The translations under genes and the position numbers were made by a program. A stretch of 64,000 bases of DNA from an uncultured Chloroflexia bacterium. Its GTDB lineage: Bacteria; Chloroflexota; Limnocylindria; Limnocylindrales; CSP1-4. The notes beneath the pieces were generated by a model. That model ran no database searches. It had not been told where the DNA came from and saw only the letters and a program-made list of their open reading frames with translations. The DNA lies in NCBI GenBank assembly GCA_963746845.1, contig CAVVCZ010000004.1, positions 192,001 to 256,000 of the forward strand, written 5' to 3'. Shown piece after piece: positions 1-64,000 of this stretch (its first letter is position 1; each line of letters starts with the position of its first letter).

Positions 1-900
1 CAGTCGCTTGGCGCGTCGTTCGACCTGACCTTCACCGACATCGCGGATCGGGACGCATCGTTCAAGCGGCTCGTCTACGGCGACGGCGGGGCGTCGGCGT
101 GGGATGACGCCGACTTCGTCCGCTACGCCCGGTTCATCGCCGGCTACGTGGCCGTCACGGGGCACCGGGTCGTCGTCTGGCAGATCCCGCTCGGCAACAC
201 GAAGATGCGGGCGATGAACGACACCTGGGGCCACTACCAGGACAACCGGGCCGAGTGGTTCCTCGAGGACCCGGGCGGCACCCACCTCGCCCTGTGGCGC
301 GACGCGGGCGTGATCGCCCTGTTGTTCGGGGGAGGCGCCGACGGGACGACCTGCGCCTGCGATGGCCAGAACGACGGCGTCACGAACCCGGCAGCGATCA
401 ACGGCAACACCCGGACATCCCTGTCGGCCGACGACGACGGTGGGTACTTCCGCGAGCGCGCGGCTGCCTACTACGCGTCGGGCGGACTGGGCCTCGGGGC
501 GGGAAGCCCGCCGCCGGTCATCCCGCCGCCGGTCGTGCCTCCGCCGTCGAGCCCACCGCCGCCGGTCGCGGCGACGTGGACGCGCAGCGCGACCGCGAAC
601 CCGAGCGTCATTGCCCGACGACACACCGAGACCATCACGGTCAGCGTGCGCGCCTCGAAGGCGATGAAGGCGCGAGTCCTGGTCTGGATCTACGACCCGA
701 AGGGGGCGATCGTGTTCCGCAAGGCCTGGGAGAACGTGTCGTTCAAGGCCGCGGTGACCCGGTCGTTCAAGACGACGTTCTACGTCAGCTCGACCCGTGC
801 GCTCGGTACCTACTCGGTGCGGGTCAGGATCTATGCGGCCGGCACCACGAAGCTCCTGTCCGACCGAGCGCGTGCCGACACGTTCCGGGTGAAGGCCTGA
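1..900 (+). CDS. 5'-truncated putative glycoside-hydrolase-like protein with Pro-rich linker and C-terminal Ig-like domain
   Basis: Frame open from base 1 (QSLGASFDLTFTDIADRD...WQIPLGNT...GHYQDNRAEWF); PPPVIPPP linker; beta-rich basic C-terminal domain; TGA at 898-900. Confidence 0.6.
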   Translation, partial: QSLGASFDLTFTDIADRDASFKRLVYGDGGASAWDDADFVRYARFIAGYVAVTGHRVVVWQIPLGNTKMRAMNDTWGHYQDNRAEWFLEDPGGTHLALWRDAGVIALLFGGGADGTTCACDGQNDGVTNPAAINGNTRTSLSADDDGGYFRERAAAYYASGGLGLGAGSPPPVIPPPVVPPPSSPPPPVAATWTRSATANPSVIARRHTETITVSVRASKAMKARVLVWIYDPKGAIVFRKAWENVSFKAAVTRSFKTTFYVSSTRALGTYSVRVRIYAAGTTKLLSDRARADTFRVKA

Positions 901-973
901 CGCTGCGCTCCGTCCCGCCAATTCGTGTCAAACGCCACTCCGGGAGGCGTTATCCACCCACCGGCCGGACCTC

Positions 974-1042
974 GGCGCCGAATCGGCTCGGAGTTAGCCT
1001 TCCGGGCGCCGAATCGGCTCGGAGTTCGCCTTCCGGGCGCCG
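974..1042. repeat. 31-bp tandem repeat (2 copies plus partial) ending in a hairpin
   Basis: GGCGCCGAATCGGCTCGGAGTT(A/C)GCCTTCCG at 974-1004 and 1005-1035, one mismatch; the end overlaps a CCTTCCG-ggcgc-CGGAAGG stem. Confidence 0.85.
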
Positions 1043-1083
1043 GAAGGGTGCGGCCCGTGAGCGCCCGGCTACCCTGTGCCTCC

Positions 1084-1410
1084 ATGGACCCGATGACATT
1101 CGCCGTCTCGGTCTCGGTTCCCGGCATCGTCATCGTGGCAGCCGGGACCGTCCTCCTGGCCCGGGCCTCGATGCGCCGCCTCGCGCCCTCCGTCCGGGGT
1201 CTTCGCCTGTTCTACCTGGGGTTGGCCCTTCTCCTCCTCGTCCCCGGCATCGCGATCATCGCGGCGGTCCTCGTGGGGCGGCTCATGTGGCCAGCCGCGC
1301 TCGGTGCGCTCGTCCCCATCCTGATGGGCTCCGGGCTTCTCTACGGGCTCCGCCTCTGGTGGGACGACCCTGCCCACGGGATTCTGGGAGAGTCCCGGCG
1401 GCTGGACTGA
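1084..1410 (+). CDS. small membrane protein (3 predicted TM helices)
   Basis: MDPMTFAVSVSVPGIVIVAAG... hydrophobic segments; -10 TACCCT 8 nt upstream of the ATG. Confidence 0.7.
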   Translation: MDPMTFAVSVSVPGIVIVAAGTVLLARASMRRLAPSVRGLRLFYLGLALLLLVPGIAIIAAVLVGRLMWPAALGALVPILMGSGLLYGLRLWWDDPAHGILGESRRLD

Positions 1411-1438
1411 GACACGGTAGCCCCCCGAGCCGGGCCCC

Positions 1439-2098
1439 TCAGCGCGCGTCGCTGCCGCCGGATCGGCCGCTCAGCAATCCCAGGTCGAACTTCCGCTCCG
1501 TTCCGTGGATGAGCCGGTCGATGTTGTCGGCGTGGGCGACCCAGATCAGCGCCGGCCCGATGACCGCGTAGACGAGGTACCCCGGCGGCACCGCACCCGC
1601 CGCGACCGCCCAGATGACGAGCATCGCCGGGAACAGGGCCGCTGAGCCGAGGAGCGACCCGAGTGACACGTACCGCGTGACCAGGATCACCGCGACGAAC
1701 ACCGGCGCCGCCAGGAGCACGGCAACCGGCTGGATCACGAGCATCGTCCCGACGCCGGTCCCCACGCCGCGACCGCTCCGGAACCCGACGAACACGGACC
1801 AGATCGACCCGGTCACGGCCGCCAGCCCGCACAGCACCTCGACCGCGGCGGACCCCGAGACGACCCGCGCCACCAGGACGGGCACGGCACCCTTCAGCAG
1901 GTCCCCGGCCACGACCACCGCCGCCCGCTTCCGCCCGAGCGCCCGGAGCGCGTTCGTCCCGCCCGTTCGTCCCGATCCGACCGTCCGCGGGTCCACACCG
2001 CCCGTCAGGCGGGCGACGAGGACGCCCATCGGGATCGAGCCGCACAGGTACGCGCCGACGACGAGCGCGAGATCGAGGAGCAGCGTCGGCAGGTCCAT
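1439..2098 (-). CDS. plsY: glycerol-3-phosphate acyltransferase PlsY
   Basis: AYLCGSIPMG, DPRTVGSGRTGGTNALR, GDLLKG, FRSGRGVGT and HADNIDRLIHGTE motifs. Confidence 0.93.
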   Translation of the reverse strand: MDLPTLLLDLALVVGAYLCGSIPMGVLVARLTGGVDPRTVGSGRTGGTNALRALGRKRAAVVVAGDLLKGAVPVLVARVVSGSAAVEVLCGLAAVTGSIWSVFVGFRSGRGVGTGVGTMLVIQPVAVLLAAPVFVAVILVTRYVSLGSLLGSAALFPAMLVIWAVAAGAVPPGYLVYAVIGPALIWVAHADNIDRLIHGTERKFDLGLLSGRSGGSDAR

Positions 2099-2317
2099 GT
2101 CGCTCCACGAAGGCGTCCGCGGGACGAGACGGCGCGAGTCTAGCACCGCCCCGGAACCACCTCGGAGGGTCCTCCGGGAGCGCGACGGCGAGGCCGCGGG
2201 ACCACCGCGTCGGTTGCGGGCTTCCGAACCCCCCGCGTACCATCCGAACCGATGATCCACCTGCCCACCCGGCCGTCGACCGTGCCCGGGACCGCGGCGC
2301 CCGAGGCGGCCTGAGCC

Positions 2318-3760
2318 ATGGCCGTCGGCTCTTCCAATGACTTCGATCTCGTCGTGCTCGGGGCGGGGACCGGTGGCTACACCGCCGCCTTCCGCGCGGC
2401 CCAGCTCGGCCTGAAGGTCGCCCTCGTCGACGAAGACAAGATCGGCGGCACCTGCCTGCATCGCGGCTGCATCCCGACCAAGGCGCTGCTCGAATCGGCC
2501 GCGTTCGTCGAGCGGGCGCGCCATGCGAAGGACTACGGGCTGGTCCTGTCCGGCGAGCCTGGCATCGACTATGTCCAGATGGCGGCCCGCAAGGACCAGG
2601 TCGTCAAGCGGATGTGGACCGGGGTCAAGACGCTCATCGACAAGAACAAGGTGACCTGGGTGGCCGGTCGGGGGCGGCTCGAGGGCCCGAACAAGATCCG
2701 GGTCAGCCAGCCGGGCGAGGACGGCACACCGGGCAAAGGCGGCGACCGCGTCCTCCAGGCGACCGACGTGATCCTTGCCACCGGGAGCCGGGTGAAGAGC
2801 CTGCCCGGCCTCACCCCCGACGGCGTCCGGATCATCACGAGCGACGACGTCCTCGCGGCGACCAGCCTCCCGAAGGACATCGTGATCGTCGGCGCGGGAG
2901 CGGTCGGTTGCGAGTTCGCCTCGATGTACCACGACCTCGGCACGAAGGTGACCCTGCTCGAGTACCTGCCCCAGGTCGTGCCGCTCGAGGACCGCGAGGT
3001 CAGCCAGACGCTGGAGCGGAGCTTCAGCCGGCGCGGCATCACGGTGATGACGAACGCCCGCTTCGATCCGGCAAAGGTCGACGTGACGAAGGACGGCATC
3101 TGCCTCGTCGTCGGGCCGGAGGGCAAGGAGCCCGGGGAGCTCCGGGCGGAGCAGCTCCTCGTCGCCGCGGGTCGCGCCACGAACATCGAGGACATCGGCC
3201 TCGAGACCACGAAGATCGAGACGGACCGGGGCTTCGTGAAGGTCGACGGGCGGATGCGGACGAAGGAGCCGCACGTCTACGCCATCGGCGACGTCGTCGG
3301 CGGGCTGATGCTCGCCCATACCGCCGGCCATGAGGGCATCGTCGCCGCCCACACGATCGCGGGCGACAAGGACGTCCACCCGATCGACTACGTGAAGCAG
3401 CCGCGCGCGACGTACTGCCGCCCGGAGATCGCGTCGGTCGGTCTCACCCAGCAGCAATGCGAGGAGCGCGGGCTGCCGATCAAGGTCGGCAAGGTCCCGT
3501 TCCAGGCGATCGCCAAGGCGATCATCGGCGGCGAGTACGAAGGGTTCGCGAAGGTCATCGCGAACAAGGAGACCGACGAGACGCTCGGGATCCACCTGAT
3601 CGGCCCGCATGCGACGGACCTCATCGCCGAGGCGTCGGTCGCCTTCGAGCTGGAGGCGGTCCCCTGGGAGATCGGCGGCGCCACCCACGCCCACCCGACG
3701 TTGTCGGAGATCATGGGCGAGGCGGCCCTCGCCGTCGACGGACGGTCGATCAACTTCTGA
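2318..3760 (+). CDS. lpdA: dihydrolipoyl dehydrogenase (E3)
   Basis: GAGTGG FAD motif, GGTCLHRGCIPTK redox disulfide, HAHPTLSE. Confidence 0.96.
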   Translation: MAVGSSNDFDLVVLGAGTGGYTAAFRAAQLGLKVALVDEDKIGGTCLHRGCIPTKALLESAAFVERARHAKDYGLVLSGEPGIDYVQMAARKDQVVKRMWTGVKTLIDKNKVTWVAGRGRLEGPNKIRVSQPGEDGTPGKGGDRVLQATDVILATGSRVKSLPGLTPDGVRIITSDDVLAATSLPKDIVIVGAGAVGCEFASMYHDLGTKVTLLEYLPQVVPLEDREVSQTLERSFSRRGITVMTNARFDPAKVDVTKDGICLVVGPEGKEPGELRAEQLLVAAGRATNIEDIGLETTKIETDRGFVKVDGRMRTKEPHVYAIGDVVGGLMLAHTAGHEGIVAAHTIAGDKDVHPIDYVKQPRATYCRPEIASVGLTQQQCEERGLPIKVGKVPFQAIAKAIIGGEYEGFAKVIANKETDETLGIHLIGPHATDLIAEASVAFELEAVPWEIGGATHAHPTLSEIMGEAALAVDGRSINF

Positions 3761-4839
3761 TGGCCGTCACCGAGCGGAAGTCGGCGGCGACCCTCGGCTC
3801 GGACCTTGGCCTGTCGGCCGACGATCTTCTGGAGATGTACCGGCTCGTCACGCTCGCGCGCTCCGTCGACGAGCGGATGTGGATCCTCAACCGCGCCGGC
3901 AGGATCCCGTTCGTGATCAGCGGCCAGGGCCACGAGGGTGCCCAGGTCGGGATCGCGTGGGCGCTCGAGAAGGGCAAGGACTGGATCGCCCCGTTCTACC
4001 GCTCGATCGCGACCTGCCTGACGTTCGGGATGAGCCCGCGCGACATCATGACCGCCCAGTACGCGACCGCGTCGGATCCATCGTCCGGCGGGCGCCAGAT
4101 GCCCGGCCACTACGGGTCGCACGAGCACAACCTCGTGTCGGTCAGCTCGCCCGTCGCGACCCAGCTCCTCCATGCGGTCGGGATCGCCCTCGCGGCGAAG
4201 ATCCGGAAGACCGGCCAGGTGGCGATGACCGTCATGGGCGAGGGCTCCAGCAACCAGGGCGACGTCCACGAGGGCCTGAACTTCGCGGCGATCCACAAGC
4301 TGCCGTTCGTCTTCGTCGTCGAGAACAACGGCTACGCGATCTCGGTCCCACTCGCTCGCCAGGTCGCCGGCTCGTCCGTCGCCGGACGCGCCGCCGGATA
4401 CGGGATCCCGGGCGTGATGGTCGATGGGTCCGACGTCCTTGCCTGCTACGCCGCCGCCCGCGAGGCGGTTGCCCGGGCGCGGGCGGGCGACGGCCCGACA
4501 TTGATCGAGGCAAAGGTCATGCGCCTCACCGCCCACTCGTCGGACGACCAGCAGACGAAGTACCGCTCGGAGGAAGAGCTCGCCGCCGAGAAGTCGCTCG
4601 ACCCCGTGCCGATGTTCCGAACCCAGCTCGTCGACGCCGGGATCCTGACTCCGGAGGCCGAGGAGCGGATCCGGTCAGGAGTGACGGCCGCCGTGGACGA
4701 CGCGACCGACTACGCGGAGGGGCAGCCGGACCCGCCAGTTGCGACCGCGATGAAGTGGGTCTACGCCGAGGACTGGCCGTCCGAGGCGCCACCGCCGTGG
4801 GGCATGGGCGAGGGCGACGTCCCGGGCGAGGGCCGCTGA
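3760..4839 (+). CDS. bkdA1: 2-oxoacid (branched-chain type) dehydrogenase E1 alpha subunit
   Basis: GRIPFVISGQGHEG, GEGSSNQGDVHEGLNFA...ENNGYAIS TPP motif, AHSSDD; TGATG overlap with lpdA. Confidence 0.88.
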   Translation: MAVTERKSAATLGSDLGLSADDLLEMYRLVTLARSVDERMWILNRAGRIPFVISGQGHEGAQVGIAWALEKGKDWIAPFYRSIATCLTFGMSPRDIMTAQYATASDPSSGGRQMPGHYGSHEHNLVSVSSPVATQLLHAVGIALAAKIRKTGQVAMTVMGEGSSNQGDVHEGLNFAAIHKLPFVFVVENNGYAISVPLARQVAGSSVAGRAAGYGIPGVMVDGSDVLACYAAAREAVARARAGDGPTLIEAKVMRLTAHSSDDQQTKYRSEEELAAEKSLDPVPMFRTQLVDAGILTPEAEERIRSGVTAAVDDATDYAEGQPDPPVATAMKWVYAEDWPSEAPPPWGMGEGDVPGEGR

Positions 4840-5822
4840 TGCCGCTCAAGACGTTCATCGAGGCGGTCCGCGAGGGTCTCCGGGAGGAGATGGTCCGCGA
4901 CGAAACCGTGATCGTCCTCGGCGAGGACGTCGGCAAGAAGGGCGGCGTGTTCCTCGCGACCGATGGCCTGTGGGCCGAGTTCGGCGACGACCGGGTCATC
5001 GACACGCCGCTCAGCGAGAGCCAGATCATCGGGACGTCGATCGGCGCCGCGATCGGTGGCCTCCGACCGGTCGCCGAGATCCAGTTCGCCGACTTCATCC
5101 ATCCTGCGTTCAACCAGCTCGTGTCCGAGGCGGCCCGGCTCCGCTACCGGAGCAACAACGGCTACAGCGCCCCGATGGTCGTCCGCGCTCCCTACGGCGG
5201 CGGCGTCCACGGCGCGCTCTACCACAGCCAGTCGGTCGAGGCGTTCTTCACCCACGTCCCGGGGCTGAAAGTGGTCGTGCCGTCCACGCCGTACGACGCC
5301 AAGGGCCTGCTCCGGTCGTCGATCCGGGACGAGGACCCGGTCCTGTTCTTCGAGCACAAGAAGATGTACCGGAGCGTTCGGGGCGATGTCCCCGACGGCG
5401 AGTTCACCGTCCCGCTTGGGAAGGCCCAGGTGACCCACCCGGGCAACCAGGTCACGGTCATCGCCTACGGCCTGATGGCCCATTACGCGCTCGAGGCGGC
5501 CGACCGGGTCGCGGAGGAGGGGATCAGCGTCGAGGTCGTCGACCTGCGCACCCTTCGCCCGCTCGACAAGGAGACGGTGCTCGACTCGGTCCGAAAGACC
5601 GGCAAGTGCCTCGTCGTGTACGAGGACAACCGGTTCGGCGGGTACGGGGCGGAAGTCGCGGCGATCGTCGCCGAGGAGGCGTTCGACTACCTCGACGGGC
5701 CGGTGACGCGGATCGCCGGCCCGGACGTGCCGGGCGTGCCCTACAACCACGTCCTCGAGGACTGGTTCATGGTCAATCCCGAGAAGATCGCCGACGGCAT
5801 CCGCAGGCTTGCCGCCTACTGA
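4839..5822 (+). CDS. bkdA2: 2-oxoacid dehydrogenase E1 beta subunit
   Basis: LGEDVGKKGGVF, DTPLSE, EIQFADF, GALYHSQS; TGATG overlap. Confidence 0.88.
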   Translation: MPLKTFIEAVREGLREEMVRDETVIVLGEDVGKKGGVFLATDGLWAEFGDDRVIDTPLSESQIIGTSIGAAIGGLRPVAEIQFADFIHPAFNQLVSEAARLRYRSNNGYSAPMVVRAPYGGGVHGALYHSQSVEAFFTHVPGLKVVVPSTPYDAKGLLRSSIRDEDPVLFFEHKKMYRSVRGDVPDGEFTVPLGKAQVTHPGNQVTVIAYGLMAHYALEAADRVAEEGISVEVVDLRTLRPLDKETVLDSVRKTGKCLVVYEDNRFGGYGAEVAAIVAEEAFDYLDGPVTRIAGPDVPGVPYNHVLEDWFMVNPEKIADGIRRLAAY

Positions 5823-6162
5823 CGCGGAGCTGGCGGCCCTCGAGGCCCGGCTCCAGGCCCTGCTCGACCCGTACCGCGCCCGGCTCGAGCCCGTCGAGGT
5901 CTACGGCCAGCCGTTCCTCCGGCGACCCGGCGCGACGAAGCACCAGTGGTTCGCCGGCGTGAACCAGGGCAAGGGCGTCGTCCGGTTCTCGCTGCTGCCG
6001 ATGTACCAGCACCCGGAGGTGCTCGAGGGCCTGTCGCCGGCAGTGTTGAAACGCAAGACCGGGGCGTCGCTGTTCACGTTCGTCTCGATCGACGACGGAC
6101 AGGTCGCGGAGCTCGCAGCGCTGCTGGAGCGTGCTGCCGCCGTGTACTGGAGCGAGGAGTGA
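5809..6162 (+). CDS. hypothetical protein, DUF1801/YdhG-like (paralog of the next gene)
   Basis: FAGVNQGKGVVRFSLLPMY..PE..EGLSP..KRKTGASLFTF aligns by eye with the next ORF; start codon uncertain. Confidence 0.65.
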   Translation: MPPTDAELAALEARLQALLDPYRARLEPVEVYGQPFLRRPGATKHQWFAGVNQGKGVVRFSLLPMYQHPEVLEGLSPAVLKRKTGASLFTFVSIDDGQVAELAALLERAAAVYWSEE

Positions 6163-6166
6163 GGTC

Positions 6167-6541
6167 ATGACCACGCGCGACTTCGAGGCCGTCCACGATC
6201 GGCTGCGGGCGATCCTGCGGCCCTGCGCGTCGGACGAGCTGGTCGTGACCAAGGATGGTCCCGCGGGCATGGCACTGGAGGTCCGTGGGCTCGAGGGCAA
6301 GCCGTGGGGCTACTTCGGTGGGACCCGGCTCGGCAAGAGCTACGTGAGCTACTACCTGATGGGCGTCTACGCGTCGCCGGAGCTGAAGGACGAGCTGTCG
6401 CCCGAGCTCCGCCGCCGGATGCAGGGCAAGGCCTGCTTCAACTTCACGAAGGTCGACGAGCCGCTCTTCGCCGAGCTCGCCGACCTGACGGCCCGGTCCA
6501 TCCCGATCATGCGCGACGCGGCAGCCGCTCATCGGGACTGA
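6167..6541 (+). CDS. DUF1801/YdhG-like protein
   Basis: GKSYVSYYLMGVY...LSPELRRRMQGKACFNF motif; GAGG RBS. Confidence 0.7.
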   Translation: MTTRDFEAVHDRLRAILRPCASDELVVTKDGPAGMALEVRGLEGKPWGYFGGTRLGKSYVSYYLMGVYASPELKDELSPELRRRMQGKACFNFTKVDEPLFAELADLTARSIPIMRDAAAAHRD

Positions 6542-6555
6542 TCATGCGGGCGCGA

Positions 6556-6704
6556 CATGCGCCCGATGCGTCAAACGACCGCTGGCACGTGCCCAGGTCG
6601 CCGGTTGGCGCACGTGGTGCATGGATCGACGTCTGAAGGCCTCGATTCGGGCTGTTGACGGGCGGGATTGGGCTCCCGACGTCGTTTGACGCGCTGGGCG
6701 CATG
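6556..6704 (+). repeat. 149-bp MITE/REPIN-like element with 21-bp imperfect terminal inverted repeats (copy A)
   Basis: Ends CATGCGCCCGATGCGTCAAAC ... GTTTGACGCGCTGGGCGCATG; inverted homolog at 8008-8157. Confidence 0.85.
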
Positions 6705-6719
6705 GACTTGGCGTGGCCG

Positions 6720-7899
6720 TCAGTCGACCGTCGTCAGCTCGATCGCGAGCGGCCTGTCGAGGAAGGCTGCGACGCGGTCTACCTCGGCATCCAGCTCGTG
6801 CGGCGCGTCGCGGCTCCAGGACGACCAGCGGACGACCTCCACCACGGGTCGGCGAGCACTCCCGGCGATCTGCCACGTGCCACCGATCCGGCCGTCGACG
6901 ACGACGAGCGGGGTCACCCAGCCGGCGGTCCGGTACACGTCGTCGTGATGGGCGACCGGCAGGACGGATCCGGTTCGTCGCGGCAGCTCGTTCGTGAACG
7001 GGTCGAACGCGGGGAGGAGGCGGATGCCCCGGAACGGCTCGGTCGCCGCGAGGGCCTCGACGTCCTCCGCTCGAGCCCACGTCCGCACGCCGTCGACGTC
7101 GATCGCGTCGCCTGTCGACCGGCAGCCGATCGAGCGCCTCCGAGATCAGCCCTGCACGGACCACGCCCCACCAGCGGGCGATCATGTCGCGGCTCGAACC
7201 CGGGAAGCTCACGAGGAACCGCGAGACCATCCGCGCGAGCGCGTCGATCGGCTCGCCGGGATCGGGTCGGTCGGCGAACGCGATCGTTCGGTCGAGCCAG
7301 GCGGACGGGTTCACGAAGGTGACGTTGCGACCGTCCGGCGGGCCGAAGATCAGCTCGCCGCGCTGAGCGGCCGGGCCCAGGAACGTGCCCCAGCCCGTCC
7401 GGAGCTTGCCGGCGAGGATCGGATCGTCCAGGTGGCCGGCGACGGCATCCGCCAGGACGGCCCGGGTCATCGGCTCGTCGGTCAGCGTGTCACCGACGAT
7501 CCGGATCAGCGCCTCGACCTGCGCTTCGGTCATCTCGACCCAGCGCAGCCACACGTCCTCGCGCCAACGCTCGCGCGTCGCGGATGCAATGACGAAGTCC
7601 GCGAGGTCGTCCGGGGTCAGCAGGTGGAGCGTGCCCCGGAACGACCACGCCTTGACGATCGAGCGGGCGTCGCTGAGGGCGTCCCGCACGTCTGCCTGGC
7701 GGAGGCCGTCGATCCGGGCGTTCGCCTGGAGCTCGGCGGCGCTCGCGACCTGGGCGTGGAGCCCGACCATCGAGCCGACGACCTCGACGAGCCGATCGGG
7801 CGTGGAGCGCTCGGCGAGGTGCTGGCGCTCGAGGCGAAGGGCGAGAACGCGCGACCAGTCGGTCGTCAGCGCGGGTGGCGGCGCGGCGGTCTTCGGCAT
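6720..7899 (-). CDS. AlkZ/YcaQ-family (HTH_42) winged-helix DNA glycosylase; frameshift near 7112
   Basis: VGLHAQ, WSFRGTLHL, RLLPAFDPF, VVVDGRIGGTW motifs split across ORFs 6571..8010 and 6720..7088. Confidence 0.85.
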
Positions 7900-7905
7900 G
7901 CGCCG

Positions 7906-7937
7906 ATCATGCCGAACTGGTTCGACAGCCGGTGTCA
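7906..7937 (-). promoter_or_regulatory. WYL/PafBC-type (RecA-NDp-like) promoter of the alkZ-like gene
   Basis: Minus strand reads TGACA-ccggc-TGTCGA-N10-CATGAT-N6-ATG. Confidence 0.5.
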
Positions 7938-8007
7938 GGTTCCGTCCCGAGCGGTAGCCGCTGTCTCGCCCATCATCAGGATCGATCCTCCGTCGCCACG
8001 CACAGTT

Positions 8008-8157
8008 CATGCGCCCAGCGCGTCAAACGATGTCCGGGACCTCGATTCTCCGCCTCAACAGCCCCGAATCCGGCCTTCGGACGTCGATCCATGCGCCGGG
8101 CGCAACGATCGTCGCCCGGCGCGCTCGTCGGCAGTTGTTTGACGCATCGGGCGCATG
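8008..8157 (-). repeat. 150-bp MITE/REPIN-like element (copy B, inverted relative to copy A)
   Basis: Reverse complement shares identical 21-bp and 23-bp ends and the core GCATGGATCGACGTCYGAAGGCC with copy A. Confidence 0.85.
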
Positions 8158-8170
8158 AAGCGCCGACCGA

Positions 8171-9046
8171 TCAGCCGTAGATCGTCGTCGTGACCGCTCG
8201 GGGATCGCGGCTCGGCCAGCGGCCCGCCTCGACCTGGTGGAAGAAGTCGTCGAGCAGCTGGTTGTACGCGCCCGGTTCCTCGGTGTTCACCGCGTGCCCC
8301 GTGTTCGGGACGATCGCCAGCGCGGCGGTCTCGATCGTCTGCTTGAGCAGGATCATCGGGGCGAGACACGGATGGTCCTCGTCGCCGGCGATGACCAGCG
8401 TCGGCACGCGAAGGGCCCGCATCTCGTCTGTCAGGTCCCACAGGGAGGGTCGGCGGGCCTGGACGCCGCGGAGCGTGTTGGCCGAACCGACCGGCGAGTG
8501 CGCGGCCATCCGGGTCGCGAACTCGTGCCAGCCGCGCGGATCCTTGGCCTGGTACTGGACCCGGGCCGGCCCGACTGCATAGCTCGCGGCCGCCGCCGCC
8601 ATGCCCTCGGTCTCGATCGTCCGGGCCATCCGGAGCGTCTCCTCCACGAACAGGGCGTGCTGGCCCGGCTCGGCGCCGTAGCCGATGCCGGTCAGGACGA
8701 GCGACCGGGCCCGATCCGGATGGGCGAATCCGAAGTGGAGCGTCGCGAAGGCGCCCATCGACGTGCCGACGACATGGGCGCGCTCGATGCCCAGGCCGTC
8801 CATCACGGCCCGGATGTCCTCGCGGGCCCGCTCCTGCGAGTAGCGCTCGACGTCCTCGGGGACGTCGGACGGCGGATAGCCGCGGGCGTCGTAGGCGATG
8901 CACCGATGGCGACGCGAGAAGTGGCGGAGCTGCGGCTCGTAGCTCGAGGCGTCGCCGGCGAACTCGTGGACGAAGACGATCGGGAACCCCGCGCCCACGT
9001 CCTCGACGTGGAGGCGGACCCCGTCGTCGGTCGTGATGACCGGCAT
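8171..9046 (-). CDS. alpha/beta hydrolase
   Basis: VFVHEFAG, YDARGYPPS, GTSMG nucleophile elbow, GDED, GHAVN. Confidence 0.9.
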   Translation of the reverse strand: MPVITTDDGVRLHVEDVGAGFPIVFVHEFAGDASSYEPQLRHFSRRHRCIAYDARGYPPSDVPEDVERYSQERAREDIRAVMDGLGIERAHVVGTSMGAFATLHFGFAHPDRARSLVLTGIGYGAEPGQHALFVEETLRMARTIETEGMAAAAASYAVGPARVQYQAKDPRGWHEFATRMAAHSPVGSANTLRGVQARRPSLWDLTDEMRALRVPTLVIAGDEDHPCLAPMILLKQTIETAALAIVPNTGHAVNTEEPGAYNQLLDDFFHQVEAGRWPSRDPRAVTTTIYG

Positions 9047-9178
9047 GACGCGATCATGGCGGCCGCGCGCCCGTCGCGCCGAACGGCTCCGCGACGGGGG
9101 GTCGCATGATGCGCGACACTGTCGCGAGAACACCACGAACGGCGGGCCCGATCCGCTGCGCGACCCGGAGGAAGACCA

Positions 9179-10687
9179 GTGGCCAAGGTGACGATGCCCC
9201 AGCTCGGCGAGAGCGTGGCCGAGGGGACGATCGGCAAGTGGCTCAAGCAACCCGGCGACACCGTCGAGAAGTACGAGCCGCTCGTCGAGGTCATCACCGA
9301 CAAGGTCAACGCCGAGGTCCCGTCGCCGTTCGCCGGCATCCTGAAGGAGATCCTCGTCGAGGAGGGGGCGACCGTCCCGAACAACGCCGAGATCGCGATC
9401 ATCGAGACGGCCGACGAAGGCGCATCGAACGGGAGCCCCGAACCGAAGGCGGCGGTTGCCGCGCCGGCGCCCGCGCCCGTGGCCGAGGTCCCCGCGGCGG
9501 TCGACGCCCCCGCACCGCCCGCCCGACCGTCCTTCACGCCGGCGAACGGCCCGGCCGGATCCGACGAGCTCCCCGAGCGGGCGGCGGCCAGCGCCACTTC
9601 AGCTCCGACGGCCGTCGCGGCCGATCCGGCCGATGCGCCCGGCAATCCCGATGCCCGGATGACCCCGGCCGTCCGCCGGCTGCTCCGTGAGCACGGCCTG
9701 ACCGCTGCCCAGATCGTCGGCACGGGCGGCGGCGGACGGATCACCCGCGAAGACGTGACGAACTACGTCGAGAGCCAGCGGACCGGCCAGCCCGTCGGCG
9801 GCCAGGCGGTCGGTGGTGCCGCGGTCGCGGCGAGCACGAACGGCGCCTCGGCCGCGCCGCCCGCCCCGCCCACGGCGGCGCCGACAACGAGCGCGCCCAC
9901 GCCCACGACGACGGCCGGTGCCGCGGCCCCGACGTCCGCCCCCGCGTCCGCCGCGCCCGGCATCGAATTCCCCGCCGGTGCCGACGAGCTCCTCGTCCCG
10001 ATGACCCAGATGCGCAAGGGGATCGCGGCGCAGATGACCCGCGCCCTGCAGGCGCCGCACGCCTACGTCCAGATGGAGGTCGACGTCACCCGGCTCGTCG
10101 CCTTCCGGGAGAAGGCGAAGCGCGATTACCAGGCGAAGGAGGGGATCGGCCTCAGCTACGTCCCGTTCGTCGTCAAGGCGACCGCGGCGGCGCTCAAGCG
10201 GAACCCGACATTCAACGCCCACTGGACCGAGGCCGGGCTGATGGCCAAGCGCCGCGTGAACGTCGGCGTGGCGGTCGCGGTCGACGACGGGCTGATCGTC
10301 CCGGTCATCCGCGACGCGGACCAGCTCTCGATCCACGGCCTGAACGTCGCGATCGCCGACGTGGCCAACCGGGCCAAGGCGAACAAGCTCCGGGTCGACG
10401 ACTTCGGCGGTGGGACGTTCACCGTCGACAACACCGGCTACCTCGGCACGAACCTGGTCATGCCGATCCTGAACGTTCCCGAGGTCGGGATCGTCACGAT
10501 GGAGGCGATCACCAAGCGTCCGGTCGTCGTGGCGACCCCGGACGGCGACGTGATCGCGATCCGGGCCGTGATGAACATGGTCCTCGGCGTCGATCACCGG
10601 GCGAACGACGGCGCCGGCGGCGCCGCGCTCCTCCGCGACATCAAGGCCTGGCTGGAGCACGTCGGACCCGATACCGCGATCTACTGA
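9179..10687 (+). CDS. bkdB: dihydrolipoamide acyltransferase (E2)
   Basis: Lipoyl domain EVITDKVNAEV, E3-binding GTGGGGRITRED, catalytic DHRANDG. Confidence 0.9.
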   Translation: MAKVTMPQLGESVAEGTIGKWLKQPGDTVEKYEPLVEVITDKVNAEVPSPFAGILKEILVEEGATVPNNAEIAIIETADEGASNGSPEPKAAVAAPAPAPVAEVPAAVDAPAPPARPSFTPANGPAGSDELPERAAASATSAPTAVAADPADAPGNPDARMTPAVRRLLREHGLTAAQIVGTGGGGRITREDVTNYVESQRTGQPVGGQAVGGAAVAASTNGASAAPPAPPTAAPTTSAPTPTTTAGAAAPTSAPASAAPGIEFPAGADELLVPMTQMRKGIAAQMTRALQAPHAYVQMEVDVTRLVAFREKAKRDYQAKEGIGLSYVPFVVKATAAALKRNPTFNAHWTEAGLMAKRRVNVGVAVAVDDGLIVPVIRDADQLSIHGLNVAIADVANRAKANKLRVDDFGGGTFTVDNTGYLGTNLVMPILNVPEVGIVTMEAITKRPVVVATPDGDVIAIRAVMNMVLGVDHRANDGAGGAALLRDIKAWLEHVGPDTAIY

Positions 10688-10694
10688 GTCGCCG

Positions 10695-11654
10695 ATGCGC
10701 GTCGTCGTCACGGGGGGCGCCGGGCTCGTCGGGCGGGCCGTGATCGGGGCGCTCCGGGAGCGCGGCGACACCGTCCTTGCGCTCGTCCGCGACCCTCGCG
10801 CCGCGTCGTTCCTCGCGGAGGCGGGCGCAGAGCTGGCCGAGAGCGACCTGTCCGATGTCGCAGCGCTGACCGAGCAGCTGCGCGGGGCGGACGGCCTCGT
10901 CCATGCCGCGGGGAGCTACCGGATCGGCATCCCGAAGTCCGAGCACGGGGCGATGTGGGATGCGAACGTCGGCACGACGACGCGCGTCCTGGACGCGGCC
11001 GAGGCGGCCGGGACGCCGCGGATCGTCTACGTCTCCACCGTCAACGTCTTCGGGAACACCCCGGGTCGGACCGTCGACGAGACGTACCGGCGCGATCTCG
11101 CCGACGGGTTCCTGAGCTGGTACGACGAGACGAAATACGGCGCCCACGAGGTCGCCGAGGAGCGGATCGCCGCCGGGGCCCCGATCGTCATCGTCCAGCC
11201 GAGCCAGGTCTACGGCCCGGGCGATCGCACCGGGTTCGGCGAGCAGCTCCGGCTGGCGCACGCGGGCAAGCTCCCGTATCGCGCGGCCGACCATGTCCGG
11301 ATCGGGCTCGTCCATGCGGACGACCTGGCCGCCGGCATCGTCGCAGCGCTCGACCGCGGACGGACGGGGCAGGCGTACGTCATGAGCGGCCCCCAGACCA
11401 CCCTGGGCGAGGCCATCGCGATCGCCGCTCGGCTCGGTGGCCATGCCCCGCCTCGCCTCGGGATCCCGGACGGCCTCCTCCGGATCATGGCTCCGCTCGG
11501 CCCCCTGATCGGGCAACCGAACCTCGCCGAGATCGTGTCGTCGTCGGCCGGGGTCAGCTACCTGGCGACATCGGCCAGGGCCGAGTCGGAGCTCGGCTTC
11601 CACGCCCGGGACCTCGAGTCGGGCTTCCGCGACGTGTTCGGCAGCGCTGGCTAG
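10695..11654 (+). CDS. NAD-dependent epimerase/dehydratase family protein
   Basis: [20 protein letters not shown]. Confidence 0.9.
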
Positions 11655-11664
11655 ACTTCGCGCG

Positions 11665-12699
11665 ATGGCACGTGAGCTCCCGATGTTCGAACCGGCCGGT
11701 CCGGCCCATGGCGCCCGTCACGCTCCCGCCGGGCCGCCCACGATCGCGATGGGCGGATCGGTCACGCCACTGCGCCGCCACCCCGACTGGATCAAGGCGC
11801 GGCTGCCGTCCGGTGAGAACTACCACGACCTCAAGGGCCTGCTCCGTGGCCTGAACCTCAACACGGTCTGCGAGGAGGCTCACTGCCCGAACATCGGGGA
11901 GTGCTGGGACCAGCGCACGGCCACGATCATGATCCTCGGCGACACGTGCACCCGGGCGTGCGGCTTCTGCGCCGTGAAGACGGGCCGCCCCACCTGGTTC
12001 GACGACGACGAGCCACGGCGCGTCGCCGAGGCGGTCGGCGCGATGCGCCTCGAGCACGTCGTCGTCACGAGCGTCGCGCGGGACGACCTGCCGGACGGCG
12101 GGGCGCGGATCTTCGCCGAGACGATCACGCGCATGCGGGAGACGAGCCCCGGGATGGGGATCGAAGTCCTGATCCCGGACTTCGACGGATCCGACGACCG
12201 GCTCCGGATCGTGATGGACGCCCGGCCCGACATCCTCAACCACAACCTCGAGACCGTGCGCCGGCTCCAGAAGCCCGTTCGCAAGCGGGCCCGTTGGGAC
12301 CGGAGCCTGTACGTGCTGCGCCGGGCGAAGGAGATGTCGGTCGAGATCGGCTACGCGGCGCACACGAAGAGCTCCCTGATGGTGGGCCTCGGCGAGACGC
12401 GCGACGAGCTGACGGAGGCGTTCGAGGCCCTCCGGGCCGTCGATGTCGACATCCTCACGATCGGCCAGTATCTCCGGCCGTCCGAGCGGCATCTGCCGCT
12501 GGAGCGCTACTACCACCCGGACGAGTTTGTCGAGATGAAGGCGACGGCGCTCGAGCTCGGGTTCAGGCACGTCGAATCCGCGCCGCTGGTTCGTTCGTCG
12601 TACCACGCGCGCGATCAGGTCCCGGGCGCGGAGCTCAAGGCGCTCCGCCGGCGGGCCTCGCTCGACGCCGAAGGGCGGGTCGTTCCCGCCGCGAGCTGA
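11665..12699 (+). CDS. lipA: lipoyl synthase
   Basis: [25 protein letters not shown]. Confidence 0.97.
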
Positions 12700-12721
12700 C
12701 CCGAGGGTCCGCGGACCCACG

Positions 12722-14327
12722 ATGACCCCACGCAGCCCGGATGAGGGCAACGGCACGGCCGGACCGGACGACGACGGCTTCGTGGTCGATCCGGTCCGGG
12801 TCGGCGCGGGTGATCGACGGTCGTGGCGCGCCATCGCGTGGGTCGCGCTGGTTGGCGTCGTCGCGATCGGCGTGATCGTCGCCCGTCCCTGGACGGCGAT
12901 CCCGCAGCCCACCGTCCCGAGTCCACCGCCCGGGATCGCGGTCGCGTCTCCGAGTCCAGTCGCACTCACGGCCCCGTCGCCAACCCCGTTCGCCGCGCCA
13001 CCGACGGACGCGGACCTCGTCGCGGCGTCCGTGGCCCGACCGGACTGGGGGATCCGGGCGATCGTCGTCCCGGCCGAGGCCGAGACGGCGGGCAATGGAA
13101 CCGGCTTCGGTCTCAGCGAGCGTTGGCTGCCGCTCGCCCCGACGGCTGCCGATGCGCCCGTCCCGCAACCGTCGGCGCTCCCGCTCCGGCCGGGCGACGC
13201 CGTCGTCGCGATCGGGATCACGACGCCACCCACCGAGCTGCCGCTCGACGAGCGGATCTGGCACGTGGACGGCGGCGCGTCGCACTGGCTCGACCCGCGG
13301 CCGGCACCTGGCCAGCTCGTCGGCGAGCGCCTGGACCGTCCCGATCCGCGGTTCACCACGACCCTCGACACGTGGCCGGCCGGGACGTACCGGCTCGACC
13401 TCCTGCTCGGCGGTCGGATCGTCCGGTTCGCGGTCACGATCCCGACGTCGGACGCACCAACGGTCGCCCGGCCCGCGCCCATCATTCGTCCCGAGCCTGC
13501 CCGGCGACACGACGGGGCTCAGCGATGGCGTGCCGTTCGCGGTCGTCGACGGCCGGTCGATGGCTCTCGATGTCATCGACGACCCCTCGATCGACGAGCT
13601 CTCGGGATGGATCGGGCCCGTCACCGGCACGACGCCGATCGCGGCAATCGCACGCGTGCCGGCTGGACGGGTCGCCGCGCTCGGGGTCGCCCTTGGCCCC
13701 GGAGATCGCGTGGAGACGGCCTCAGTGGAGCGCCTGACGCCGCCGACCGGGGACAGCGGTGCCGTTCGATCGGATCTGTCGCCCGCCGCCGACCATCCGG
13801 CGGCCCTCGAGCTGTCGCAGTCGGGCGGCGGCGCGCTCGCCGATGGGTTGTACCGCCTGCGCGCGACTTGGCTGACGTCGGCCGGCGGGGCCGCGGAGCA
13901 CGCCTGGAACGTCGAGGTCGGTCCGTCGATCGTCGCCCCCGAGTGGTCGGTCGCCGCCTCGCTGCGCGGCCTCGCGTCCGCCGCCGACCGGCTCGGGTCG
14001 GATCCCGCGACACCCCTGGTGACGCCCCGCGGTCCGGCGGCCACCGGCACGTCCACCGACGTCTGCGCCGCGACCCTGGGCCCGGGCGACGACCTGTTGG
14101 GGATCGTCGAGCCGACCGACCAGACGGTGATCGACGTCCGGATGCTTCCGAACTCGGCGGTCCGGGGCGGCGACGTCGCCACTCGCCTGGCTCCGGGCGC
14201 GGTCGGGCCGCTGTCGATCGTCGGCCTCCCACCGGGTGGGCTCGCGGCTCGCGACTACACCCTGATCGCCGACCTCCAGTCCGGCGGGGTGCGCACGCGG
14301 GTCGTGTGGGGGGTCTGCGTGACCTGA
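12722..14327 (+). CDS. membrane-anchored hypothetical protein with repeated beta-rich modules; frameshift near 13480
   Basis: N-terminal TM and Pro linker in ORF 12722; protein-like continuation SFVPSLPGD... in ORF 13095..14327. Confidence 0.55.
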
Positions 14328-14331
14328 GCAG

Positions 14332-15018
14332 TCAGCGAGTTTCGGCGAAGCCGCCGCTCTCGCGTGGCGGGTTGCCGGACGGCCCGCCTGCCGCGTGCTC
14401 GCGTCGGATCCGGCGGTCTCGCCCGAAGTCGCCGAGGGCGATGATCGCGCCGGCGACGACGAGGAGACCCGCGAAGATCGCGACCACGTGGTACGCCACG
14501 GAGCGATAGCCGCCGTTGTCCGGGTCGAGGAACGGGTACGGATACCAGCTGTCGGCGGCGCCCCGGATCAGGGTCAGGCCCACCCAGATCAGCGGGAAGA
14601 TCAGCCACAGGAGCACGTCCTGCATCCGGAGGTCGGTCTCGGGTGGGTCGACGAGCCAGTCGATCACGACGAGGACCGGGAACAGCTTGTGGACGATGAT
14701 ATCGACGAGCGCGTTCGACAGGCTCAGCTCCGCCCCGCTGAGCAGGACCACGACGACGATGAACGTCACGATCAGGTACAGCACCGAGGCGCCGCGGAGG
14801 AGGTCGTCGGTGCGGGTTCGCGCAGCCCGCCACCGGACGGCGAGCCAGAGCCACAGGAACGCGCCGAAGAGATTGCTCAGGATCGTGAAGAACGCGAAGA
14901 ACCGGAGCGGCCGGAAGAGCCCGCTGTCGATGATCAGCCACGCCTGGTAGGCGATCGCGCCGAGCACGACGAGGGCCGTGACCGCCCGGAACACGGCGAG
15001 CGTCTGACGGCGATCCAT
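14332..15018 (-). CDS. Pr6Pr-family membrane protein
   Basis: FFAFFTILSN, IVHKLFP, WYPYPFLDP motifs. Confidence 0.85.
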   Translation of the reverse strand: MDRRQTLAVFRAVTALVVLGAIAYQAWLIIDSGLFRPLRFFAFFTILSNLFGAFLWLWLAVRWRAARTRTDDLLRGASVLYLIVTFIVVVVLLSGAELSLSNALVDIIVHKLFPVLVVIDWLVDPPETDLRMQDVLLWLIFPLIWVGLTLIRGAADSWYPYPFLDPDNGGYRSVAYHVVAIFAGLLVVAGAIIALGDFGRDRRIRREHAAGGPSGNPPRESGGFAETR

Positions 15019-15087
15019 GGCGGCATCCTACCCGCCGCGTCGAGGTCGTCGTGCGGGCGATTGCCGCCGCCCGATATGCTGCGGGCG

Positions 15088-16143
15088 ATGGCACGACTGC
15101 TCTCCCGGAAGGTCCCCCTCGCGGAGCTCCATTGCCATCTCGGCGGGGCCGTGACGCCGGCGATCATGTGGAGCATCGCCCACGCCCAGGGGATCAAGCT
15201 CCCGACCCGCGACTACTGGGAGTTCCGCGACACGATCACCGTGTCAGAGAAGCGGGCCCGGAGCTTCGACGGCTACCTCCAGCTCTTCCACTGGACCGAG
15301 CTGATCCAGAGCTCGCCGATCGCGGTCGAGCGGGCCGTCTACGAGGTCGTCGGCGGCGCCTACCGGAAGAACAACGTCACGACGACCGAGCTCCGGTTCA
15401 ACCCGATGAAGCGGAACCGCGGCGGCGAGCAGGACCTCGACCACATCATCGCGGCCGCGACGCGCGGGATGGATCGGGCGAGCCTCGAGTACCCGGTGAA
15501 GCCGGGCCTGATCTTCTGTCTCGACCGGGCGTTCCCGTACGAGCTCAACGAGATCATCGTCGAGAAGGCGATCGCCTGGCGCGATCGCGGGGTGGTCGGG
15601 GTGGACATCGCAGGCCCCGAGAGCGCGACCTTCCGGGTCGCGGACTATCGGCGGCTGTACCGGCGGGCCCGCCAGTTCGGGTTGGGCCTCACGGTCCACA
15701 CCGGCGAGGCCGGCCCGGTCGACGAGGTCGCCCGGGTCGTGGAGCTGCTCGAGCCGGACCGGATCGGCCACGGCGTGAAGGCGGCGTACGACCCGCGGGC
15801 CCTCGCGATGATTCGCGAGCGCGGCATCGTCCTCGAGATCTGCCCGAGCTCCAACCTCAACACCCGCGTCGTGTCCGGCTGGGACGAGTTCCGCTGGATC
15901 TTCGACACGCTCCGGCGGAACGAGGTCCGGTTCACGATCAACACGGACGGTCCGGAGATGCTCAAGACCTACATCCGCGACGAGATGGCGTCGCTCGGCC
16001 GCCTCGGGATCCTGACCGTCGAGGACCAGGAGGTCGCGGCCGCGACGTCGCTCGCGGCGTCCTTCGTGCCGAACGTCTCTGACGTTCCGCCGCCTCGCCT
16101 CGAGCCCGCGTCACGCGTCGTGGTAGAGCGCGAGGAGGCGTAG
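15088..16143 (+). CDS. add: adenosine deaminase-family metallohydrolase
   Basis: ELHCHLGG, VHTGE, RIGHG, ICPSSN, NTDGP. Confidence 0.8.
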   Translation: MARLLSRKVPLAELHCHLGGAVTPAIMWSIAHAQGIKLPTRDYWEFRDTITVSEKRARSFDGYLQLFHWTELIQSSPIAVERAVYEVVGGAYRKNNVTTTELRFNPMKRNRGGEQDLDHIIAAATRGMDRASLEYPVKPGLIFCLDRAFPYELNEIIVEKAIAWRDRGVVGVDIAGPESATFRVADYRRLYRRARQFGLGLTVHTGEAGPVDEVARVVELLEPDRIGHGVKAAYDPRALAMIRERGIVLEICPSSNLNTRVVSGWDEFRWIFDTLRRNEVRFTINTDGPEMLKTYIRDEMASLGRLGILTVEDQEVAAATSLAASFVPNVSDVPPPRLEPASRVVVEREEA

Positions 16144-16171
16144 CCCGCCCGGGCGGACCGGCCGCCTGCGC

Positions 16172-16874
16172 TCAGTCCGGCGGGATCACCCGGTATGAGC
16201 AGCACCGGTCCCCGGACACGATGTGCGTCTCGCGGACGACCTCGACGCCCAGGACGTCGCGGAAGAGGTCGAGCTCCGCCTGACAGGCGGTCCGCTGGCC
16301 CCTGGCCACGTCGAGGATCGCGCAGTTGTGCTCGCGGAGCCGGATCGCCCCGTCGTCCTCGACCACGGCATCGGCGAGGTAGCCCTGCTCGTCCTGGATG
16401 GCCGCGAGGGCCGCGACGCGATCCGCGAGGGGTGCGTCCGGCGCGACCCGCTCGTCGAGCTGGTTCCGGACCCGCTCGCCGGACTGGCGCCGCCGCGCCT
16501 GGAAGATCTGTTCGATCAGGGCGTCGCCGCCGACCGCGCCGATCGCCGCGAGCAGCCCGGCGGCGAGGCCGTCGTAGTTCGTGGGGAAGAGCTCCTGGGC
16601 GTCCGGCGTGATGTCGTACAGGTGGCGCGGCCGGCCCGACGCCGTGGCGGATCGTCTCGCGGCTCACGAAGTGGGTGGCCTCGAGCGCGCGCAGCTGCTG
16701 GAGGACGCCCGTCCGGCTGGCCCCGATCGCGGTCGCGAGCTGGTCCGGGGTCGAGGGACCGTCACGTCGGAGGCGGACGAGGATCTCCCGGCGCAGCGCG
16801 CGGGACGTGGCGGCGACCGGTTGCGTCCCCGGAACAGGGGCCGCGCGGCCGGCGTCGGCTGGGGCCTGATCCAT
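16172..16874 (-). CDS. SufR-like HTH transcription regulator with C-terminal Cys cluster; frameshift near 16636
   Basis: HTH REILVRLRRDG..., GVGRPRHLY after frame correction, HNCAI...CQAEL...RCC. Confidence 0.8.
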
Positions 16875-16951
16875 CGGCGAAGGCTAGCACCGGCCGCCTC
16901 CGGGCGTGGTCGCCGGCGCCGGCGCCGAAGCCCGGTGCTACGCTCGGGCCC

Positions 16952-18119
16952 ATGGACTTCGACCTGTCGCCAGAGCACGCACTCCTCCGTTCGACCGTGC
17001 GCGAGGTCATGGAGACGGAGGTCGCCCCGGTCATCGACGAGCACGAGCACGCCCACCGGTTCCCGTCGGAGATCGTCCGGCGGCTCGGCGAGATGGGCTG
17101 GCTCGGGATCCCCGTCGCCGAGGCGGACGGCGGAGCGGGCATGGACACCCTCGCCTACGCCATCGCCGTCGAGGAGATCAGCCGGGTCTGGGGCTCGCTC
17201 GGGATCATCGTCGCGGCCCACACGTCGCTCGGCTGCGGGCCGCTGATGATCGCCGGCACGGCCGAGCAGAAGGAGCGGTTCCTGCGGCCCCTCGCCTCCG
17301 GCCGGGTGATCGGCGCGTACGGCCTCACGGAGCCCGGTGCCGGGTCCGACGCCGGCGGGACCCGGACGACCGCCCGCCGCGAGACGACGCCCGACGGCGA
17401 CACCTGGGTGATCGACGGCGGCAAGCGGTTCATCACGAACGCCGGACAGGCCGGGACGTACATCGTGACTGCCCGGACCGGGACGACGGACAAGGGCGAC
17501 GCCGAGATCAGCGCGTTCATCGTGCACGGCGGACACGCCGGGCTTCTCGGTCGGGCGGCTGGAGGACAAGCTCGGCCTCCACGCCTCGGCGACCGGCGAG
17601 CTGATCTTCGACGGCGCGCGGATCCCCGCCGCGAACCTTCTCGGCGAGCAGGGCAAGGGGTTCCGGACCTTCCTGAAGGTCCTCGACGGCGGCCGGATCA
17701 GCATCGCCGCGATGGCCCTCGGGATCGCCCAGGGCGCGTACGAGGCGGCCGCGGCCTACAGCAAGGAACGCGAGCAGTTCGGCCGCCCGATCGGGACCTT
17801 CCAGGGCGTCGCGTTCATGGTCGCCGACATGGCGACCGAGATCGAGGCGGCCCGGGCGCTCGTGTACCGGGCCGCGTGGCTGAAGGACCAGGGCCGCGAC
17901 TACACCGTCGCGGGCGCCCAGGCGAAGCTGTTCGCGTCGGAGGTCAGCAGCCGCGTCACCAACGCCGCGATCCAGGTCCACGGCGGGTACGGCTACGTCG
18001 AGGAATACAAGGTCGAGCGCTACCTGCGGGACGCGAAGCTGACCGAGATCGGGGAGGGGACGAGCCAGGTCCAGCGGCTCGTGATCGCTCGCAAGCTGCT
18101 GGACCTGCGGGTCGTCTGA
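16952..18119 (+). CDS. acyl-CoA dehydrogenase; frameshift near 17526
   Basis: GAYGLTEPGAGSDA, GKRFITNA, QVHGGYGY, EIGEGTSQVQR. Confidence 0.9.
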
Positions 18120-18137
18120 CCGCGATTCAGGTTCGCA

Positions 18138-19103
18138 TCACCGAGAGGGAGATGGACTGGACGGGGCCGTTTCGAAGCGGATCGACGCGACGATCCGATC
18201 CAGTTCGGCGCGGTCGGCCGCGGAGGTGCCGGGCAGGTACATCGCGTCGATCACTTGTCGGGTGCCGTCGACGTCGATGATGTAGAACGTGTTGACCTGC
18301 CCGACGCCGTGGGTATATGGCTGGGCGCCGAATCCGTTGTCACTGACGAACCGACCGAACATCGCTTGGTCGCCATCGGAATCGCACGTGCTCTCGTCGA
18401 GGCCCGACGGAAGCGACAGCTTGACCTTCTTGCCAGGGTGACCCCCGACGGTCACTGGAGCCGCCGCCGAGGCACCGGGGCCAGCCTGCGCGACGAGCGC
18501 GGTTGCGAGGTCATCGACCGTCGGTCCGACGGGTGGATCGAGCTCGGTTCCGCGCCAATGACAGCCGCCCGTGTAGACGTTGTCGACGAAGTGCGGTTTG
18601 ACGTACAGGTCGAAGATGTCCGAACCACCACGGACATCCTTGCCGATGCGCCACGCTTCGAGCGGGGCGTACCAGCCGGTAGCAGGCATCGTGAAGGTCA
18701 TCCGCGATGCGACACAGCATGGGTCTGTGATGGCATAGGTCGTCCCGGGAGCGTAACTGCCGGTGAAGTTCAAGGTTGACGGACTCGACGCTGACGGAGC
18801 CGGCGTCGGCGACGGGCTCGGCGCCGGACTCGAAGCCGGGCCGGGCCCGGTGCTGGTAACACCGCCGCTCCTGGGCAGAAGATTGATCCCCACGAGCGCC
18901 ACGACCACCACGACGGCAGCCGCGAGCGCGAACTTGGCAAGGTTGTTCATCTCTCCGAACCTCCGCGCCGGCCACCAGGCACGACGCTGGGGGGTCGCGG
19001 GGAGCTGGTCGAGCACGGCATCCAGGACACGGTCCGGCAGCGCCGTCCGACCCTCCTCCAGCCACGACCGAACGATGCGGGTGACGTCGCGGTCGGTGCT
19101 CAT
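18138..19103 (-). CDS. putative membrane-anchored anti-sigma factor
   Basis: Cytoplasmic N-terminus (VRSWLEEG...VLDAVLDQLPATPQRR), one TM, Pro/Ser linker, Cys-containing external domain; ATGA overlap with ECF sigma. Confidence 0.65.
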   Translation of the reverse strand: MSTDRDVTRIVRSWLEEGRTALPDRVLDAVLDQLPATPQRRAWWPARRFGEMNNLAKFALAAAVVVVVALVGINLLPRSGGVTSTGPGPASSPAPSPSPTPAPSASSPSTLNFTGSYAPGTTYAITDPCCVASRMTFTMPATGWYAPLEAWRIGKDVRGGSDIFDLYVKPHFVDNVYTGGCHWRGTELDPPVGPTVDDLATALVAQAGPGASAAAPVTVGGHPGKKVKLSLPSGLDESTCDSDGDQAMFGRFVSDNGFGAQPYTHGVGQVNTFYIIDVDGTRQVIDAMYLPGTSAADRAELDRIVASIRFETAPSSPSPSR

Positions 19104-19648
19104 CGGGCAACCTCCTGCGTCGCCGGCCGCGCGTCAGCCTCGAGGGCTGCCCGCAGGCCGCGCATCGCGTGATGCAATCGGGATCGGACCGTCCCGACGG
19201 GGACGCCGAGGACGTCGGCGACCGCGTCGAGCGGCAGGTCGAGATAGTGGTGGAGGACTACCACGGCTCGATGGTCGATGGAAAGACGCTGGAAGCCGCG
19301 CTCGAGCTGGTCGCGATCGACGACCGCGCTCAGGCCCTCCGCCTCGTCCGGCTCATCGGCCGGCAGGAGTCGGACGTTCGGTGCCCAGCGACGCGTCCGG
19401 CCGGCCTCGGCGTAGCAGGCGCGCACGAGGAGCCGGTACGACCAGGCGTCGAAGCGCGCCGGGTCGCGGAGCTGCGGAAGGTCCCGCCAGATCGCGAGCA
19501 GCGCCTGCTGCGTCGCGTCCTCGGCAAGGTCGGTGTCGCGCAGGATCCTGTGCGCCACCGCGTGGAGTCGGTCGCCCGCGACGACGGCGAGGCTCGCGAA
19601 GGCCTCCTCGTCGCCACGTTGCGCCCGTCCGATGAGATCGGCATCCAC
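19100..19648 (-). CDS. ECF-family RNA polymerase sigma factor
   Basis: AQRGDEEAF, AEDATQQA, FDAWSYRL, GTVRSRLHHA; GTG start 19648 (alternative 19684). Confidence 0.92.
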   Translation of the reverse strand: MDADLIGRAQRGDEEAFASLAVVAGDRLHAVAHRILRDTDLAEDATQQALLAIWRDLPQLRDPARFDAWSYRLLVRACYAEAGRTRRWAPNVRLLPADEPDEAEGLSAVVDRDQLERGFQRLSIDHRAVVVLHHYLDLPLDAVADVLGVPVGTVRSRLHHAMRGLRAALEADARPATQEVAR

Positions 19649-19742
19649 GTCGCTTCCGCCGTAGGGCGCCCGAGGCTCGGGCACTCACACGGTATGGGCG
19701 GTGTCGAGCGGGCGGCGACTCAACATTCGTCGCCGGCGTGCG

Positions 19743-20414
19743 TCAGGCGACCTCGACGAGCCGGACCATCAACCGCAATTCGTTGCTCGCTCCGAGGCAG
19801 GTCTGGAGGGTCATGCTCGGTCGGGCCTGGGCCGCCCAGGCCCACGACGCCGACGTCGTCGGCTTCGTCACCCGCCACCACACGACGCGGTACTCGTGGA
19901 CCTTTCCGGCGTTGTCCGCGTACCACACCCGCATCCCCTTCTTCAGCCGTCCTGCGACGTACGCGTCGTGGAGCGGCTCGAACACGCTGGCGGCATGGCC
20001 GAGCAGGTAGACGTTGTTGGTTCCGGCGCAGCCCCAGCGGTAGACGCGGTTGCCGGGCGGCTCCGTCCGCGAGCACGGGAAGACGCTGATCGACCGGCTG
20101 ACGCCGAGCGACGGGATCCAGACGTGGTTCAGTCCGCGATATCGGGCCGGCTTCGACGGCGCGGTCGCCTTCGGCCGGACGACCGCAGGGCGACTGGCTG
20201 GACGACTGGCCGGGCGGACCCACAGCGTCGCGATGGTCGCGGCGCGCAGCCCGACGATGCTGGCCGCGGTTGGGCGGGTGGGCGCCAACCCCAGACCGGC
20301 GTCGGGCGATTGGGCGGCGACGGGTCCGGGCGCGCCGAACATGAGAGCGGCGACGACGACGGCAGCCATCGTCGCGAGCACGGGGTCGCGGGTCCGGGCG
20401 TGCCGGAAGTCCAT
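19743..20414 (-). CDS. sortase-family protein (class F-like)
   Basis: N-terminal signal/TM, VWIPSLGV, LLGH, MTLQTC, conserved R in ELRLMV. Confidence 0.8.
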   Translation of the reverse strand: MDFRHARTRDPVLATMAAVVVAALMFGAPGPVAAQSPDAGLGLAPTRPTAASIVGLRAATIATLWVRPASRPASRPAVVRPKATAPSKPARYRGLNHVWIPSLGVSRSISVFPCSRTEPPGNRVYRWGCAGTNNVYLLGHAASVFEPLHDAYVAGRLKKGMRVWYADNAGKVHEYRVVWWRVTKPTTSASWAWAAQARPSMTLQTCLGASNELRLMVRLVEVA

Positions 20415-20545
20415 CGCCCGACCATCGTCGACGCAGGCCGCAAGCCGGTTGACGCCATCGTCAGCATCGTGCCAGGACCATGGTGCCGGGCTGCACCGTT
20501 CCGGTTCGGACCGGTGTGGTCTGGTGGGGTCCGCCGGTGGTGCAG

Positions 20546-21040
20546 TCAGTCACCGGTGCCGGCGGCCTCGATGATGGCGGCGCGAAGGTTGTCCTTGAAC
20601 GCCTGGCCCCACGGGCCCTGCCCGGACAGCACGAAGGGCGACGTCTCGACCGTCTCGTACGTGTCGGGGTCCGTGATATAGCTCCGCGCACAGCCGTCGA
20701 TGGTCGAGCGGAGCCGCTCGTACGAGTCACGGTTCCGGAAGATGTAGAGGTAGAGCCGGACCGGCGTCGTCTGATCGAGACCGACCGCATCGAAGGCGAT
20801 CGCCGTCTTCGCGAGCTCAACGTCGTCGCAGCCGGCGTCACCCGACACGATGTGGCTGACCTGGATCCCCCGCTGGACGACCTCACCGGCGATCCCCTGG
20901 AAGTCGGCTGGCGTCGGCGCGGGCGGGGCGACCGACAGCCGATCGCAGCCCACGAGCATCGCGGCGAGCGCGACGACGGCGAGCGCGATCGCCGCGACGG
21001 AACGGGCGCGACGGAACCACGGCGGGCCGGCGGGGGACAT
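20546..21040 (-). CDS. putative lipoprotein
   Basis: Signal peptide with LVGC lipobox; leaderless -10 TACGCT. Confidence 0.75.
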   Translation of the reverse strand: MSPAGPPWFRRARSVAAIALAVVALAAMLVGCDRLSVAPPAPTPADFQGIAGEVVQRGIQVSHIVSGDAGCDDVELAKTAIAFDAVGLDQTTPVRLYLYIFRNRDSYERLRSTIDGCARSYITDPDTYETVETSPFVLSGQGPWGQAFKDNLRAAIIEAAGTGD

Positions 21041-21067
21041 CGTCGCGAGCGTACACGGCGCGCCGGA

Positions 21068-23983
21068 CTATCGCTCGCGAGCCCGCCGCTTTGCGTCGCG
21101 CAGGCGCGCGAGGGTGTCACCGTCGTCGGCCGCCGGCGCGGCCGCGGGGCTCGGCGCTGCCGGGGCCGGGGTCGGCGCGGGCGCGTGAGCGGTCACCCGT
21201 GGCGAGGCCGCTTCCACGGTCGAAGTCGCCGCGACAGCCGTCCCCGCGGTCGGCTCGTCAGTCCGCAGCAACGCGGCCCGCGCCGACGACCCGGCCGCCC
21301 GGTCCCGGGCCGCCATCATCCCCGCGACCTCCGCCGTCCGCGGCGCCACCGCCCGTCGCGAGCCGCCGGTCAGCCAGCGCCGCGCGTCCACGAGCTCCCG
21401 CCGCCCGATCGAGACCCGTCGCAGGGCGATGTCCAGCGGCCACAGGAGCAGCGCGAGGATCAGCAGCACGGGCCACAGGTCGGTCGAGGCGGCGTTCGTC
21501 GCGAGGTCGTGCGTCCACGGCTCCTCGGGGGTCTCGATCGCCCGACCGGCCGTCGCGGACCGCAGCGTGGCGAGGAACGCCTCGTTCGTCCCCAGGACCC
21601 GGTACTCGGCGGGCGTCGGAGCCACGAGTCCGAGCGTCCGGCCCAGCGCCGCCGCGCCCGGCCGCGTCTGCGAGACCCGGATGACGTACGCGCCCGGGTC
21701 GATCTCGCCGAGTGGCGCCTCGTAGACGCCGGGCGCGACCTGCGCGAGCCCGACGGCCTTCGAGGTCAGGTCGGGCTCCGTCATCGCGACGGCGGTCGAG
21801 TAGAAGTCGCGTGGCGAGCCGTCCTCGGCGACGCTCTCGACCCGGAGCTTCGTCTGGTTCCCCTCGGTCACGAAGGTCGCCTCGATGCCGCCCGTCTCCT
21901 CACCGGGGAACGTCCATGACACGAGCTGGCTGAAGAACCGGCTGAACCCGTCCCAGGCGATCCAGCTCTTCGCCCAGCGACCGGTGGAGTCCGATGTCCA
22001 GGCCACCGACCGCCCCAGGCCGTACTGCCACTGCGCGAGGAGCGGGTCGTCCCGGGCCGTGACGAGGACCGTCTGGGCGGCCGCCTTGGCCGTCGTGCCG
22101 TTGTAGCCGAGCAGCTGCGGCAGCGCGTCGATCCCGCGGAGGATCGGCGACTGCGATGTCAGGATCGGGTGGAACGTCTCTTCGACGATCTGCTGGCCGG
22201 CGACCTGCTGGGTCTCCTTGAGGAAGATGTCGGGGATGCTCGCCGGGTTCGTCGCGGGATAGAAGCGACCACCGCCGTCCTTCGCGAGCTGGGCCAGGAA
22301 CGGGTTCGCGCCGCCGCCGGCACCCACGGTCGACAGCGTGATCCCATCCGCCTTCATCTGCTTGAGGATCGCGTCGTACTGGCCCGAGGTCGACCAGCCG
22401 TCGGTCAGCAGGATGATGTGGCGCCGCGTCGCGGTCGTCGTCTCGAGCGACTTCACGGCCTGGTCGAGACCCGCGAAGATGTTCGTCTGCCCGAGCGGCT
22501 GGATACCCGCGATCGCCCCGCCGAGGTCCGGGATCCCGCCGAGCGGCTGGGTGTGAACGACCCAGTGGGCGCTCTCGTCGAAGGCCACGATCCCCAGCTG
22601 GTCGCGTGCCGACATCGCGGCGGCGGCGCGGAGTATCGCCTCCTTGCCGATGTCGACCTTGCGGACCCCGGCGATGCCGGACCCGGAGCCGCGGTCGAAC
22701 GTGTTGCAGTGGCAGGCATCCATCGACCCGGACTTGTCGATGACGACGACGAGGGCGACGTCCGGCTGCTTCTGCTGGTCCTTGACCCCCATGTCGACCG
22801 GCAGCGCCTCCTCGACGGGCGTGTCCGTGTAGCCGCCGGCCCCGTAGCTCTTCGGGCCGCCGATCATCACGAGGCCCTTGCCGAAGTCCCGGACGTACTG
22901 CTGGAGCGCGGACAGCTGGTCGTTCGAGAGCCGGAGCCGCGACACGTCGACGAGGACGATGCTGTCGTACGCGAGCAGGCCCTCGATCCCGGTCGGCAGC
23001 TGCTCCGGGATCAGGGTGTCGACCTGCTCGCGCTCGGTCCGGAGCGCCCCGACCAGCTCCGCCGCGACCTTCTCGTCGCCGGCGAGGACGAGGACCTGGG
23101 GCTCGCCCTTGACGATCGTGTCGGAGTCGGCGCGGTTGTTCTGGCTGAACGTGTCGCGACCCGCCTCCACGACCGCGCGGAACGTGTGGAACCCGGCCTC
23201 GGTCGGCTTGACGAGGAACGTGACCCGGTTCGAGCCCACCGCGAGATCCACGGTCTTCTCCGCGACCTGGGCCCCGTCGGCATAGAGCCGGATGGTTGCG
23301 GGCTGGGCGACGGTCGAGTGGACGTCGGCGGTCGCCTCGATCTCCTCGCCGATCCGTGCCGTGGATGGCGTCGTGAGCCGATCGACGAGCACCTCGTCGG
23401 CCGTCCCGAGCCCGATCGCCCGCGTCTCGATCTGGACGCCGCGGGCGGCCGCGAGGGCCGCCTCGGACTGGCCCGAGCCGGTCGTGTCGTTGCCGTCGGA
23501 GATCAGGACGATCCGCTTCTGGGCGTCGTCGGGGAAGAGCGCCGAGGCGAGCCGGAGCGCGGCACCGATGTCCGTCGCGGACCGGACCGGCGTGGAGGCG
23601 ATCCGGTCGATCTCGCGGACCTCGGCCGGCAGCCGCTCCACGAGCGCCGCGCGTCCGAACCCGACGATCCCCGCGACATCGCCCTCGGGCATCACCTTGA
23701 GGCTGTCGCGGATCCAGGCGAGCGCATCCTCGCGGCCGGGCTGGCCGACCGAGTCGGACAGGTCGACGACGTAGACGGTCGCGAGGCGATCGACCGGCAG
23801 CACGAGGCGGAACCCCGCGAGGGCCAGGACGAGCACCGCCATGAGGACCGTCCGGACGAGGAGCGCCAGCCGCCGTCGTCCGAGCCCCATCCGGCGGCGC
23901 GAGGCGAGATGCAGCCCGATCGTCAGCCCGAGGGCAGGGACGAGGAGGAGGAGCGCCAGCGGCGCGTCGAAGCCGACGCCCAT
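21068..23983 (-). CDS. double-VWA and glutamine-amidotransferase-like membrane protein
   Basis: MIDAS motifs DLSDS and DKSGS, GLVMIGGPKSYGAGGY, WQYGLGRSVAWTSD, terminal TMs. Confidence 0.88.
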   Translation of the reverse strand: MGVGFDAPLALLLLVPALGLTIGLHLASRRRMGLGRRRLALLVRTVLMAVLVLALAGFRLVLPVDRLATVYVVDLSDSVGQPGREDALAWIRDSLKVMPEGDVAGIVGFGRAALVERLPAEVREIDRIASTPVRSATDIGAALRLASALFPDDAQKRIVLISDGNDTTGSGQSEAALAAARGVQIETRAIGLGTADEVLVDRLTTPSTARIGEEIEATADVHSTVAQPATIRLYADGAQVAEKTVDLAVGSNRVTFLVKPTEAGFHTFRAVVEAGRDTFSQNNRADSDTIVKGEPQVLVLAGDEKVAAELVGALRTEREQVDTLIPEQLPTGIEGLLAYDSIVLVDVSRLRLSNDQLSALQQYVRDFGKGLVMIGGPKSYGAGGYTDTPVEEALPVDMGVKDQQKQPDVALVVVIDKSGSMDACHCNTFDRGSGSGIAGVRKVDIGKEAILRAAAAMSARDQLGIVAFDESAHWVVHTQPLGGIPDLGGAIAGIQPLGQTNIFAGLDQAVKSLETTTATRRHIILLTDGWSTSGQYDAILKQMKADGITLSTVGAGGGANPFLAQLAKDGGGRFYPATNPASIPDIFLKETQQVAGQQIVEETFHPILTSQSPILRGIDALPQLLGYNGTTAKAAAQTVLVTARDDPLLAQWQYGLGRSVAWTSDSTGRWAKSWIAWDGFSRFFSQLVSWTFPGEETGGIEATFVTEGNQTKLRVESVAEDGSPRDFYSTAVAMTEPDLTSKAVGLAQVAPGVYEAPLGEIDPGAYVIRVSQTRPGAAALGRTLGLVAPTPAEYRVLGTNEAFLATLRSATAGRAIETPEEPWTHDLATNAASTDLWPVLLILALLLWPLDIALRRVSIGRRELVDARRWLTGGSRRAVAPRTAEVAGMMAARDRAAGSSARAALLRTDEPTAGTAVAATSTVEAASPRVTAHAPAPTPAPAAPSPAAAPAADDGDTLARLRDAKRRARER

Positions 23984-26073
23984 CAGCCGTTCCCCGCCGG
24001 GCGCCGGAGCCGGCCCTTCCCGGCGCGCCAGCCACGCTGGACCGTGTCGCGGTGATAGATCGCCCACTCGAGGCAGAGCACGACGAGGACGACGAAGACG
24101 ATCGGGATCCACAGCTCGTCGCGGGCGTTCGGCCGCGTCTCGGCCACGCTGCCGCCGCCCGCGGGCGCCCCGGAGGCGCCGGGGGCCGGCGCGGCCTTCC
24201 CGAGGTCCTCCAGCACGCGCGGCGGGCCGGGGGCAATTGCCGACTCGGACGCGTCGAAGAGATCGACCGCGAAGGCGATCGGCCGGGAGGCATCAACGTC
24301 CGGCGCGCCCGAGCCCGATGGCGCGACCGCGGCCGCCGACGGTGCCGCGGTGGCCGCCCCGGACGGCGTGCCGGAGGCGTCCGGGGCCGCGATCGGCGTC
24401 GCCGTGTAGATGCCGAGGAGATCGGTCTGGGTGAACGTCACGCTCGGTCCGGCGGCGGCGCCCGGGATCAGGTCCGTCGCGCTGCCGTCCGGCCGGACCA
24501 CGTGGAGCCCCGCAGCGCCCGCAGGCACGGTCAGGACGATCGGGTCGCCCGGCTCGACGGCCGTCGTTGGCGCCGCGGAGCCGCCCAGCAGCTCACCGGT
24601 CAGGTTCGCGATCAGGATCGGGAACGCGACCTGGAGCGGCAGGTCGGACTCGCGCGGCTCGAACGCGAGCACGGCCGTGGGGATGCCGGCCCGGACCCCG
24701 GCATACAGGAGCGGCGCGCCCTTCGGGCCCGGGATCACGGTCCGCGCCCAGGCCGGGAGCGTCAGCGACCGCGCTTCGGCGATGTGGGTGGTCGTCAGGT
24801 CGACGTAGCGGAGGATCGGCTCGTCGGTCCCGAGCGTGCCGATCCCGGGGTTCTTCAGGACGCCACCGACCTCGCCCAGCCCGCTCGAGCTCGGCGGGGC
24901 GATCGCCAGGATCGGCGTCGCGGGCAGGGTCGCCGGAACGGTGCCCTCGAAGATGATCAGGTCCCACGCCGAGCCGTCGCGCCGGACGGCGCCCGCCGGA
25001 TACTCGGACGGCTTCAGCCCGAACAGCCGGCTGTTCGGCAGATACGAGAGGGCGGTCTCGAGATACGGGTCGCCCTCGCCCACGACGAGGATGTTCCGCT
25101 CCCGCTGGGGCGGGACGACGGCCCAGGCACGGTCGTCCGCGGCCAGGAGATCGGGCCGGGCGTTCGGGTCGGCGTCCTCGGGCGCCGTCAGGCGGATCTC
25201 GATCGTCGCGACCTCGGCTGGGACGTCGTCGACGATCACGTCCGCCTTCTGCTGCGCATCGATCTGGATCGTCCGCGTCTCGAGCAGCCGGTCGTCGCCC
25301 CACACCTCGACCCGCCGCGTCGCCGCCTCGAGATCCAGGTTCGCGATGCTCACGAAGACCGAGCGCGTCACGGCCGACGGCGCGGTCCGCACCGCCAACG
25401 CCACGATGGCCTGGTTCCGGCTGCCCTTGGGATCGCCGACGCGGAGGACCCGGACCGGCGAATCGACCTTCGTCGTTGGCGGGACCGCCAGCGCGGCATC
25501 GGTGGCGACGAGGATCTCCGCGTCGCCCGACTGGACGGCCAGCTGCTGGGCGAGCGCCAGCGCGTCCGTGAGGTCGCCGCGGGCCACGCTCGGGCGGATC
25601 GAGTCGATCGCCCCCCGGACCCGCCCGAGATCCGTCGTCCCGGTCGCCACGATGCGGGCCGTCCGCCCGGCCTCGATCACGCTGACCTTGCCGCCCGCCG
25701 GCAGGTCCCTGAGCGCGTCCTTGGCCGCGTCACGCGCGGCGGCGAGGCGATCGGGCGGGGTGTCCGTGGCGCTCATGCTCGCGGAGGTGTCGATGATCAG
25801 GACGATGTCCCGGGCCAGACCGGCCGGCCGCTCGAGGAACGGACGTGCGGCCAGGAGCGCCAGCACGACGACGAGCAGCAGCTGGAGGAGGAACAGCAGG
25901 CTCCGGCGGAGCTTCTGCCACGGAGCATTCGCCTCGACATCGGCGGCCAGCCGCTGCCAGAGCAGCGTGGACGGGACGACCGTCTCGCGCCGGCGCAGGC
26001 GGAGCAGGTACATCGCGATGACCGCCGGCACGAACAGCAGGCCGAGCAGCGCCAGCGGGGTCGTGAAGGGCAT
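23983..26073 (-). CDS. BatA-domain/VWA membrane protein
   Basis: N-terminal double TM (VVPSTLLW...LLQLL...ARP), DTSASM MIDAS, C-terminal TM LCLEW. Confidence 0.88.
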   Translation of the reverse strand: MPFTTPLALLGLLFVPAVIAMYLLRLRRRETVVPSTLLWQRLAADVEANAPWQKLRRSLLFLLQLLLVVVLALLAARPFLERPAGLARDIVLIIDTSASMSATDTPPDRLAAARDAAKDALRDLPAGGKVSVIEAGRTARIVATGTTDLGRVRGAIDSIRPSVARGDLTDALALAQQLAVQSGDAEILVATDAALAVPPTTKVDSPVRVLRVGDPKGSRNQAIVALAVRTAPSAVTRSVFVSIANLDLEAATRRVEVWGDDRLLETRTIQIDAQQKADVIVDDVPAEVATIEIRLTAPEDADPNARPDLLAADDRAWAVVPPQRERNILVVGEGDPYLETALSYLPNSRLFGLKPSEYPAGAVRRDGSAWDLIIFEGTVPATLPATPILAIAPPSSSGLGEVGGVLKNPGIGTLGTDEPILRYVDLTTTHIAEARSLTLPAWARTVIPGPKGAPLLYAGVRAGIPTAVLAFEPRESDLPLQVAFPILIANLTGELLGGSAAPTTAVEPGDPIVLTVPAGAAGLHVVRPDGSATDLIPGAAAGPSVTFTQTDLLGIYTATPIAAPDASGTPSGAATAAPSAAAVAPSGSGAPDVDASRPIAFAVDLFDASESAIAPGPPRVLEDLGKAAPAPGASGAPAGGGSVAETRPNARDELWIPIVFVVLVVLCLEWAIYHRDTVQRGWRAGKGRLRRPAGNG

Positions 26074-26087
26074 CGGGCGGTTCGGCC

Positions 26088-27050
26088 TCAGGCGACCACG
26101 CGTCGACGCCGCAGCTCGGCGAAGACGAGGTCGTTCAGCGGGACGTCGGTCGACAGGTCGACGTAGGTCGCCGCGCGGCGGGCCGCCAGATCGGCGAACC
26201 CCCCCTTCCACGCGGCGAGCCGGTCGCGGTAGGCATCGATGGTCGCGAGGTCGGCGGTGACATCGATGCCCTCGCCGGTCTCGCTGTCGACGAGCCGGAG
26301 ATCGCCCTCCAGCGGCGGGTCCAGCTCCTGCGGGGAGAGCACGTGGAGGATGACGAGCTCCGAGCGGGTCGCGGCGAGCTCGCGGATCACCTTGTCCGCG
26401 GCCGGATCGAGGAGGTCGGACAGCAGGATGACAACGCCCCGGCCGGTGAGCTGCGCCGCGGCGTGCCGGGCGGCCGCCACGAGATCCGTCGCGCCGTCGG
26501 CCGGCGCGATGGCCGAGAGGTCCGTGAGGAGCCGGAACACACGGCCGGAGCCGCGGAGCGCCACCCGGCGCCGCGCCGAGCGACCACCGAGCACGCTGAC
26601 CGCGACGCGATCCTCCGACGCGAGCCCGATGTATCCGAGGGCCGCCGCAGCCCGCTTCGCGAACTGGAGCTTGTCCGGGTGCCCGCTCGCCATCGACGCG
26701 GAGGCGTCGAGGAGGAGCGTGATCGTCACGTCCTCCTCCTCCACGAAGAGCTTGACGAACAGCTTCTCGAGCCGGGCGAGGACGTTCCAGTCGAGCTGGC
26801 GCAGGTCGTCGCCGAGGGAGTAGTCGCGGAAATCGGCGAACTCGACGCTCTGGCCGCGCTTGACGCTCCGGCGGCCGCCCTTCAGACCGCCCCGGACCGG
26901 GGCCCGCATCAGGAGGAGCAGGCGCTCCAGCTGGCGGAGGAACGCCTCGTCGAAGACGGTCGGGTCGAGCTCGCCCGGCAGGAACGCGGGCCGGCCCGCG
27001 CCGCCGCCGCCCGGGCCGTCGGGCGGCGCGGCGCGCTCGGTCATCGCCAT
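26088..27050 (-). CDS. DUF58 domain protein
   Basis: GQSVEFADFRDYSLGDDLRQLDWN, LLDASASM. Confidence 0.92.
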   Translation of the reverse strand: MAMTERAAPPDGPGGGGAGRPAFLPGELDPTVFDEAFLRQLERLLLLMRAPVRGGLKGGRRSVKRGQSVEFADFRDYSLGDDLRQLDWNVLARLEKLFVKLFVEEEDVTITLLLDASASMASGHPDKLQFAKRAAAALGYIGLASEDRVAVSVLGGRSARRRVALRGSGRVFRLLTDLSAIAPADGATDLVAAARHAAAQLTGRGVVILLSDLLDPAADKVIRELAATRSELVILHVLSPQELDPPLEGDLRLVDSETGEGIDVTADLATIDAYRDRLAAWKGGFADLAARRAATYVDLSTDVPLNDLVFAELRRRRVVA

Positions 27051-27071
27051 GGTTCGCCGCCGGACGGGCGG

Positions 27072-28100
<1,029 letters not shown>

Positions 28101-28113
28101 CCGATCCTCCAGA

Positions 28114-30071
28114 TCACTTCGTGGGATCCAGCGAGCTGAAGTAGTCGCGGACGTAGTCCTTGACCGAGATCGGCACGTAGTTCCGATCGAGGCTCGTCAG
28201 GGCGTAGTCGTGGAAGTCGCCGAAGACCTGCTGGTACGGCGTGAGGGCGCCGTTGTTCTGGCCCTGGCCGGTCTGGTTCCCCTGCTGGGTCTGTCCGTCG
28301 CCGCCCGTCCCGGCCACGTAGGACGGGTCGCCCGGCTTGCCGAGCCGATCGAACGGGGCGAAGACGCTCGACAGGTCGGGCCCGAGCTGGGACGGCCGGT
28401 TCGGGTTGGTCGGGCCGCGCGGGGCGCCGCCACTGCTCGATCCCTGGCCGAGCGACCGCGCGCTCGAGCCGCCACCGCCGATGGCGCCCTGGCCTTGGCC
28501 CTGCCCCTGCCCCTGCCCCTGGCCCTGGCCCTGCCCCTGGCCTTGGCCCTGCCCTTGCCCCTGGCCCTGGCCCTGGCCCTGGCCTTGCCCCTGGCCCTGA
28601 CCCTGGCCGCTCTGACCGGGTCGCGGGCTCCCCCCTGACCCTGACCCTGACCCTGGCCCGGCTGACCGCTCTGGCCCGGCTGGCCCTGGCCCTGCTGCCC
28701 CGGTTGCCCGGCCTGGCCCGGCTGCCCCGCCTGGCCCTGCTGCCCCGCCTGGCCCGGTTGACCGGCGTTCGCCAGCGACCGCCGCGTCTCCTGGAGCTGG
28801 GACGCCGCACGGGCGAGATCGCGGTTGGTCTGGACCTGATCGCCTGCGCCCTGCAGCGCGTCGCCAAGCCGCTTCAGGGCGTCCTGTGCCGCCGCGGTCT
28901 GCCCCTGGGAGATGGCCTGCGCGGCGTCCCGGAGCGCCTGACCCGCCGATCCGCCGGCCTGCGACGCCGCCGACTGGAGGGCGGACAGCGCGGCGGCCAA
29001 GTCCCGGCGCGCTTCGGGAGTCATGGTGTCGAGCTGGTCGCCGAGCCGCTTCAGGTCGTCGGCCGTGACCTTCGGGTCGCCGTCCTTGTTCGCCTCGGGC
29101 TTGCCCGACGCCGCTCGCGAAAGGGACCGGTTGAGCGACGTCAGCGCCGATGCGCGCTGCTCGTTGCCCGGATCGAGCTGGGAGTGGAGCGATGCCTCGA
29201 CGGAGCCCACGTGCGCGAGGTTGGTCTTCAGGTCCTCGGGATGCATGCGGAGCTGGGCGGCGAGGTCCCGCAGGTCCGCGGCCAGACGGCTGCGGGGGTC
29301 GTCCGGCTTGGCGCCCTTCGACTCGAGCTCCTTCGCGATCTCGTCGATGCGGGTCGCCTGCTTCTGCGCCTCGTCGCGGTTGGCACGCGCCTGGGCGATG
29401 GCCTGGTCCTGCACGTTCGGCAGGATCACGAGTGGGGCGATCAGCACCGTCGCGACCAGCGCCACCACCGCCGGCCGTGTCGAGCGTCGTGGCCGGAAGA
29501 GGGACGCCGGCGCGATCTGCAGGGCACGCACCGCATCCAGCCGCTGGCGCCGGACGAAGTGCTCGATCTCGAGCTCGTCCGCGCCGGCCGCCCGGACCGG
29601 GGTTGCGTCGTCCGGCGCGGATGCCGCGTCGGCCGGTCCCGCGAACGCGGGCCAGGCCGCGGCGAGGGCGAACGCGCTGGAGACGCGGTCACCGAGGTGT
29701 CCTTCCGCGTCGACGGCGATCGCCGTCTCGCCGAGCGTCGGCCGGCAGCGGCTCGCGGCAACGAGGAACGCCCCGATGCCGATGGCGATGATCCCGATCA
29801 CGATCGAGGGCAGCGCCTCGATCGGGACGAGGCGGGCCAGCGCGAGCACCGCGGTGATGGCGATGAGCGTCACGGCGACGGCGATCCACGCTCGACGGAC
29901 GATCCGCCGAAGCCACAGCCGCCGTCGGTGACCGATCAGGCTCGCCCGGATCGCCTCGAGGCTCGGGTCGAGCGGTCCCGGCACCGTCAGCCGCGGATCC
30001 GGTGGTGCGATCGCGACCGCCGGGGCCGGTGCCGCGGCGCCGCCCCGACGGAACGCCGACCGGCGGATCAT
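28114..30071 (-). CDS. membrane coiled-coil protein with Gly-Gln low-complexity tract; frameshift at C-run 28630-28635
   Basis: Three TMs, coiled coil, (GQ)n; after a 1-nt correction joins C-terminal VKDYVRDYF ORF 28114..28317; ATGA overlap with permease. Confidence 0.8.
28489..28770. repeat. coding CCCTGG-type hexamer/nonamer tandem repeats (GQ/GQP tract)
   Basis: (ccctgg/ccctgc/ccttgg/ccctga)n runs visible directly. Confidence 0.9.
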
Positions 30072-31333
30072 GCGGCGCTCCGGCTCGGGCGGCGGAGCCA
30101 CCGCCACCGCCGGGTCGGCGAAACGAGCTGGATCGAGGCGACGATCAGGATGACCGAGAGGATCGCCCAGGCACGGAGGCTGCGCGGCCAGAAGGTGTCG
30201 CGCTGGACGCCGAAGGGCTGCGGTTCGACGGCCGCGACCTGGACAGTGCCGTCATCCCGGATCACGGTCCCGTCGGGGAGCACCTTGGCCGGGACCGGGA
30301 TGGCGACCCCGGTGTTCACGTCGATCGTTCCGCCGCCGACACCGAACCCGGGTTGCGTGCTCGGGAACAGACCGCCGCCGCTCACGCCGGTGCCGGTCGC
30401 GCTGATCGCGCCATTCGTCACGGTGTACAGCCGGCTGCACCAGCCTCCGTATCCGTCGGATGCCCCGCAGATCACGTCGTACTCGGCCGCGAACGGGTTG
30501 AACCACAGGAGCGCCTCGGGCGCGCGGCCCTTGATCGGGCCGAGGCCGGTGGATGCGGACACGAGCCCGGTCGTCGCGCTCACGCCCGACATCGTGTTCC
30601 AGAACAGGACGCCGAACATCGTCCCGAGCGACAGGAACAGCACCGCGAAGAACGTGACGACCGTCGCGCCCTGGGTCCGCTGCATCACCGCGGAGATGAA
30701 CAGCCCGAGCGAGCCGAGCCCGATCGCGGAGATGATCAGGACGGCGTACGCCCGCAGGACGTCGTCCGGGCCGACGCCGCCGAACACGAACACGATCGCC
30801 GTCAGCGGGATCGAGGCGGCGATCAGCAGGAAGACGTAGGCGAGCGCGCTGAACAGCTTGCCCACCACGATCGCCAGCGACGAGATCGGCGTCGCCGTGA
30901 GCATGTCGAGCGTCTGCTTCTCCCGCTCGAGGCTGATCGCGCCGGAGGTGAACGCCGGCGCGAGGAAGACGACGAGGAGCGTCTCGACGAGGATCAGCGC
31001 CCCGAACACCTCCTGGCCGACCTGGGCGGACGCGAATGCCGCCGAGCCGCCCTGGAGCGAGGCGTTCTGGACGTAGGCGCGTTCCGCGACCAGCTCCCAG
31101 GCCCACGCGAACATCGCGAGGAACAGCAGGTAGAAGGTCAGGACGACGAAGGCCCGCCGGCCGCGGACCCGTCCGCGGAGCTCCTTCACGCCGACCGCGA
31201 CGATCCCGCCCGCGCCGTTGCGGACCGCCCGGATCGGATGGGGCCGCCCCCGCGGCGCGTGCTCCGGCGGCGGCTTCACGGCCTCGGTTCTCGCTGCCCG
31301 TGTCACCGCGTCGTCGATCTCGGCGTTCGTCAC
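30068..31333 (-). CDS. ABC transporter permease
   Basis: KELRGRVRGRRAF, GAISLEREKQTLDMLTATP, IVVGKL; true start may be ATG 31371 with a 1-nt deletion in G-run 31357-31360. Confidence 0.88.
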   Translation of the reverse strand: MTNAEIDDAVTRAARTEAVKPPPEHAPRGRPHPIRAVRNGAGGIVAVGVKELRGRVRGRRAFVVLTFYLLFLAMFAWAWELVAERAYVQNASLQGGSAAFASAQVGQEVFGALILVETLLVVFLAPAFTSGAISLEREKQTLDMLTATPISSLAIVVGKLFSALAYVFLLIAASIPLTAIVFVFGGVGPDDVLRAYAVLIISAIGLGSLGLFISAVMQRTQGATVVTFFAVLFLSLGTMFGVLFWNTMSGVSATTGLVSASTGLGPIKGRAPEALLWFNPFAAEYDVICGASDGYGGWCSRLYTVTNGAISATGTGVSGGGLFPSTQPGFGVGGGTIDVNTGVAIPVPAKVLPDGTVIRDDGTVQVAAVEPQPFGVQRDTFWPRSLRAWAILSVILIVASIQLVSPTRRWRWLRRPSRSAA

Positions 31334-31372
31334 GTCCGGGACCGTCCAGTCGAGCTGGGGTCGTCGGTCATC

Positions 31373-32338
31373 TCAGGCCACCTGCTCGCTCGTCGGTCCG
31401 CCGTTGGCCGTGACCTGGAGGAAGAGCTCCTCCAGGTCGCTCGCGGCCCGGGCGAACGAGGAGATCCGGATCCCCGCTCCGACCGCGCCCGTCAGGAGAA
31501 CAGCGGCATCGTCGTCGTCGCCGCGGAACCCGATCTCCACGATGCCGCTGTCGAGGACCGTCGCCGACGCGACGCGCGGGTCCGCGGCGAAGTGGTCACG
31601 CGCGCGCTGGCGGTCGCCATCGCTGCCGAGCACGCCGACCCGGAGCACGGCGCCATAGCGCAGGCGGCGTTCGATGTCGCTGACCTTGCCGTGGGCCAGC
31701 ACCTGGCCGTGGTCGACGATCGCGACCGCGGTGCACAGCTCCTCCAGCTCGGGGAGGATGTGGCTGCTGATCACGATCGTCTTCCCGAGCGAGCGCAGCT
31801 CGCGGAGCAGCTCGCGCAGCTCCACGCGAGCCCGCGGGTCAAGGCCGGATGCCGGCTCGTCGAGGAGCAGGACCTGCGGATCGTGGACGAGGGTATGGGC
31901 GAGGCACAGACGCTGCTGCATGCCCCGTGACAGGCTCTGGACATACGCGTCGCGCTTCTCGCCGAGATCGACGAGGTCGAGCAGGTCGCCGATCATCCGG
32001 CGTCGCCGCGCTGCCGGGATCCCGTAGCAGCGGGCGAAGAAGTCGAGGTACTCCCAGACCTTCATGTCGTCGTACACGCCGAACACGTCCGGCATGAAGC
32101 CGAGGACGCGACGGGCCGCGTCGGGGTTCCGGCGGACGTCGATCCCGGCGATCTCGGCGTGGCCGGACGTCGCCGTGAGCAGCGTGGCGAGGATCCGCAG
32201 GGTCGTGGTCTTCCCGGCGCCGTTCGGACCGACCAGGCCGAAGATCTCCCCATCGGCCACGGCCAGATCGAGCCCGGCGACCGCGACCGTGCCCGGATAG
32301 CGCTTGACGAGGCCGCGGGTGACGACGATGTCGGTCAC
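31373..32338 (-). CDS. ABC transporter ATP-binding protein
   Basis: GPNGAGKTT, LSRGMQQR, LLLDEP, SSH; GTGA overlap with upstream gene. Confidence 0.95.
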   Translation of the reverse strand: MTDIVVTRGLVKRYPGTVAVAGLDLAVADGEIFGLVGPNGAGKTTTLRILATLLTATSGHAEIAGIDVRRNPDAARRVLGFMPDVFGVYDDMKVWEYLDFFARCYGIPAARRRRMIGDLLDLVDLGEKRDAYVQSLSRGMQQRLCLAHTLVHDPQVLLLDEPASGLDPRARVELRELLRELRSLGKTIVISSHILPELEELCTAVAIVDHGQVLAHGKVSDIERRLRYGAVLRVGVLGSDGDRQRARDHFAADPRVASATVLDSGIVEIGFRGDDDDAAVLLTGAVGAGIRISSFARAASDLEELFLQVTANGGPTSEQVA

Positions 32339-34830
32339 TTCACCGTCCCCTCGATCGCGACGGCAACCGAGAAGCCGACCTGGTCCTGGCTGTCGTTGAC
32401 GTAGCGGACCAGGAGGGTCCCGGTGGACGGGTCGACGTACCGCGGCGCATCGGTCAGATCGTAGGTCTCGCCCTGCTCCGCGTGGGCGAGCCGATGCCAC
32501 ACACCCGTGGTTCGATCGAAGACCTCGATCTCCGGCAGGCCATCGAACTGGTCGGCCGGCAGCGGGGCCGGGCAGCCTGCAGGCAGCGGGTCGCCGGCCT
32601 TCGTCCCCACGCACACGTCGGGGATCGGCGCGATCGGCGGGACGATCCCCGTCCCCGTCGGGATGCCGTCGGGGCTGAAGTTGAAGCCGATCCGGACGTG
32701 GCTGACCGTGAGCGCGCCCTCGAACGGGAGCGGCCGATAGCTGACCGTGGCCGAGCCACGTCCGAAGCCGAACGTCGTCGGGTCCTTGGAGAAGAACCCG
32801 GCGTCGGTCTCGACGACCGTGCTCTTCAGGAGGTCGCCCTGGAACACGACCTTCCCCCGGATCGGCATCGACAGCGGCACGTAGTAGAGGACGTTGCTGA
32901 CCCGCTTCGCGGGCTGGCCCTCGACGGACACATCAAGGACGGGGTCGCGGCCCCACGCGAGCAGGACGGGGCCGTCCGCCGTCAGCCGGCCGAACGTGCC
33001 GAGCTGCGGGTCGCTCGTGAGCTGGTCGATGACCATGTGCCGGACCTGGTCGCGGCGGGTCGCGTCGGTCGTCGCAGAGGTTCCCTCGAAGAAGAGCTGC
33101 CCGAAGATGCGGTCGGAGATGGGCTGCCCGAAGCCGGCCCCGCCGAGCGGGAGCGAGACGGCGACCTCCTCGCCGGGCGCGAGGTCCTTCAGCACCTTCA
33201 CGTTCGTCCCGAGCACGATCGACGGCTTCTCGAGCGTGGTGGCCGCGTCGTTGCGGATCGTCCCGGTGAGCACGCCGTCGACGAGCGCGATGTCCGCATG
33301 GATCTTCGGGACGACGACCTGCGACTCCGCGCGGATCGTGCGCAGGGACTGGACCCCGACGGCCAGGTCGCGGACCCGCGACGGGTCGCCCTGGACGACA
33401 TCGAGGCTTGCCCCGGCGCCGCCGAACATGTCGCCCGAGATCGGCGATGACAGCAGCGCGCCGCCCGGGACCGCGACCTGGTAGGTGCCGCGGATCGGCG
33501 AGAACACGCCGAGGTAGACCTGGGCGGTCCCCTCGGTCGCGTCCGGGGCGCCCCGAACGATCCCGATCTCGTTGACGATCAGCGAGCTGCCGCGGAGCGC
33601 CGATCCAAACGCGTAGGAGCCGAACGCGAAGGCCGCGATCAGGACCGGCATCGTCACCCACGCCCATTCGCGCCGGTCGATCCGACGGAGGATCAGGTAG
33701 TTCAGTGGTCCGATCAGCGCGATGTAGCCGAAGAGGAGCAGGAGCAGGCCGCCGAGCGGCGGCAGCGCGAGGGACGGCAGGTTGCTGACCGCACCGACGA
33801 TCTGCGTGTCGTCGTTCATCGCGACCGTGCCGTCGGAGCGCGGCGGGATCAGCGCGGGCCACAGGTTCGCGACCGCGCTCGACTCGCCGATCCAGCCGAC
33901 GGTCGGGTCCACGCCGAGCAGCGTCACGGAGCCGCTGCCGTACGGCGCCTGTCCGGCGATCGCCCGATCGCCGGATGTGGCGATCGCACGGCCGCGCGTC
34001 AGCTCACCGGCCATCGCCGGGACGTCCGAGGCGCTCTTGGGGAGCGTCCCGAGGAGGCCGCGCAGGGACGCCGGCGCCGCGTCCACGGTCGAGCTCGGCC
34101 GGTACGGGAGGATGTCGTCCGGGAAGCCGCCGAGCGAGCCGATCCCTGCGGTCCCGCCGACGACGATCAGGCGGCCGCCGAGCGCGAGCCAGCCGCGGAG
34201 CGCGGTCAGCTGCTCGGAGCTCAGGCTCGAGGCGTCGACGTCCTGCCACACGAGCCGGTCCATCGCGGACCATGCCTCGATCCGGGTCGGCAGATCCTCG
34301 ATCCCGAGCGGCACGATCACCGCCGGCGCCTGGTTCTGGACCCCCGGCAGGCTCAGCGAACCGACGAGGGGCCCCGGATTGTCGGCCACGACCCCGACCA
34401 CCAGCTGGCCCGTGTCGTGGATCGTCACGGCCACCTTCTGACGGGCGACCACGCTCTCGCCGCTTGCGAACACGACTTCCAGTTGCTGGCCGAACGACGG
34501 CGGTTGCGCGTACAGGATCCAGTCCTTGTCCGATGGGCTGTCGAGCTGGACCGGGGTCGCGTAGCGCGTCCCGCCCTGGGTTCCGCCCTGGAGCCGGAGC
34601 TCGCCCGTGACCGATGGACCCTCGTTGTGGAGATGGACCTGGATCGCGATCCACGATCCGAGGCGGGCGTGGCCCTGGAGGAGGACGCGCGCCGTCATCG
34701 ATGGTGGGTCCGCGGCGGCGGCCGACCCGGCGGTCGCGGTCAGGAGCACGCCGACGAGCACGGCGGCGATCGCGGCGAGCGCGGCGAGGGCGGCGGGCGG
34801 ACGGTTCCGTCGGTGCGCGCGTGGAGACAC
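32335..34830 (-). CDS. large membrane protein with class-I GATase-like domain
   Basis: Signal/TM, ALRGWLALGGRLIVVGG, YIALIGPLNYLIL..RREWAWVT TM pair; GGAG RBS before GTG 34830 (ORF extends to 34917). Confidence 0.8.
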   Translation of the reverse strand: MSPRAHRRNRPPAALAALAAIAAVLVGVLLTATAGSAAAADPPSMTARVLLQGHARLGSWIAIQVHLHNEGPSVTGELRLQGGTQGGTRYATPVQLDSPSDKDWILYAQPPSFGQQLEVVFASGESVVARQKVAVTIHDTGQLVVGVVADNPGPLVGSLSLPGVQNQAPAVIVPLGIEDLPTRIEAWSAMDRLVWQDVDASSLSSEQLTALRGWLALGGRLIVVGGTAGIGSLGGFPDDILPYRPSSTVDAAPASLRGLLGTLPKSASDVPAMAGELTRGRAIATSGDRAIAGQAPYGSGSVTLLGVDPTVGWIGESSAVANLWPALIPPRSDGTVAMNDDTQIVGAVSNLPSLALPPLGGLLLLLFGYIALIGPLNYLILRRIDRREWAWVTMPVLIAAFAFGSYAFGSALRGSSLIVNEIGIVRGAPDATEGTAQVYLGVFSPIRGTYQVAVPGGALLSSPISGDMFGGAGASLDVVQGDPSRVRDLAVGVQSLRTIRAESQVVVPKIHADIALVDGVLTGTIRNDAATTLEKPSIVLGTNVKVLKDLAPGEEVAVSLPLGGAGFGQPISDRIFGQLFFEGTSATTDATRRDQVRHMVIDQLTSDPQLGTFGRLTADGPVLLAWGRDPVLDVSVEGQPAKRVSNVLYYVPLSMPIRGKVVFQGDLLKSTVVETDAGFFSKDPTTFGFGRGSATVSYRPLPFEGALTVSHVRIGFNFSPDGIPTGTGIVPPIAPIPDVCVGTKAGDPLPAGCPAPLPADQFDGLPEIEVFDRTTGVWHRLAHAEQGETYDLTDAPRYVDPSTGTLLVRYVNDSQDQVGFSVAVAIEGTVK

Positions 34831-35066
34831 GGACACTCCAGGTGCGGCGGGCGGTTGCGGTCCCAGCATCGACGCCCCGACCCCCCGAAAAGTTGCGTGC
34901 TCGTCGACGCCCGTCACCGGCCGGTGGATGGCTGTGGCCCGCGTGAAGCACCGGCTGGGCCCCGGACGGCACTCCGCGCCCGGCTATCGTACGATGCCGG
35001 TCCGGGCCGACCCGTCTCGGCGTCACCCGAGGATCCGGTCCACCCGAGCCATCCACCGAGGAGCCC

Positions 35067-36390
35067 GTGCCCCAGATTCGCCCGTTCCGTGCCCTCCGCT
35101 ATGCCCCGGAGACCGTCGGCGACCTCGCCCTGGTGGTCGCGCCGCCGTACGACGTCCTGTCGGCCGCGGACCGGCGTCGCCTGGCCGACCGAAGCGACCG
35201 AAACGTCGTTCGCCTGGACGCGCCGTCCGACGAGCTCGGCGACGCGGAAGACGATCGCTACCGGCGAGCGGCACGGACCCTCGCGGCGTGGCGGTCCGAC
35301 GGGACGCTCCACAAGGACCCGCGCCCGGCGATCTACGTGTACGAGCAGACGTACCGCGTCCCCGGATCGGGGAGCGGAGCGGACCCAGCGCGGGTTCTTC
35401 GCGCGGCTCCGGCTCGAGCCGCTCGAGCCCGGCTCGGGTGTGCTCCCGCACGAGCGGACGCTGGCCGCCGCGCGGGAGGACCGCTACCGCCTCCTCCGGG
35501 CGACCGGGGTCAACACCAGCCCGGTCGTCGGCCTGTACGACGACCCGAGCGGACGCGCGAGCGCGATCCTCGCGACGCTGGCGATGCCGGCCCCCGTGCT
35601 CGACGTCGTCGACGACGACGGCGTGCGTCATCGACTCTGGGTCGTCGAGGCCGATGGGCCGGCCTCCGGCGCGGTCGCCGAGCTCGTCGGGGTGGCGTCC
35701 GCGGCGCCCGTCACGATCGCCGACGGCCACCATCGGTACGAGACCGCGCTCCGCTATCGGGACGAGCGACGGATGAGCCGGTCATGCGAGGAGGACCCGG
35801 CGTTCGATTACCTGTTGATGCTGCTCCTCGAGACCACCGCCGAGCCGTTGACCGTCCTGCCGACCCATCGGGTCGTGCGCGGGCTCGGGGACGACGGCGT
35901 CGCCGCCCTCCGGGCGGGTCTCGACGAGCTCTTCGACGTCCGGCCGGCCGACCGCGAGGCCCTGTGCTCGGCGTTCGGTCCCGGTGCGGACGCGCCGGGC
36001 GGGCGGGGGCGGTTCGGGCTCTGGACGCGCGACGGCGGCGTCCTGCTCACCGCGCGCCGGACGGCCTTCGCGCCGCTGCTCGCCGCCGGCGGGTCCGCGC
36101 TCCGCGGGCTCGATGTCGTCCTGCTCGGCGCGGCGCTCGAACGGCTCGCCGGGATCGATCGCGAGGCCGTCGCCGTCGCCGACCGGATCGCCTTCACGAA
36201 GTCCGTCGAGGAGGCGCTCGACCGGGTCGACGGCGGCGTCGACGGGGCCGACGCCGCGTTCCTCCTCGAGCCGACCCCGGTCGAGTCGATCGCCGCCGTC
36301 GCCCGCGAGGGTGACGTGATGCCCCAGAAGTCGACCTACTTCTACCCGAAGGCCCTGACCGGCCTCGTCATCAACCCGCACGAGTGGTGA
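35067..36390 (+). CDS. DUF1015 domain protein; frameshift near 35370
   Basis: IRPFRALRY, APPYDV, LPHERT, IADGHHRYETA, MPQKSTYFYPK. Confidence 0.9.
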
Positions 36391-36427
36391 GCCAGCCGAT
36401 GTCCGTCCCGACCCGAGCACCCCGCCG

Positions 36428-37307
36428 ATGACCGAATCCACGCCCGACCAGATCCTTGCCCGCGCCCAGGTCCCGTCCGCCAATGGCCGGCCCGTCCGCA
36501 AGGACGAGATCGAGCTGCACGACCGCGGGCTGTACATCGAGTCGTGGCTGCCCGAGCGACGCTCGCGGCGCAAGCCGCTCCTGTTCGTCCACGGCGAGCT
36601 CGCGGGCTCGTGGGTCTGGGAGCGCTATCTCGGCTTCTTCGCGTCCCGGGGCTGGGAGGGCCACGCCCTCAACCTCCAGAACCACCACTGGTCGCGGACC
36701 GCCGACCCGACCGAGCTGACGTTCCAGACGTACGTCGACGACGTCGTCGCGGCGTTGAACCGCCTCGGGCCGACGACCGTGGCGATCGGCCACGGGCTGG
36801 GCGGGCTGCTCATCCTCAAGGCGGCCGAGCAGGCACCGATCGGGGGGCTCGTCCTCCTCTCGCCGGAGCTCCCCGCCGAGCTGCGCGATCCGGCCCAGCC
36901 CCACGAGCTGCGCGAGGTGCCGGACGTGTACGGCCGTGGCCGGATCGGCTGGACGACGCTGCCCGAGAAGCTCCAGCGCGACCACCGGGACCTGACGATC
37001 GCCGACGTCCTCCGGATCCAGCATCTCCTCGGCCAGAAGCCGCACGAGAGCGGCCGGGCGCTGCGGACGGTCCTGTCCGGCGTGCCGGTCGACCCGCGAC
37101 CGTTCGCCGAGATCCCGCGGCTCGTCATCGGCGGCGGGCTGGACCGGATGGTCGCGCGAGCCGGACGCGGAGCGACTCGCCGACTGGCTCGGCGCCGAGT
37201 ACGAGCCCTTCGGGGCCCACTCGCACTACGGCCTGATCGTCGGGGAGCAGAGCCACCAGCAGGTCGCGGAGGCGATCCGCATGTTCCTCGAGACGCACCG
37301 GCTCTGA
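36428..37307 (+). CDS. alpha/beta-hydrolase-fold protein lacking the nucleophile Ser; frameshift near 37156
   Basis: LLFVHGE, IGHGLGG, GGLDRMV, then HSHYGL in the shifted frame ending at TGA 37305-37307. Confidence 0.75.
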
Positions 37308-37382
37308 GGTCGGTGCTTGGCGAGGTCGGGGGCCGGTTGGTATCATCCCGATCCGGCCGCGACCACCTGCGTCGCCCGCGGA

Positions 37383-37459
37383 GCCGCATTCGTCTAGAGG
37401 CCCAGGACACCGCCCTCTCAAGGCGGAGATCACCGGTTCGAATCCGGTATGCGGTACCA
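37383..37459 (+). tRNA. tRNA-Glu(CTC)
   Basis: Acceptor GCCGCAT/ATGCGGT, anticodon arm CCGCC-CT-CTC-AA-GGCGG, TTCGAAT loop, encoded CCA. Confidence 0.96.
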
Positions 37460-37497
37460 ACTCCCCCCGTCCGTCTCCCCACCGTAGACTCGCCCGC

Positions 37498-38622
37498 GTG
37501 ACCGATCGATCGTCCGCGCCGGTCCGCCGGCATCTCGTGATCCTCGCCGAGGGCAACTTCGGGTTCCACCATGGGAAGACCGCGGTCGGCGTGATCCGCT
37601 ACGGCCCGGACGACGTGGTCGCCGTCATCGACTCCACCCAGGCCGGCGGCAATGTCTCGTCGATCCTGCCCGGGCGCGATATTCCGATCGTCGCGACCCT
37701 CGACGAGGCGCTGGCCCGGGAGCCGCGGCCGGACACGCTCCTGATCGGCATCGCGCCGACAGGCGGCAAACTGCCCGAGAGCTGGCGCGTCACGATCCTC
37801 GCGGCGATCCGGGCGGGGCTGGACGTCCATTCGGGCCTGCACACGTTCCTCGGCGACGACCCGGAGTTCGCGGCCGCCGCCGCGGCCGCGGGCACATCGA
37901 TCGTCGACTACCGGCGGCCCCCGACGCGCATGGAGACCTCGGTCGGGCGGCGCCACGGGCTCGGCAAGCGGGTGATCCTCACGGTCGGCACCGACTGCGC
38001 GATCGGCAAGATGTCGGTCGCCCTCGAGCTCCGCGCTGCGGCTCGTGCCGCCGGGCGGTCGGTCGCGTTCGTCCCGACCGGCCAGACCGGGATGATGATC
38101 GACGGCTGGGGCGCCGCGGTGGATCGGCTGATCAGCGACTTCGCCCAGGGCACCGTCGAGTGGATGGTCGAGGAGGGCGAGGCGCGCGGCGACTGGGTGA
38201 TCGTCGAGGGCCAGGGTTCGCTCGACCATCCGGCCTACTCGTCGGTGACGCTTGCGCTGATCCACGGGGCGACGCCCCAGGCAATGGTCCTCGTCCACAA
38301 GGCCGGCCAGATCGAGCACGACTTCGACCATCTGCCGGACGCCTCGTTCCCGATCGCGGATCTTCGACCGTTCATCGAGCTCCACGAGCGGGTGGCGGGC
38401 CTCATCGCTCCGTCGAAGGTCGTCGCGATCGCGCTCAACACGTCCGGGATCCCCGATGAAGGCGAGGCCCGCGCGGAGATCGCCCGGATCGCGGCCGAGA
38501 CCGGGCTACCGGTGGACGACCCCGTCCGGTTCGGACCCGGGCCGCTCTGGGCGGTCATCGAGGCAGGAGTCGACGCGCTGCCGTGGGTCGCCGGCAGCGC
38601 CGCACCGACCGGCGCGCGCTGA
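37498..38622 (+). CDS. DUF1611 family protein (DgcN-like)
   Basis: GKTAVG, GLHTFL, TVGTDCAIGKM, TGQTG, EGQGSL. Confidence 0.9.
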   Translation: MTDRSSAPVRRHLVILAEGNFGFHHGKTAVGVIRYGPDDVVAVIDSTQAGGNVSSILPGRDIPIVATLDEALAREPRPDTLLIGIAPTGGKLPESWRVTILAAIRAGLDVHSGLHTFLGDDPEFAAAAAAAGTSIVDYRRPPTRMETSVGRRHGLGKRVILTVGTDCAIGKMSVALELRAAARAAGRSVAFVPTGQTGMMIDGWGAAVDRLISDFAQGTVEWMVEEGEARGDWVIVEGQGSLDHPAYSSVTLALIHGATPQAMVLVHKAGQIEHDFDHLPDASFPIADLRPFIELHERVAGLIAPSKVVAIALNTSGIPDEGEARAEIARIAAETGLPVDDPVRFGPGPLWAVIEAGVDALPWVAGSAAPTGAR

Positions 38623-39672
38623 GTGGCGCTCCACCTTCGCCACGAGGTCCTCCATCTGGGGCTGCGTGACCCATTCCGGATCGCCCGCTCGGACCACGAC
38701 GCGGGGCACGCGGTCACGACGGTCATCGTCGAGCTGACCGACGACCGGTTCCCGGGGCTCGTCGGCATCGGGGAGGGGTTCCCGGATCGCTTCTACGGCG
38801 AGACGGCGGACACCATCGCCGCGGTGCTCCCGCTCCTGCTCGACGCGATCGGCGAACCGGAGGCCGGCCCGGCCGGCCTGAGCGCGGCGGACGCTGCGAT
38901 GGACCGGTTCATCGCCCACAACGGCGCAGCCAAGTGCGCGCTGGACATCGCCCTCCACGACCTCGTCGGCCAGGTGACCGGGCAGCCGCTCGCCGCGCTC
39001 CTCGGGACGGACGGACCGATCCCGCCGACCGACTTCACGCTCGGGATCGACGCGCCGGAGGTCGTCGCCGAGCGTGCCGTCCGCGCCAGCCGGTTCCCGG
39101 CCCTCAAGATCAAGCTCGGTGGGACGGCGGACCTCGCGACGCTCGAGGCGGTCCGGGCGGTGTACGGCGGGGCGATCCGGGTCGACGCGAACACGGGTTG
39201 GGTGCCGGACGAGGCGCTCGAGCTGATCCCGGAGCTGGAGCGCATGGGCGTCGAGCTGATCGAGCAGCCGTTCCCCGCCGATCGGCTGGACCAGCTCGGC
39301 TGGCTCCAGGAGCGCTCGGCCCTCCCGATCGTCGCCGACGAGAGCGCCGTCACGATCCGCGACCTGCGCGGGCTCGTCGGGGTCGTCGCCGGCGTCAACG
39401 TCAAGCTGGCGAAGTGCGGCGGGGTGGGCCCGGCCCGGGCCATGCTCGCCCAGGCGCGGGACCTCGGCTTCCGGACGTTCCTCGGCTGCATGGAGGAGAC
39501 GTCGGTCGGGATCGCGGCCTCGGCCGCGGTCGCGTCGCTGGCCGACTGGGTCGACCTCGATGGCAGCCTGCTCCTCGCGGACGACCCGTTCGCGGGCCTG
39601 GTGCTGGGCGACGATTGTCGCTGGCAGGCCTCGTCGGAGCCCGGCCTCGGCATCCGGCGCCGGGACGCCTGA
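38623..39672 (+). CDS. dipeptide epimerase / DgcA-like enolase-superfamily racemase
   Basis: LKIKLG, RVDAN, IEQP, ADES, NVKLAKCGG, GCM, DLDG. Confidence 0.9.
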   Translation: MALHLRHEVLHLGLRDPFRIARSDHDAGHAVTTVIVELTDDRFPGLVGIGEGFPDRFYGETADTIAAVLPLLLDAIGEPEAGPAGLSAADAAMDRFIAHNGAAKCALDIALHDLVGQVTGQPLAALLGTDGPIPPTDFTLGIDAPEVVAERAVRASRFPALKIKLGGTADLATLEAVRAVYGGAIRVDANTGWVPDEALELIPELERMGVELIEQPFPADRLDQLGWLQERSALPIVADESAVTIRDLRGLVGVVAGVNVKLAKCGGVGPARAMLAQARDLGFRTFLGCMEETSVGIAASAAVASLADWVDLDGSLLLADDPFAGLVLGDDCRWQASSEPGLGIRRRDA

Positions 39673-39704
39673 CCCGCCCGAACGGACGAGCGGTCCGGAA
39701 CGGG

Positions 39705-39718
39705 CGAACGTCCGTTCG
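39705..39718. promoter_or_regulatory. candidate LexA (SOS) box
   Basis: Perfect CGAAC-GTCC-GTTCG palindrome in intergenic DNA. Confidence 0.5.
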
Positions 39719-39751
39719 TGTGGACAAGTTCGTGGACGAGTTGGTGGACAA
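39719..39751 (-). promoter_or_regulatory. three DnaA-box-like direct repeats with 12-bp period
   Basis: TGTGGACAA (reverse complement TTGTCCACA) at 39719, CGTGGACGA at 39731, GGTGGACAA at 39743. Confidence 0.55.
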
Positions 39752-39942
39752 ACCCCCTTCATCGACCGGCCCGTCGGTCCTACCATTGCGCTCCACCGGG
39801 CCGGCGAGAGTTCTCCGGGAGGGACGGAACCCGCGGCCGGTGCGACTCCACGGGGGCATCCCGCGGTCGGCTGATCCCGCCGACCGGTGGGTGGATGGTT
39901 CGTGCTGCCACGCGACGGGATCGACTGGAGGGTCGGCCATCG

Positions 39943-40398
39943 ATGGTTCACAGTAACGGCACCGCCCGAGCTGTCACCGAGCCGCTCGGCGCGGAAGCCG
40001 ACGCGTTGGAGTTCGTCCGCTTCTGCCATCGACGCAAGCACGTCGGCTGGCCCGAGCTCTATGACGAGATGTGCGCCGTCGCGGGTCGCGGCCTCTACCG
40101 GGGCTACGGCACTGACGAGCTCTCCGAGATCGGGATCGGCTTCGGCCTGTTCGAGATGCCGGCTCTGGCCGGCCTCGTGAGCCAGGTCGTCACCGAGGAT
40201 CAGGAGCGCCGTCGGCGCATCGCCGAGGTCCGACCGGTCGTCGTCGCCTCGTCCGAGAGCCAGCCGGTCGCCGAGCCCGGTGAAGCGCCCGAACCCCACC
40301 AGCCGGCGTCCCCAGACGTCGGACCCAACCGGGAGCCGGCCGAACGGGCCACCCCGGACCATGGATCGGTCAGGATCGCGGTGCCCGCCGGAGCCTGA
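39943..40398 (+). CDS. hypothetical protein
   Basis: GGAGG RBS; globular N-half FVRFCHRR..WPELYDEMCAVAGRGLYRG, disordered tail; followed by terminator. Confidence 0.75.
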   Translation: MVHSNGTARAVTEPLGAEADALEFVRFCHRRKHVGWPELYDEMCAVAGRGLYRGYGTDELSEIGIGFGLFEMPALAGLVSQVVTEDQERRRRIAEVRPVVVASSESQPVAEPGEAPEPHQPASPDVGPNREPAERATPDHGSVRIAVPAGA

Positions 40399-40434
40399 AC
40401 GACGTCCGAGATCGTTGCGTCGCTATCCGACGCT

Positions 40435-40474
40435 GAAGGGTCCTCGATTGGTCAGGATCGAGGACCCTTCTTCA
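40435..40474 (+). terminator. intrinsic terminator-like hairpin
   Basis: 14-bp perfect stem GAAGGGTCCTCGAT/ATCGAGGACCCTTC, 8-nt loop, short T tail. Confidence 0.7.
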
Positions 40475-40754
40475 TGCCCGGGACCTCTTCATGGCTGTCG
40501 CGCCTCGGCCGGGCGCCGCCGGCCGTCGCCTTCCTCGCCGAATTCCCACGTCGCGAACAGCTTCCGCGGAAACCTCGCCGGATGTGCCTACGCCGGGAAT
40601 CCGGTCAGCAGCGCGCGGTCCGCTGCCCCGATCCGAGCGTGACGGGATCGCGCCTCCCGCCTCGCGGGCCTCGCCGTGTTCTCCCGGTGAGCATTCGGGG
40701 ACGGAGATGTGGCAGAGCCGGGCGAGGGGGCCGGGTGTTCGATCCGATCGGTCG

Positions 40755-40982
40755 TCAGGCCCGGATCCGTCGCCGCGCCATCTCCCCTTCGATCTGGCGC
40801 TCCGCCTCGACGTAGGTGTCGATCTGCTCGCGGATCTGGTTCGCCTCGGGGGTGTAGAGGTGAACCTGCTGCTGGAGGATGTACGACAACCGCCGGCTGG
40901 TCATCCGGACGTGATCCAGGTTCTTCATCAGGACCAGCGGATCCATCGCCGCCAGGTCGGACGGGTGGTACATCAGCTTCAT
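40755..40982 (-). CDS. small helical hypothetical protein (75 aa)
   Basis: Host-like codon use; -10 TAGAAT 6 nt upstream of the ATG. Confidence 0.8.
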   Translation of the reverse strand: MKLMYHPSDLAAMDPLVLMKNLDHVRMTSRRLSYILQQQVHLYTPEANQIREQIDTYVEAERQIEGEMARRRIRA

Positions 40983-41031
40983 GGCGGCATTCTAGCGGCG
41001 GCCCTCGGCGCCGAGCGCGGGGACGGACGGC

Positions 41032-41427
41032 TCAGCGGCGGAAGCCGGCGCGCCGTGGCGGGTCGATGACGATCGTCGCCGCGAGCCCGGCGGCGGCGAG
41101 GAGCGCGAGCCCCCCGACCAGCCATCGCCAGAGCCCGCTGGTCCCGAGCGACAGCTCGACCCCCGCCAGGAGGAAGACCGCGACGTCCGCGGCGCGGAGG
41201 ATCCCGGCACCGCGGCCCATCTGCCAGTCGAACAGGCCGAGCATCACGATCCCGACCATCGGCAGGACGACGAACAGTGCGAACCGGACGTCGCCGACCA
41301 CGGGCACGGCCGCGTCCGTCGATCCCGTCCCGGCCGCGGTCCCGAACATCCCGATGACCGCGAGCAGCCCGACACCCGCGGCGAGGAGCGTGTGAAGCGC
41401 CGGGACGATCGCCGGCCGCGGGTCCAT
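41032..41427 (-). CDS. small membrane protein (about 4 TM)
   Basis: MDPRPAIVPALHTLL...; TGATG overlap with the methyltransferase. Confidence 0.7.
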   Translation of the reverse strand: MDPRPAIVPALHTLLAAGVGLLAVIGMFGTAAGTGSTDAAVPVVGDVRFALFVVLPMVGIVMLGLFDWQMGRGAGILRAADVAVFLLAGVELSLGTSGLWRWLVGGLALLAAAGLAATIVIDPPRRAGFRR

Positions 41428-42857
41428 CAGATCGCCCGGAGGCCCCGCGGCGGCCAGTCCCAGTCGATCGGGGTCGCGGCCGCCGACAGGGCGCGCCGCC
41501 GGCCGGCCTCGGTCGCACCGAGGACGACGATCCGATCGGTCTTGGTGGCACGGCCCGCCTCGGCGCCCCACAGCTTCGTCATCTTCCGGTTCGCCGCGAT
41601 CTCGTCCCGGGCGATCCCGGCCAGCCGGTAGCCCTCCGGCTCGGCCGACTCCTCCCAGACCCGCTCGGCCAGCCCGATCGCGCCCGCGATCGGTCGCCCG
41701 CGATCGGTCTCGACGTCGCCGATCACGAGGACGACGATCGCGTCGTCGGCGAGGATCGAGCGGAGGTCCACGAGGACATCGCGCAGGAACGCGAGGTACG
41801 GCTCGCGGTGGTGGGCGTCGTCGAGGCTCGCGTCGATGGCGCGGGCGTCGAAGCCGAGGAACCACGTGCGCAGCCAGTTGTAGTAGCCGTACTTCACGAC
41901 CCGGAGGTAGGGCGGCGATGTCACCACGAGCCGGGACCGCTCCGGCAGCCCGCGGGCGCGCAGCGCCGATCTCGCCCGTCCCGCCGAATCCCGCGCATCG
42001 CCCAGGAGGGCGATCCCCGGCGACGACGGGAGCGCCTCCCGCTGGAGCCGGGCGAGCTTGCGTTCGAGACCCGTGAACACGTCGCGCTCCGGGGCCGAGA
42101 ACCCGGTTCGCGCCGCGTACTCGCGGACGTAGCGCGGGGCCATGCTGAACGTGTTGGGCATCAGCGGCGAGAGATACGACGCGCTCTTGCCGTGGAGGAT
42201 CCCGGTCATCGCGGCGGCGATGAACCGGTCGGTCCGGTCATCGAGGCGGAGCGCGGCCCGGAGGTACAGGAGCTGGGCGAGCGTCCGCGGGTGGAAGGCG
42301 ACCGCGACCTCGGCGGGGACCGGCTCGGTGGCCTCGCCGATGGGACCGCTGCCGGCCGCCGGGACAAGAACGACCGGGCCGCCGTCCGGTGCGATGACGC
42401 GGCTCGCCAGGTCCAGCCAGGCGCCGGACTGCGCCGTCCATCCGAGCCGCAGGCTCGTCACCCGTGGCGCGGTCTCCGCCCGGCCCGCCGGCTCGACCTT
42501 GGCCGCGGTCAGGAGGTGCGCGAACGGGTTCAGATCGTTGCCGACCCCGATCCGTCCCTCGGCGGTCGCCTCGAGGGGGGTCGTGCCGCGTCCGCTGAAC
42601 GGGTCGAAGACCACGTCACCGCGCCGGCTGTAACGTGCGATGAAGGCGTGAGCGAGCGACGCGGGGAAGCTGGCCAGGTACGAGCACATCGGGTGGAGCG
42701 GGTGGCCCCACAGCCGCTGCTGGTCCTTCCACTCGGGCGCGATCGCGATGGCGGGCAGACCCGGGACGGCGACCGGCGGCCCGACGGACGTGTCGTGCTC
42801 CGTCTCGAGCGACAGGGCGAGCTGGGTCGCGGTCGAGGACCGCGGGTCGTTCGTCAC
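41427..42857 (-). CDS. DNA amino-methyltransferase (N4-C/N6-A, alpha-type motif order)
   Basis: YLASFP, VFDPFSGRGTT (motif I) N-terminal, VVTSPPY (motif IV) C-terminal. Confidence 0.85.
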   Translation of the reverse strand: MTNDPRSSTATQLALSLETEHDTSVGPPVAVPGLPAIAIAPEWKDQQRLWGHPLHPMCSYLASFPASLAHAFIARYSRRGDVVFDPFSGRGTTPLEATAEGRIGVGNDLNPFAHLLTAAKVEPAGRAETAPRVTSLRLGWTAQSGAWLDLASRVIAPDGGPVVLVPAAGSGPIGEATEPVPAEVAVAFHPRTLAQLLYLRAALRLDDRTDRFIAAAMTGILHGKSASYLSPLMPNTFSMAPRYVREYAARTGFSAPERDVFTGLERKLARLQREALPSSPGIALLGDARDSAGRARSALRARGLPERSRLVVTSPPYLRVVKYGYYNWLRTWFLGFDARAIDASLDDAHHREPYLAFLRDVLVDLRSILADDAIVVLVIGDVETDRGRPIAGAIGLAERVWEESAEPEGYRLAGIARDEIAANRKMTKLWGAEAGRATKTDRIVVLGATEAGRRRALSAAATPIDWDWPPRGLRAI

Positions 42858-42969
42858 GTCGGTCGGTGGGCTCCTGCGTCTGACGGGCCGCGGAGCATAC
42901 CACGCACGAATCCGGCTTCCGAGAGGGTGGATCGGCCGGTCGATGCCGCGCGGTGCGGGCGGGCACCGC

Positions 42970-45063
42970 TCAGGCGGCGATCACCCGGTTGCGGCCGGCG
43001 CGCTTGGCCATGACGAGGCCCACGTCGGCGCGCGCGATGATGTCCGAGAACCGATGGTCGTCCGCCCCCATCGACGAGACGCCGGCCGAGACGGTCGCGC
43101 TGACGCGCGTGCCGTCGGTGCCCGGGACGTGGGTCGCGGCGAACGACTTCCGGATCTGCTCGGCGAAGCCCGTGGCCTGTTCGGCCGTCGCGCCCTCGAG
43201 GATCGCGAGGAACTCCTCACCGCCGTACCGCGCGACGAGGTCCGACTCGCGGCACCGCGCCCGGAGCACATCGGCGAACGCGCGCAGGATCGCGTCGCCG
43301 GTCTGGTGGCCGTGCCGCTTGTTGATCGACCCGAACTGGTCGAGGTCGAAGATCACCGCAGCTGCCGGCTCTCGATCGGGCGCGGCCCGCCGGGCGCGGC
43401 TGGCCTCCATCCGGGCCATCGCCCCGTCGAGGTGGCGACGGTTGAACAGCCCCGTCAGCGAGTCGCGGACGGACAGCTCGGTCACCTCCATGTGGAGGAA
43501 CGTGTTCGTGATCGCGAGCGCCACGAGGCCGGCGATGATCGGCAGGGCCTCGAGCTCGTCGGGTGCGAACGGCTTCGCGATGTCCATCCGCAGGATCGTC
43601 AGGGCACCGACGACGACGTCGTCGCGGATCAGCGGCACGGCGGCGCCGGCCATCGGCTCGGTCGGCCCCCCGCCGGCCACGATCACCGGGCTCCGCATCG
43701 GGTCGAACCGGTCATCGACGACGAGCACGCGGTCCCGGATCGCCCGGCCGGCGAGCCCCTCGCCGGGCTCGATCGTCATCCCCAGGTGGCCCTTCTCGGG
43801 CCCGGTGACCGCCCGCAGCACGTACTGGGTCGTCGCACGATCGAGGATCGTCAGGGCCACGGAGTCCGCGCCGAGCAGCGAGCACGCCTCCTCGACGATC
43901 GCCTGGTTGAGCCGCTCGGGATCGAGCGTCCCGTTGACGGCCGCCGCGAACGACGTCAGGTGGCGGAACAGCTCGGCGCGTGCGGCGAGACGCTCGCGAT
44001 CCGCGGCCAGGGCGAGGGCCGATGCAAGACGGTCCGCGACGAGGCCCATCGTGCCGACGTCGCTCTCGTCGAGAGCGGATCCGCTGCTCGCCTCGACGTT
44101 GATGATCCCGACGAGCCCCTCGTCGGCCAGCATCGGGGCGCAGATCTCGGCCCGCACGATGCCCGAGGCGCTTCGGTAGTCCGGGTCGGAGGTGACGTCG
44201 GGGACGAACGCCATGGTCCGGGTTCGCATCACCCGGCCGATGACCCCGCTCGTCCCGTCGAATGTGTCGATGACGGTGTCGTAGCCGCGCTGCGCCGCGA
44301 GCCGCATCCGGCCCGGATCCCCGAGATACACGGAGACGAAGTCGTAGCCGAGGTCCTGGCGGACCATCGAGACGATCCGCTCGAGGGTCGTCGCGTCGGG
44401 CCCGGTCGCCGCGAGGAGCCTGCCCACGCTCTCGACGGCCGCGACCTGGCGCGAGCGCCGCCGGTCACGCGCGAGCAGCGTCGACAGCCGGCGAACCGTC
44501 ACGGTCAGCGCGGAGATGGTCCGCCGAGTCCCGATCGAGATGAGAACGGCGGTGCCGCTGAGCGCGACCGCACGCTGGGCGTCGATCGACCACGAGTCCG
44601 GCGTGGCGGACAGGACGGGCAGCAGGTAGAGGGTGACCGCAGCGACACCGACGAGGATCGCCTGGCGTGTGCCCTGGACCGCCGCCAGGGCGACGACCGG
44701 GATGTAGAGGGCAGCGGCCGGGCGGAAGTCGCCCGAGCGGAGCAGGGCCGTGACGGTCGTGACGTACAGGATGGCCAGGACGAACCGGGCGATGTTGATG
44801 ACCGCCCGCTGGCTCGCGCTCGGGTGCAGGTACGGCGCGGCGACGGCGGCGAGCGTCTGGGCCGCGAGGAACTCGACGCTGATCGCCACGACACGCTCGA
44901 TCTCGTCGTGGTCGCCGACGAACGCGATCAGGAGCGACGTCAGGACCAGCCCGACCGCGAGAAGCGCGTGCGGATCCCGGGTCACCCGATGCAGGGTTCG
45001 CCGGCCGAACCGCGCCTGGCCGTGGGCACGCCCCGGCGCGGTCGAGACACGGATCGTCGTCAT
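42970..45063 (-). CDS. membrane-bound GAF-GAF-GGDEF diguanylate cyclase
   Basis: About 6 N-terminal TMs, two GAF domains, DSLTGLFNRR, RESD I-site, RYGGEEF. Confidence 0.92.
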   Translation of the reverse strand: MTTIRVSTAPGRAHGQARFGRRTLHRVTRDPHALLAVGLVLTSLLIAFVGDHDEIERVVAISVEFLAAQTLAAVAAPYLHPSASQRAVINIARFVLAILYVTTVTALLRSGDFRPAAALYIPVVALAAVQGTRQAILVGVAAVTLYLLPVLSATPDSWSIDAQRAVALSGTAVLISIGTRRTISALTVTVRRLSTLLARDRRRSRQVAAVESVGRLLAATGPDATTLERIVSMVRQDLGYDFVSVYLGDPGRMRLAAQRGYDTVIDTFDGTSGVIGRVMRTRTMAFVPDVTSDPDYRSASGIVRAEICAPMLADEGLVGIINVEASSGSALDESDVGTMGLVADRLASALALAADRERLAARAELFRHLTSFAAAVNGTLDPERLNQAIVEEACSLLGADSVALTILDRATTQYVLRAVTGPEKGHLGMTIEPGEGLAGRAIRDRVLVVDDRFDPMRSPVIVAGGGPTEPMAGAAVPLIRDDVVVGALTILRMDIAKPFAPDELEALPIIAGLVALAITNTFLHMEVTELSVRDSLTGLFNRRHLDGAMARMEASRARRAAPDREPAAAVIFDLDQFGSINKRHGHQTGDAILRAFADVLRARCRESDLVARYGGEEFLAILEGATAEQATGFAEQIRKSFAATHVPGTDGTRVSATVSAGVSSMGADDHRFSDIIARADVGLVMAKRAGRNRVIAA

Positions 45064-45191
45064 CGCCCTGCACCGTACCGGTGCGCCCACGCGCCGGACC
45101 ACCCGCCGGAGGTCCCGTGCGTGCTGGTCCGTTCGACGGGAGCCCCGGTCATCGCGCCCCGTGTGCCCGGATGGGTAGACTCGCCCCGCAC

Positions 45192-45267
45192 GTCCCCGTA
45201 GCTCAGTGGACAGAGCAGCCGCCTTCTAAGCGGAAGGTCCCGCGTTCGAGTCGCGGCGGGGACGCCA
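45192..45267 (+). tRNA. tRNA-Arg(TCT)
   Basis: Acceptor GTCCCCG/CGGGGAC, D-arm GCTC/GAGC, loop CT-TCT-AA, TTCGAGT, encoded CCA. Confidence 0.95.
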
Positions 45268-45280
45268 GCCATCGCCCGAC

Positions 45281-45574
45281 TCAGCCCAGGTCGGCGCCCT
45301 CCATCTCCATCTCGTCGGGGTCGTCGAGGGCTTCGTCTGCGTAGCACCAGCGCCAGGATTCACCGGGCTGGATCGACCGTGCGACGGGGTGGCCGGTCTG
45401 GGCGAAGTGGGCCGACGCGTGACGGTTCTTGCTCATGTCGCAGCAGGCGACGTTGCCGCACGTCGTGCACATCCGGAGATGGACCCACTCGTCGCCGAGG
45501 GCCACGCAGGCGGCGCAGCCCACGCTGGCCGGGACGGCCTCGCGCGTTTCCCAGAGGTGGGGACAGGTGCTCAT
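45281..45574 (-). CDS. UBP-type zinc finger protein
   Basis: CPH...CAAC...WVHLRMCTTCGNVACCD...HASAHF...WRWCY. Confidence 0.92.
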   Translation of the reverse strand: MSTCPHLWETREAVPASVGCAACVALGDEWVHLRMCTTCGNVACCDMSKNRHASAHFAQTGHPVARSIQPGESWRWCYADEALDDPDEMEMEGADLG

Positions 45575-45664
45575 CGGCCCGCAGCGTACCGCGTGCGGGC
45601 CGATGGGTTCGATCGGCCGTTGGCCGAAGGGCGGCGGCGCCGATGCGACGGCGCCGCGCGGGTC

Positions 45665-46732
45665 TCAGGCGGCGGCTGCGGTCCGGGCCTGGTCGATGAG
45701 GCTCTGGGCCTCCTTGATCGGGATCGCGAAGCCGATCCCCTCGGCGGTCGCGGCGGTGGCGGTGTTGACGCCGACGACCTCGCCGGCCGCGTTCAGGAGC
45801 GGTCCGCCGCTGTTGCCGGGGTTGATCGCCGCGTCGGTCTGGATCAGGCCGCTGAGCGTGACCGGGCGACCGGTCTGCTCGTCCTGGACCTGGATCGAGC
45901 GGTCGAGCGCCGACACGATCCCCTTCGTGACCGTCTCGGTGAACGTCCCGAGAGGGCTGCCGATCGCGATCGCCGTCTGGCCGACCTGGATCGCGTCCGA
46001 GTTGCCGATGGTCGCCGGCTTCAGGCCCGTGGCGTCGATCTTCACGAGGGCGAGGTCCTGCGTGTCCGAGATCTTCACGACGTTCGCGGGGTACTCCGTC
46101 CCGTCGGCCATGGTCGCCTTGAGCGACTGCGAGCCCTCGACGACGTGGCGATTGGTCAATGCGTATCCGTCGGCGGTCAGGACGATCCCGGTGCCGATCC
46201 CGGTCGCGGTGCCGCCACCGAAGAAGCCGCCGCCCCGGCCGGTGCTGATCTCCGAGGTGAGCGTCACGACCGAGTCGCGGACGTTGGCGACGACGCCCGT
46301 GATGTCCTCCTGCTGGATTGACGTCGAGCCGTTCGAGCCGGGGTTCGCGGCGGTGGTCGAGGCGGACGCCGGTGTCGTGGCGGTGGTGCGGGGAAGGGCG
46401 ACCTCGACGAGAGCGGCGGTCGAGACGGACGCCACCAGGGCGGCGACGAGGGCGGTTCCGGCGACGGCCCCGAGCGATCGTCGACCACCGGACGAGCTGC
46501 CACGGGACGAGCTCGCCCCACCTGACGCCTCGAACGCGGGCACCTCGGCGGCACGGGCCGTCGGCCACGCCGCCGGTGCCGGGGCCGGCGTGACGGGCAC
46601 GGAGGCCGCCGCCCAACCGAGCGGCTGCGACGGCGTGGGCGGCCAGGTGGCGCCCGCCTGGGGCTGCCACGGCTGGGTCGGCGGGTTCGGCGGGTTTGGC
46701 GTCGGCTGGCTGAACGGGTCGTTCGGGTTCAT
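45665..46732 (-). CDS. HtrA/DegP-like trypsin serine protease without a PDZ domain
   Basis: TM anchor, TNRHVV, DLA, QTDAAINPGNSGGPL; ends shortly after GFAIP. Confidence 0.92.
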   Translation of the reverse strand: MNPNDPFSQPTPNPPNPPTQPWQPQAGATWPPTPSQPLGWAAASVPVTPAPAPAAWPTARAAEVPAFEASGGASSSRGSSSGGRRSLGAVAGTALVAALVASVSTAALVEVALPRTTATTPASASTTAANPGSNGSTSIQQEDITGVVANVRDSVVTLTSEISTGRGGGFFGGGTATGIGTGIVLTADGYALTNRHVVEGSQSLKATMADGTEYPANVVKISDTQDLALVKIDATGLKPATIGNSDAIQVGQTAIAIGSPLGTFTETVTKGIVSALDRSIQVQDEQTGRPVTLSGLIQTDAAINPGNSGGPLLNAAGEVVGVNTATAATAEGIGFAIPIKEAQSLIDQARTAAAA

Positions 46733-46790
46733 CGGGAGACTTCTCCGGTCGCGGACTGGTCGGTGTTGTCTCCCATGACATCGTGCCGGA

Positions 46791-46807
46791 CTGAGAACAG
46801 CCTGAGA
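46791..46807 (-). promoter_or_regulatory. MprA-like direct-repeat box upstream of the protease gene
   Basis: Minus strand TCTCAG-GCTGT-TCTCAG. Confidence 0.75.
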
Positions 46808-46826
46808 CATGTCTCCCGGACTTGGA

Positions 46827-46854
46827 AGCGCGCGAGCCGGTGGGCTCGCGCGCT
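46827..46854 (-). terminator. hairpin downstream of the DUF5666 gene
   Basis: 12-bp stem AGCGCGCGAGCC/GGCTCGCGCGCT, 4-nt loop; weak U tail. Confidence 0.55.
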
Positions 46855-46875
46855 CGTGCGGAACGGGGTGACGGA

Positions 46876-48054
46876 CTAGCCGGTGCTGCCGCTCGGTGCC
46901 GGGGATCCGTTCGACTGGACCTTCGGCTTGTCAGGGTGATCGCCCTTGGCGCGGGGTTGTCCCGCCCGGACGGCCGTCGCGTCGAGCGAGCCGTCGGTCC
47001 GCTGCGTGCCCTTGACGACGATCACCATGCCGGCCTTGACGTCGGACACGGTGGCCTTGTCGACGCCCCCGACGCCGATCGTCGTGGCGCTCCCGACGTG
47101 GACCGTCAGCTTCGTGCCGTCCCGGCGCAGGACGGTGATCGTGTTGCCGCTCACCGAGTCGACCGTCCCACCGACGCGCGGAAGGATGATTGTCACGCTC
47201 GTCGCGGTCATGTTGCCGGTGTTCGCCTGCTCCCCGGTGACGCTGACGACGGAGCCGACCTTCAGGTCGGACCGGCTGCCGTCCGCGTTGTCCAGGTGGT
47301 ACTTGGTCGAGCTGTTCGTGTTGATCGTCTCGGTCGTGTTGCCACGGACCTTGATCGTGAACGAGTTCGCGTCGACGGCCGTGACCGAGCCCGCGGCCCG
47401 GGGCAGGACGATCGCCAGCGCGGTGATCGTGTAGGTGCCGTCGTCGTTCTTCTTCTGCCCGAACCGCACGGTGTCGCCGACCGAGACGTCGGCGATCGTC
47501 GCGGGCTCGCCGCCCTTCGTGATCTTCGCGTCGGACGGGACGGTGATCGTCCGGGTCCACCCGTCGCTCGTGGCGAGCGAGACCTTGCTGCCGGAGACGG
47601 CGGTGACGGTGATCTTGCCGGACCCGACGCCGCCGAAGCGGTCGCCACGGCCGGCGCCGTTGCCCTTGCCGGCCGAGAACGGAGCGAAGACGCCGAACGG
47701 GCCGAAGCCGCGGGACGCGCCCTGGTCGCCGGCCTTGTCAGGGTCCTTCGAGGGCTGCGCCGCGGCGGCGGACGGATCCGCGCCGGCGTTCGAGGTCGAA
47801 GCGCCGGGGTCCGGCGACGCACCCATCACGACGGCGGTCCCGAGCGCGACCACCAGGGCCGCACCCAGGACGATGCCCGCGCGGATCGCGGAGGTGCGGT
47901 CCGGCGTGCGCCCGCCGAAGGCGGCACTGGAGGCCGGCGCCGGCGCGGCTGGCGTCGAATCGAACGGCTCGATCCGCGTGCTATCGACCCCGCCGAACGG
48001 CTCGGTCACGGGGTCGAGGTCCCGGTTGAGGGCATCGCCGGTATTTTCGTGCAT
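46876..48054 (-). CDS. membrane-anchored DUF5666-repeat protein
   Basis: One TM then three repeats G-VTAV-G-TIT...D(V/L)KVG..V.V.G. Confidence 0.8.
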   Translation of the reverse strand: MHENTGDALNRDLDPVTEPFGGVDSTRIEPFDSTPAAPAPASSAAFGGRTPDRTSAIRAGIVLGAALVVALGTAVVMGASPDPGASTSNAGADPSAAAAQPSKDPDKAGDQGASRGFGPFGVFAPFSAGKGNGAGRGDRFGGVGSGKITVTAVSGSKVSLATSDGWTRTITVPSDAKITKGGEPATIADVSVGDTVRFGQKKNDDGTYTITALAIVLPRAAGSVTAVDANSFTIKVRGNTTETINTNSSTKYHLDNADGSRSDLKVGSVVSVTGEQANTGNMTATSVTIILPRVGGTVDSVSGNTITVLRRDGTKLTVHVGSATTIGVGGVDKATVSDVKAGMVIVVKGTQRTDGSLDATAVRAGQPRAKGDHPDKPKVQSNGSPAPSGSTG

Positions 48055-48117
48055 CGTCGCTCCGATGAAGCGTCGCGGGATGATGGCGGCAGTTCAGGAC
48101 ATCATCTCGCACGAAAT

Positions 48118-48134
48118 CTGAGCGAGTCCTGAGA
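48118..48134 (-). promoter_or_regulatory. MprA-like direct-repeat box upstream of the DUF5666 gene
   Basis: Minus strand TCTCAG-GACTC-GCTCAG. Confidence 0.7.
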
Positions 48135-48183
48135 ATGGTGCATGGATGCCACGCGTCCTCGGGCGAGCCCGGTCGGGACGTGG

Positions 48184-49581
48184 TCAGGCCTGGCGTGGCC
48201 CCCCCGGAGCGAGGATCGGCCCGGGATCGGTGGCCGGAGCCGGAGGCACCTCGGCGGCGGGCAGGCGGACGGTGAACCGCGCGCCTCCCTCGGGCCGGTT
48301 GGCCACCGTGATCCGGCCGTCGTGGAGGTCGACGATCGACTTCGCGATCGCCAGGCCGAGCCCGGTCCCGCCGGCCTGCGCGCCAGGGGCGCGCCAGAAC
48401 CGGTCGAAGATCCGGGGCATGTCCTCGGGGCGGATGCCGGGCCCGTCGTCGTCGACCACGACGGTGACGTCCTGCCGATCGGCCCGGACCCGGACGAGCA
48501 CCGAGCCGCCGCGCGGCGTGTGGCGGATCCCGTTGTCGACGAGGATCACGATCAGCTGCCGCAGCCGGGCCCCGTCGCCACGGACCATCGCCGGCTCCGG
48601 GTCGAGCCCGAGGGAGACGCCGCGTTCTGCGGCGGGCTTCGCCAGCGCTCCGGCGCCGTCAGCCGCGACGTCGCCGAGATCGACCGGCATCCGGTTCAGG
48701 GTGATGGCCCCGGAGTCGGACCGGGCGAGGAGAAGGAGATCGTCGACCAGGGCGGTCATCTGTCCGACCTCGGCGTCGATGTCATCGAGCGCCTCGGTCG
48801 TGGCGGCCGCCTCGCCGCGGTTCCGGCGGAGATGCTCCACGGAGCTGCGGATCACCGTGAGCGGCGTCCGGAGCTCGTGGCTCGCGTCGGCGGCGAACTC
48901 GCGCTGCCGGTGGAGGGCCGACCGCTGGGAATCGAGCGACTCCCGGATCGGCACCAGGGCCCGTCGCGCGTAGATCGTGCCGAAGCCGACCGAGACCAGG
49001 ACCACCACGGCACCGCCGACCAGGAGCACGCGCAGGATCGCGTCGAGCGTCTGCTGCTCGGCCGTCCGGTCCTGGATCACCTGGATGTAGACGGTTCCAA
49101 CGTTCGCGTCCACCCGCTCGGTCATCGCCCGGATCGGCAGCGTGCCGATCGTCGACGGACGGATGTCGGCAGTGCCGCTGTCGACGGCTGCCGCCAGCGA
49201 GTCCTTGACCGGGAGACCCGGCGGGAGCTGGACGCCACGGCCGAGGTTGTTGCCATCGGCATCGACGGCCATCGCGAAGGTGCCGCTCGAGTTGCCGCCG
49301 AAGATGAAGCCGTATTCAGGCCCGCCTGGCCGTCCCCGCGGGTTCTGGATCTGGTCGACGATCTCGTCGGTCCGGTCCTCGAGCTGTTGCACGCCGTTCG
49401 CCTGGAGCGTGCGCGCCGCGCTCCAGTACAGGAGCATGCCGAGGATCGCAAGGACGACGAGGGTCGACAGGCCGCTCCAGAAGACCAGGCGCCACCGGAC
49501 GGTCCGGATCATCCGGGCGTCCGCCGCGATCGCCTCCGCGTCCGCCGGGTCGAGACCCGGCGTCAGCGCGCCGTCAGGCAC
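48184..49581 (-). CDS. sensor histidine kinase
   Basis: Two TMs, DASHELRTPL H-box, DNGIRH, DDGPGI, GTGLGLAI. Confidence 0.94.
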   Translation of the reverse strand: MPDGALTPGLDPADAEAIAADARMIRTVRWRLVFWSGLSTLVVLAILGMLLYWSAARTLQANGVQQLEDRTDEIVDQIQNPRGRPGGPEYGFIFGGNSSGTFAMAVDADGNNLGRGVQLPPGLPVKDSLAAAVDSGTADIRPSTIGTLPIRAMTERVDANVGTVYIQVIQDRTAEQQTLDAILRVLLVGGAVVVLVSVGFGTIYARRALVPIRESLDSQRSALHRQREFAADASHELRTPLTVIRSSVEHLRRNRGEAAATTEALDDIDAEVGQMTALVDDLLLLARSDSGAITLNRMPVDLGDVAADGAGALAKPAAERGVSLGLDPEPAMVRGDGARLRQLIVILVDNGIRHTPRGGSVLVRVRADRQDVTVVVDDDGPGIRPEDMPRIFDRFWRAPGAQAGGTGLGLAIAKSIVDLHDGRITVANRPEGGARFTVRLPAAEVPPAPATDPGPILAPGGPRQA

Positions 49582-50251
49582 CGTTGAGGCGATACCCGAT
49601 GCCCCGGACCGTCTCGATCCGGTCCCCCTCCGGCCCGAGCTTGGTCCGGAGGTAGTGGACGTAGGCGTCCACGGCATTGGGCGTGACGGCGACCCCGAAC
49701 GGCCAGGCCTGGTCGAGGAGCTGGTCGCGGCTCAGTGCCTGACCGGGGTGGCGGAGCAAGGATTCGAGCAGGGAGAACTCGCGGGGGCTCAGGTCGACCG
49801 GCCGGTCGTGGACCGTGACCGTGCGGGACGCCTCGTCGAGGCTGATCGGACCCGCGATCAGGCGCGGCTCGGGACGCCGGGCGGCGCTCTCGGCGCGCCG
49901 GGCGAGGGCGCGGAGGCGCGCCGCGAGCTCGTCGTAGCTGAACGGCTTCACGACGTAGTCGTCCGCCCCGGAGTCGAGACCGCTGACGCGGTCGCCGACC
50001 GTGTCACGCGCGGTGAGCATCAGGATCGCGAGCTCCTTGCGCTCGCGTCGGATCTGGCGGGCGACCTCGAGGCCGGAGATGTCGGGCAGGCCGATGTCGA
50101 GGATGACGACGTCGATGCCGTTCTCGCCGAGGGCGATCTCGAGCCCGGTCTCTCCGTCGGCGGCGATCTCGACGTTGTGGCGGTCCTGCTCGAGGAGCCG
50201 CGCCAGCGATCTGCTGAGACGCGGGTCGTCCTCGACGAGGAGGATCTTCAT
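49574..50251 (-). CDS. OmpR-family response regulator (MprA-like)
   Basis: LLVEDD, LDIGLP, GADDYVVKPF, ETVRGIGY. Confidence 0.95.
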   Translation of the reverse strand: MKILLVEDDPRLSRSLARLLEQDRHNVEIAADGETGLEIALGENGIDVVILDIGLPDISGLEVARQIRRERKELAILMLTARDTVGDRVSGLDSGADDYVVKPFSYDELAARLRALARRAESAARRPEPRLIAGPISLDEASRTVTVHDRPVDLSPREFSLLESLLRHPGQALSRDQLLDQAWPFGVAVTPNAVDAYVHYLRTKLGPEGDRIETVRGIGYRLNGA

Positions 50252-50421
50252 CGGGCTGGTGGTCCTTCTCCTGGCGTGCGGTTCACGCGTGCTCGGACGA
50301 TCGTGCCAGAGGTTGTCGAGTCGATGGTGTCGTGGGCCGAAGGTTGTTCCCTGCCATGGGCCGAGGTGGAGGAGGAGAGTCGACCCACGGCAGGGATCGA
50401 GATGGATGCTCGAACGAGCCC

Positions 50422-50438
50422 CTGAGAGGGTCGTGAGA
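50422..50438 (-). promoter_or_regulatory. MprA-like box upstream of the response regulator (autoregulation)
   Basis: Minus strand TCTCAC-GACCC-TCTCAG. Confidence 0.65.
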
Positions 50439-50621
50439 TCGCGACGCGTCCCTCCGGGCCTGCGGCCGGCGAGGGACGTTGGTACCAGCGACTAGCCCAA
50501 AGTACGGCTTGGCGACCCTTCGGAGGCACCCATACGCTCCGCCCATCAACAAGCCGCACTCCACCCCGCGCCACCCTTCGGGTGCGGACGCCATCCTCGC
50601 GTACAGAAAGGCAACGACCAT

Positions 50622-50816
50622 ATGGGCTCTATGGCCGTGAATGAGCTGGGGCCGATGCTCACCGCGACGGAAGTCGCCGAGATGCTCCACCTCCACGTGA
50701 ATACGGTGAAGCGACTCGGGGATCGCGGCGAGCTTCCGTTCTATCGCGTCTGCAAGCGGGGCGATCGTCGCTTCCGCCTCGATGACGTGATGAAGTTCCT
50801 CGCCCAGAACCGCTGA
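50622..50816 (+). CDS. small HTH_17 (excisionase/BldC-like) DNA-binding protein
   Basis: MLTATEVAEMLHLHVNTVKRLGDRGELPFYR...GDRRFR; GAAAGG RBS. Confidence 0.88.
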   Translation: MGSMAVNELGPMLTATEVAEMLHLHVNTVKRLGDRGELPFYRVCKRGDRRFRLDDVMKFLAQNR

Positions 50817-50913
50817 TCCGAGCCTGATCGGGCGGTTCCGCCGCTGACGACTGTTCTCTCTCACGAGGCGTCCGTCCCATCGTGGCGGGCGCTTCGCCGT
50901 GTCCGGGGGTGCC

Positions 50914-52209
50914 TCAGACCGTCCGGAGCGCCTCGCCGAAGATCTCCACGGCCTCGCTGATCTCGGCCGAGGTGACGTCGATCGGCGCGATCCACCGGAT
51001 CACCTGACCGTTCGGGGCGCAAGTCAGGACCAGGAGCCCGAGGTCGGCCGCCCGCGCGATCAGCGCCTTTGCGAGCGCGCCGTCCGGCTCGCGGGTCTCG
51101 CGATCCTTCACCAGCTCCATGCCGATCATCAGGCCCGGCCCCCGCACGTCGCCGATCCGCGGCTCCTCCGCGGCGATCCGCTCCAGCCCGGCACGCAGCT
51201 CCTCCCCGCGCGCCGCGGCATTCTCGACCAGGCGCTCGCCGGCGATCGTCTCCAGGACCGCGATGCCGGCGGCGCACGCGACCGGATTGCCGCCGTACGT
51301 GGAGCCGTGGGCGCTCCGACCCCAGCGCTCCATGAGCGCGCGCGACGTCGCGATCGCCGAGAGCGGCAGGCCGTTCGCGATCGCCTTCGCGATGACCACG
51401 ATGTCCGGGACGATCCCGGCGTGCTCGAACCCCCACATCCGGCCCGTCCGGGCGTAGCCGGTCTGGACCTCGTCGGCGATCAGCAGGATCCCGTGCTGGT
51501 CGCACAGCCGGCGGAGACCCTGCAGGAAGGACGGGGCGGCCGGGTTGTAGCCGCCCTCGCCGCGCACGGGCTCGATGAGGATCGAACCCACGACGCTCGG
51601 CGCGATGACCGTCTGGAGGAGCGTGTCGAGGAACGACGAGGCCGCCGAGGCGGCCTCGTCGTCGCCCTCGAAGTCGGGGTAGGCGGCGGGATAGGGGGCG
51701 AAGTACACGCCCGGGACGAGCGGCTCGTAACCGGTCCGGTAGTTCAACGACGACGTGGTCACCGACATCGCCCCGAATGTCCGACCGTGGAAGCCGCCCC
51801 GGAACGCGATGATCCCCGGCCGGCCGGTCACGCGCCGGGCGAGCTTCAGGGCCCCGTCGATCGCCTCCGAGCCCGAGTTCAGGAACATCACGCTGTCGAT
51901 CGGGTCCGGCAGCGTCGCGGCGAGCATCGACGACAGCCGGACGACCGGCTCGCTGTAGCCCATCGCCCCGGTCGGGCCGATGAGCTTGTCCGCCTGCGCG
52001 TGGATCGCGGCGGTCACCGCCGGGTGGTGATGGCCCAGCGCCGTGACGGCGATCCCGTTCGCGAAGTCGAGGTAGGCGCGGCCGGCCGTGTCGTACAGGC
52101 GGTGGCCCTCGCCGTGGCTCCAGCTGCGCTCGAAATACCGCCCGAGGACGGGGGTCAGATGGTCGGCGGCCGCGGCCAGATCGAGGGGCATGGGGCTCGA
52201 GTCGGTCAT
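50914..52209 (-). CDS. gabT: class-III PLP aminotransferase (4-aminobutyrate/5-aminovalerate type)
   Basis: YLDFANGIAV, NSGSEAID, FHGRT, DEVQTGYARTG, IAKAIANG, HGSTYGGNP. Confidence 0.8.
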   Translation of the reverse strand: MTDSSPMPLDLAAAADHLTPVLGRYFERSWSHGEGHRLYDTAGRAYLDFANGIAVTALGHHHPAVTAAIHAQADKLIGPTGAMGYSEPVVRLSSMLAATLPDPIDSVMFLNSGSEAIDGALKLARRVTGRPGIIAFRGGFHGRTFGAMSVTTSSLNYRTGYEPLVPGVYFAPYPAAYPDFEGDDEAASAASSFLDTLLQTVIAPSVVGSILIEPVRGEGGYNPAAPSFLQGLRRLCDQHGILLIADEVQTGYARTGRMWGFEHAGIVPDIVVIAKAIANGLPLSAIATSRALMERWGRSAHGSTYGGNPVACAAGIAVLETIAGERLVENAAARGEELRAGLERIAAEEPRIGDVRGPGLMIGMELVKDRETREPDGALAKALIARAADLGLLVLTCAPNGQVIRWIAPIDVTSAEISEAVEIFGEALRTV

Positions 52210-52277
52210 CGCCCGAGTATGCGGTCTGCGCCCGCAACGATGGCGCGTGGGGCGTGGCGCGGGACTAGCATTCGGCC

Positions 52278-53495
52278 ATGGTCGACTTCACCCTGACCGA
52301 CGAGAACCGCCTCGTCCAGGGGGCCGCCCGCGCGTTCGCCGAGGCCGAGATCCTGCCGAACATCCGGCGCTGGGACGAGGACGGCGGCTTCCCCCGCGAG
52401 CTGTTCGCGAAGATGGCCGAGCAGGGCTTCCTCGGCGTGCCGATCCCCGAGACGTGGGGCGGCTCGGGCATGGACTACCTGAGCTTCGCGATCCTGTGCG
52501 AGGAGCTGGAGCGAGCCGACACGTCGTTCCGGGTCGTCCAGAGCGTCCATGTCGGGCTGAACTCGCTGGCGCTCCTGCAGTGGGCGACGGACGAGCAGAA
52601 GGCCCGCTGGCTCGTGCCGCAGGCGAGGGGCGAGAAGCTGGCGACGTTCGGGCTCACGGAGCCCGGGGCCGGCACGGACGCGGCGAACCTGGCCGCAACG
52701 GCACGGCGCGACGGTGACGCGTACCGGCTGAACGGCCAGAAGATCTGGATCAGCCTGGCCGACCTCGCCGACCACTTCCTCGTCTTCGCCTCGACCGACC
52801 GATCGAAGGGCTGGCGCGGGGTCAGCGCGTTCCTGCTCGAGCGCGGGATGCCCGGGCTGTCGACGGGCACGCTCCACGGCAAGCTCGGCATCCGGGCCGG
52901 CAACACCGGGTTGATCCATCTCGACGACGTCGTCGTGCCGGCCGAGCACCGGATCGGCGAGGAGGGCGAGGGCTTCCTGATCGCGATGAGCGCGATCGAC
53001 CAGGGCCGGTACACCGTGGCGGCGGGCGCGGTCGGGCTCGCGCAGGCGTGCCTGGACGCGTCGCTCGCGTATGCCAGGGAGCGCCAGACCTTCGGCGGGC
53101 CGATCGGCCGGCACCAGCTCGTCCAGCAGATGATCGCGAAGATGGCGGCGGGGACGGAGATCGGCCGGCTCCTCGTCTGGCGAGCCGGCTGGCTGAAGAA
53201 CCAGGGCCTCCGGAACACGCGCGAGACGTCGCTCGCGAAGTGGCACGCCACGGAGCATTCGGTCCAGTCCGCGCTGGATGCGATCCAGGTCCACGGCGCC
53301 AATGGCTACTCGAACGAGTTCCCCGTCGAGCGCTATCTGCGGAACGCCAAGGCCGCCGTGATCTACGAGGGCACGAGCCAGCTCCACACGATCATCCAGG
53401 CGGAGTACGCGCTTGGCTACCGCGAGGACAGGCCATTGCGCTGCGAGCCGCTGCCCGCCCAGGGCTGGGAGCGAACCGCCGCGAGGACATCGTGA
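52278..53495 (+). CDS. acyl-CoA dehydrogenase
   Basis: FGLTEPGAGTD, NGQKIWI, QVHGANGY, IYEGTSQLH. Confidence 0.93.
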   Translation: MVDFTLTDENRLVQGAARAFAEAEILPNIRRWDEDGGFPRELFAKMAEQGFLGVPIPETWGGSGMDYLSFAILCEELERADTSFRVVQSVHVGLNSLALLQWATDEQKARWLVPQARGEKLATFGLTEPGAGTDAANLAATARRDGDAYRLNGQKIWISLADLADHFLVFASTDRSKGWRGVSAFLLERGMPGLSTGTLHGKLGIRAGNTGLIHLDDVVVPAEHRIGEEGEGFLIAMSAIDQGRYTVAAGAVGLAQACLDASLAYARERQTFGGPIGRHQLVQQMIAKMAAGTEIGRLLVWRAGWLKNQGLRNTRETSLAKWHATEHSVQSALDAIQVHGANGYSNEFPVERYLRNAKAAVIYEGTSQLHTIIQAEYALGYREDRPLRCEPLPAQGWERTAARTS

Positions 53496-53704
53496 AGGCC
53501 ATCCCGTCCGACGGTCGCGAGCGCCTCCTGATCCTCGTCGCCGCGGTCCTCGCCGGCGCGACCGTGTTCGGGCTGTGGCACGTCGTCGTCGGCGGATTCG
53601 TGAACGGCAACGGGGCCGCGGCGGTCTTCGGGCTGGCGCTTGCCACGCTCGCGGGCGCGCTCCTGGTGGTGACGCTCGTGGTGCTTCGCCTGCTCCGTGG
53701 CTGA
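53492..53704 (+). CDS. small 2-TM membrane protein
   Basis: GTG overlapping the upstream stop; two hydrophobic helices; overlaps the next start. Confidence 0.6.
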   Translation: MKAIPSDGRERLLILVAAVLAGATVFGLWHVVVGGFVNGNGAAAVFGLALATLAGALLVVTLVVLRLLRG

Positions 53705-55760
53705 TCCCGCGGCCTCGCCACCGCAGTTCGGCTGGTCCGCCGAGGACATGACCACGCTCGCGCAGCTCGCCGAGACGTTCGTGCGTGGCGGCTCCGGTCG
53801 CCGTGCGGACCTCGCGGCGGAGGCGCTCGTCCGGGCGGCCGATCCCGCCCAGGTCCGACAGCTCCGATTGGTCCTCCGTCTGTTCCAGTCGCGGCTCGTC
53901 AACCTGCTCCTGACCCGTCGGGCGACCGCCTTCCGCGACCTCTCGCCGCGCGACCGCGAGCGCTACCTGCTCGGCTGGGCCCACTCGCGGCTCGCCCTCC
54001 GGCGGTCGGCGTTCCAGGCCTTCGCCGGTCTGATGACCTTCCTGGCCTATGCCGATCCCGGGTCGCGCGAGGCGCCGAACCCTCTGCACGCGGCGATCGG
54101 CTACAGGCCGGAGCACCCTCCGGTCAGCGCGGATCGCACGACCGTCCGGCCGCTGTCCGTCGATGCCGGCGATGGGCCGGTGACGCTGGAGGCCGACGTC
54201 GTCGTGGTCGGGTCCGGGGCCGGCGGAGGCGTCGTCGCCGCGGAGCTGACCCGGGCCGGGCGTTCGGTCGTCGTCGTGGAGGCGGGCCCGTTCGTCGACG
54301 AGGCGACGATGCCGCCGGACGAGCTGGACGCCTACCGCCGGGTGTACCTCAACCACGGCCTGCTGACGACGTGGGACGGGTCGATCACGATGCTCGCGGG
54401 GACCGCGGTCGGTGGCGGCACGGTCGTGAACTGGATGACGAGCATCGCCGCGCCGCACGACGTCCGCGCCGAATGGGCCAGACGGCACGGGATCGACGGG
54501 ATCGACGGTCCGGAGTTCGACGCCGATGCCGTGGCGATCGAGAAGGACCTCGGGGTCAGCCGGTCGACGGTCATCCCGCCGAAGGACCAGGTGATCCTCC
54601 GCGGCGCCGGCATCCTCGGCTGGGAAGCGGCCCCGACGCGTCGGAACGCCCGGGACTGTGGCGACTGCGGGAGCTGTCCGTTCGGCTGCACACGCGGCGC
54701 GAAGCAGTCCGGGATCCGGGTCCATCTCGCCGCCGCGCATGCCGGCGGAGCGCGGATCGTCGAACGGGCGCGGGTCACGCGGATCCTGCGCGAGGGCGGC
54801 CGGGCCGTCGGCGTCGAGGCGAACCTGCTGCGCGTCGATCCGACGACGGGCGTTCCGGTGGCGGGTCCCGACGGGGACCCCCTCAAGCCGGCGACGCGGC
54901 AGCTGGTCGTCCGTGCGCCGCAGGTCGTCGTCGCGGCCGGCGCGCTTCGGACGCCGGCGATCCTCATCGAGTCCGGGCTCGACCACCCGGCCATCGGCCG
55001 GCATCTTCGGCTCCATCCGGTGCCCGTCGTGGCCGGCATCTTCGACGAGCCGATCGACATGTGGCTGGGGACGATGCAGGCCGCCCGGTCGCTCCAGTTC
55101 GCGACACCCGAGAAGGGCCGGAACGGCTACGCGATCGAGTCGGCGCCCGGTCATCCCGGCCTGATCGCGCTCGCGCTCCCGTGGGAGGGCACCGACGCGC
55201 ACGCCGACCTGTTGCGGACCATCCGCCGGGTCGCGCCGCTGATCGCGATCACACGGGACGGCGGCGAGGGGCGAGTGCGCCCGACGAAGGCCGGCCGGGT
55301 TCGCGTGGACTACCGCCTCGACGCGACGGGGATCGCGACGATGCGTCACGCGCTGGTGTCGATGGCCGAGATGGCCCGGGCGGCGGGAGCCCGCCAGGTC
55401 GTCGCGCTCGGAACGCCGCCGCAATGGCACGGCCGGGGCGGGTTCGCGGCCGGGCAGGAGGAGCGCCGGTTCGTCGTCTTCCAGGACGCGTTGCGCGCGT
55501 TCGACTTCGGGCCGAATCGGGGGAGCGTGTTCTCGGCCCACCAGATGGGCACGGTCCGGATGGGCGGCGCGATCGACGATCCGGCCGATCCCCACGGCCG
55601 GGTCCGGACGAAGGGCGGTGCGATCGTGCCGGGTCTCTACGTCGCCGACGGCTCGCTGTTCCCGACGGGTCTCGGCGTCAACCCGATGATCACGGTCATG
55701 GCGCTGGCGCGCCGGGTGGCCCGCACCGTCGCGGCGGAGGGCTCGGCCCGATCCGGGTGA
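53697..55760 (+). CDS. GMC oxidoreductase (long-chain alcohol oxidase-like)
   Basis: VVGSGAGGG, GGGTVVN, CGDCGSCPFGC, AHQMGT, GVNPMIT. Confidence 0.92.
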   Translation: MADPAASPPQFGWSAEDMTTLAQLAETFVRGGSGRRADLAAEALVRAADPAQVRQLRLVLRLFQSRLVNLLLTRRATAFRDLSPRDRERYLLGWAHSRLALRRSAFQAFAGLMTFLAYADPGSREAPNPLHAAIGYRPEHPPVSADRTTVRPLSVDAGDGPVTLEADVVVVGSGAGGGVVAAELTRAGRSVVVVEAGPFVDEATMPPDELDAYRRVYLNHGLLTTWDGSITMLAGTAVGGGTVVNWMTSIAAPHDVRAEWARRHGIDGIDGPEFDADAVAIEKDLGVSRSTVIPPKDQVILRGAGILGWEAAPTRRNARDCGDCGSCPFGCTRGAKQSGIRVHLAAAHAGGARIVERARVTRILREGGRAVGVEANLLRVDPTTGVPVAGPDGDPLKPATRQLVVRAPQVVVAAGALRTPAILIESGLDHPAIGRHLRLHPVPVVAGIFDEPIDMWLGTMQAARSLQFATPEKGRNGYAIESAPGHPGLIALALPWEGTDAHADLLRTIRRVAPLIAITRDGGEGRVRPTKAGRVRVDYRLDATGIATMRHALVSMAEMARAAGARQVVALGTPPQWHGRGGFAAGQEERRFVVFQDALRAFDFGPNRGSVFSAHQMGTVRMGGAIDDPADPHGRVRTKGGAIVPGLYVADGSLFPTGLGVNPMITVMALARRVARTVAAEGSARSG

Positions 55761-55766
55761 GGGGCG

Positions 55767-56798
55767 CTACGCAGCCGCCGGTTCGTCGGTGGGCGACGCC
55801 GGTGTGCCCGCCCGGCCGGTCCGTCCCACGGGCTCCGCGGCCGGATGCTCCACCGACGGCATCCGGCTCCGCGCCAGGATGATCAGGGCCACACCGGCGA
55901 CGATGACGCCGCCCGCGACGAGCTGGACCGGCGACACGGACTCGGCAAGGATCAGCCAGCCGAGGAACACGGCGATCACCGGGTTGACGAACGCGTAGGT
56001 CGCGATCAGCGGCAGCGGCGCGTGCCGGAGCACCCAGGCGTAGGCGGTGAACGCGATCAGGCTGCCGACCGCGAAGAGATAGACGAACGCGGCGATCGAG
56101 GCGCCCGAGACGTCGGCCGGGTGGAAGGTCGCGAGCTCGCCCGACAGGACCGACACGATCGCGAGCACGAGGCTGCCCGACAGCATCTGCATGCCGGTCG
56201 TGACGAACGGGTCGCGCGGGAGGCGGGCGCGGTGCGCCGAGAACAGCGAGCCCGTGGACCAGGCGATCGGCGAGAGGATGAGGGCGGCCACGCCGGCCGG
56301 GTTGAGCGAGCCGTCGATCGCGATCCCGTGGCCGACCAGCAGGGCGACGCCGAACATGCCGGTGGCGATCCCGACGATCGCGACGCCGGGCAGCCGTTCG
56401 CCGAGGAAGACCCGCCCGAGCACGGCGATCCAGACCGGCATCATCGCGATCAGGACACCGGCGATCCCTGACGGGACCGTCTGCTCGCCCCAGGCGACCA
56501 GCCCCATGCCGCCGCCCATCAGGAGAGCGCCGATGATGAAGCTGTCGCGCCACTCGCGGCGGCTCGGCATGGGCACCTGGCCGCGCCGCAGGATCGCGAC
56601 GGCGGCGAGCATGACCGTTCCCGCGATCGCGAACCGGGCCGCCGCCATGACGAACGGGGGGATCGTCTCGATCGCGACCCGGATCCCGAGGTACGTCGAC
56701 CCCCAGACGACGTACAGGATCAGGATCGCGGTCCAGACGAGCACCGGCGACGCCGCGGTCCGGGGCAGGCTCACGCCGACGTCGGCCGTGGTTGGCAT
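55767..56798 (-). CDS. EamA/DMT family transporter
   Basis: YVVWGSTYLGIR, TYAFVNPVIAV, about 10 TMs. Confidence 0.93.
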   Translation of the reverse strand: MPTTADVGVSLPRTAASPVLVWTAILILYVVWGSTYLGIRVAIETIPPFVMAAARFAIAGTVMLAAVAILRRGQVPMPSRREWRDSFIIGALLMGGGMGLVAWGEQTVPSGIAGVLIAMMPVWIAVLGRVFLGERLPGVAIVGIATGMFGVALLVGHGIAIDGSLNPAGVAALILSPIAWSTGSLFSAHRARLPRDPFVTTGMQMLSGSLVLAIVSVLSGELATFHPADVSGASIAAFVYLFAVGSLIAFTAYAWVLRHAPLPLIATYAFVNPVIAVFLGWLILAESVSPVQLVAGGVIVAGVALIILARSRMPSVEHPAAEPVGRTGRAGTPASPTDEPAAA

Positions 56799-56876
56799 AG
56801 TCGGCTGGTCCAAAGTACGAGGAGTGTACGACGCCCGCGCCGACAGCGCTACCCCCGTCTCGACCCGACTGCGTTC

Positions 56877-56989
56877 GTCGCGCCCGGGCGTCGAGGGCAA
56901 GGCGGAGCCGAGCACCGGAGCGAGCGGGCTTGAAGGCCCGTGAGCGAGGAGCAGAGGCTCCAACGCAGCCATCGGCGTTCGGGCGCGAC
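56877..56989 (+). repeat. structured REP/MITE-like palindromic element
   Basis: 18-bp outer stem fully paired with G-U on the + strand; inner GGAGCC/GGCTCC and CGGGC/GCCCG stems. Confidence 0.55.
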
Positions 56990-56994
56990 AGCCT

Positions 56995-57795
56995 TCAGGC
57001 GACGGCGATGTTCCCGATCGGGCGGCAGTGGAGACACGGGCGGTAGCCGGCAGAGGATGCCGCCTTCGCCGATCCGAACGTCACGAGGTGGCGCTCCGTG
57101 ACCCGTCGCGCATCGCGGCAGGTCGGCATGCAGTAGATGCGCGTCGTGTCCGAGCCGAAGTAGCGGATCCCGGCCCGCGCCAGCGTCTCGAGCTCGTCCG
57201 GATCGGCGCCCTCCTCGGCGAGGATCGTCCGCTTGTTGTCCGGCCCGCCGAGCGAGTACTGGCCGATCGTCCCGTCGCTCCGCACGACGCGATGGCAGGG
57301 CACGATCAGCGGCACCGGGTTGTGGCCCAGCGCCGTTCCGACGGCCCGGACCGCCTTCGGTCGCCCGATCTCGGCGGCGATCCAGCCGTACGGCCGGACC
57401 TCCCCACGCGGAATCTCGAGCGCCTTCATCCAGACCGCCCGCTCGAACTCGGTCGAGCCGCGCAGGTCGAGGTCGATCCGGTTGTGTCGGTCGCCCGCCA
57501 GCCGTCGCCCGATCTTCCGGGCGAGGTCGTCCGGCAGCGTGTCGCGCCGGCGGGCGACGCGGCCCGTCCGGGCGTGGAAGCGGGTCTCGAAGGCCGCATC
57601 GTCGACCGCCTCCTCGACCGCGGACACGCCCCGGGCGTTCCAGGCCACGCGGAGCGGGCCGACGGGCGAGTCCATGACGGCATAGTCGTCCGCCAGGCCG
57701 ACCGCGACCAGCGTCGCGTGGGCGAGGCCCGGAGGTGCCGGCTCGCGGAGGCCGGCGAGCGAGGCCTCCAGCGTGGGTTCGTAGGTGTCGGTCAT
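56995..57795 (-). CDS. ogt: methylated-DNA-protein-cysteine methyltransferase fused to a C-terminal Ada Zn-binding domain
   Basis: RAVGTA..NPVPLIVPCHRV active site; C-terminal IYCMPTC...GYRPCLHCRP. Confidence 0.93.
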   Translation of the reverse strand: MTDTYEPTLEASLAGLREPAPPGLAHATLVAVGLADDYAVMDSPVGPLRVAWNARGVSAVEEAVDDAAFETRFHARTGRVARRRDTLPDDLARKIGRRLAGDRHNRIDLDLRGSTEFERAVWMKALEIPRGEVRPYGWIAAEIGRPKAVRAVGTALGHNPVPLIVPCHRVVRSDGTIGQYSLGGPDNKRTILAEEGADPDELETLARAGIRYFGSDTTRIYCMPTCRDARRVTERHLVTFGSAKAASSAGYRPCLHCRPIGNIAVA

Positions 57796-58364
57796 GCGGG
57801 GATCTCCTCGCGCTCGTGCCGCTCGGCGGCGAGGAGCGCTGTGCGCAGGGCGGCCAGTCCGCGGTGGACATGGGCCTTGACGGTGCCCTCGGGCCGGCCG
57901 GTCGCCTCGGCGATCTCGGCGTACGACAGCCCGTCGACGTGGCGGAGGACGACGGCCGTCCGCTGGGCCGGACTCAGACCGGCGAGCAGACGTGCCCAGG
58001 TCTCCCGTGCGTCGCGACGGGTGAGCGGGTCGTCGATGGGCTCGGCGCCGGGATCGAAGGCCAGCTCGGTGGTCGGAACCCGCCGGACGCGGGCGCGGTT
58101 GCGGCCGGCGTTCAGCAGGATCGTGGTGAGCCAGCCGCGGAGGCGCAGCTCGCGGATCCGGGCCGGCGGGTACGTGGCGAGCGCTCGGTAGGCCCGGACG
58201 AAGCAGTCCTGGACGAGATCCTCCGCCTCCTGCCGATCCCCGCCGGTCCGCCAGGCGATCGTGAAGAGGCGGTCCTGGTGGGCGAGCACGAGCGCCTCGA
58301 ACGCCCCGTCGAGGTCGGTCGCGAGACGAGCGGCGAGCGGTGCATCCGCTGTGGGTTCGTGCAT
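57792..58364 (-). CDS. ECF-family sigma factor
   Basis: AFEALV, EAEDLVQDCF, LRGWLTTI, GTVKAHVHRG; ATGA overlap with ogt. Confidence 0.92.
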   Translation of the reverse strand: MHEPTADAPLAARLATDLDGAFEALVLAHQDRLFTIAWRTGGDRQEAEDLVQDCFVRAYRALATYPPARIRELRLRGWLTTILLNAGRNRARVRRVPTTELAFDPGAEPIDDPLTRRDARETWARLLAGLSPAQRTAVVLRHVDGLSYAEIAEATGRPEGTVKAHVHRGLAALRTALLAAERHEREEIPA

Positions 58365-58372
58365 CACATCCG

Positions 58373-58403
58373 ATTCAACACCCCCGTCCGACCCGGAGTT
58401 GCA
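58373..58403 (-). promoter_or_regulatory. ECF-type promoter upstream of the sigma-ogt operon
   Basis: Minus strand TGCAAC-N17-TGTTGAAT, 8 nt before the ATG. Confidence 0.6.
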
Positions 58404-58460
58404 CCCCGGCGACGCCGTCCGTCCGCCGAGAGCGGCATCCGTGCATGGCACAATCGGCCG

Positions 58461-59486
58461 ATGGGGCGAGCCGATCGGTTCGAGCTGCTGGCGGCGTCGG
58501 TCGCGGGGTTCTACGAGAGCTGGGCCATCTACCTCGGCCTGGAGCTCGGGCTGTTCGCCGCGATCGGTGATGCGGGGCCCGCGGGCATCGCGCCCGATGC
58601 GCTCGCGACCGCGACCGGTTGCCGGCCGGAGCCGGTCCGGGCGTGGGTCCGGGCGGCCCATGCCGCCGACCTCGTCATCCTCGACGGGGATCGGGTCCGG
58701 CTCCAGGACGACGTCGTCTCGGTGCTGCTCGACGACACGCACCCGGAGTTCCTCGGCGGCCAGTTCGTCGTGGCCGTCGTGTCGAGCCTCGACTACGCCG
58801 GTCTGGCCGAGTTCTTCCGGACCGGCCGGACGACGGGCGAGCGGCCGCCGCGCTTCCATCGGGCCATCGAATCGGTCACCGTCCAGGACATCGCGGTCTT
58901 CTTCCAGGAGGGCCTCGCCCAGCTCCCGGAGCTCGTCGCGACGCTCAGCCGGGGCGCTCGGGTCCTCGACGTCGCGTGCGGCGGCGGCAAGTGGCTGATC
59001 GCGATCGCCCGGCGCTTCCCGGCGACCGAGCTGGTCGGCGTGGAGTACGAGCCGGACTCGGTCGCGCGGGCGATGCGCCACGTGAGCGAGACCGGGCTCG
59101 GGCCACGGATCCGGATCGAGCCGCGGACGATCCCGGACATGCCGTTCCGTGAGCAGTTCGAGCTCGTCTACCTGCAGGACGCGCTCCACGAGCTGCCCGA
59201 GCCAGTCGAGTCGCTCCGGGCGTCATGGACGGCGGTCGCGCCCGGCGGCACGCTCGTCGTCCTCGAATGGTGCCTGCCGGAGGACACGGCGGACGGCCAG
59301 ACGCTCCAGGCCCAGCTCCTCTGGGGGATCCACATCGACGAGCTGTACCAGGGGACCCGGATGGAGACCCATTCCGGGTTCGCCCGGATGTTCGCCGCCG
59401 CCGGCGTCCCGGCGCCGACCGTCATCGACCTGCTGTCGGGCGCGACCCTGTTCGTCGCTCAGCGCGACGGCGGATCACCGCGCTGA
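58461..59486 (+). CDS. class I SAM-dependent methyltransferase with N-terminal wHTH
   Basis: GLELGLFAAI N-terminus, VLDVACGGG, DALHE. Confidence 0.9.
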   Translation: MGRADRFELLAASVAGFYESWAIYLGLELGLFAAIGDAGPAGIAPDALATATGCRPEPVRAWVRAAHAADLVILDGDRVRLQDDVVSVLLDDTHPEFLGGQFVVAVVSSLDYAGLAEFFRTGRTTGERPPRFHRAIESVTVQDIAVFFQEGLAQLPELVATLSRGARVLDVACGGGKWLIAIARRFPATELVGVEYEPDSVARAMRHVSETGLGPRIRIEPRTIPDMPFREQFELVYLQDALHELPEPVESLRASWTAVAPGGTLVVLEWCLPEDTADGQTLQAQLLWGIHIDELYQGTRMETHSGFARMFAAAGVPAPTVIDLLSGATLFVAQRDGGSPR

Positions 59487-59493
59487 GCCTCGC

Positions 59494-59901
59494 CTACTGC
59501 ACGACGACGGTGTAGTCCTTCATCTGCGTCGGATGGATCGCACAGTGATAGGTGTACGTGCCGGGCGCGGTGAAGACCAGCATCGCGGTGGCCCCGCCGG
59601 CGATCGTCTTCGTGTCGCACGTGCCGCTGTCCATCGTCGCGCTGTGCGGCGTGCTGCCGTCCTGGTTCGACCAGGCGACGACGTCGCCGACCTTCGCCTG
59701 GACCGGCTGCGGCGCGAACTTGAAGTCCTTGATCGTGACGGTCGTGGCCGCGGCCCCGGCAGGCGCCGCGGCACAGGCCTGCGCTCCGCCTCCGCCGCCG
59801 GCCACGGAGGGCGCCGCAGCCGACGGCGTCGCCGCGCTGCTCGAACACGCGGCCAGCATCAGGATGGCAGCCAGGGCAGGAAGCACGGTGAGACGGCGCA
59901 T
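59494..59901 (-). CDS. cupredoxin (plastocyanin/azurin-like) lipoprotein
   Basis: LAAC lipobox; type-1 Cu ligands PHS...YHCAIHPTQM. Confidence 0.9.
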   Translation of the reverse strand: MRRLTVLPALAAILMLAACSSSAATPSAAAPSVAGGGGGAQACAAAPAGAAATTVTIKDFKFAPQPVQAKVGDVVAWSNQDGSTPHSATMDSGTCDTKTIAGGATAMLVFTAPGTYTYHCAIHPTQMKDYTVVVQ

Positions 59902-60014
59902 GACGGAGTCCTCCGGGAGGACCGGGCGACCGATGTGAAGCCGCTCGGATTGGGGCAGATATCGCATCGTACGCCCGGCCCGTCGGGGCGGTTTCTCGCG
60001 GGTATCGTTCGGCC

Positions 60015-60902
60015 ATGGTTGCCGAGGGCTCCCCGCTCCTCGCCCCGCCGAATGGCCGGCGGCGGCCCGCCGAGTTCTCGGCGTCCGACATCCGCTGGCT
60101 CGCGTGGCACGAGGCGCGCTCGCACGCGCTGATCGGCCGCGAGGTCCGGGACCTCGGCGACGGGTGGCTCCTCCACGATCCCACCGATCGAGAGCCGTTC
60201 TGGAACCGCCTCGCGGGCATCGCCTGGCCCGCCGAACCGGCCGCGTTCGACGCGCGTCTCGCGGAGATCCTCGCCCTGTTCGCCGGTCTCGACCGGATCC
60301 CCCATCTCTGGCCGTTCCCGGGCTTCGACGACCCGCCGGACCTCGTGGATCGGCTCGTCGCGTTCGGGTTCGAGGACCACGGGGGCGGCCTGATGATGGC
60401 GCTCGATGTCGATCGGGTCTCGGCGGATGCGATCGTCCTGCCGGACGCCGATGGCCGGCAGGTGTCGGTGGAGCGCGTCCATCGTGTGGCGGGCATCGAC
60501 GCCGAGGTCGCCGCCCGGGCCATCACGGACGTCCTCGTGACCTCCTTCGCGGTCGAGCCGGAACGGCGGCTCGCGATCGAGCTGGAGACCGTGCTCGGCC
60601 TCGAGACCGAGCCATATCACGCGATCATCGTCCGCGTCGACGGGCAGCCGGCCGCCGTGGCGCGAAGGACGTCGTTCGCCGGCGGGAGCTACCTCTCGTC
60701 GATCGGGACCGTTCCCGAGCTGCGCGGGCTGGGTCTCGGCCGTCTCGCGACCTCGCTCGCGATCGTCGACGCGATCGCGGACCGCTCGCTGCGGATCTAC
60801 CTCGGGGTGTTCGAGGACAACGACGTGGCGCAGCGGCTGTACGAGTCCCTGGGCTTCGAGCGGGTCGGCGGGGTGAACCCCGATCTCCTGCTGCGGCCGT
60901 GA
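60015..60902 (+). CDS. GNAT family N-acetyltransferase
   Basis: IGTVPELRGLGLG, NDVAQRLYESLGF. Confidence 0.9.
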   Translation: MVAEGSPLLAPPNGRRRPAEFSASDIRWLAWHEARSHALIGREVRDLGDGWLLHDPTDREPFWNRLAGIAWPAEPAAFDARLAEILALFAGLDRIPHLWPFPGFDDPPDLVDRLVAFGFEDHGGGLMMALDVDRVSADAIVLPDADGRQVSVERVHRVAGIDAEVAARAITDVLVTSFAVEPERRLAIELETVLGLETEPYHAIIVRVDGQPAAVARRTSFAGGSYLSSIGTVPELRGLGLGRLATSLAIVDAIADRSLRIYLGVFEDNDVAQRLYESLGFERVGGVNPDLLLRP

Positions 60903-61396
60903 GCGGTGCCGACCAGGCCGGCCGGGTCGCGAACGAGCCGTCGGTCCTGGCCGGGCTGACGACGCTGGCGACGATCGTCGCGACCGTCGATCTCGAACGA
61001 GCCCTCGCGGATCTCGGCGAGCCGGCATCCGGGGTGGACGCCGTGTCGGCGATCGACGACCCGCATCTCGGGGCGGGCGTCGTCGTCGTGGACGCCGATC
61101 TCGACGGATGGATCGCCCTCGCCGAGCCCCGGACCGAGGGCCGCCTCACGGCGTGGCTTGCCCGGAACGGCGAAGGGATCGCTGGCCGCTACCTGGCGGC
61201 GGCGACCGGCGGACCGGAGGCGCCCGGCGCACCCGACGCGCTCGACGCGTTCCGGTCCCGGGCGGCGGCCGCCGGCGTCGACACCAGCCGCGTGGAGGTG
61301 GGCCCGTTCGGTCGATCGGTCCTGGTTCTCGCCGGTTCGGTCACCGGTCCGCACCTCGTCGTGGCCGAGCGGCGGACGCTACCATCGCGGCCATGA
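60899..61396 (+). CDS. hypothetical protein (VOC/glyoxalase-like)
   Basis: Coupled at both ends; ATVDLERA, LAEP...RLTAWLARNGEG. Confidence 0.6.
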   Translation: MSGADQAGRVANEPSVLAGLTTLATIVATVDLERALADLGEPASGVDAVSAIDDPHLGAGVVVVDADLDGWIALAEPRTEGRLTAWLARNGEGIAGRYLAAATGGPEAPGAPDALDAFRSRAAAAGVDTSRVEVGPFGRSVLVLAGSVTGPHLVVAERRTLPSRP

Positions 61397-61833
61397 CCGA
61401 ACGCAACCCGACCACGATCCGTCCGGCCACCGCCGCCGATGCGGAGCGGATCGCCGCGCTGTTCACCGACGAGGGCTATCCGGCCGGGCCGAGCGACATC
61501 GTCGAGCGTCTCGCGCGCTTCGACTCCCCGCACTCACGGGTCCTCGTCGCCGATCACGACGGTGAGGTCCTCGGTTTCGTCGCCGTCCACGCCCTGCCCC
61601 GGTTCGAGCACTCGGACCGGATCATCCGCGTCATGGCCCTCGTCGTCGACGCCGCGGTCCGCGAGCGAGGGATCGGCCGGCTCCTGATGGAGGCGGCGGA
61701 GGATCTCGGCCGGGAGGTCGGCGCGGCATTCGCGGAGGTCACCGCGGGTCATCACCGTCCCGACGCGCGCCGCCTGTACGAGGAGATCGGCTACGACGGC
61801 ACCGTTGCCGCCTACCTCCGGAAGCGGCTCTGA
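61393..61833 (+). CDS. GNAT family N-acetyltransferase
   Basis: LVVDAAVRERGIGRLLM, ARRLYEEIGY. Confidence 0.92.
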   Translation: MTERNPTTIRPATAADAERIAALFTDEGYPAGPSDIVERLARFDSPHSRVLVADHDGEVLGFVAVHALPRFEHSDRIIRVMALVVDAAVRERGIGRLLMEAAEDLGREVGAAFAEVTAGHHRPDARRLYEEIGYDGTVAAYLRKRL

Positions 61834-61870
61834 GCCCAGCGCCGACGATCGTCCCTGGCGCGGCGGACCG

Positions 61871-63220
61871 ATGACGGCCTTTCCGCGTCTGCGGCTGCGC
61901 GACACCGCGATCGATCTGGTCGACCTGCCGTGGGAGGCGGCCCTGGCCGACTGGCCGGCCGAGACGCTCGACTTCCGACATGTTCCGGTCGGCCCGTCGC
62001 GGCACCTCGTCCGGTTCCTCGCCGCGGGCGGCGTCCTGTACGCGCTGAAGGAGCTCCCGCTCGGGCCGGCCCGCCGGGAGTACCGCGTCCTCCTCCATCT
62101 CGAGGGCCTGCGCCTGCCGACCGTCGAGGCGGCGGGGATCGCCGAGGACCCGTCGGCGGATCGGGCGATCCTCGTGACGAAGTTCCTGCCGCACTCGCTC
62201 CAGTACCGGCGGCTGATGATGCGGCTCCCGCCGACGAGCGTGACCTACCGCGACCGGCTCCTCGACGCGATGGCCTTCCTCCTCGTCGACCTCCACCGCA
62301 CCGGCGTCTTCTGGGGCGACTGCTCACTCGCCAACACCCTGTTCCGCCGCGATGGCGACCGGATCCAGGCGTACCTCGTCGACGCCGAGACGAGCGAGGT
62401 CTTCCCGGCGCTGTCCGATGGGCAACGCGCCTACGACCTCGAGATCCTCGTCGAGAACGTCGCGTTCGGCCTGGCCGACCTGGCCGCGATGCAGGGCTGG
62501 GACGGGGAGTTCGACGAGTCGATCGCGGCCGCCGAGCGGGTCCGCGACCAGTACGGGCAGGTGTGGTCGCTGATCCATGACGAGCCGATCCTCCAGCCTG
62601 GCGACCGCCAGGCGATCCGGAGCCGCGTGCGGAAGCTGAACGAGCTGGGCTATTCGGTCGACCTGGAGGTCGACCCCGACGCAGCGGACGGACGGGTCCG
62701 CCTCCGGATGGGGGTGACCACGCGTCGCTTCCACGCCCGTGCGCTGGAACGGCGGACCCGGATCCGGGCGCTCGAGGGCCAGGCCCGGATGCTCCTCAAC
62801 GACCTCAACGAGTTCGAGGCCTGGAATGCCTGGCACGACGGTCACCCGTCGAGCCCGGAGGACGCCGCCGACCGATGGCTCCGCGAGGTCTACCGTCCGA
62901 CCCTCGCCCGGATCGCCGCCGCGGTCGGCCCGGATCGCGACCTCGTCCAGGCGTACTGCGACGTCCTGGAGGAGAAATGGTACCTGTCCGAGGGCGCCCA
63001 ACGCGACGTGGGCCTCGCCGAGGCGATCGACACGTACCTGGCGCTCGGTGCCCCGGCCCCCGAGACCGGCCGACGGGGCGACCCGACCGACGCCCTCGAC
63101 CCGGTGGAGCTGGATCTCGTCGAGCTGGGGTCGTTCCGGGACGAGCCGGCCGAGCCGCTCGTGGCGGGCGGAATCCCCGACGACGACCCGGACGAAGACG
63201 TGGCACCATCGGGCCGGTGA
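61871..63220 (+). CDS. DUF4032 / Kdo-kinase-like protein
   Basis: SRHLVRF, YALKE, FWGDCSLANTLFRRD, YLVDAET. Confidence 0.88.
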   Translation: MTAFPRLRLRDTAIDLVDLPWEAALADWPAETLDFRHVPVGPSRHLVRFLAAGGVLYALKELPLGPARREYRVLLHLEGLRLPTVEAAGIAEDPSADRAILVTKFLPHSLQYRRLMMRLPPTSVTYRDRLLDAMAFLLVDLHRTGVFWGDCSLANTLFRRDGDRIQAYLVDAETSEVFPALSDGQRAYDLEILVENVAFGLADLAAMQGWDGEFDESIAAAERVRDQYGQVWSLIHDEPILQPGDRQAIRSRVRKLNELGYSVDLEVDPDAADGRVRLRMGVTTRRFHARALERRTRIRALEGQARMLLNDLNEFEAWNAWHDGHPSSPEDAADRWLREVYRPTLARIAAAVGPDRDLVQAYCDVLEEKWYLSEGAQRDVGLAEAIDTYLALGAPAPETGRRGDPTDALDPVELDLVELGSFRDEPAEPLVAGGIPDDDPDEDVAPSGR

Positions 63221-64000
63221 ACCAGGGATCGGGGGCCGTCGCGGACGCCGTCATCCGCGTCGAGAACCTGCACAAGGCCTACGGCGACACGCGCGCCGTC
63301 GACGGCGTCAGCTTCGAGGTCGGGGCGGGAACGATCTTCGGCCTGCTCGGGCCGAACGGTGCCGGCAAGTCGACCACCGTCGAGATCCTCGAGGGGCTGC
63401 GCGAGCCGGACAGTGGCACCGTCAGCGTCCTCGGGATCGACGCCGTCCGCGACGCGGACGCCCTGCGCGCCCGGGTCGGCGTCTCGCTCCAGACCGCGGC
63501 GCTGTACCCGAAGCTCACCGTCACCGAGGTCCTGACCCTGTTCCGCGGGTTCTATCCATCGGGCCGGACGCCGAACGAGCTGATCGAGCTCATGGACCTC
63601 GGCGAGAAGCGCTCGACGCGGACCCAGAACCTGTCCGGCGGGCAGCGGCAGCGCCTGTCGGTCGCCCTGGCCCTCGTCAACGACCCCGAGCTCGTGTTCC
63701 TCGACGAGCCGACGACGGGCATGGATCCAGCCGCCCGGCGGGCGCTGTGGGACGTCGTCCTCGGGTTGCGCTCGGCCGGCCACACGGTGCTCCTGACGAC
63801 GCACTACCTCGAGGAGGCCGAGGTGCTGTGCGACCGGGTCGCGATCATGGACCACGGCAGGATCCTCGAGGAGGGCACGGTCGAGGAGCTCGTCAGCCGC
63901 CGGTTCAAGGAGCGGGCCGTCCGGTTCGACCCGATCGACGCGCTGCCGGACGCGCAGCTGACGGCCATGCCGGGTGTCACCCACGTCAAGCGCGAGGACG
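63217..64000 (+). CDS. ABC transporter ATP-binding protein (3'-truncated)
   Basis: GTG 63217; GPNGAGKST, LSGGQRQR, FLDEPTTG, TTHY; absent from the ORF track because no stop falls in the window. Confidence 0.93.
   Translation, partial: MNQGSGAVADAVIRVENLHKAYGDTRAVDGVSFEVGAGTIFGLLGPNGAGKSTTVEILEGLREPDSGTVSVLGIDAVRDADALRARVGVSLQTAALYPKLTVTEVLTLFRGFYPSGRTPNELIELMDLGEKRSTRTQNLSGGQRQRLSVALALVNDPELVFLDEPTTGMDPAARRALWDVVLGLRSAGHTVLLTTHYLEEAEVLCDRVAIMDHGRILEEGTVEELVSRRFKERAVRFDPIDALPDAQLTAMPGVTHVKRED

Follow-up and report, generated by a model that had tools for sequence, protein, structure and literature searches.

A candidate sigma/anti-sigma switch with a suicide alkylation-repair protein as the proposed anti-sigma factor in an uncultured Chloroflexota bacterium

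What is understood of the adaptive response to alkylation comes from Ada, an AraC-type activator that is switched on by methylation; to our knowledge, many phyla have no Ada. How might alkylation damage be coupled to the transcription of repair genes in such bacteria? The question is raised by a locus in a window of 64,000 nucleotides of contig CAVVCZ010000004.1, from an uncultured Chloroflexia bacterium of the order Limnocylindrales. Here, an ECF sigma factor gene is directly followed by a gene for a protein, termed Ogt-AdaZn, which joins an alkyltransferase to an Ada-type zinc domain. Ogt-AdaZn holds the only Ada_Zn_binding match in the genome, thus no canonical Ada or AdaA was found. We think it rather probable that the pair forms a sigma/anti-sigma switch, in which the suicide alkylation-repair protein itself acts as the anti-sigma factor and is consumed by the damage.

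The gene pair and its promoter

The sigma factor possesses regions 2 and 4 only, matching Pfam Sigma70_r2 at residues 25-94 (E = 7e-14) and Sigma70_r4_2 at residues 124-173 (E = 2e-18), and scores 75.8 bits against TIGR02937 (sigma70-ECF), of which the cut-off is 42.9. Its predicted product therefore fits the definition of an ECF (group 4) sigma-70 factor, with regions 2 and 4 in about 200 residues. The stop codon TGA (57794-57792) overlaps the ATG of ogt-adaZn (57795-57793), and a GAGGAG sits 8 nt upstream of the latter start. The coordinates of all features are listed in Table 1.

Table 1. Features of the sigma/ogt-adaZn locus (positions in the window)
Feature	Position	Strand	Remarks
ECF-type promoter P1	58377..58403	-	TGCAAC (58403-58398), 17 nt, TGTT (58380-58377)
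ECF sigma factor gene	57792..58364	-	190 aa; Pfam, NCBIfam
Internal GCAAC-N17-GGTT motif within the sigma ORF	58077..58102	-	genome-scan match C4(-)250102
Gene of the putative anti-sigma remnant / Ogt / Ada-Zn protein	56995..57795	-	266 aa; overlaps sigma gene by ATGA
N-terminal extension	57691..57795	-	residues 1-35; helices 7-14 and 24-31; putative truncated anti-sigma domain, predicted sigma-binding surface
Cys167 codon, predicted PCHR methyl acceptor	57295..57297	-	from sequence; invariant in three alignments (A1, A3, A5)
Ada-type zinc domain	57019..57162	-	residues 212-259; C222, C226, C254, C257
EamA/DMT transporter gene	55767..56972	-	22 nt downstream of ogt-adaZn; Pfam EamA 5e-36

Ogt-AdaZn matches DNA_binding_1 (PF01035) at residues 116-196 (E = 4e-31) and TIGR00589 with 97 bits, and its PCHR active site is formed by P166-C167-H168-R169. 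Residues 4-153 of 4bhb align to residues 38-195, and 1sfe aligns to residues 33-196. With this motif and the preceding N-terminal domain, the protein carries the features of the Ogt/AGT family, and methyl transfer is predicted. Further downstream, residues 212-259 match Ada_Zn_binding (PF02805, E = 6.8e-12) and align to residues 28-74 of N-Ada (1adn), with C222 falling on Ada Cys38, which gives the predicted zinc domain all four cysteines of its Ada counterpart. Across 50 sequences there is no variation at C167, C222, C226 or C257, and C254 is retained in at least 90%. Only 7 residues follow the zinc domain, and no HTH family was matched by Pfam even at E ≤ 1; judged by these matches, the protein lacks the AraC-type HTH that accompanies the zinc domain in Ada/AdaA activators. 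The AlphaFold2 model of Ogt-AdaZn has a mean pLDDT of 90.7 and a pTM of 0.82.

These results agree with a sequence-only reading of the locus, which had described an ECF sigma factor ATGA-coupled to a protein with an N-terminal extension of ~35 residues, an intact PCHR alkyltransferase and a C-terminal four-Cys Ada zinc module without HTH, and had pointed out that, compared with Ada, the domains come in the opposite order and the output differs, being a sigma factor in place of an AraC HTH. It had also placed an ECF-type promoter, TGCAAC-N17-TGTT, 8 nt before the sigma start. The promoter itself stood up, whereas the distance did not: from the end of P1 it is 12 nt to the ATG, or 9 nt to an in-frame GTG. 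With only 12 nt to the ATG, the transcript would be nearly leaderless. The spacing of GCAAC-N17-[TG]GTT is invariant in 76 of the 77 upstream regions of related loci compared by script, which places P1 beyond chance; inspection by eye found the motif further upstream in the 77th region (L050). The same motif occurs once more inside the sigma ORF, at a position (ORF nt 262-271) shared by 12 of the 79 related sigma ORFs; these 12 all belong to the closest clade and have GCAAC and GTT fixed, with varying spacer codons. This candidate internal promoter may transcribe the ogt gene without full-length sigma. A consensus scan of the minus strand for sigma-70 promoters and terminators yielded nothing useful, with no terminator-like site found, and the operon probably includes the EamA gene as its third member.

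The N-terminal head and its predicted seat on the sigma factor

The solved Ogt and Ada-C structures align to Ogt-AdaZn only from residues 33-38 onward, so the extension of about 35 residues is real. This head contains no cysteine and only two helices, compared to the H-x3-C-x2-C motif and the four helices in ~80-90 residues of a full class I (ZAS) anti-sigma domain, and no anti-sigma family, zf-HC2 included, was matched in Ogt-AdaZn by Pfam at E ≤ 1. The link to anti-sigma factors came instead via longer relatives. Eight of the 25 scanned match zf-HC2 at residues 3-38, with a score that reaches or exceeds the Pfam cut-off, and residues 9-36 of Ogt-AdaZn align just after the H-x3-C-x2-C of such relatives (P0193, P0197, P0224 and others). 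In addition, the profile of the Ogt-AdaZn alignment (A1) matches the ZAS-bearing relatives from their residues 41-52 on, and the motif L..L..LR..AP..L...V is common to both. By these alignments the head is homologous to the anti-sigma domain of the ZAS-bearing relatives, in keeping with the earlier suggestion that it resembles an anti-sigma tail, and its interpretation as an anti-sigma remnant is supported. That the head is so slight, just two short helices with the classical zinc finger missing, speaks against an anti-sigma role.

The sequence-only reading had proposed a complex model of the two proteins, along with a survey of sigma-ogt coupling and a genome scan for the promoter motif. The complex model reached an ipSAE of 0.80 (0.81, 0.80 and 0.80 in the individual runs) vs 0.00 for the best of three controls; 116 of 157 solved complexes and 2 of 215 mismatched pairs attain a mark of 0.80, in a calibration that does not extend to the own alignments and the zinc ion used here. 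At least 91% of contacts are common to the runs, and the partner pLDDT is at least 87. All contacts predicted with confidence link Ogt-AdaZn residues 9-35 to stretches 19-60 and 120-177 of sigma, which places residues 9-35 between sigma regions 2 and 4. The model is a prediction that supports binding of Ogt-AdaZn to sigma through its head; its high score may stem from likeness to solved sigma/anti-sigma complexes.

Neither the Ogt nor the AdaZn domain makes a confident contact with sigma in this model, which therefore does not reveal how methylation would lead to release. This agrees with an alternative in which the head does hold sigma and the release signal is something other than self-methylation, such as general thiol or electrophile stress acting at the Cys4-zinc site (compare the redox-sensing ZAS proteins), regulated proteolysis or titration, the repair domains being merely delivered along. 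The relatives, moreover, alternate between zinc-finger and truncated heads, so that the sensing site may have moved in evolution. We nevertheless regard such a signal as unlikely: both acceptor cysteines are conserved, the predicted regulon (alkA and ogt, see below) is one of alkylation repair, and relatives without AdaZn (P0307, and a Tsukamurella operon with alkB) keep the head together with Ogt.

The model bears equally on a role as a positive partner, in which methylated AdaZn would bind sigma or the promoter DNA and activate transcription. In E. coli Ada, methylation of the homologous zinc domain makes an activator, and the sigma factor could supply the DNA-reading part that Ogt-AdaZn is missing. 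However, the modelled contact is anti-sigma-like, between regions 2 and 4, and is made by the head rather than AdaZn; the relatives carry a bona fide ZAS anti-sigma motif, and some sigma-linked ones have no AdaZn altogether. A positive role is thus highly improbable, and an anti-sigma role of Ogt-AdaZn is preferred.

Conservation, natural fusions and predicted regulon

The survey of sigma-ogt coupling found a sigma homologue directly upstream on the same strand in all 80 related loci, which come from Chloroflexota/Limnocylindrales or similar, and by the start-calling rule used here the two genes overlap by 4 nt in 72 of 79 pairs. Among metagenome loci with enough upstream DNA, the sigma gene is adjacent in 51 of 52 (17 of the 18 that carry the ZAS motif, and all 34 that do not). 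In most of the 79 related loci, the pair is followed by an EamA homologue in the same orientation; the scoring found 45 of these within 700 nt, and stop-to-stop ORF limits led to the mislabelling of others. At our locus, the pair also has a divergent SAM methyltransferase and a cupredoxin as neighbours. The two genes also occur as one: P0130 (494 aa) is a natural in-frame fusion of sigma, Ogt and AdaZn, and an annotated Streptomyces plasmid protein of 448 aa is a second. Most long fusions in the protein database (P0123, P0124, P0134) were left out of account as single sequences riddled with frameshifts.

This conservation has to be weighed against a simpler explanation, an ordinary sigma-driven repair operon in which sigma is controlled elsewhere, at transcription or by another partner, and Ogt-AdaZn is only a bifunctional repair enzyme with a non-regulatory vestige as its extension. 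The head without a zinc finger, half of a normal anti-sigma domain, would suit such a vestige, and the group entries of the published ECF catalogue give no anti-sigma factor for ECF122 or ECF203 and suggest a TetR regulator for ECF203. Yet the head is conserved, with A20 and P21 invariant and L16, L29, L34 and A35 nearly so in 50 sequences at 59-83% identity. The complex model (0.80 vs 0.00 for controls), the in-frame fusions and the 4-nt overlap kept in 72 of 79 pairs also argue against a mere repair operon, as does the distribution of the extension, which goes with the +1 position after a sigma gene and is missing from paralogues elsewhere. Both other ogt paralogues of this genome, for which the nearest sigma-like ORFs are ~100 kb and ~12.5 kb away, lack the extension. 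We therefore hold an ordinary operon to be improbable and retain the sigma/anti-sigma switch.

The genome scan returned 13 matches to GCAAC-N17-[TG]GTT in the whole 3.56-Mb genome. The five top-ranked by PWM include P1 itself, a site 3 nt before the ORF of an HhH-GPD protein (AlkA-like glycosylase), a site 4 nt before a stand-alone ogt paralogue and a site 78 nt before an EamA gene. In a genome of the same genus (G030), three of the four exact matches precede the orthologues of these alkA-like, ogt and EamA genes, and the spacers of the alkA and ogt promoter sites have diverged between the two genomes. Across both, the motif lies 3-7 nt before the alkA-like gene and the second ogt, and ~78 nt before EamA. 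The alkA homologues of five more distant genomes (L089-L093) have no such motif. Among the credible sites of an exact-pattern scan, it precedes only the own sigma gene in G034 and G036, and the scan gave no credible site in G012; the 20 small genomes from the order's second family mostly have no alkA homologue at all. Beyond self-activation, the regulon thus holds only within this genus.

The proposed switch and its relation to known systems

From the anatomy and its conservation, the common promoter and the homology between the head and anti-sigma domains, we propose the following cycle. Sigma and Ogt-AdaZn would be made together from one nearly leaderless, self-activated transcript, their translation coupled by the ATGA overlap. 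Residues 9-35 of Ogt-AdaZn, the presumed leftover of a class I (ZAS-type) anti-sigma domain, would insert themselves between sigma regions 2 and 4, thereby holding sigma away from RNA polymerase. Upon methylating damage, methyl groups would be transferred irreversibly to Cys167 from O6-methylguanine or O4-methylthymine, and probably also to Cys222 from methylphosphotriesters. Alkylation is described to destabilise AGTs and to break the contacts between their N- and C-terminal domains in the relevant sections of two papers (PMC10779285; PMC4605297), and for that reason it would undo or destroy the sigma-binding head. Release of sigma by self-methylation, already proposed in the sequence-only reading, and the route it takes, we infer. 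The freed sigma would transcribe its own operon (sigma, ogt-adaZn and probably eamA) and, in this genus, also the genes of the AlkA-like glycosylase, of the stand-alone Ogt and of a second EamA transporter. When no damage is left, newly made unmethylated protein would re-capture sigma.

Pairing of sigma and ogt genes is not itself new. In the portions of the Casas-Pastor 2021 supplement (PMC7826278) and of a review (PMC8999054) that deal with them, ECF122 (sigma then Ogt) and ECF203 (sigma then Ogt with Ada_Zn_binding) are catalogued with no anti-sigma factor identified and the mechanism listed as unknown. The same supplement portions describe both groups as 100% Actinobacteria, give the ECF122 promoter as CTCAC / CGTCTAC and that of ECF203 as "not conserved", and, for ECF203, report TetR and MFS neighbours and suggest a TetR regulator. 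Compared by gene context, group descriptions and pairwise sigma identities, our locus shares with these groups the O6-methylguanine methyltransferase gene at +1 and, with ECF203, Ada_Zn_binding in the context. By contrast, the locus and its 80 relatives belong to Chloroflexota/Limnocylindrales; the promoter TGCAAC-N17-TGTT differs from that of ECF122; EamA and a divergent SAM methyltransferase replace the TetR and MFS neighbours, which were not found; and the Ogt protein, where the catalogue sees no anti-sigma factor, is read as one. Actinobacterial examples include Rubrobacter and Streptomyces plasmids with sigma followed by Ogt-AdaZn, whose sigma factors are 41% and 46% identical to ours, respectively, and the Tsukamurella operon (ogt-sigma-ogt-2OG oxygenase-alkB), at 29%. 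Our literature search for a sigma-Ogt mechanism returned only the ECF catalogue and its review, with no tested mechanism, and the word "sigma" is absent from the 2023 AGT family review (PMC10779285).

Comparison with E. coli Ada (N-Ada, 1adn and 1u8b; Ada-C, 1sfe) shows both suicide methyl-acceptor modules in one protein, with the PCHR motif on the Ada-C active site, and a self-induced operon with alkA in the regulon, here as a prediction. Our protein differs from Ada in that Ogt comes first and the zinc domain last, in that a separate ECF sigma rather than an AraC-type HTH provides the output, and in the proposed logic, which is relief of inhibition and not creation of an activator. Class I ZAS (zf-HC2) anti-sigma factors, such as RsrA with SigR of Streptomyces, are cytoplasmic proteins encoded at +1 that sit between sigma regions 2 and 4 and are inactivated by covalent chemistry on their own cysteines. 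Ogt-AdaZn resembles them in its +1 gene, predicted site and proposed cysteine chemistry, and its relatives carry zf-HC2; unlike them, its head has lost the zinc finger and keeps ~30 residues (two helices), and the reactive cysteines belong to the fused DNA-repair domains. Since methyl groups would pass irreversibly from DNA to the protein, a given molecule would signal no more than once. Regulatory extensions fused to ECF sigma factors are known, according to the corresponding part of a review (PMC8999054); P0130 and the 448-aa Streptomyces protein likewise carry the same regulator in cis, while at our locus the two proteins are separate and joined by translational coupling only.

There is, in our estimate, an even chance that the system in its full extent is as follows. 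The alkyltransferase would be a consumable anti-sigma factor, the signal being the stoichiometric, irreversible use of a repair protein, and its two acceptor cysteines would allow one molecule to report methylation of bases as well as of the backbone. Members of the closest clade would make extra anti-sigma/repair protein from a sigma-dependent promoter within the sigma gene. The system would replace Ada as the adaptive response in Chloroflexota, Actinomycetota and other phyla, with heads that range from a full zinc-finger domain via a two-helix remnant to covalent fusion. With just two proteins and one promoter, the system lends itself to direct testing in vitro, and a compact sensor of methylating agents might be built from it. 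If the switch operates as proposed, a widespread and so far uncharacterised ECF group would gain a mechanism, its anti-sigma class would gain a new input in the irreversible methyl transfer from damaged DNA, and the known instability of alkyltransferases after alkylation would acquire a role in regulation.

Architecture and conservation of the sigma factor and repair-protein genes

The ECF sigma factor (P0001) is assigned by NCBIfam to the sigma70-ECF superfamily, with no further Pfam match of substance besides Sigma70_r2 and Sigma70_r4_2. Its stop codon shares bases with the start codon of the repair-protein gene in an ATGA sequence (57795-57792), confirming the coupling noted in the sequence-only reading, and a GAGGAG lies 8 nt upstream. 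Residues 1-35 of the repair protein (P0002), the head, have no family match in Pfam or NCBIfam. Residues 38-195 align to the solved Ogt/Ada-C structures 4bhb and 1sfe and include P166-C167-H168-R169, whereas PF02805, the Ada zinc domain (AdaZn), is found at residues 212-259 (6.8e-12), with no helix-turn-helix (HTH) following it. Residues 28-74 of N-Ada align to this last segment, so that C222, C226, C254 and C257 fall on Ada Cys38, 42, 69 and 72. The domain matches and structure alignment bear out the earlier description of a PCHR alkyltransferase followed by a C-terminal four-Cys Ada zinc module without HTH. The AlphaFold2 model of P0002, for which 50 relatives were aligned, has high confidence (mean pLDDT 90.7, pTM 0.82) and folds the head into two short helices (7-14 and 24-31).

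Features of the locus (window positions) and promoter-bearing genes elsewhere in the source genome (G000, by contig)
Feature	Position	Strand	Remarks
ECF sigma gene	58364-57792	-	190 aa; Sigma70_r2 residues 25-94, Sigma70_r4_2 124-173
Head-Ogt-AdaZn gene	57795-56995	-	266 aa, three parts
ECF-type promoter	TGCAAC 58403-58398, 17 nt, TGTT 58380-58377	-	Upstream of sigma gene
Second GCAAC-N17-GGTT	58077-58102	-	Within sigma ORF
SAM-methyltransferase gene	58461-59486	+	Divergent
GATTGTCGCA(C/T)G-like sequence	58440-58463	+	Beside SAM-methyltransferase start
alkA-like glycosylase with promoter	G000:C8:31149-31834	+	Outside window; orthologous position kept in same-genus genome G030 (L106)
Stand-alone ogt with promoter	G000:C4:1168019-1168591	-	Outside window; orthologous position kept in G030 (L103)
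EamA transporter with promoter	G000:C7:67818-68884	+	Outside window; orthologous position kept in G030 (L100)

Scanning one genome per species gave 80 loci whose products share 60-88% identity with the repair protein; their titles are of Chloroflexota / Candidatus Limnocylindrales type apart from L009 and L043. The bins containing these two (82% and 65% identity) are titled Verrucomicrobiia and Dormiibacterota, probably through mis-binning or mislabelling. A sigma homologue lies directly upstream on the same strand at all 80 loci, and the overlap is exactly 4 nt in 72 of 79 pairs when starts nearest to the aligned position are taken. Frameshifts break the sigma gene in three related assemblies (L002, L025 and L045). 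Among 50 relatives, C167, C222, C226 and C257 are invariant; the extension varies in length, with A20 and P21 invariant and L16, L29, L34 and A35 nearly so.

The N-terminal head and its predicted contact with the sigma factor

A profile of the 50 relatives gave 579 matches at E <= 1e-30 among 1.84 billion representatives. Eight of the 25 longer matches scanned carry the zinc-binding anti-sigma motif zf-HC2 at or over the Pfam cut-off (residues 3-38), which is followed by Ogt and AdaZn in seven of them. When P0002 is aligned jointly with these relatives, its residues 9-36 match the segment directly after their H-x3-C-x2-C, with the common pattern L..L..LR..AP..L...V. As judged from this alignment, the head thus represents the rear portion of a class I anti-sigma domain whose zinc finger has been lost, in line with the earlier suggestion that the ~35-aa extension resembles the tail of such domains. 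Where 650 nt or more of upstream DNA is available, a sigma gene is adjacent in 51 of 52 metagenome loci (17/18 with the zinc-binding anti-sigma motif, 34/34 lacking it), which confirms the position of the head-bearing gene next to sigma. The two other ogt paralogues in the genome have no head, their nearest sigma-like ORFs being ~100 kb and ~12.5 kb away, and a Tsukamurella ogt-sigma-ogt-2OG oxygenase-alkB operon has the extension only in the ogt that follows sigma. An extension equally present in ogt genes without a sigma neighbour would have spoken against the sequence-only reading; in this small number of comparisons the outcome favours that reading.

Modelling the sigma factor together with the repair protein and zinc, a check proposed with that reading, gives an ipSAE of 0.80 (runs 0.81, 0.80 and 0.80), compared to 0.00 for the best of three controls. 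In the calibration, 116 of 157 solved complexes attain the 0.80 mark, as do 2 of 215 mismatched pairs; custom alignments and a zinc ion as used here lay outside it. The score supports binding rather than proves it. The runs have at least 91% of contacts in common, with partner pLDDT of at least 87. Confident contacts are confined to residues 9-35 of the repair protein, which meet residues 19-60 (region 2) and 120-177 (region 4) of the sigma factor in a predicted wedge geometry of anti-sigma domains. The interface coincides with conserved residues F22, V26, D31 and R32 of sigma and A20, P21 and L29 of the head. According to these models, the head would hold the sigma factor; as solved sigma/anti-sigma complexes exist, likeness to them may drive the score. 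Independent support for binding comes from two natural in-frame fusions of sigma, head, Ogt and AdaZn, namely P0130 (494 aa) and an annotated 448-aa Streptomyces plasmid protein. Other long sigma-Ogt database entries (P0123, P0124 and P0134) result from reading through frameshifts, which are probably errors of assembly at or close to the ATGA junction, and were set aside.

Promoter conservation and the predicted alkylation regulon

The TGCAAC-N17-TGTT promoter reported upstream of the sigma gene is present; however, the gap between its end and the ATG is 12 nt (9 nt if counted to an in-frame GTG) rather than 8 nt. The last GCAAC is followed by exactly 17 nt and [T/G]GTT in 76 of 77 upstream regions, and the remaining one (L050) has the same motif slightly further upstream. 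The survey suggested earlier thus found both the gene coupling and the promoter spacing conserved. With the start codon ~10-12 nt past GTT, transcripts would be nearly leaderless. At many loci, the sequence beside the divergent SAM-methyltransferase start reads TGCGACAAT on the strand of that gene, ~7 nt before ATG, and looks like an extended -10 of a leaderless transcript.

A GCAAC-N17-KGTT also recurs at the same position within the sigma ORF in the window and the 12 closest related loci (L001-L011 and L040), where the spacer codons vary but GCAAC and GTT, a rare Val codon, do not. This motif is a candidate internal promoter of ogt, which would yield additional repair/anti-sigma protein for each sigma factor, as would suit a consumed regulator.

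GCAAC-N17-[TG]GTT occurs only 13 times in the 3.56-Mb genome when both strands are counted, against an estimated ~25 expected by chance from base composition; the pattern is thus not enriched overall, and the positions of the matches are what counts. Ranked by a weight matrix made from the 76 promoters, the top five are the sigma factor's own promoter, the site within its ORF, and sites 4 nt before a stand-alone 180-aa ogt paralogue, 3 nt before a 219-aa HhH-GPD (AlkA-like) glycosylase ORF and 78 nt before an EamA transporter. In G030, exact TGCAAC-N17-KGTT occurs four times, three of which lie 3, 7 and 79 nt before the alkA, ogt and eamA orthologues; compared to the window genome, the alkA and ogt promoter spacers have diverged while both boxes are kept. 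The motif is absent at five more distant alkA homologues, and among credible sites in two further genomes (G034 and G036) only the sigma gene has it. The targets sought by the proposed genome scan therefore form a predicted genus-level regulon, whereas predicted self-activation is an order-wide feature. Only one Ada zinc domain is found in the genome, and hence no canonical Ada. About 36 ORFs match the sigma factor at E <= 1e-5, a large set of ECF-type sigma factors for a genome of this size.

Comparison with known systems and proposed mechanism

The sigma-Ogt gene pairing is already published: group descriptions in the supplement of Casas-Pastor et al. 2021 (PMC7826278) list sigma-methyltransferase pairing in two groups (ECF122 and ECF203), both in Actinobacteria only. 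The ECF122 entry gives a methyltransferase at +1 and "no putative AS factors", and a review (PMC8999054) places this group under unknown mechanism. For ECF203, Ada_Zn_binding also occurs in the gene context, and the catalogue suggests a TetR regulator. Loci on Rubrobacter and Streptomyces plasmids match the catalogued pairing; the window sigma factor shares 46% identity with the Streptomyces, 41% with the Rubrobacter and 29% with the Tsukamurella sigma factors. Compared by description, the window locus differs from both groups in taxon range, neighbours and promoter. The literature searched contained no experimental or mechanistic study, and further supplementary tables could list more cases. 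Three Streptomyces plasmids (L109, L111 and L112) carry SARP - sigma - Ogt-AdaZn - Ogt clusters beside metF, and in L109 also metH, both genes of the methionine methyl cycle; their Ogt domain gives a weak score (~40 bits) with PCHR retained. Compared to Ada, P0002 has the same modules in permuted order, as first noted from the sequence, with the zinc domain C-terminal, no AraC HTH and a sigma gene adjoining; the proposed logic would be de-repression through the sigma factor.

Alongside the observed anatomy, its conservation, the promoter in common and the head homology, the anti-sigma reading of the repair protein is well supported by computation, and methylation is a plausible trigger of sigma release. 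Methyl transfer to Cys167, and perhaps Cys222, would inactivate the anti-sigma. According to published work, alkylation makes the AGT fold less stable and disrupts contact of the N-terminal with the C-terminal domain (PMC10779285; PMC4605297); as the N-terminal domain bears the sigma-binding head, such a break would be a plausible release route, with unfolding, proteolysis or DNA capture as candidates. Some sigma-linked relatives (P0307 and Tsukamurella) lack AdaZn, which makes the Ogt domain the common sensor candidate and AdaZn an added one. Altogether, we read the system both as an ECF sigma/anti-sigma pair whose input is novel and as an adaptive response akin to that of Ada but different in output.
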